DNA of 64,000 nt, taken from positions 186,001-250,000 of the forward strand of contig NW_020843644.1 of assembly GCF_003704095.1 (NCBI RefSeq), given 5' to 3'. Source of the stretch: Pocillopora damicornis. Lineage: Eukaryota. The translations under genes and the position numbers were made by a program. Below the pieces are notes generated by a model. The model had not been told where the DNA came from and did no database searches. It was given only the letters and a program-made list of their open reading frames with translations. How positions within the stretch are numbered: the first letter of the stretch is position 1; each line of letters begins with the position of its first letter. Positions 1 through 64,000 of this stretch are shown here, piece after piece.

Positions 1-23797: not shown

Positions 23798-25323
23798 TTT
23801 TAGGACCTTTGACTTTTGAAGTTTTTTTGGGGAAAATTTCTTCTTTGAATTTAAATTCTTACAAACCTTGGTATATATTTTTAAGTGAATCATAAAGCAT
23901 ATTCAGTCTCTCATTGAAAAAGTCGGGTGAAACTCCATACCTCATTGTAAGACTACTAAGAGCAAAGAATTATTGTTTTCTTAAACAATACCTTGGCTTC
24001 CGATATCTTCGGTGCATGCATCGTTAACTAGAAGAGTTATTCAATTTTTATTGTTCCAGTACTGAGTATGACTATTGGAAAAGTGACAGTACCGCTCTTA
24101 ATAAAAAGAAGTGATCTTGTCGCACAGCTTGTGAATCTAACTTCAGTCTGTATAAAAAAAATGTGTACAGAAAAAAAAAATCATTTAATAGAGGGCAGAA
24201 GACGGGAATTGAAGGTATGCAAAAGGAGAGAGAAGAAACGTGAAGGGGGGAACTTCTCACTCCTTGACCTGCCCCCCCCCCCTCTTCCCACTTTCGAAAA
24301 ACAAAATTCTGATGCGATGAACTCAATTGGATATCGTGGTTTGACACCAGCTATCTACCTGTTGCTATATGGGCCAGTTCTGAGAAAACGCGGAGAAAAT
24401 ACAAAAGGGACTGAGAATACGATAAAATAAGCTGTAGAATAAAGCTGGCTCAAAACAGTCTGTACTACAGTACAACTCCGCCAATTCGACCTTCCAAGGA
24501 AAACGAAAAATGGTGCGATTAAGCGAGTAGATATTACAAAAAGGAATAATTTTTTCCCATTCTCACACAATCAACAATCATTTTAGTTCATTTAGATTTT
24601 TTTTGGTTTTGTTTTGTTTTTTAAAGTTTTAAGTAGTTTATACGTTTTGCTAAATGTATTACATTTTCATAAATGTTATCACTTTCGACTCAATCGCGAT
24701 TTAAAGATTGGGACGTGACACTCAGACACTTATGAAGGTCATCAAACGCGAGGTATTTAGGGTTAATTTGGGCCAAAGATAAAGTAGAATTAGTTCGAGC
24801 TAACAAGGAGTTCGGGGAAAAACGGATCTTGTTCGAGTTAGCGGAGTTCTACGGTACTTCGCAGCGATAAATCAATAATGCGATATTTAATATTGTACTG
24901 TACTGGTATTGGAAAAAAATACCCGGTGAACAGGTTTCGTTCGTTCGTTTCACTTAACGGCTGCACGCGACGTTATTTGTTATCACCTCATCAAACCAAA
25001 GAAAAATTAAATTATTTTCATTTTGTTTTCACGACATAAACCGTTGCCGTTACTACTTTTTAAGCCAAGATGGCCATTTAGTCCTATTTAGGCATCCGCT
25101 TAATCTCGTGCTTTTATTGTCGGGCCAAAGTCCAAGAAAATGTTTACACGAAGTAATAATATTTTGTTTTTCAGTTAGACTTAATTTGCATGCATAACCT
25201 CGTCTGGTTCTTGTGAGTTATTATGCAGACTCAACGAGGCGTAACTTCTTTAAGATGTACTCTGCTTTGTGAAGTTTCTATAAAACACAGACATTCTATC
25301 CAATTTAGAGCAGCCAAGCGTTT

Positions 25324-25870
25324 ATGGAGGGACCAGAGGGTGATAATTTTCTGCTGACAAAGGAAGTCATCAAGGAACGGAGAAGTGGATGCAATGATTT
25401 CAAGCGGATTTCGCGATATTTGGGGGAATGTAAACAGCCTGACAGCCCGTATGCTTATTTTGTATGTTTCTGTGGGTTTCTATGCATTTTGATCGCCATC
25501 GGCTGTTCGTATTCATACGGTCTTCTATTCCCAGTGCTACTGCACGAATTCAAAGAAGGAAAAGCCAAGACAGGTGAGACATCGGTTTTAATTTCCCTTT
25601 CTGTTGCTGAGCTACGTAAATCGTGCCGCTAGATTACCATACTTTCTTTAACATCTACAGTGAAACCTCTACTTAGCGGACACTAAGCCGGTTCCCGAAA
25701 TTGACGTCTCAAATTTCCCTTCCTAACGAACCCTACTTCAGAGGACACTTATTAAGAGGACGGGGGCACTAAAATAACATGTATATGGTTAATTTCTAGT
25801 GTTAAAATCCTCTATTAGCGGGGAACCGGTCTGAATTGACAATGTAGTGTATGGGATACATCAGTGAAAT

Positions 25871-25918
<48 letters not shown>

Positions 25919-28253
25919 TATANNNNNNNNNNNNNNNNNNNNNNNNNNNNNNNNNNNNNNNNNNNNNNNNNNNNNNNNNNNNNNNNNNNNNNNNNNNNNN
26001 NNNNNNNNNNNNNNNNNNNNNNCGGTGGCTAATTTACGTTTTCAACCCAGTTGTTAACACTAAATTACCTGCATCAGTGAAATAGTCAATTATAAGTAAT
26101 CAGTCCGTGTACCATTGCTGTTTTGCGTATTACCAACAAATAACGTTGGTAATGAAAGGTAATGAATTTGAACTCTGGATAGCTTCGTTAACAACATGGA
26201 ACTTTATCACAATACAGAGTAACCGTTGAATGTGAATCGTTAACAAACATTGCGCAATTTTTACGAATCTCTATTAAGCGGACCCTTGGGATGGTCCCGC
26301 GAGACGTCCGATTTATAGAGGTTTCATTGCTGTATAAAGACGAGACTTATTATCAAATGCACCCTAACGCCTTTTCTGTTAAATAAACATGGATATCTCC
26401 GTTAGTATTTCACAATGTTTTCAAGTTCTTGTAATACAAAGACTTCATGGGTAAGGTTTGACACAAAACTTATCATGGGTTTCTGTCAGGAGATAGTGCT
26501 TGCGCTCTGCGAGACCGTTGTTTTCTGTTATTGTTTTTTTTCTTATCTGTTCTTCCAGCTTGGGTTGGTTCTCTGGCGTATGCATGCGGCAGTCTATTCG
26601 GACCAGTTGTAGGACTTCTTTGTGATCGATTCAACCACCGTACAGTTGGTATTGCAGGGGGTATTATCTCTACCATGGCCCTCCTTGCTACTTCGCAAGC
26701 TCCAAATCTAACTCTGATGTACTTCACGTTTGGCGTTGCGTTTGGCTTTGGAAATTGCTGTATCTTCTTTGTTGTGCTAACTATAATGCCTAAGTACTTC
26801 ATTAAAAGGCGCTCGCTGGCAACAGGGCTCGTTCTTATGGGGTGTGGAGGGGGATTAATTGTAATGAGCCCAATCATTCAGGCCTTGTTGACAGTGAGCT
26901 CATGGAGAATCACATTTATTGCCATGGCAGGGATGTTGTTCGTGACTTGCATATTGTCTTGTTCATTCGACTCGAAGATTGGGGACAACGATAAGGACAG
27001 CACTGATCAAGACAAGAAGCCGAACAAGTTGTGCTCAACGTTAGATTTTTCATATCTGAGAAATAAGCAGTTTGTTATCCATCTAATTGGAAGTATCACG
27101 TGTTTTTGCGGAATCACAGTTCCTTTGGTTCACATGGTAAGTTGATGTTTTTTTTTCAGTTAATGAAAAATTAAGGCATACTTGGAGAAAAAAGCCTTTG
27201 TTTGGGACTCCAAGTGCTCTCAATGGGAGTCAAACGCGTTAAAGCCTGACAGAGCTCCATTAACCATGTTGGTAAAGATAAAATAGATATTTAGTCTTCA
27301 TTACCTTATCGCACAAGCCATTTTGCTAGTAAAGCAGTACTTAACAATTGATCTCAAGCTCAGGTTACACTTGTTCTCCTACAGGCAGAGTACTGTCAAG
27401 AACGTGGAATTGACGCAAACCGCGCATCTATGATGTATTTTTGGAACGGAATAGTGACAGTTATTTTGAGGGCATTAACGGGTTCCGTGTGCGACAGGAA
27501 CAAACTGTATCCAAGGCTAATTATGCAAGTGGCAGTTTTCGTTGCCGGAGCAACTACAATCTTAACCACCTTAACGCAGTCGTACACTGAACTATTGACC
27601 TGTTTTGTCGCTTACGCTGTTGCCGACGGGGCTATTGTCACTTCAATGAACATCTTGGCTTTGGCAGCACTTTCCCCAAAACAACGCTCTCAAGGATTTG
27701 GATTTTTCCATTTCTGTATTGCGTTCGCTTTAGCAGTGGGCCCCCCTTTCGGAGGTGAGTGCAAACGCTGGCCCTTGATTTCTTTTACGTTACCTTTCAT
27801 ACTATTTTCTAAGGTTAAGCTTCTTGGAAAACGAGCATCAATGAAAGCAGTGCCTACACGAGTCTTTTCTTCTTAACAGAAGATCTATTCATTAAAAATT
27901 ATTGGAAGAGGTTGAGAAAAACATCATGATTTGCCAATGGCAAGAAAGAGAAGATAATTTATCCTCTCCTATGGTAAGTAAATAAATTATTGCCCAAGCT
28001 GGTGACTGTGGAAAACCATTCTGCGAGGCAGTTCCTTTCATCAATCCCTTATAATTTTTTTTTAGGTTTTCTTGCCGACTTCTCCGGATCATACTCTCTC
28101 ACATTCTACGTAGCAGGAGCATTCCACGTGTTAGCTGGTTGTATTCTACTCTTGTCCTACTGTGTTTCAAGTCCCAGTGTCGCTCAGGAGCACTCTAAGC
28201 AACTTTCACCATACGAGCAATGTCTAATTGTTGATGTTGTAACAGTATTGTGA
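25324..28253 (+). CDS. SLC16/MCT10-like monocarboxylate or aromatic amino acid transporter (MFS), 461 aa. Exons 25324-25573, 26559-27136, 27385-27754, 28066-28253
   Basis: GT-AG junctions give a continuous 1386-nt ORF. It has QPDSPYAYFV (the MCT PDGGW-like N-terminal motif), YFIKRRSLATG, GPPFGGFLAD and multiple hydrophobic helices. Confidence 0.9.
25658..26329. mobile_element. Tc1/pogo-type MITE in intron 1 of the MCT gene
   Basis: TA|CAGTGAAACCTCTA ... TAGAGGTTTCATTG termini, with internal repeated CTCTA(C/T)TAGCGG motifs. Confidence 0.7.
25872..26071 (-). mobile_element. Second Penelope-like palindromic insert, nested in the MITE and spanning gap 25923-26022
   Basis: Both gap flanks match the 20877-21138 element. 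Exact 13-bp TSD CATCAGTGAAATA at 25859-25871 and 26072-26084. Confidence 0.8.
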
Positions 28254-29001
28254 GATTTTGCCTATAAACCGGTTGTAGTTTTAACCACAGAGAGAAACTT
28301 TTAAGAAAAAAATTATCTTATTATATGTTATAATAAACATTCATCATTTCATTAAAGAGTACACGGTTAATATTCTATAAACTTGAAATATGGGTCTAGT
28401 CGGCTGTGAAAAAATGGTGGACGATGACTTAATCGTGACATCATAAAATGATAAAATAGCATGTTTTGCTAGTTACTAAGCTCACCCCTATACACCTTCA
28501 CCCCTCTAAACCGTCCTTCAGCCAAACGGTTTATTCGTAAGGAAGCAGTCTGATGGACCATCACATCCTAATACCTTTGCCTTCAAAACTCGTGTTCCTG
28601 TCTTTTTGTGCGAGATAACGATTCTTTTCTACTAATTCTTTTCAAATTAACTCCCCACGGTTTACCATGGAAGACAGGTTAAGCCCATTTAAAATTCTCA
28701 GAGGTGTACCATCTTTTATCGTAACAGCCTTCTTTGGCAGATGTGGATCATTCTTGGAGGTGCGCATTTGCTCAGGTAGTGAAATTGATCCGAGACGGCG
28801 TCAGATTTGAATTCATGTTTTTGCCTCAGGGTACTGATTCAATTTATGAGGGGAAGGGAGCAATTACAAAAGATAAGGCTACCTCACCAAGCAGATTTTG
28901 GAAATTTGAACAGTCCTTTACCCCAAAGAAAGATTTAAGCCTCCAACAACTAAAGAGGGTTTAAATGGCCAGTTTTGTAGTATTCCAATCATATGAAAAT
29001 T

Positions 29002-29596
29002 GGTTACCAGTTGTTTCGTACCCACGGTCGTTTCGTACCCAACTAGGTCAATTCTTACCCAATCAGTCGTTTCGTACCCATACTAATAAAGTACGTTTTC
29101 CACGTTAAGCATGTTTAAAGTAAGAATAGAATGCACGAATAAACAAGGATAAACTAATCTACGACAAAGGGAGAAAAATATCACACTATCACTAGCTATT
29201 ATTGTTAAGAACGTCTCAAGTATAAACAATGGACTGTTATATCATGAATACCACGTTTACTTTGCATTAGGCAATAATTTGGTGTTTTTGTCAAGAGGAT
29301 CACAAGCCGGGATACAAAACAGAATTTTTCTGATATGTTACTCACATGACTCTGTTAACTAGTCGTAAGCAACAATTGACATCTGTTCACGCGCTCGCTA
29401 GAGGTACTCCGAATGATTGTCTGTTGGCATGGGTGCGAATTGACCGGCAGTTCGGGTACGAATCAACCGGCGCTTCGGGTACGAACCCACTTGTTCTGGA
29501 TACGATCGACTGGCGGTTCGGGTACGAATCGACCGGCGGTTTGGTTACGAACCGACTGGGCACGAAACAACCGTGAGTACGAAACGACTGGAAACC
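29002..29596. mobile_element. Non-autonomous TIR element with subterminal tandem motifs (Mutator/foldback-like)
   Basis: GGTTACCAGTTGTTTCGTAC ... GTACGAAACGACTGGAAACC, with repeated GTTTCGTACCC on the left and GGGTACGAA on the right. Confidence 0.8.
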
Positions 29597-30900
29597 AATA
29601 CTTTGGCTTTGATGAACATCTTCAGTTTATATCAATACTACTCTTTTTAGTCTGTTTAGTGTAGAACATTGGTACCCGATGCAAAGCCTTCCCCGACTCG
29701 TCTCAAAACTTCGGGGAGAGAGATGGGAACGGAAACGAGAAACCCGCGTCTCACAGCGCTCATGATGAGGGCCTGGTCGCGGGTTAAACGTCATCGTCTC
29801 ATTGCTACTCTTAACACTCTTTGAGGAGGCTATTGGTTCGTTATAAGGTTATACCCCTTAACCAACCTAAGAGGGCGNNNNNNNNNNGTTTCTTGCAAGC
29901 ACCCAGCCACGCCCTAGCCAGATGGTTTGATCCTTGGAGATTCGTCTGCATGTGAAACTTCAAACACTAAGATAAAATAACACCAAGAAAAACGTGAATG
30001 AAAATTGCGCTATAATCTATTAATTATTTTCTATCAGTAAAGTTATGTAATTTCTTTCTTGGTATCAGAATTTAAACGAGTGAAAAAACTAGATGATTTA
30101 GCTATAAAAAGAGATATGGAAATTTCCCATCGGGCTGAGAAAATTTCGTGAATTACGTTGTGTTCTTGCAGATAACAGACGCACAATGTACCACAATATG
30201 TAACCCGCTCGTGCAAAGCCAATTTTCTTCGTACTCAACTAATCGTTTGCGACATCCCCCTTGGGTCTTTTGAGGGCTTTTCCTCGTGCGAAGCATAAGA
30301 AATAAAAAAGGATTTCTGAAAGCTCATGGATTTTTCTCTCCTGTATTTCGAACTGGCCGTTCTTCTGGAGTTCAACTCTTTAACCCCAAGAAGTGATTAA
30401 AATGTAACTTCTCCCGATAACATCTATACATTATCCTGCAAACAGGTAACGAGAATACTCAAACTTATCGGATGGAAGTTGTCATCTTGCTCTAGCAGCA
30501 AATTTTCATAACTTATTTAAAGAGAAATGTGTATAAGGTAAGGGAGAATTAACAATTAGATCCTGGGAGCTTGAAAGGTGTTAACTACTGCTTTTGATAT
30601 AATTGCCTTTAATTCCCATGCTCTTGCGCACTTGTTTGAAATTGCAAATAATTTCAAGTCAAATGGCTTGAAATATTTATGCCGAATTCTCTTGATGTCG
30701 GGGTAGGAAAATTTCTTAATCAAAGTAAACTTAACATCACTACAGTAACAGGAAGAAGAAATCAACGAGAGCCATCAACCTATCAACAAACGCCATACTT
30801 TTTAAACTGTGAGCTCTCCCTTAAACAATAAAACCAGCACCTCTTATATCGTGCATCATCATAAATAACAATTTACGTACAAGATAACATAGCGTCTGTA

Positions 30901-33900
30901 TTACTTCTTCATCGATTTTCGTATCAAGGCCAACCTCTGCAAGATACAAAAAGTGGCGGAAAATATCTCAGAAACAACGTAAAAACAAACCAATCAATGA
31001 TACTTTTCAACGAAAGTAGCCCTGTGATAAGGAACTCCGCCATACGAAAGAGCATCCCAGTCAAGTCAGATCGTAAAACGGAGAGAGAATGAAGCGGATA
31101 AGAAAGTCAACAATGAATCATTTAAGTTAGAGACGCCTGTCCTTTAAACCATTTAATCCTCCTCTCTACTAGAGAATAAGATGACCCTGGCAATAAAACA
31201 GTGACGGCGTTATTGGGTTGGAACATTATTTCCGGTGACAAACTAAATTTTTCCTTTCAATTAGTTATAAAATTCCTTTCCATTTACCCTCCACGAATTT
31301 CAGTTTGACAGATTGGTAACTGATATTTATTTGAAAAACCGCGGCAATCGAACACCAAAGATATATGTTTCAGACAGTATTAACGACAGCTCTATTCATA
31401 TTGAGATAAACTCTAACCAAGTCCGCCTACCTTGGTCCTTCGAATGACCAAAATACGTTTTAATCTTTTCTTTTTTCAATCTTCCACAACTTAAATAAAT
31501 TGTTCTGAATTACACAAAACAGTTTTAAAGTTGAGCCTTTATTTCGATATTTTTCGTCCATGTAAGTTACAACCAATTGATTTGTAGCAAAAATTTTCCT
31601 ACAATTGTGAATTAACCCAGTTATAACAAGAACAGCGAGAATTTTTTTGCACTGACCTGTTTGTGAGCTTCTGTAGTGGCCTGTTTCTTAAACGGTCGAA
31701 GTTCATCGCTGCCAAATCCAGGGATCCACATGTTCCAACACCTTTCTATAAAATGTACACAGAACAACCAAAACAAAAATAATAAGAAAACAGAATATAC
31801 ATAATGGTAGAGATACTCAGTGCTAGACAAGTGTTTAATTAGTTTGGCCTAAAAAGATGCAGTGATTATCTCGATTTAACGCATCCAACTGGTTAGAGAG
31901 CTTTGGCAGTGTGGCCTTAGAACACAATTCACTAACCCTAGCACATCTAACTTTTGATCTTGCGTTCGACTCGTCAACCATTTAGCAACCATGTCTCCCG
32001 CCATTGCTCCAGGAGCTTTAACCTGTTTCTGTCACTGACGGGATGTTTCTTCATTCAAGCGATAACCACCCCCACCCCCTCCCCCTAAGCATTTTGTCAT
32101 GTTTCCTTGTTTCCTTTACAGTTTGCTGGTAGCAATTTATATTCGTGGGGGGAGGGGGGAAGGAGGAAGAAGCAATGCGAGAATTAAATCTCTTGCCCAA
32201 GAGCGCAACTCAAGGACCCCTGTGGGGGGTCGACCCCAGACGACTTGATCGGGAGTCCGGCTTAGTAACCATTACACTAGCGTGTCTCTTAATACCTACA
32301 CATACACTGTTAAGAAATAAATTGATCAGAATAGTCTAATCGTGGTTGAAGTCTGTGAAATACAAACCTAGGTGCAGCTGAACATCTCGTACTTCTAATG
32401 TGTTTGATTTTCGATGCTTAGCGATCTGACAGGAAGCCGTTACAACACTTTCTATAAAGTCATCTGCAATCTGCAGTAACAGCTGTAACACGGAAAACAA
32501 ACCAGTCTTAAAATTTTTAGAAGAAATTCCTCACATTAGCTTAACCACTTCACTCTCAATATCTAATAAATCATTCCCCTTACTTCTCACAGTTTTAGTA
32601 CTGAGAAGTTGGTTTTATCTTAGGGTTAAAAGTTCGCCAAAAGTTTGACAGGAATGGAGTCACTAAACGCTGCAACCGTCAGCCAAATAGGACAAATCTC
32701 CTGAATTTATTTTGTAACAAAGCAAAATTCTTTGTAGTAACCTTTTGGGCCAGGATAAAATCCTTAGTTGATCAAGCTTGTCTGGCCAAGAAGGCTGAAA
32801 ACAAGAATTTTGCCAATTTGCACTCATCATAACCCCAGGCTATGTCGATGAATCGGACGTACGATGAACAATCAGAAACAACATGCTGCTTGTCTATTCT
32901 TAGCTTGTACAGAGCTGCCCCTTGGAGCTTTGTTTGGCAACATTACTCACCAACACTGTAAGTAGTTTTTGAAAGTATCTAAGACACCACACTTGCTTGC
33001 AACCTTATAATAAAGAAAAAGGGACGGGGGGGAGGGGGGGGGGAAGAAACTCACATCCTCAACATCATCGTCCATCTGTTCTCGAGGGTCAATCTCGTGA
33101 AGCAAGTCTTGCAGTCGTCGTTTGGTCAGAACTTGGTTCGGTGCCGGGCTACTACTGTCCCCCCTCAGGGCTGTTCCTAGAAATGAATAGTAATAAAGAT
33201 AATGCGAAACAAATTAGAACTAAGGAAAAAACCGAGCGAAAGATAGCATTTCAATTGATAGTTGTAAAAATTAAAAGCAAACAAAACACCCAGTCAATCA
33301 GAACGAAGGTTAAAATCTCTAGGAACCAATCAGAGATCAAAGTAAATGCACGTGGATATCTCTTCGTCAACCAAAACAAACTTTTGAATCTAACGGGCAG
33401 TACAGTAAAATACGGCCCGCTAAATTGACCAATCATAGCGCATGTACCAACTGAGAGCTACAAAATCGTCAAACACTCTTGTTATCATCCTGCACAGAAA
33501 ACAAGGTCCAATTGTTCTTTTACTGCTTATTTTAATAAAAAAATCAAAGAAGCTTGAGTTCATCAGGATACAAACTGGGAAAACATAGCAATTGCCAAAT
33601 AAATGTCCAAAACTACTTTTAAATAACTCGTTTGAGATGACATTACAAATTCGAAACACAGGCCTCTTTCTGCCGCCTTCATTTTCACTTGATCGTCGTT
33701 ATAATTTTTAAGCAACCTTGTTCCAAGGGCCTCTCTTCCCCCCCNNNNNNNNNNTCCCCCACTTTCCACCAAACACAGTGAGAAAGGAATGAAAAGAAGA
33801 GAGATCCTTGGAATAATGCTTATAAATACAGCTTCTCACCAGCAGCTTGTGTTGAAATTCCTTTAGACACAGCAGCTGATATTGGTGCTGGTGCGATGTT

Positions 33901-36900
33901 GGTAACATGTCCCCCTGATGGTACAGCTGCAGATACTGTCCCTGATGGAGCAAGTGTGATTGGCATGTGAACAGGGGACTTGTTAGGTGCTAAATGCCTC
34001 TGTAGAGTTACAGTCTGGGTCACACCTGAAGCCACTGAGGGGAAATTAAAAAAAAATATAGAGGGGTCAGTTTTGAAGACATGATGAAAGATCTTCATAA
34101 CAGGTTGCTCTGTTATCCTGAATGCCTTCCTCTTTGAAGCCACAGTTTAGGCTTGATGTGCAAAATACTCCCTGACAAGAACATCTAGGGGTCTAATCCA
34201 ACATCCAACTTTCTGATTCTGTCTTAATTGAAGGGATATGAACCTGAACAATGGCACACTTAACATTGTTTATATGTGTGGGCTGCCATGAGACACTATT
34301 TTCACATTGTCTCTTTCTGCCCAAAAGTATAAATACATACCAGCATGCTAACCTGTTGCATATTTTCATCTAAACTAAGTTGCTCTAAAATTTCACTTTC
34401 TATCTCCATGTGATTTCTGCTGTTACTGACAGGTTATTCTGTATCAGTTGAAGTTTAGGGTTTGTTTTCGCATTTATTTTCCATGTCATACAAGATGTTT
34501 AGGTAAAAAAACAGAGAGAGAAGTCTGGGAATTTGTCAGCCATTGTACAAATCTGACTCTGTGAATCTGTACTCTGATATAGCATGCTGTTTCAGCCAAC
34601 AAGAACATGCATTATATAGCAACTTAGCCACAAACCTTGCATGGGTCTGTTTGTTAGAGTAACTGTGGGTTTAATGCCTTGTCCTGGTTGTGCTGGGGCG
34701 ACAGTTCTGACTGCTATCTGCTGTCCAGGTGCTAGAGTCTGTGTGACTTGAAGAGTGGTAGGTTGAGGTGACTTCACTGTACGTTGAACTGTAATTCAAT
34801 TTATCATAGAAATTATTGTTAATAAAAAATTTTATATGATGTTTATATTTGAAAATGTTTTATCTTAGTTTAGAATATTATCCCACCTTAAATTTTTGTT
34901 TACTTAATGGTTTGTATCTTATTTTTCTGCAGTTAAAATGCAAAATGAGGCAGAAATTAAAGTGCACTGTTTTCAACAAGTTTTAAAAGAAAATTGCTAA
35001 GAAGCTCATTCTTTTTTTCAACACAAGCCATATTCCATTTCAGAAATGAAGAACTGAGCAACAGAACCAGCAAAATTTCAGCCAATGCTTAAGTAGTCAA
35101 ATCTTATTGTATCTGAGAATACTGAAATTATGAACAGAAAACAAAATTCTTTACATGAACTGAGTGAAGGAGAAAATCTGGCCCACAATAAAAGAAATTG
35201 GAAATACCAGTAACCTCACCATTTTCTGAGTTTGAATATGCACAACTTGAGTTTCTAAAGCTGACTTTTTGATCATGAGCCCCTAATAAACTACTTGGTC
35301 CAACAATTTTCACATAAAATGAATATGGTAGCACCAAATGTGAATAAACCTTCCTTACTTCCATCTGCAGTTCTCTGAAGCTGTTGAATGGATGCTGGAT
35401 TAATGACCACATTTTGAGGCTGAATTGGTTGCAAAGTAGTCGTCTGAGGGAGAATAGTCTTTGCGGCCAGTGAGGCCTGACCAACAGGGATTCCACCAGT
35501 GACAGTGGTTGCAGGAAGGACAGTAGTCTGTTGGTTTGGTAATGCTGTGGTTGCAGGAGCAATCTTTGTCATCTGCATGGTGTTGGGTGCTGCCACATGA
35601 GTAGGTACCAAGACCTGAGTGACAGGTGTCATAACAGTTGTTGTTCTCATCACAGCTATCTTGCCTTCCTGGATTGCCTTTTGAAAACAATTGGTTTAGA
35701 AAAATATCAAGTTTGATATGTTTTTGTTTGCAGTTCTTTTTTCTGATCCCAAGGAAGAATCTCACTCACCACTCAGACATTGTATCTTGATCACCAGGTT
35801 GGGTGCAGTTTGCATACATAATACATACTATGCACCCTTCAGATATTTACTCCTTTTCAGAGGACAATTTTTTCATTCATGATTGAGGTTCTTACGGGGT
35901 ATAGTTCTCTTTGTATGGAGATGATTCTTGGGATTTGAAACTGACATGTAAGGAATTTTGCTAAAAAATCAACAAGTAAATGCTGTTGGAAAATGTTTGG
36001 GCACATCTGATCAAGGTTAGATAAAGCAAAGTGGTTTGGATCCAAGTTCTTTTCAAGTTTTTGGGCCAAAGATGTCTATGCCTATGGTCCAAAAACCTTG
36101 GTAAAAACATGGCTCCACACCCATCCTAAATAATTCAGTATGCACAGTTAGCAAAACTTTGGATCTGTGGTCATTTCTAAATGCGTCCATATGCAATTTT
36201 TTCTGCTGTGTAAACAACCTTTTAAAAGGCGATTTTTATTCAGTTCTACAATTCTAAAGCCAATCAAAGCAATCACAATGGCTAATTAGACCAAAGGCAA
36301 GTACAACAAGGGACCAACTACAGTTCAAACTCAAAATATTCAACTAGTACCTGGAAGGGGAAAATGTTGGTAGTCACAAATCAAATAACTACAGAAATAC
36401 CAGTCCTTGAAAATGTTTTCTTACCTTTTCATTTTCTGCCTTCAGTCTACGAAAAAGAACCTTAAGCCGTTCAACTTCCTTTGCTTGCTCTGGAGTGTAC
36501 GGACCTAGGCCATATCCCTGAGGAGAAAGCAATACACCCTTGAGGTATGTGCTGATATTTACAACATATTTGACAAGCAAGCAATATAATGAGCTAAGCT
36601 TAGTTTGAAGCCAAGTTCATCAATAAGTCCTCTGAAGCTTTTCAATGGTAGAGCATCTGTCTGAAAAATTCTTCAATCTTAGTCTAAAACTTGATATTTC
36701 TAGTGCCACACATGCAACAAATGACCACATGTAACATCAGACATGAACAATGATTTGTAAACTATCAATCTGTCACATCCTAACATCGGCATACATATTC
36801 TCTTTACTGTTCTTCCAACATTTCTTTTGTGCTGACAAGGAGAATTTGTTTAACAATCAAGAGCTTGTTTAGTTGGTGATCAGTTCCTTCATTCTTGTGA

Positions 36901-37594
36901 CCTTATTGTGTGATTCAGGGGTGGTATTGTAAGGAGAGATTATATGCTGCTCACTGTCAAAGGGTCACACTTCCATATAAACTTTACACTGATTTTGATA
37001 TCTTGCAAAATTAACGGCAATTTTGATTTCGAGCGTCAAGTAAAACCCTAGTTTTGGTTTGTATAACTGCAATTTCATGTAATATGATTAACTCCCTTCT
37101 TATCAAAACTAACAAGTTCAACAACTTCATCTCCCTAATCAACAATATCTTCATTGTTCTGAAGTGATTTCGAAAATATAGTATCCCGAATATTTACATG
37201 TATCTGTTCATGCCGACGAAAATTGTACGGAACCCCTCAGATAACCCGACACTGATATTTACTGAGTTCTTCCTTGTCTAGTTAGGCTGGAAACTAAATT
37301 CCTATTTCCTTAGCTAAACATAGCCCACTTTCGTTAAAATATACTGCCCAATAATTGCCCCTTCAATTAATGATAACTAAGCTTGAATGCAAACCTGGAT
37401 TCTCTTTTGAATATCTTGCAACACCTCGACGATACTTTTCTGCTGTCCAGTCTTTGGAGAGGACGAAGCAGTCGTGACAGTTGGTAGCGACTACCGATAG
37501 AAAACGAAATCAAACATGTCAAAATTGTAAAACGATCTATCAATCTAACAATCTAAGAGAACGAGCACACACAAAGCTTCCTACTCACCGCCAT
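30901..37594 (-). CDS. TAF12: TFIID/SAGA subunit TAF12, long form, 407 aa. Exons 37594-37589, 37490-37395, 36517-36425, 35677-35359, 34788-34636, 34034-33840, 33176-33055, 32482-32368, 31745-31657, 30936-30901
   Basis: Histone-fold C-terminus VLTKRRLQDLLHEIDPREQMDDDVEDLLLQIADDFIESVVTASCQIAKHRKSNTLEVRDVQLHLERCWNMWIPGFG...TEAHKQRLALIRK. All junctions are GT-AG and in frame (1224 nt). The N-terminal exons are less certain. Confidence 0.9.
31985..32282 (-). mobile_element. Degenerate tRNA-derived SINE in a TAF12 intron
   Basis: Minus-strand head TAGTGTAATGGTTA..GGGGTCGACCCC (A/B-box-like). The plus-strand TCTTGCCCAAGA core is also seen split at 38590/39761. Confidence 0.5.
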
Positions 37595-37746
37595 GATAGC
37601 AAGTGGTTACCAAGCTAATTTTAAAAGGCGCGGCTGCCAAGGCGTAGTAGCGAAAGTAGCCATGTTTTACTCTGGCAGTGGGTAACCTTCGTTGTTTTAA
37701 CTTGATTTTCAAATTTTCTCCGTTTTGAAAATTTGAATTTATCACA
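37595..37746. promoter_or_regulatory. Compact bidirectional promoter between TAF12 and TRAPPC3
   Basis: Only 152 bp separate the two divergent ATGs. Confidence 0.75.
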
Positions 37747-42439
<4,693 letters not shown>

Positions 42440-43613
42440 TACTACATTTATACCATGTATAACACTCTGTATAGGAGATATTTTAAACGAAAAACTCAAA
42501 CAACGATTGTCTGCTACTGAAATGTTATGCAATCCTACATTTATTAGTAGGCTTTGCGTGTTGTCACGGATGATGCAAAATTTCGGATAGGTAATTTTAA
42601 TGACTTTCTTTGAACCAATGTCGAGTTGATCGTTGAAATATCGAGAAGTTTTTGGAAAACCGAAGGAACTGAAGTCGTCATTTACTTATGACTTGATGAG
42701 CTATTTTGGTGTTTAATTGTAAACTATGTTTATCACTCAACATTCAATACATCAGAAAACATCTCATTTCTCCTTTAAAACACGTAAAAAATTCTTTGAT
42801 GAAATAGATGAAGGAATACTTGGGTTATTTTAAATTATTGTGGTTAAATATAAATGTTCTTTTAGAAATCAACTTATTGTTGTGAGCAGACGAGGAAAAA
42901 AAAACACTCTAGAAACAACTCGTTAAGGCCTCTTAGGCGCTTTCTAGTAGTGAAGAATTTTCCACGACGTCACTATTGCGTGCTGTAATACATATGACAT
43001 TAAATTTTAAATAGCTTTGCAGGATATTTTTCGTAACTGTGTTCTGACAAATTAGTTTTTCGTAACCACAGATTCCTTAGAAGTGAACTAGTATACGTAG
43101 TATTATAAATTATGGCATATACCCCTAATTGAAAAGGAGACAGCGAGTTTAATTAGACGTCCATCACAAAATATCGAACAGTAAACATCCTTCCTCCTTC
43201 TGACAGAAAAGAGATGAAAAACATGCAAAACGGATCTATTTTGTCTAAGACTTTTGAACCTTCTGGGCAAGTAGCTAAGAATGTTAAAAAAAAAAAATTA
43301 AGAGACCACATGGAGTCTTTTGTAATTTTTGTCGGTAGTTGTCACAAACATCGTTTTTTTTTGTCAGGTGTTGCTAGGAAGTTTTCAAAATATTTCAAGA
43401 GATTTGGATAGACATTTCTGGAACAAAAGCGTTCGGAAAAATTTTAAATTATTTTCTAATCAATCATAGTACAGAGTCTAAATTAATTGTTTTCGAGATA
43501 TGTAATAGGTAAATGCTTGTCCAATATATGTCTACTATGTTTTCAGTAGAATACACATTTTTTCATGAAAAGCTGTTTATAGACGGAAATAGCCAGGGGA
43601 GCTGAAATTAAAT

Positions 43614-44885
43614 CTAGATACTTTCACATCTGTTCATGCCTAGAGACCAATCTTTGTCTTCGTTGTTTTGAACGCCTCTGCACGAAATGTTTTCTTCCAG
43701 TTGTGTTAGTGCTCTCTGCAATTGTTGCACAGCCCTTTTTCTTGTCAAGCGGATGTTTTCGTCTCGATTTGCTTCAATGCCATCCAATTCGATCAAAAGA
43801 CGCGTAAGTTTTTCTTCAATAGCTAGGTACGCCTTACTCTTGCTACTTTCATCAAAAGCAAGTACTTCCTTTTCAAGCTTTTCTGCTTTCTTGAGAATAC
43901 TTTGAATTATTAAAAGTTTATTTTTGCTTTCATTTTCAACTGAAAATTCCAGTGGTAATGAGTCTTCACTTTGAGACTCATCGCCTTTGTCTGTGTATTC
44001 TTTAATGTATTCCTTAAATTGTTCAGTATTGGTCTTGGTGATTTCCTCCCTAACATCTCCACCGCCGTTGAAATAAGATTTTCCCAAAGCTTCTTGGCTC
44101 GTAGCCATATCGAAGTAGTCCTTTTTGTCAAAATTAACGGCGCAAGCGTTGTCAATGTCGAGTACAGTGTAATTATCCTTCTTCATATCGACCTCTGCTT
44201 CCTTGGTAGTTTTTTCTTCAACTTGAACGCTTTCTGAGCCGCGGGCATCTTCTATTTTGCCATCTGCCTCGATCACTTTATTTTCTTTTAGAATCTCCTC
44301 TCCGTTTTCACCCCCAACTTTTACTTTCTCATCGACTTCAACCTGAATGGGAATACTGAAAGACGTCTTGGGTAGAGAGATTTTACTAATCTCTGGCGCG
44401 GAGGGCGAAGTTTCTCGTAAACTTCTGGCACTATACGTATTTCTTCTTCCCAGTCTTACAGGAAGACTTGATCCGGACAAGTAATGATCTTCAAACACCT
44501 TCTGCAAATCTCCAACAAATGGATTTTCTCTGAAAAAATGTCTTCTTTGTTCTTTTCGTTCGGTGTGATTTTGTTGTTCACAAGGCTCATCTTCACTCGA
44601 TTTTTGAACTCGCTGAAAATGTTCAGGCAAACTATATTTCCACAATTTGTATTGCTGATTTTTGATGTTTCCATTTTTCCTTTGTTTCGACGAATCATCG
44701 GTGTTTTGTGTGTTTTCGTGTGCTGTCTTTGAAGATCTTTCTTTAGAAGCCTCGCACGGGTTTGAAACAGTTTCCACGACCAATTTCAGTTTCGGTCTAC
44801 TGGGCAAACTCGAGGATCGAGAGAAAATGCGGGGTTTTCCCTGCTTGAACTCGGGGTGAACTGTTACCGGGATCTCTCTGCTCAT
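43614..44885 (-). CDS. Intronless BAG-domain co-chaperone (BAG3-like: IPV motifs plus C-terminal BAG domain), 423 aa
   Basis: C-terminal IQSILKKAEKLEKEVLAF...YLAIEEKLTRLLIELDGIEANRDENIRLTRKRAVQQLQRAL is a BAG domain. Also REIPVTV and SIPIQVE (IPV-like) and RSSSLP. Confidence 0.88.
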   Translation of the reverse strand: MSREIPVTVHPEFKQGKPRIFSRSSSLPSRPKLKLVVETVSNPCEASKERSSKTAHENTQNTDDSSKQRKNGNIKNQQYKLWKYSLPEHFQRVQKSSEDEPCEQQNHTERKEQRRHFFRENPFVGDLQKVFEDHYLSGSSLPVRLGRRNTYSARSLRETSPSAPEISKISLPKTSFSIPIQVEVDEKVKVGGENGEEILKENKVIEADGKIEDARGSESVQVEEKTTKEAEVDMKKDNYTVLDIDNACAVNFDKKDYFDMATSQEALGKSYFNGGGDVREEITKTNTEQFKEYIKEYTDKGDESQSEDSLPLEFSVENESKNKLLIIQSILKKAEKLEKEVLAFDESSKSKAYLAIEEKLTRLLIELDGIEANRDENIRLTRKRAVQQLQRALTQLEENISCRGVQNNEDKDWSLGMNRCESI

Positions 44886-45242
44886 AGTTAAGTCTCGACA
44901 CGAGTAACTTAGTCATCTAACAAGACGTTGTAGCGATTGAAAAGACATAAGGATTAGAGATGAGTCCCAGAAGATGAGGGATTTAAAGAATGGAAAACAA
45001 ATGCTCGCGGTATTGATCATGTTGATTTACTACTTGAACTTGGTCACGCATACTCAAGTTCACGCTGGGTGCACGCGCGAACATCGTTCTCGTTTTTACC
45101 AGTAAAAATTTTGCAAGTATGAAAAAGTATCTTCATCAAATAAAACTGCTTTATGATTCTTAATACTCCAATTTAGGTACCGGTTTTCTCAGCTTAGAAT
45201 TTCCGTGCTCGACAGAATCTAGAACATCGATACAAATGGATC

Positions 45243-45257
45243 TTTCTAGAACGTTCG
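45243..45257. promoter_or_regulatory. Heat-shock element (perfect 3-unit)
   Basis: tTTCtaGAAcgTTCg matches nTTCnnGAAnnTTCn, about 360 bp upstream of the BAG gene ATG. Confidence 0.75.
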
Positions 45258-46061
45258 ATCTCTCAACATTGTCAAAATATTTGTGGCAATAACTGCGATT
45301 TTAAGCGTCGTGTGGTTTGACAGAGACTGATTTCGACATTGTCAACAAAGCAAGACTAAGGTTTGATATTGTCAAAAGAAAACTTGATGATGTTACGTTT
45401 GCCCTCCGATATTCCTAACTTTTTTTCTACAACTCCCCAGACCTGCTGGTGAAAACCTGGTCATCTGATAGGCGGATTTCCTGTTTCGTGGCGTGAAGTC
45501 TGAACTTTTCGCGAATACCTGACTGAAACCTGATTCTTTCTTCCTCTCTTTGCAATTCACGCGGAGTTAAGAGCCACGAATATCACCCGATTATTGAACG
45601 AATATTACTCCTAAAATTCCGGTTTCTGCTCTTTCAACTTCGTATTGTAGCTCATTTCTTTTGTATCTTTAGTTTTTTTTTAAATGTGGTGTCTCTCTTT
45701 ATTTTTCAATCTACTTCCTTTCATCGATAGCGCCCTCTCCGATAGGGTGGTATGTATTACGCATAAATGCCGCCCTGCCGGCTCTTCGCGTTACCACCAC
45801 TCCCCCTCCCCGCCCCCGGTCTCTTCTTGCGTATCTGTTCAGAAAGCGTGGGGCAAAATATTGTTCAATTGTAACAAATCCCACGTTTCCTGACTGAAAA
45901 TTGCATTTCCATATCAATCCAACGTTTCGAAATGTCAGGAAACTGCGGAAGATGAGAGCTCAAGGAAATGTCTATTGGAGAACGCGACGAAGGTTACTGC
46001 TAAAACCGTGATGAACCGCACTGGACTCCAGTCTTTTCGCGCGGTCATTATGGAGGTTGTC

Positions 46062-46076
46062 GGAACTTTCTAGCAC
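46062..46076. promoter_or_regulatory. Heat-shock element (2 perfect units + 1 mismatched)
   Basis: gGAActTTCtaGCAc, about 165 bp upstream of the DNAJB ATG. Confidence 0.55.
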
Positions 46077-46238
46077 GGCACGACGTTAACATCTTTGCCG
46101 TTAATTTTTATCGTCAACGTCACGATTTTATTATTATTTACCCTGGATAAAGGTCTGGACCCATCTGTGCAATAAAAACTTATGTAACCGGGTCGAAAAC
46201 AACTAGAAGTGAATAGTTCCGTAGACGTCCACAAAACA

Positions 46239-49200
46239 ATGGGGAAAGATTATTACAAGATCTTGGATATTCCGCGCAACGCAAGCGAAGACGAGATTAG
46301 GAAAGCTTACCGAAAGATGGCTTTGAAGTATCATCCAGACAAAAACAAAAGCACTGGAGCAGAAGACCAGTTCAAAGAAATAGCAGAAGCGTATGAAGTT
46401 CTTAGCGACCCTCAAAAAAGGGAGATATTTGATAAGTACGGTGAAGAAGGCTTGAAAGGAACTGGCAAACCTCAAGCGAGTACGACAGAGTTTAATTTTC
46501 AAATGCCGCCTGGATTTACAGCTTTTACTTTCCATGGAGACCCGATGTCCACGTTTTCAAGAGTCTTTGGACGAGACGATCCCTTTAGAGGTAGGTCTAC
46601 ATGCATTGAAATGTCGAGATAATATCTCAAGTTGAATATCGCTTTGAAAATTTTACATGCTAATTCAATATAACTGAAAAGTTTTGTTCGATGCAATACT
46701 ATGCCTGGTCGCATTATTGGACCTCGCTGCACCTGTTATATTTAGAGTTGTATGCTATTTTACACAAAGACGTTCATTAACACGACTCAATTTTTTTTGT
46801 ATAACTTTCTTCAAAATTGTTTCTCTATTTTATGCTCTATTTTTGCTAAGATGTAACGTCAATCTTCCAAATGATGAAGTGTTTTCTAAGATGATTTCGG
46901 TATGCCTTCCCCTTTCATGGTCGTTGAACTATAGAAATTAGCCTTAGTTGTTAATAAATTTTTTCTTTTGTGCCAATTAAATTTATGGACTTGTGGCTGG
47001 GGAAGGAAAATAATACCATTAGAAATAGCCCATTGTTGTTAAACAGACTGAGATAAACTGCTACTGTCATCTAAGGGGGCAATCGCATGGAAAATTAAGG
47101 GAACTTTCTAGAGTTTTTATTTTAATTGTTGATTTAGGGAAGTATTCAGAGAAGTCAGTTTAAACATTATCCCTAGCTGAAAAGCTATTGAAATTTATTT
47201 TTCTTGGAAGAAATGTTGCTTTTTGGTCTAAATTTGACATCAGTTGGAAGAAACTAGAACATTTTAAGTCAGGAAATATTCATCATTCTATACTGGAAAG
47301 TTTTTTTTTCCTTTTAAAAAAAATCTCCCTTTGTGGTATAGAGTTGCAAAATAGAAAAAATCAGTGAAAAAACTAGAACATTCTGTTTTGTTTGCAAACT
47401 CAATGAAAGCAAACATTCAAACATTGTTGTCTGGGTTTATCTCATAAAAAAAAAAATAGGCCATATTTTTCTTGCTATGGCTCAAGAACTAAAGAAGAAT
47501 TAACTCATCAACATTCTTATTTCTTTAGCATGGTATTAACAGGGTCAGTTTGGATATTTTTTGCACTTAAGTTTAAGAAACTTGTGCACAAAACCGACTG
47601 ATGTGCTCAATTAAGTTCAGTTTCTGGAGAACACAATTTTCCTGGTCCTAGCTGCCATTGTCAGAAAATTTTCACTGTGGTGCAAAAAATGAGAACACCT
47701 CTTTCTAGCAATGCATAGGAATTTTCTGGAAAGTCTACTTTACAACAGTGATTGTTATAAATTATTCACACTAATTTAGGTCCATTCAATACAGAATTTA
47801 AGCTATTTGTTCCTTGTGTCTGTATGATTTTTCTAGAAGCTTTTTATTCCTATTTCTAACTTTAAAAAAAACATATAGCTTAATTTATAGGGATTGAATG
47901 AACCATTTTTTCATTTGCTCTGTTTTGCATTTTCTGAAAAAGAGTAAGGGATAATTATTGAGTTGTGCAAATTGCTAATTTTTGTGTTCTGGCATTCTGA
48001 GTGTTAGTTTTGTGGCATGTTTTAAAGTTAGACTGAAGTGGTGTGCAGGTCTTTCCAGGTGGTCCTTTGATGGGGAAGTATGCTCCAGAAACCATATGAT
48101 TATGATCTTTGTCAAGTGAAAGAAATTCGTAACGAAATGTAAAATTGTTTCCATATGTGCTCTAATTTGACTTTGGACACAGCCATTTTAAAAGAGAGCA
48201 GCTGATTTGCCACACAATTTTCTAAATAGCATCATCTGTAGTTGAAGTAAAGCATATATAGGACAATTTTATGTTAAGTTAATTTTCTCTTCAGATTCTC
48301 AAAATGCACTCAGTGTGCCATCCACTAATAAATTCACCTATACCTCTAAATTGCTGCAATGAAATGTAAATTTTGGAGCATACTTTTCCTTTAAATTGGA
48401 AGCCTTCAAACAGAGACTTTTGTTCCACCTTGATTGCAAGCACCTTGCTAGCCATCCAGTTCTAATTTGAAATTTCTTTCCCAGTCAAGGATGTACAGAT
48501 TATTTGTTGTAGAAACTGGTACTTTTTCTAAGTGAGATGCTTTTTCATGTGTTTTCTAGGTTTTCCAAATGATGGGCCATCTAAAGTTATTCAAACACCA
48601 TTATTTATTCTTCTGATGATCAAACATAATGTTTTTAAGTCATTTGTGTTTTGTTTATGGATATATTACTAATGGTGCACTCTCTACTAGGAATGTTCGA
48701 TCAAGGTTTTGGCATGCAAGGTGGGGCATTTGGAGGAGGTGACTTTTCAGATATGGGAGGTTTCCATTCCAGCTTTCGTCATCAGAGTTACCCTGGCTTC
48801 AGTCGTCAGAGATCATCATCCTTTGAAGATATGCATTCCTTTGCTCGCAAAAAGGCTCAAGATCCTCCCATAGAGAAATACCTCATGGTGACTCTAGAGG
48901 AGTTGTTAACAGGAACTACCAAAAAACTGAAGATCATTAAAAAAGTTTTGAATCAAGACCGAGTGACAACTCACCCTGAAGAAAAGATTCTCACCATTGA
49001 AGTGAAAAAGGGTTGGAAGGAAGGAACAAAAATTACTTTCCCAGAAGAAGGGGACCAAAAACCACACACTGTTCCTGCTGACATTGTTTTCACAATCAAG
49101 GACAAGCCCCATGTTAATTTCAAACGAGATCAAGATAATAACATTTTGTACACTGCTCCCTTATCTCTCAGAGATGCCTTAACTGGTCATACAACAGCTT

Positions 49201-49418
49201 CAATGGTACCAGTTCCAACACTGGATGGACGGACTGTCAATATTCCATTAAACAATATCATTAAACCTGGGGCAAAACGCCGAATTAAAGGTGAAGGTTT
49301 GCCACTACCCAAGAGGCTGAATCAGCGAGCTGACATGATGGTGGAATTTGAAGTTGTGTTTCCAACACAACTTTCTACATCAAACATTGATTTATTAAAG
49401 AATGCTTTACCTGAGTGA
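46239..49418 (+). CDS. DNAJB4: Class B J-protein (Hsp40), DNAJB1/DNAJB4-like, 359 aa. Exons 46239-46590, 48691-49418
   Basis: MGKDYYKIL...[10 protein letters not shown]...[11 protein letters not shown] (J domain with HPD), a G/F-rich linker, and QDPPIE...[19 protein letters not shown]...PADIVF...GEGLP C-terminal domains. The spliced ORF is 1080 nt. The exact vertebrate paralog (B1/B4/B5) is not resolvable. Confidence 0.93.
47100..47845. promoter_or_regulatory. Intronic HSE cluster in the DNAJB intron
   Basis: GAActTTCtaGAG (47101), GAAcaTTC (~47376), perfect GAAttTTCtgGAA (47719-47731) and TTCtaGAAgcTTT (47831). Confidence 0.55.
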
Positions 49419-51637
49419 GACAAGAAAACTTATTTATAAGTGATTATTTATTTATTTTTCCAATTTCACCACAAGTGGTTGAATGACATGAAAGTACTCT
49501 TTCATGGGAACTGTTTCCCCTTGTTCTTTTCATAAGAATCAGGAGTGTTCTTAACTATTTCATTCAATGTTTTTTTTCCAGTTGGGAAGAATGACAAAAA
49601 GGAAAAATGAGTGTTAAATGAAGTTTCTAAGTGTGACAAAAAACTTTTCAAGTTTGAATTTATGTGTCAAATTTCACTGTGACTGGGTAGATGACTTGTT
49701 CATTCATGATAAATGTTGTTAATGTTTGGATCACTAGAATAGCAGTGGTGGGTAATTATTTTAGTCACCCCTTAGTTTTATGTTGTCACCTTGTGGTGAG
49801 GCAGTAAGGACTAGGGTGATCATCATCAAGTTGTTCTGATTTTTCAGAGACTGTACTTTATATTATGATCATTGCTTCCAAATTTCTGCTATGTCTTGCA
49901 TACACTTTGCTTTATCACTTTGCTTAGTGAGAGTGTGGAAAATTGGCTGGTGAAAATTTGAAGACCAAGTAATTAGCATGCTAATTGGGTGAAAATGATA
50001 ATGTTAAAATTAATTTTTCAGCTATCAGAATGAATGATTTCGCCCTCGTCATAAATTCATAGATGATGTTGTTGACACACCAAAAAAACAAAAAACAGAA
50101 GCAGGCTGTTGGTATTGGTGTGCAGTTTGTAAATAGATAGATACCAATATGTTTGGTTGGAACTGTGGATTGATAGTAAATTATGTTTTGCTGTTAACCT
50201 ACAAGAGTTAATGTAAAGCAAGTCAGGCAGAGTCCTTATGGTAGGGAATCCAAAATTTAAGTAAAAATTAATATAATTGAGTGTTAGCTCTATGGGTATA
50301 CACGACAAATGTTTTATCTTTTTCCACTTGTATCAGAAATGAGTACTGAGTGTATATTTTCTTAACTTATTAGGAAAATAAAACATGCACAATTGAAATC
50401 ATTTTGTAATAATTATTATCTTGGAGTATGACCATATGAAAGGACCTTCAATCACCCATGACCCATTCTGCAGTAAGGCTCTTATGAGAAAGAGATGGAG
50501 ATGCTGAATTACAAATTTGAAATGAGGTTACCTGAAAAAGAAACCATTCCAGGCATGGCACGAGCTTCATTTCACTGATAAAAAGTAACCTCTTTTTGAT
50601 ATAAAAGAGCCACCATGATAACGGTTTTGTCCACAAATCTGCAAATTTTCCCTTGTCCTTGTGACCAGGACTCTAAGATATGTTCCCAGCTAGGATTCCT
50701 GGCTATCCATCTCTACACCATGACACCAGAATCTGTATTTTACATGTGAGAAGAGGGAACCCTGCCCTTTGGTATGGAATCAGCCTTCACTAATTGATCA
50801 ACAGTTCTTTATGACAGGATGGAGTTTTGACCTTTCCACTCCCAGGGGTAACCCAAGTGTAATGTGCTGCAACTGATATCTAAGTCAGCTGCAGTCATAG
50901 ATTAAATTCTAGAGAGAAGGCCACCATTCTATTAATTTTAGTATTTTTTATTTGTAATAAATATTAATATACATTTTCCATGGATGATATAACATGAAAA
51001 GGAAAGAGAATGTTTTGTACATGTTTTCTTAAGCATCTAACAACGTTCAATATTATTAATGACTAACTATCAGAAAGTTTAAATTAAGGAAGTTTTTGTT
51101 TACATTAAAAACAAACAAACAAAAAAGATGTTGATAAAGTAGGAGAGTACTACCAACCACTTTTTCTGTCACACCTCCAAAAAAACTGTTTTCATTGATG
51201 AGACTGATTTTACAGAACATGAACATTTAACCATCTAGCATAGTAGGGTTTTTTGAAAGTTATGCCTTAAAAGTTTCCTTCATGGTGTAAATTGATGATA
51301 AGATGCTTGAAGAGAACTGTTAGGAGGTGTATGTAAATGAGAGGATTGTGACTTAGCTCCAAGTTAAATTTTCCTGATAAAAACATCAAACTTCTTCAAG
51401 ACCTACCACTTGTTACAATATAATTAATTTTTGACAATGTCCTCTACAACAAAAACTCTATGTACATCAAGTCTGTGATGGCACATAAGACATGCTGTGA
51501 CAGCATACTGACCTTAAAACCATAACAAAGGTAACAAACTTCGTCCCTTTTGACGATAATATTCACATTATAAAAGCTGGAACTTGAACTTGAGCACCAC
51601 ATCATCTTTCCTGGACAAATTAACTTGTTAGAGGACT

Positions 51638-54600
51638 TTAGGCCTGGGTCATGGGTGGCTGCCCAATTCTGTTTACTTCATAAGGGAGTCCCAAAAACTG
51701 GTCTGCAATTCTGCCAGCCTCTCTCAAGCCACTCAAAAGAGCTCCATGTACTGTGGCAGGATAATTCCGTATTGTATGCTCCCCTGCAAAGAACACTCTG
51801 GGAGGATTGGGTGGGGCAGGATTACCTGGAGGCATCCCTGATACTGGTGGAGGTGCCACTGGAGAAGCCATGAGATCATAGTCATTTCCTGAAGAACCAG
51901 CAGCAACAAAGGAGTAAGAGCCTCGTGACCACTCATCTGACTTCCACCTTGTTACAACTGTCTCTTTAGGCTGAAAGAAAAAGATTCAATCATGAAGTGC
52001 CATAGGCAGTGGTGGGGAATCAGGTGCTTTGCTTTCTAGTTGACATTGTCCTTAACACATAAAATTAGCCTGTGAGCAGGTCCTCATCAATGGAACTTCA
52101 ACAAGTGCATTTCTTTCCTCTCAAATAAGTTTGAGGCCTGAAGTAAGACTAGCTGGCAGAAACTTTCAAGTTTACCTATAATTTGTAAATGTGGGGACCC
52201 AGCTAACAAAATTCTTTGCTTTCTAACATTCTATTTTGCTGCCATTTGGCAAACTCAAAACCTGGTTTCACACAATAACAATGAAAAGTTCAGGCTTAAG
52301 TGTTTTTTAAATGTCTGTATGATGAGCATAGTCCCATAACTAAATATTGTAAACAAAAACAAACAAAAGCTGGCTTTTAAAATATATGGATTTTGCCAAG
52401 GCTGAAAGTGAAGCTTCAGTTGGTTAACCCATGTAGACAGGTGGCAAACATAGAATACATCATCAAGTAAGAATTGTTGACAGAACATAGTGCTAAATTC
52501 TCAGGAGAAGCCAATAAAGAAATGTATGGTCTGCTGTTGGGAGGAATAACATTCCAGATCTCAGCTGTGAGAAGGTAAATTTTCACCAGCCTTTGTATTT
52601 GAAATTTATCTCAGAGCAGGGGAGTTTGATGGGAAAAAGTAAGTAACAAACCTGAGGAACAGCACTGCTCCCAAATATTCCTTTTAAGACTGCAATAGCA
52701 CTTCCCACAATAATTTCATCAGACACATTTTCCAGCTTATTGGCAGCTTCACCAGCCACTAGAGCAATAAGCACTGGTGACTTGTACAGATTCCAAAACA
52801 GGAAAAGCTCACCACGGTTCGCCGTTGTACTTCCAACGTGACCAAACAGGTTGGTGTTTGGATCCCAGAACACTCGATCAAAGCAAAGAACCACCTTATA
52901 CAAATAAAACACAGCTGTTGAATTAAATTCTTATGAAGAGTTCAATATGAACTGCATAAATGGGAGACATGAAGTTCACTAATAAGTTCTCTCCTTCTAT
53001 CATGGTAAAGTATCTGACCTACAAATTGAAGGATTTAAGGGTCACATATCTCCTATGTCCCAAACTCATAAAATACATCAACAACCATTGGTCAAAGCAA
53101 TATACAAATAAAAAGCTATACAAGAGGAAATTATGGATATAAAAGTTTTTTTCAAAAGTTGGCTATATGGTAGGTGTGAAAATATCTTGAAACTTGTAAT
53201 AGTTTTTCCTCCAAGTAACAGTGGAGGAAATCCAAAGTAAGTTAGAATTTGTGTGAAACCAAGATAAGCATCTCAAATATAATTTTTTTAATATAAATTC
53301 AAACATTGTACTGCTGGATCTGTGTATGATATTAAGTTTTTTCCCACCTTGTTTAAATTTCCAAAGCCCATTCTGTGTATAGCAGCAGTCTTCCACTCTG
53401 GGAGGGGAGGGTGAAACTGCACACCTGATGGATGGCTTTTGAGTACTCCAAGTGGAAGTGTTATCAACACAGCATCTCCCTTAAATGTCTGTGTTGTAGT
53501 GATTGATGACTTGCTTGTGCTCTGGGTGACAATTTCTACACCTAAAACACAGTTGACAGAAATAGGTGGTATATGGATTGGAAAATAACCAACAGACATG
53601 TTACTACCACACTGGCTTAATGCTATGCTAGTTACAGACCTTTTCAGTGTCTTTGAGTAGTGGGAGCTAGAACAGGAAACAGGAAATGAAAAGAGAAGAT
53701 AGACAGGAACTGGAAAAGGAATTGAATCAAGGAGTACGATGCCACATGGACTAGAAACAGGAACAGGAATGAAACAATGGAAACCAAAACAAGAAACAGG
53801 AAATAGAGACGTCAACAGGAAAGACTACATAAAAAAGAAATAATAAAGAAAAAAGGAAATGGAAAGGGACACAGGAAAAAAGAAATAGAGGGATCAACAG
53901 CATATAGGAAACACTAAAAGCAACAGGAAACAGGGATTTAAAATTAATCAGCGATGGTGTAGGGTTTCTAATCTTGGATGGTATACTACCCACAAAGACA
54001 TTAACACAAAGCAACTTAACTCACCTGACTTTTGAGTTTTTCAAACCAAATTTTTGTTTTGGATTTTCAAGTATGATTTTCTTAAACACAATGGGCCTAT
54101 GAGCTTTTTTGGAAGTGTTATTGAAACTAAAATCTATATACATGTATATCATCCATTAAGTTATCCACTGAGCAAGCAATGGCACATACCAGTTCTGTTA
54201 TAGCGCACATGTCTCACTGCAGTGTTGAGTCTGATATCAAGTCCTTCAGCCAAAGCAGCAGGAAGACAAGAGTAACCATTACGAACAGTCATATGACTGC
54301 CACTGAACTCAAAATCATCATCTTGGTCCCAGTGTTTAAGTGACAGTGATGTCAAGGGCGTGGCATTTGCAAACTCTAGATTAGCAAAATGCCAGTCTAG
54401 GATCTGTCGGTCTCTTGATGATAAGTAAACATCACTGTGAAATGACCATCAAAACAGATTTAACACTTCTAAATGACACACTGGGGGAGCTAAATCAAAC
54501 TTGCATGCTAAACTATTTCATTGCAAATTCCAATTGATTACAAGGAAATTGGTTAGCAAGAATACCACTTGTGTATTCATGTAAGCCTTTACACCAGATT

Positions 54601-57600
54601 TAACCCAAACTCATTTGAACAAAGCTGTTTTCTAAATTTAAATAATTTACCTCGGTGGGTTATCTTCAAGTTCTTCAAGTCTCTCCTCAATACGAAGCTG
54701 CTCCTCTGCCATTTCATCATATTCCTTTAATTGGATTTATCAAAAAAATAAAATCATGAGTGTTTTTTTATCTTTGCAAAAACAGCCATGGAACTTTTTA
54801 TCCTTCAAACCCACCATAATGTACTTACCCTGCAAAGGGCATTCAGGTCTCTTAGCTTGCTTTTCACCAAAAACTCTGATGTGACATCCCTGTTAAGAAA
54901 TTCAATAATCAGAATTATAACCTTGACACTTGAAGAATATTCAGAAAAAGCAAAACACAAACAAAGAAAACAAAAAGATCCTTGCTAAAATCAAATGCAT
55001 TTATAAATTGCACTTACAAAAATACTGGAAATTAAGATGAGTATGCAATTGAATGTAGCTCACACACTAACATTCTTGTGATCAGAAAATGTGTTTCTAT
55101 CTTTTATGGGGCAAGAGCTGTGCCATACCAGAGCTTTAAAGAGCAATTGTTGTTGGAAATTGTCTGTCATGGAATTCAAAATTAACCTTAATCACTAGGA
55201 TGTGAATTGCAATTCTCCCTCCTCATTACGATAGAGCAATTAAAAAAGTTCAGTGTATGATTAAGCCTCCAAATGGTAATTTATTTATCTCTTCTTATGA
55301 CCTGTCTGCTGGATAAAGTGCAATTACCATTCAGAGAGCAAGTTACCTGTTTGACACTTTTGGCAGTACAAAAATGAAAAATTTTGACATTGTGCTATAC
55401 CTTGGTTCTTTGACCTTGAGGGCCTCTTGGTATTCCTTATGAGTTTGCTTGACTTTCTCCTTAGTCTGCACCATCTGATAATAAAAAGCAAAACAATACT
55501 TCATCAATCACAGGTCAGAGAGGTACACTAAATACAGAAAGACTCAACCACAGAAAACCCAGAGTATGTAACATGGTGATCCCCAAGTAAAACTAATTTA
55601 CCTGGGCTAAGTTAGCCTTCAGTTGCTCTTGAATATTGAGAATCTTTTTTGCATGTTCGATCTGCTGCTCCTTAACATGCCTCTCTTGCATCCTGAAATC
55701 AAACCAGTACATACATTTGAACTCAATAGACCAAATTTAGATGAATAAACAGGTTTGCTCTTATTTGGAGGAATTCTCTTAAAATGGTACAAATGATAAG
55801 GTTACTTGCTGTAAACAAAATGAATCAATCATACTACACAAAAGATATAATTATTTTAACTAATTTTAGCTGTGCCAATCAATGCATAACACCAAAATCA
55901 GCCAAGATAACAAAGAATTAGCTATAAACTGGACTAGTCAGTTTATAACCATATAAATTCATTGGTAACTAACTTGATCACAAGTTCCAGGGCATGGCCC
56001 AAAGACACAGGTTTGCTGTTCATGTAGTTAAAGTCAATTTGATGTGACAAATATGATGTGGCTTCCAGCAACCTGTTGAACTCCCTTTCCACCATCTCAT
56101 CTTTCTCTTTAGGTACCTGCAGAAAAATGTGATTAATGGGGGAAAACACTAGTGATAAAGTCACAATTGCTTCTTGTTTCGCATCTGATTGCTTAAGAAG
56201 GAGGTGTGTTTTCTGTACCAATAACAGAACAAAGTAAAGCCAAACTAGAGCAATCCCAAATTCCTTTCAACACTTAGTTGAAAGTTACTCTAAATCATGT
56301 GACACAAGAAAACATATGATTGTATAAATTAATGACAAAACTTGTATTTACACATAAAAATGATACACACAAATGCTTAAGAATGGAATTCACTGAATGG
56401 ATGTATTTCTATTGCCAGCAATTTATAAGCTGTGTTTTTTTAAGCTCACCTTTACCAAGAAGGCTTATTTGCAAAAAGAGGAAAGAGTTTTGAGAGTTGC
56501 TAATTTACATTTATTAAGAGTGGTTTTATGGTTTATATGCTGAGAGAAGAGAGCAGGAAAAACAAAAGAAGCTGAGCGCATTTTAAAAAAAAAATGTTTA
56601 GCAATAGGTGTTGGTGACTGGGTAAGAATGAACGCAATAGACAAGTGCATGATGGTACACGTACAATGAATGGCATATTGACTTCATTCTGGTGAAAAAG
56701 AGGAAAGCCTACCCTCACAGCAGCAAGCCGGCTGTTGGCCTTCTTTTCAAGTGGGCCCTTCAGGAAAAAATCAAATGTTAACTTTGGTTCGTTTAAAACA
56801 AGGTGTATGTTGTCATTCCAGGTTTAGTTTAATTTAACATTTCTTGACTGTTATGTTAAATTTATTTTACCTTTTTTTTTAATTTTTACCCTATTTTTAG
56901 TGACCAGACATTCTATAACATCATTATATTGCTGATTACAATAAATTCATACATGTAACTTATAATCCATTGTACATGTACCATTGGCACTTGCCAGAAC
57001 TGTTAGCAACTTTCTAATGTTTTGATTAACACAATTTTGTGTCTGCTTAAACAGGTGATTTTGACTTTTCTCAAATAAAAAATAAGCAAAAAAGTCAGGG
57101 TGTAAAATTCAAATAGGGTAATTTAGAATAAAAACCAGCTTTTCAGTTCATTTAAAACATCAGTGTTACAATGTAGACTGATTCAGTCTACTCTTTTTCC
57201 CAATTACTATTAGTGGACAATGAAGAAGTTGAAAACATGTCTGAAAAACCATAACCTTGAACTGAACAAACTGTACAAAGCTTTACAGGTGCATACACGT
57301 CAGGTTACTCAAACAGCAAGTTAAGAAGTTTTAAGTTTAAACTTTCCAAACCTAACCACACCAAACTATAATAGTTATAATAATAAATTGTTATAATTTA
57401 AATATTTAGGGAAAAATTTAAGTTTGAAATAAACTGCTAGGTAAAAGTTCATCACCCTAATAAACAGTAATTACTGGAGCCAATATTTCATAATAGCAAG
57501 ACAATAAAACCTCATCTTTTTGGAAGGCAAGAAGTAAACTTTGTAAAGGGAAGTGAATTTTGTACATTATTTACAATCAGAAATTCCTCTTAAACAAAAT

Positions 57601-60600
57601 GTCAAACCAATTTTCAGGCTGAGGAATACTATTGTTGATGACAAATTACATTCAAACTGTAATTCTTCCAAACTCTTTTTTCAGCCTAAAATGATTGCTA
57701 ACCATCCAACACATTGAAAAAGGTATTTTAAATTGGCTCTTTTATTGAACACAGGTGGTAAATGATCAAGGTCCAATTCTCAGAAATTGATTTTTGGTTA
57801 TGAAAATCCTAAATACATTTGACACTTAAGATGCTAACCTTTGATGACAACAGCATCATTTTTGACCACCAGTGAAATACTAGCTTGTGCTGAAAAGTCA
57901 TTAATTTCATAAGTTTCAAAACAAGACACAGTTCATACCGACTTTCCATGAGTTTCATACAATGGACACTTTTGTCTAATCTTATGAAGATCCATATTGA
58001 TTTGATTTGCCAGAACTGTCAAAGGATTTCCCCCTGCAATAAAAGAATGACTCCCTCAGCAAGTTTTCCTTTGTTGGTTATCATTTTTGACATACCCTTA
58101 TCAACAGGCAAGCCAAATAAAGTAAATCCTTTCTTCTGATTGGCTAGCCAAGAGGAATATTCGTTAATTTTTAAATAAATATATTTTTTCCTTTAATGAC
58201 CAGCAGGGTCATTCAAAACCTAAAGCCCTGCAAGCCATGAGCTTAAAGGAGAAAGGAAGAAAGAGCCACAGTCACAATTATGATAAAATGTTTATTGAAT
58301 GAGTGAGGTCAAGCTGGACAGGACGTGTCTGGCTTGCTGAGCTTGGTCAGTTTTTCTTGACCTTGAGCCTATAGTATTTTTCTGTCTGGCCCTTCCTCCC
58401 AGACAATAAGTACAAAACCTCAATGACTGTGAACAATAAACCTTGTGCTAAGATAGCCATGTAGTTTCTGGTCTCAGGTCACAGATACAAGATGTTGCAT
58501 GTAAGTGTAGATTTTATGAAGACAAATTAAAACATTTTAACGCTAACAAGTAAATAATACCAACCTAACCCAGTGAGTACCATGGCCCCAAGATCTGCAA
58601 TGTACTGTCCTTTACGGAATGTTGCTACCCTTCCTCCCACACGTTCCTGCAAGCAATACCAGATTTTAAGTAATAATTATTGATAATACCACAACAAATA
58701 TTCAACTATCAACAAATTACCCATTAAAATAATTCTTGAGATATTTTAAATTTCAACCAACTGAGTGTTTGAGAGTAATGCTGCCTTACCCTCGCTTCTA
58801 CAATAGTGACCTCAATTCCAAAAGACTGTAACTGCCGTGCAGCTGCAAGACCAGAGATTCCTGAACCAACAACTATCACTTTGGGTGACTTTTTTACTAA
58901 AAAGGGAACCATACATTCACTTAACACTTATAAACTATATTCAACTCATGTCAGAAGTATTCAAATACGATAGGTATAAAAATTAAAAGTAACAGCCAAA
59001 TTTTTCCTCCCATAAAGAAGAGTATAATTCCTGAAAACCACACCACTATGACTGGCTTCTGATTCAAACCCAAACCCTGGATAAAATTATTAGTTTTTCA
59101 GGGTTCTTCAAGGAATTTTTTTTATGTTGATGTAACACAGGTAAAATCACAGATCTTGGACATAAGGTTATAGCTGGCACCCTGAATTTATCATGGCCCA
59201 CACTTTTATATATATAAAAAAAGATTGACTCCCAACTGTTTGGATATACCTGAATGCACCCAGCTTGTTAGAAAGTGTCTATTCATGGTTATTTTGTATT
59301 AAAGTTCTTAGCTTATAGATGCACAAGCACAATGAAATCTCCACAGAAACATGTCTGTGCAGAAAGTATTGTTCTTCTGATCTGGTCTACAAAAAATTAT
59401 TTGTGTGTCACATAAATGGTATGGTCTACATATTTCTCAAATACAACAACTTTGATTATGGATAATGAAGAAGTCCAAGATGAATGCTTAATCAAGATCA
59501 CTAACCTCACATGTCATTCAAGGATTACACACACTGTGTAGCATATACATGTAGGATCAATATATACTGACATTTTACCCTTTATTATAAGTTCTACTTA
59601 CATGCAGCTGGCATCTTAAGAACCTTGTAAATTCCAAAGTTTATCAAGCCATATCGTGAAAGGAAGGCATGTACTCTGGCTGCAAGTTTGGGATCACCTA
59701 CAGGGAAAGCAAACAAAAATTATCAATTTTCATAGCCAGACATAAACCTATTTAGGTTCTACGTGCATTTCATTTTACACAAGTAGCAATGAAAAATTGT
59801 AAACCTTGTGAAATGTCATTAAGGAAATATGTACACAAGCTATCTCTGAGTTACCAGTAACAGGTTTAAATCTGCACAATGATTCCAAATTCAGGAGTTT
59901 CTTTCAGGTTTGTGTGATCTTTGTGGAATGCCACAAAGATATTTTAACTAAATAGTTTGTGATCTTGTGTGTAATCTGAAAAAAGCAACATGCCACCTTT
60001 GACAACTTGGCCATTTACTATAATAATTTCTTATTTGCTTTAAACTTTCAGACAGATTGAAAAGCTATCATAAAAATGTAAAAAAAAAGACATTAAGAGA
60101 ATGTACAAGGGGAAGAACTTACTATTTTGAGGGTCCATTTGTGACATTGCATGCTCCAATGTCATCTGTTGTCGTGGGTTTTCAACCCATAGTTGTAGCT
60201 TACATTGGTAAAAAAAACAACAACAACTTCATCAAACTTTAAGCGAAGAATTACTATGCACTATGTCTGATAGTGACTGAGGGGTAATATCTATAGGTGT
60301 CATATTTTAAAATTTTCCTTGATTAACATGTTTTGCACCAGTTTATTTTTCACTTCCTAACTTTTTTATCATGATAATTAATCAACACCAGACAAAGAAA
60401 AATCAAAATCAAACTGATCTGCAGAATCTCATCAAGACAATTTTGAACCACAAAATCCATAGGTAAATTACAATAATTTTCAAAAGAAGTAAAATCCATC
60501 AATTAAAATAGGATAAAATTTAATTGATTTCGCATACCATTCTATTCCTGATGTATAAAAACTGTTTCTGGACAGGGGGAGGGCCCTGAGAGACATCTGG

Positions 60601-61674
60601 GAAACATGATGCCTCTTGTGATGTCATCTTATCAAAAGGCAATCTACTTTGGAAAGCTGCACCCTCAAGTCCTGTAAGTGTAAATGTTGTTAGTTGAAAG
60701 GGACTCCCAGTTAAAATAATTCCATACAGGGAATGTCCATTTGTTTTATCTACATTTAAGAATTTAAATTATCTTCCTGAGACCAAAGGAATTAAAACTT
60801 CAAATGTCTTAAAATTATTTTGACCTGAATTCACTTGAAACTATAACAATTATGCTGAAATTTAAAATGAATTTCAGTTAAAAGCAATTCTTAATTGATG
60901 TTAGTTGTGCCACTATGTTGCCTCAATGGGAGCTCTACAGTTGAAAGGGCTTTGAATAATAACAACTAATGACAAAAGCCAGAAAGTGGATTTGACAAAG
61001 CCACAAAATTACAAACATATGGTTAGTGGCTGAGGGTTCCTGCAAGGAAAAATGTCATGGAATACTATGAATCTTTCAAGCATTTGAATGAACAGTTTCG
61101 AGAAATATAAGAAAACAAGACAGATATGAGGCACAAGCAAAAATAGAGAAATACTGAGGATTGCACTATAATGTTTCAACTCCCTTAACAAAACACTGAG
61201 TGCACAATTTATCATGTTAACTAGCTCCATGATGCATGTGGATCATGTCAAATTCAACATGGCCATAAAACATGACTCAGACATGTGATGAATGGAATGA
61301 TCTCTCTAAAACTGCATCAACATGCTTGTTAACTGCAGCATAAATCACACAATTTGAGCTTTACTTCTCCTTCATTGAACTCCAACAAGATTTAAGCATA
61401 AACCTAGCACAGTATACTTGAAAATAATGATATTGACTTGACTATTTCTTAAGTTTGGACGACTAATACAATAGCTCTAGCTGCTATAAAACAAAGAGAA
61501 CTAGCCTTCAGGAACATCTTCTTCATCATCCTCCTCTTCTACTTCACGTGGTTCTTCAGCCTCCATAACTGGAGGGACTGGTGATGCCCTTGTGGTGGTT
61601 CTGATGATTTCATCATCCGACATTTCCTCGTCCGTCAAGTTAGCTAATTTTACATCTACTTCTGTGTATTCCAC
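51638..61674 (-). CDS. KDM1A: Lysine-specific demethylase 1A (LSD1), 5' end uncertain. Exons 61674-61506, 60671-60538, 60198-60123, 59697-59602, 58896-58790, 58646-58565, 58033-57939, 56116-55974, 55692-55602, 55474-55401, 54889-54829, 54724-54651, 54434-54190, 53541-53348, 52894-52652, 51970-51638 (738 aa in these exons)
   Basis: SWIRM ([12 protein letters not shown]...[11 protein letters not shown]), FAD-binding [23 protein letters not shown], Tower helix, [39 protein letters not shown] and [29 protein letters not shown]. Frame is continuous across all 16 exons. Confidence 0.96.
53665..53935 (+). repeat. Degenerate purine-rich AAACAGGA-type repeat in a KDM1A intron
   Basis: Many ACAGGAA units. 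This explains the Phe/Leu/Ser-rich antisense ORFs here. Confidence 0.65.
56713..56757 (-). CDS. KDM1A: Candidate alternative 45-nt KDM1A cassette exon ([15 protein letters not shown])
   Basis: Acceptor ttttttcctgaag, donor AGG|gtaggc, phase 0/0 matching both flanking exons, no stop codon. Confidence 0.45.
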
Positions 61675-64000
61675 CTGAAGTAAACAAAATCCATTGCTCA
61701 ATTAAATCAATATTTTTCTAACACAATCACCAACAACAGTAGCACAAAAGAAGGACTTTATTTCCTACATAGTTCAAACATTTGATATCAACTTGGCAAC
61801 CCAAAAACCAAAAAGACTTTGAGATCTTCTCTCACATGGAAAAGGTATACAATTCATACAAACTCAAAACATAAACAATTTTCATGGACATGCCAACTTA
61901 AGTCAAAAAAAGTCAATGTCAATGTCAATGCAGCACTGACTCAATAAATGGATAGAAATTCAGAAAGATTCCATTTTGAAATCACCGGTGATCCTTATAA
62001 TCTGATTGGCTCTCAAAAGTTTGATTTAATATCATCATTTTATTTTTTTTTTTGCATTAAACCGCATATTTTTCCTAACCAAAGAGAAAGCTTTTTAATG
62101 ACTAAAATGCAACAATCAATCAGAATTCAAGGCTTGTTTAAAGTAACAAATCAGTTTGTAGGAGAATGACTGAAACCTTTTGTAGGCTCATTACTAGATC
62201 AATAAAATAATTGTACTGAATTTTAAGATTTCAAAATGGATGTAATAAAGTGGTAATTAAACTGAATCAAAAGCCATTTTGGTCTGAAATCATACTTGTC
62301 CCACCAAACTGCACTCCACTCAGTTCAATTACCATTAATTGTTGTAAGTCACCTTCAAAGCAGACATGACCTTCACACTGGAGCTAAGTAGCATTGTGAA
62401 ACAAGAGGTTGCTTTCTAACTACTGAGAACTGTGATCACAATAATCACTATCAATGCTCAATAAAATTACTTGATCTAAAATCTATAACATTTAATTCTT
62501 TATCACTGAATGATTCAAACAAAAAAGGGACAAACTCCAATAAACACAAACACAAATATGTAGAGCAACCATAGAAGTAGAACTGGATCTAAAAAAGTGG
62601 TGGGTCCCCAGGTTTGGTATAATTCGAGTACAGTTGAAGCAAGCATGATTGGTGTCAAACAGAGTTCATTGAACCCCTTGGCTTTAGCCAGCAAGGACAA
62701 AAGGATTTCTTGGCATCACAGTCAAGAGTGTCCACTCAGGCAATAGAACACAAAGTTACGTAATAAGGCATCTTGCCTGGCCTCACTGATGGCTTAAATG
62801 CATACAAAAAAAAAATTCACAATTCCCATCATCAACTGCAATATTTCAACTCTCAGGTGATGTAAATAAAACAATTATTTTTAATTTAGACAAGGAAACT
62901 GGCACATAAATTTAACTAAATTCATGCAACAAAAAATCTTAGAAAAGGAAGCCTTTAGGGATGTGATATTTACGTTCAAATTCTGTGTAGCTGTTTCATA
63001 AATGCAAGATAGTTTGCAAAACAAAGGCATAGAAAAAGCTACTAGGCGTTGAATAAATGATCAGGAAAATATATTTTGTATCTAGCAAATTTTTCTTTAC
63101 ACTTTATGGTTACTCTCCTCTCCTCAGTACAGTATCTTTTCAATACGACTGTGTTGACTACATGCCAGTATGAAAAATAATGCTTAAATTTAAGCGCTAG
63201 ACAGAAATAATCAGCGCGAAAATTCATCAAAATTAACAGCTGAACACATGGAGAACGCGTGTTAGCTCATAAATACATTCACCGATTGCTTCGCTGTCTG
63301 AAGAAGAACACAAAGTGTTTCCGTTCTCTCGATCATTTTTATCTTTCTTATTTCACCCCCNNNNNNNNNNAAAAATAAACCACAATCGGGGAATACAGTC
63401 AATTTTAGACATAAAACCATGAATCTTCTTTAAATCGAGTTCAGAGAGCGTACGGAAGGAGTTCTGTTGTGTAACATTGGACAATTCGCTTACCTCCATT
63501 GTCAGAAAACGACAAATCACGCGCGGCGATTTCGGACAGAAATGGTTCGAATCCCTATCTGTTTCGCGTAATAAAAGGCACACGATTTATCGGAAATTTT
63601 GACAGGAATTTCCAAGCAAAAACGATGTTTGGGTCGTGGCTAGGAACAAGCGAAAAATCATCAGTCATTCCCCAATCTTCCCGCGGACAAAGGCTCCCGA
63701 GTGACCACTCCACTATAAAATATGTAAACAATCCAAACGCGCAAAGCCGAAAAAAAAATGAGTGATTTATTCGATGTTCCGGGAAAAAAAAGCAGCGATA
63801 GCCCTTTAATCAACTTAACGAGACGAAAGCTTGAACACTGGCTGAACATAACGAAGGAATTGTACATTTGCCGAGGAAATCTTCAAACGACTCCAACCCG
63901 TTGCGTGTTAGTGATTACAAAGTTTCATTGTTGACAATGTGACGTAGGGCTTCCCATTTCTGGTTTCAAAATCTTGTCGAAAATCTCTCATTTACTCTCA

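What the first reader, a model, noticed from the sequence alone, without database searches (positions are those of the whole stretch)
43614..49418. Head-to-head BAG3-like / DNAJB heat-shock module sharing an HSE-bearing promoter
Seen: a BAG-domain gene and a class B J-protein gene diverge from a 1.35-kb spacer. The spacer has a perfect HSE (45243-45257), a near-perfect one (46062-46076) and weaker GAA/TTC arrays at 45197-45228. Established: BAG proteins (nucleotide-exchange factors) and DNAJB1/4 (ATPase stimulators) act on opposite steps of the Hsp70 cycle, both are HSF1 targets, and they are unlinked in human. Inference: a single HSF-controlled bidirectional cassette co-inducing both co-chaperones, potentially relevant to coral heat tolerance.
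Basis: partly seen in the sequence, partly recalled or inferred. Interest (0 to 1): 0.7.

Follow-up and report, generated by a model that had tools for sequence, protein, structure and literature searches.

The report
Triplicated heat-shock co-chaperone gene pairs
In this coral, two helper genes of the Hsp70 chaperone (a BAG gene and a DNAJB gene) sit head to head as one of three such pairs on one contig; heat-shock-type DNA elements flank each gene, and the six likely counterparts all rose under acute heat in a related coral, so the pairs are likely switched on by heat shock factor.

Summary
Confirmed and extended. An intronless BAG gene (43614-44885, minus) and a two-exon class B DNAJ gene (46239-49418) diverge from a 1,353-bp spacer; the genome is Pocillopora damicornis by exact protein match. 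Two more head-to-head BAG/DNAJB pairs lie 41-51 kb further along the contig. Eight of 12 perfect HSEs in 204 kb fall inside the three cassettes, whose spacers share nothing but HSEs. The pair and both named HSEs are conserved in related corals; the 'weaker arrays' are not. Locus tags and accessions place the cluster in Oculina, Orbicella, Stylophora, Acropora and Montipora. In a published Stylophora heat experiment all six likely orthologues rose at 34.5 C while four neighbours fell. Refinements: each gene has its own proximal HSE (804 bp apart), so back-to-back promoters fit better than one shared element; this window's BAG rose only after recovery; the strongest responder is pair 2, outside the window. 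The BAG lacks BAG3's WW domain but keeps IPV-like and 14-3-3-like motifs. HSF binding was not tested. A new variant of head-to-head heat-shock gene pairs; not found in ten literature searches.

The parts
43614..44885 (-). BAG-1 gene, single open frame, 423 aa, WW-less BAG3/BAG4-type co-chaperone
   Evidence: ORF; Pfam; RNA contigs cover it without a joint in 4 of 4 runs; 29 homologues
43692..43907 (-). BAG domain (aa 327-398), keeping the EExL..LD..RK pattern of Hsp70-binding BAG domains
   Evidence: PF02179 E 1.3e-13; nearest solved BAG4 7.6e-10, BAG5 4.6e-9, BAG3 8.4e-9; pattern in 34 of 34 family members; the role of those residues is recalled
44346..44354 (-). second IPV-like motif (SFSIPIQVE, aa 178-180), repeated up to three times in relatives
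   Evidence: 34 of 34 members; mean 2.9 IPV-like motifs per protein against 0.2 expected
44802..44819 (-). RSSSLP, 14-3-3 mode-I-like motif between the two IPV-like motifs
   Evidence: 30 of 34 members, 0.01 expected per protein; motif label recalled
44865..44873 (-). first IPV motif (REIPV, aa 5-7)
   Evidence: 34 of 34 members
44886..46238 (.). 1,353-bp divergent spacer, CpG-rich
   Evidence: CpG o/e 1.27 against 0.26 in the intron and 0.71 over 204 kb; 1.26-1.29 kb in 5 relatives
45238..45257 (.). HSE-A (perfect three units 45243-45257 plus a fourth), 358-372 bp upstream of the BAG ATG
   Evidence: present in 7 of 7 related loci, perfect in 4; isolated conserved block 45227-45278, blastn E 1e-6 and 8e-5
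45994..46238 (+). conserved DNAJB-proximal block (promoter and/or 5' leader)
   Evidence: blastn block continuous with exon 1 in L022 and L026; alignment
46062..46076 (.). HSE-B (one mismatch), 163-177 bp upstream of the DNAJB ATG
   Evidence: present in 5 of 5 related loci that reach it; best-conserved 15-mer of the spacer
46117..46122 (.). conserved ACGTCA (CRE/ATF-like half site; label recalled)
   Evidence: a TGACGT also lies 63 bp before DNAJB-2
46239..46590 (+). DNAJB-1 exon 1 (J domain with HPD, start of G/F region)
   Evidence: PF00226; HPD at aa 32
46591..48690 (+). DNAJB-1 intron, phase 1, GT..AG
   Evidence: joint in 4 of 4 runs
47718..47732 (.). perfect three-unit HSE inside the intron; sequence not conserved
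   Evidence: no intronic block in blastn against L022/L026
48691..49418 (+). DNAJB-1 exon 2 (C-terminal domains); whole protein 359 aa
   Evidence: PF01556; 359-aa database protein P0368

Best explanation
This is one of three head-to-head BAG/DNAJB gene pairs on one contig, conserved across stony corals, in which each gene has its own nearby heat-shock element, so that heat shock factor likely switches on an Hsp70 loader (DNAJB) and a predicted Hsp70 release factor (BAG) from back-to-back promoters. Shown here: the genes, splicing, three pairs, HSE enrichment and footprints, and conservation of order. Shown in a relative (Stylophora, genes matched by order and annotation, not by sequence): all six rise under acute heat while neighbours fall. 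Inferred: the pair arose once and was duplicated twice as a unit before the Acropora/Pocillopora split; HSF1 trimers bind HSE-A and HSE-B and the short CpG-rich spacer lets them open both promoters; DNAJB stimulates Hsp70 ATP hydrolysis while BAG-1 exchanges nucleotide and may bridge small HSPs through its IPV-like motifs (from mammalian BAG3/DNAJB knowledge). The copies look tuned differently: pair 2 (intronless DNAJB, TATA-like boxes) is the strong responder, pair 1 in this window is weaker with a late BAG response, and pair 3 carries a BAG that has lost the Hsp70-binding pattern.
For: Three pairs, all divergent. 8 of 12 perfect HSEs in 204 kb lie in the 12.6 kb of the cassettes (binomial 8e-8); 4 in the 2.6 kb of spacers against 0.06 expected; the only spacer-to-spacer blastn hits below E 0.2 are HSEs. 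Pair divergent in 5 of 7 related loci (2 too short), both HSEs kept. Oculina locus tags G021852 (BAG-1), G021853 (DNAJB-1), G021858 (BAG-2), G021861 (BAG-3); Montipora capricornis XP_068756403 / XP_068756406; Acropora muricata XP_067050711 / 727 / 733. Stylophora Spis19167-19179 show the same order; at 34.5 C acute: 19169 +1.86, 19170 +3.16, 19174 +5.83, 19175 +7.54, 19176 +3.87, 19177 +1.62; TAF12 -2.91, TRAPPC3 -2.58, KDM1A -1.52, PTGR2 -4.28; HSF1 +3.74 and HSPA8-like +4.43 in the same sheet fix the sign; about 13% of genes were up at either time. Same HSE grammar upstream of one of two intronless HSP70 genes and two of four small HSP loci. [quoted passage not shown]
Against: No HSF binding or reporter data. 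The neighbours TAF12/TRAPPC3/KDM1A are conserved too, so linkage alone shows no selection on the pair. The 7 related loci are about 4 close species. BAG-1's likely orthologue was significant only after recovery (padj 0.017). In the long-term 34.5 C experiment, where Hsp70/Hsp68 rose about +2.7 to +3.0, none of the six was listed as up and BAG-2 was down (-1.33) after recovery. 34.5 C changed 39% of the transcriptome and was near lethal; the 32 and 29.5 C acute sheets were cut from the file. One DNAJB4-annotated transcript in another study fell (-5.7 at 4 h; species and cassette not determined). RNA contigs of 3 of 4 runs run 5' past HSE-B (to 45926, 45962, 46046), so it may lie in a transcribed leader (contigs cannot show starts). 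No perfect or one-mismatch HSE in the upstream stretch scanned for the second HSP70 gene or for one of the four small HSP loci.
Confidence: 0.62

Rival explanations
1. Frozen neighbourhood: the pair is old microsynteny copied twice by local duplication; each gene is an HSF target on its own and the head-to-head layout has no function.
For: TRAPPC3 follows BAG-1 in 3 of 3 long related loci and TAF12-TRAPPC3-BAG-DNAJB-KDM1A order holds in Stylophora; the middle of the spacer is not alignable; partners differ in timing and size of response; the human genes are unlinked (BAG3 at 10q26.11, PMC5478690 passage; DNAJB positions recalled).
Against: All three deeply diverged paralogous pairs stay head to head within 0.56-1.35 kb; pair-1 spacer length is nearly constant (1.26-1.35 kb) while its middle turns over.
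Confidence: 0.2
2. One true bidirectional promoter: a single HSF platform (HSE-A or HSE-B) drives both genes at once.
For: RNA contigs of two studies end about 780-810 bp apart (45146-45151 and 45926-45962); CpG-rich spacer; in pair 3 contigs run unbroken through the spacer in 4 of 4 runs.
Against: Two separately conserved HSEs 804 bp apart, each near one gene; pair 3 likewise has two perfect HSEs, each about 170-200 bp from its own ATG; unequal timing of pair 1.
Confidence: 0.12
3. Pair 1 is driven mainly by another stress factor (CRE/ATF/XBP1 type) or is largely constitutive, the HSEs being minor.
For: Conserved ACGTCA at 46117-46122; late, weak BAG-1 response and low base means (29 and 77) in Stylophora; HSE-B is imperfect in all 5 relatives and here.
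Against: HSE-B is the best-conserved 15-mer of the spacer and HSE-A an isolated conserved island, a perfect four-unit site in 3 of 7 relatives.
Confidence: 0.06

Closest known systems
Head-to-head heat-shock gene pairs (human HSPD1/HSPE1, Drosophila inverted hsp70 pairs, C. elegans hsp-16 pairs; recalled, not checked in a call)
   Same: Divergent chaperone genes, short spacer, HSEs between them, joint heat induction. Stylophora HSPD1 and HSPE1 have consecutive IDs (Spis4735/4736), so that layout probably exists in corals too.
   Different: Partners here are a J-protein and a BAG protein, which act on a third, unlinked chaperone (no HSP70 match on this contig among 36 matches); the unit is triplicated; each gene has its own HSE.
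Human BAG3 (PMC5478690, passages)
   Same: C-terminal BAG domain, two IPV motifs with 14-3-3-type motif(s) between them, disordered middle, two HSEs in the promoter bound by HSF1.
   Different: No WW domain (0 of 34), no proline-rich region (3.5% Pro), intronless, and linked to a DNAJB gene; domain slightly closer to BAG4 by score.
Insect Samui / starvin-type BAG proteins
   Same: Nearest Atlas cluster is 'Samui-like' (0.89, lead only); Stylophora BAG-2 is annotated Samui; starvin is called the functional BAG3 orthologue.
   Different: Full-length similarity is limited to 10 library representatives, those with names being stony corals, with a drop from E 1e-49 to 1e-17; linkage to DnaJ genes in insects not tested.
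DNAJB1/4/5 class B J-proteins (Drosophila DnaJ-1)
   Same: J domain with HPD, G/F region, DnaJ_C; 49-58% identity to fish DNAJB1b over exon 2. In Ciona hsp70, dnaJb4 and bag3 are co-upregulated (PMC10294541 passages).
   Different: Three coral paralogues, each paired with a BAG gene; the Ciona paper says nothing on linkage (0 hits for 'chromosome', 'adjacent').

Membership tests
BAG3 proper | C-terminal BAG domain with Hsp70-contact pattern | tested here: met
   PF02179, alignment to BAG3/BAG4 structures, 34 of 34
BAG3 proper | N-terminal WW domain | tested here: not met
   no Pfam WW hit; 0 of 34 by pattern
BAG3 proper | two IPV motifs | tested here: met
   IPV aa 5, IPI aa 178; 2-4 per protein in 34 of 34
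BAG3 proper | 14-3-3 motifs between the IPV motifs | tested here: met
   RSxSxP in 30 of 34; sequence pattern only
BAG3 proper | proline-rich PxxP region before the BAG domain | tested here: not met
   2 scattered PxxP, 3.5% proline
BAG3 proper | nucleotide exchange on Hsp70 and binding of small HSPs | not testable with these tools
   needs biochemistry
Class B J-protein (DNAJB1/4/5 type) | N-terminal J domain with HPD, G/F region, DnaJ_C, no zinc finger | tested here: met
   no DnaJ zinc-finger hit; database name 'subfamily B member 4-like'
HSF target gene | at least three alternating nGAAn units near the gene | tested here: met
   definition from PMC9065632 passage; conserved
HSF target gene | heat induction | tested here: inconclusive
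   likely orthologues up in Stylophora at 34.5 C acute, BAG-1 only after recovery, none up in the long-term sheets; no data for this species
HSF target gene | HSF binding and dependence | not testable with these tools
   4 HSF-domain matches in the genome; no ChIP data
Bidirectional promoter (head-to-head, starts < 1 kb apart, shared element) | head-to-head orientation | tested here: met
Bidirectional promoter (head-to-head, starts < 1 kb apart, shared element) | transcription starts under 1 kb apart | tested here: inconclusive
   contig ends 45146-45151 / 45926-45962 in two studies, 44970-44988 / 46046-46100 in two others; contigs cannot show starts
Bidirectional promoter (head-to-head, starts < 1 kb apart, shared element) | one element acts on both genes | not testable with these tools
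   two separate HSEs argue against a single element; needs a reporter

The most novel reading that the evidence does not exclude
Stony corals keep an operon-like Hsp70 co-chaperone cluster: an ancient BAG/DNAJB unit, held head to head by shared HSF control and triplicated into three tuned cassettes (a fast intronless one, a slower BAG3-like one, and one whose BAG has become a conserved, CxCxxC-bearing non-exchanging regulator), whose HSE content and copy number (extra BAG-2 copies in Acropora) set part of the difference in heat-shock response between coral lineages.
Probability: 0.25. Interest if true: 0.8.

Novelty: new variant of a known kind. Interest (0 to 1): 0.58.

Why it matters
Coral HSF1 is needed for larval heat survival in Acropora and species differ in their dependence on it (bioRxiv 10.64898/2026.04.01.714264, passages), but its direct targets are mostly predictions. 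This cluster supplies six linked candidates with footprinted HSEs, one of them among the most significant heat-induced genes in Stylophora (Spis19175, rank 12 of 10,045), in short promoters (0.56-1.35 kb) suited to reporters and CRISPR. The BAG partners are easily overlooked: databases call them 'uncharacterized', and none of the 40 cluster members read for this window's BAG carries a name. It also makes testable whether genes for opposite steps of the Hsp70 cycle are kept linked for joint control.

Tried and rejected
Complex prediction of the second IPV-like segment (aa 160-195) with a coral small-HSP domain dimer: no verdict (0.32, mark 0.34; controls 0.00), not used either way. Atlas look-alikes all under 0.9, leads only. 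Earlier scan findings: three look-ups, nothing. 'Weaker arrays' 45197-45228 and a gapped HSE-like run at 45928-45947 rejected as functional candidates: 8 of 32 and 4 of 20 columns conserved. Transcription starts and expression levels could not be read from contigs; depths were not used to rank genes. Search for these genes' accessions in paper main texts: 0 hits. Supplements of PMC10235041, PMC12333670 and PMC13104882 held no usable rows. Three papers were not held. Pairing outside stony corals could not be tested: Nematostella has a likely DNAJB-1 orthologue (tree support 88/93, not firm) and Spis19177's listed hit is a Nematostella protein, but no anemone DNA was available. An HSP70 gene in the cluster was looked for and not found. 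A DNAJ paralogue on another contig (C2707) has no BAG match and no perfect HSE in the 10 kb taken. The tree used 29 C-terminal fragments chosen from 56 hits plus cluster members; the DNAJB-3 branch is long and its place unsure, so no order of duplications is claimed.
Full report
Observation. The window holds a 423-aa single-frame BAG gene on the minus strand (43614-44885; PF02179 E 1.3e-13) and a class B J-protein gene on the plus strand (exon 1 46239-46590, exon 2 48691-49418, 359 aa). The intron is skipped in contigs of 4 of 4 RNA runs. The spacer is 1,353 bp, CpG o/e 1.27. HSE-A (45243-45257) is perfect, HSE-B (46062-46076) has one mismatch; the 'weaker arrays' do not pass the scan. The genome has 5,669 perfect three-unit sites in 234 Mb (reversed control 4,488), so one perfect site in such a spacer has P about 0.03: suggestive only.

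The pair is one of three. Searching the own genome gave two more DNAJB genes and a second BAG on the same contig. Pair 2: BAG-2 (C279:276246-277100, minus, PF02179 1.7e-12) and an intronless DNAJB-2 (277658-278692), spacer 557 bp. Pair 3: DNAJB-3 (282235-285117, minus) and BAG-3 (285806-286555, plus; PF02179 E 3e-4, below cut-off), spacer 688 bp. BAG-3 is identical to pdam_00004587 of Pocillopora damicornis. RNA contigs cover the pair 2 and 3 genes over the 10 kb laid. Of 12 perfect HSEs in the 204 kb read, 8 lie in the three cassettes (12.6 kb; binomial 8e-8) and 4 in the spacers; the spacers share no alignable sequence except HSEs. The paralogous origin makes these counts not fully independent. 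DNAJB-1 and -3 have a phase-1 intron at about the same place; DNAJB-2 has none.

Conservation. A scan of metagenome contigs with the BAG-1 alignment gave 7 loci from 84 pattern matches, about four close species; two have proteins in a cluster with Orbicella faveolata. In 5 of 7 the DNAJB gene diverges 1.26-1.29 kb away; the other 2 end too soon; TRAPPC3 follows BAG in 3 of 3 long loci. HSE-A is present in 7 of 7 (perfect in 4), HSE-B in 5 of 5. In the alignment of 6 of the 7 loci (L023, near-identical to L022, left out) HSE-B is the best-conserved 15-mer and HSE-A an isolated island. Further out, evidence is by identifiers, which show adjacency but not orientation: Oculina G021852/G021853/G021858/G021861; Orbicella BAG-1, BAG-2 and DNAJB-1 on one scaffold; Montipora capricornis XP_068756403/406; Acropora muricata XP_067050711/727/733; BAG and DNAJB proteins listed with equal contig lengths of 7,751, 9,268, 9,368 and 114,195 bp. 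Montipora foliosa accessions are not close (XP_068698012, XP_068696076), which says nothing either way. The cluster thus spans both major stony-coral clades (clade labels recalled).

Expression. Savary et al. 2021 (PMC8126839; passages and Dataset S2, cut at 4.0 M characters) list Stylophora genes in the same order as this contig: TAF12 19167, TRAPPC3 19168, BAG4-like 19169, DNAJB5-like 19170, KDM1A 19171, Samui-like BAG 19174, DnaJ-1 19175, DNAJB5-like 19176, unnamed 19177, PTGR2 19179 (TAF12, KDM1A and PTGR2 here were named by reading frames with Pfam support only for TRAPP and amine oxidase). After 3 h at 34.5 C, five of the six cassette genes were up at both sampling points (+3.16, +5.83, +7.54, +3.87, +1.62) and BAG-1's counterpart only after recovery (+1.86); the four named neighbours fell. 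About 13% of genes were up at either time. In the long-term sheets none was up although Hsp70s were, and BAG-2 fell after recovery along with HSP110 and a small HSP. The paper's main text has no mention of DnaJ or heat shock. One DNAJB4-annotated transcript in PMC11639872's supplement was down, unassignable. A Pocillopora field study highlights an unnamed DNAJ gene (bioRxiv 2021.11.12.468330, passages); I could not tell which.

The proteins. BAG-1's domain is closest to BAG4, BAG5 and BAG3 structures. All 34 family members examined keep the EExL..LD..RK pattern and 2-4 IPV-like motifs; 30 have RSxSxP; none has a WW-like motif. Human BAG3 has WW, two IPV, two 14-3-3 motifs, PxxP and BAG, with two HSEs bound by HSF1 (PMC5478690, passages). 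So BAG-1 likely works like BAG3 in part but is not a member by the full definition. BAG-2 keeps the pattern in 10 of 19 by the strict expression; BAG-3 in 0 of 23, yet is 43-99% conserved over its length and has CxCxxC in 23 of 23. A separate intron-containing Pro/Gln-rich BAG gene lies on C295.

Mechanism. Best reading: back-to-back HSF-responsive promoters, one HSE per gene, in an ancient unit duplicated twice (0.62). Rivals: linkage without function (0.20), one shared element (0.12), non-HSF control of pair 1 (0.06). HSF binding, starts and cross-talk between the two halves are untested.

Novelty. Head-to-head heat-shock pairs are known (recalled examples). A BAG/DNAJB pair or this coral cluster did not appear in the listings of ten searches of the held library (38 and 93 aimed at the arrangement). 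Subscription papers and preprint supplements were not searchable, and Datasets S1-S4 of bioRxiv 10.64898/2026.04.01.714264 (seen: passages and section 6) may list these genes. Other papers seen: PMC13104882, PMC10294541, PMC9065632, PMC13768828, bioRxiv 2026.07.18.739195 (passages); PMC10235041, PMC12333670 (supplement searches only); PMC11701869 (supplement list only). Verdict: real, conserved, probably HSF-controlled, richer than first described; new variant of a known kind; interest 0.58.

Noticed in passing
L004:5806-6555 (+) (G000:C279:285806-286555): BAG-3: conserved coral protein with a degenerate BAG domain lacking the Hsp70-contact pattern (0 of 23) and an invariant CxCxxC (23 of 23); six distant BAG representatives also carry CxCxxC.
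   Followed up: partly
L003:7101-7657: Pair-2 spacer has TATA-like boxes on both sides, an HSE array about 100-130 bp before the intronless DNAJB, two AP-1-like and one CRE-like motif; its counterpart is the strongest heat responder in Stylophora.
   Followed up: partly
window 42319-45151: RNA contigs in two runs run unbroken from the spliced TRAPPC3 last exon into the BAG-1 frame, suggesting overlapping 3' ends of the convergent genes; TRAPPC3 fell while BAG-1 rose in Stylophora.
   Followed up: no
window 46591-48690; L004:3048-4800; L022, L026: HSEs cluster in DNAJB introns (1 perfect in DNAJB-1, 3 in DNAJB-3) and downstream of BAG-1 in relatives (6 in 2.3-2.8 kb against 0.2-0.3 per kb elsewhere) without sequence conservation: possible site turnover.
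   Followed up: partly
L015:8206-10000: Contigs span DNAJB-3 exon 1, the whole spacer and BAG-3 in 4 of 4 runs, hinting at overlapping 5' ends; retained-intron contigs are present for DNAJB-3 and, in one run, DNAJB-1.
   Followed up: no
clusters of P0409: Acropora millepora and A. palmata each list two BAG-2-like loci, suggesting a further duplication in Acropora.
   Followed up: no
L016:6162-8673 (-) (G000:C295): Intron-containing gene with a 600-aa Pro/Gln-rich exon between BAG-like segments; candidate conventional BAG3/BAG4-type gene.
   Followed up: partly
L003:2887-3879 (+): Single-frame coiled-coil gene with a weak CC2-LZ (NEMO/ABIN-like) match, E 6e-7, just before pair 2.
   Followed up: no
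window 44979-45063: Conserved block with TGAACT/GGTCA-like half sites upstream of the BAG ATG (blastn E 4e-6 with L026); nuclear-receptor-like label is recalled.
   Followed up: no
G000:C279:139438-146929 (L012, L011): A Runx-like gene and reverse-transcriptase/helicase fragments lie upstream of the window (names recalled).
   Followed up: no
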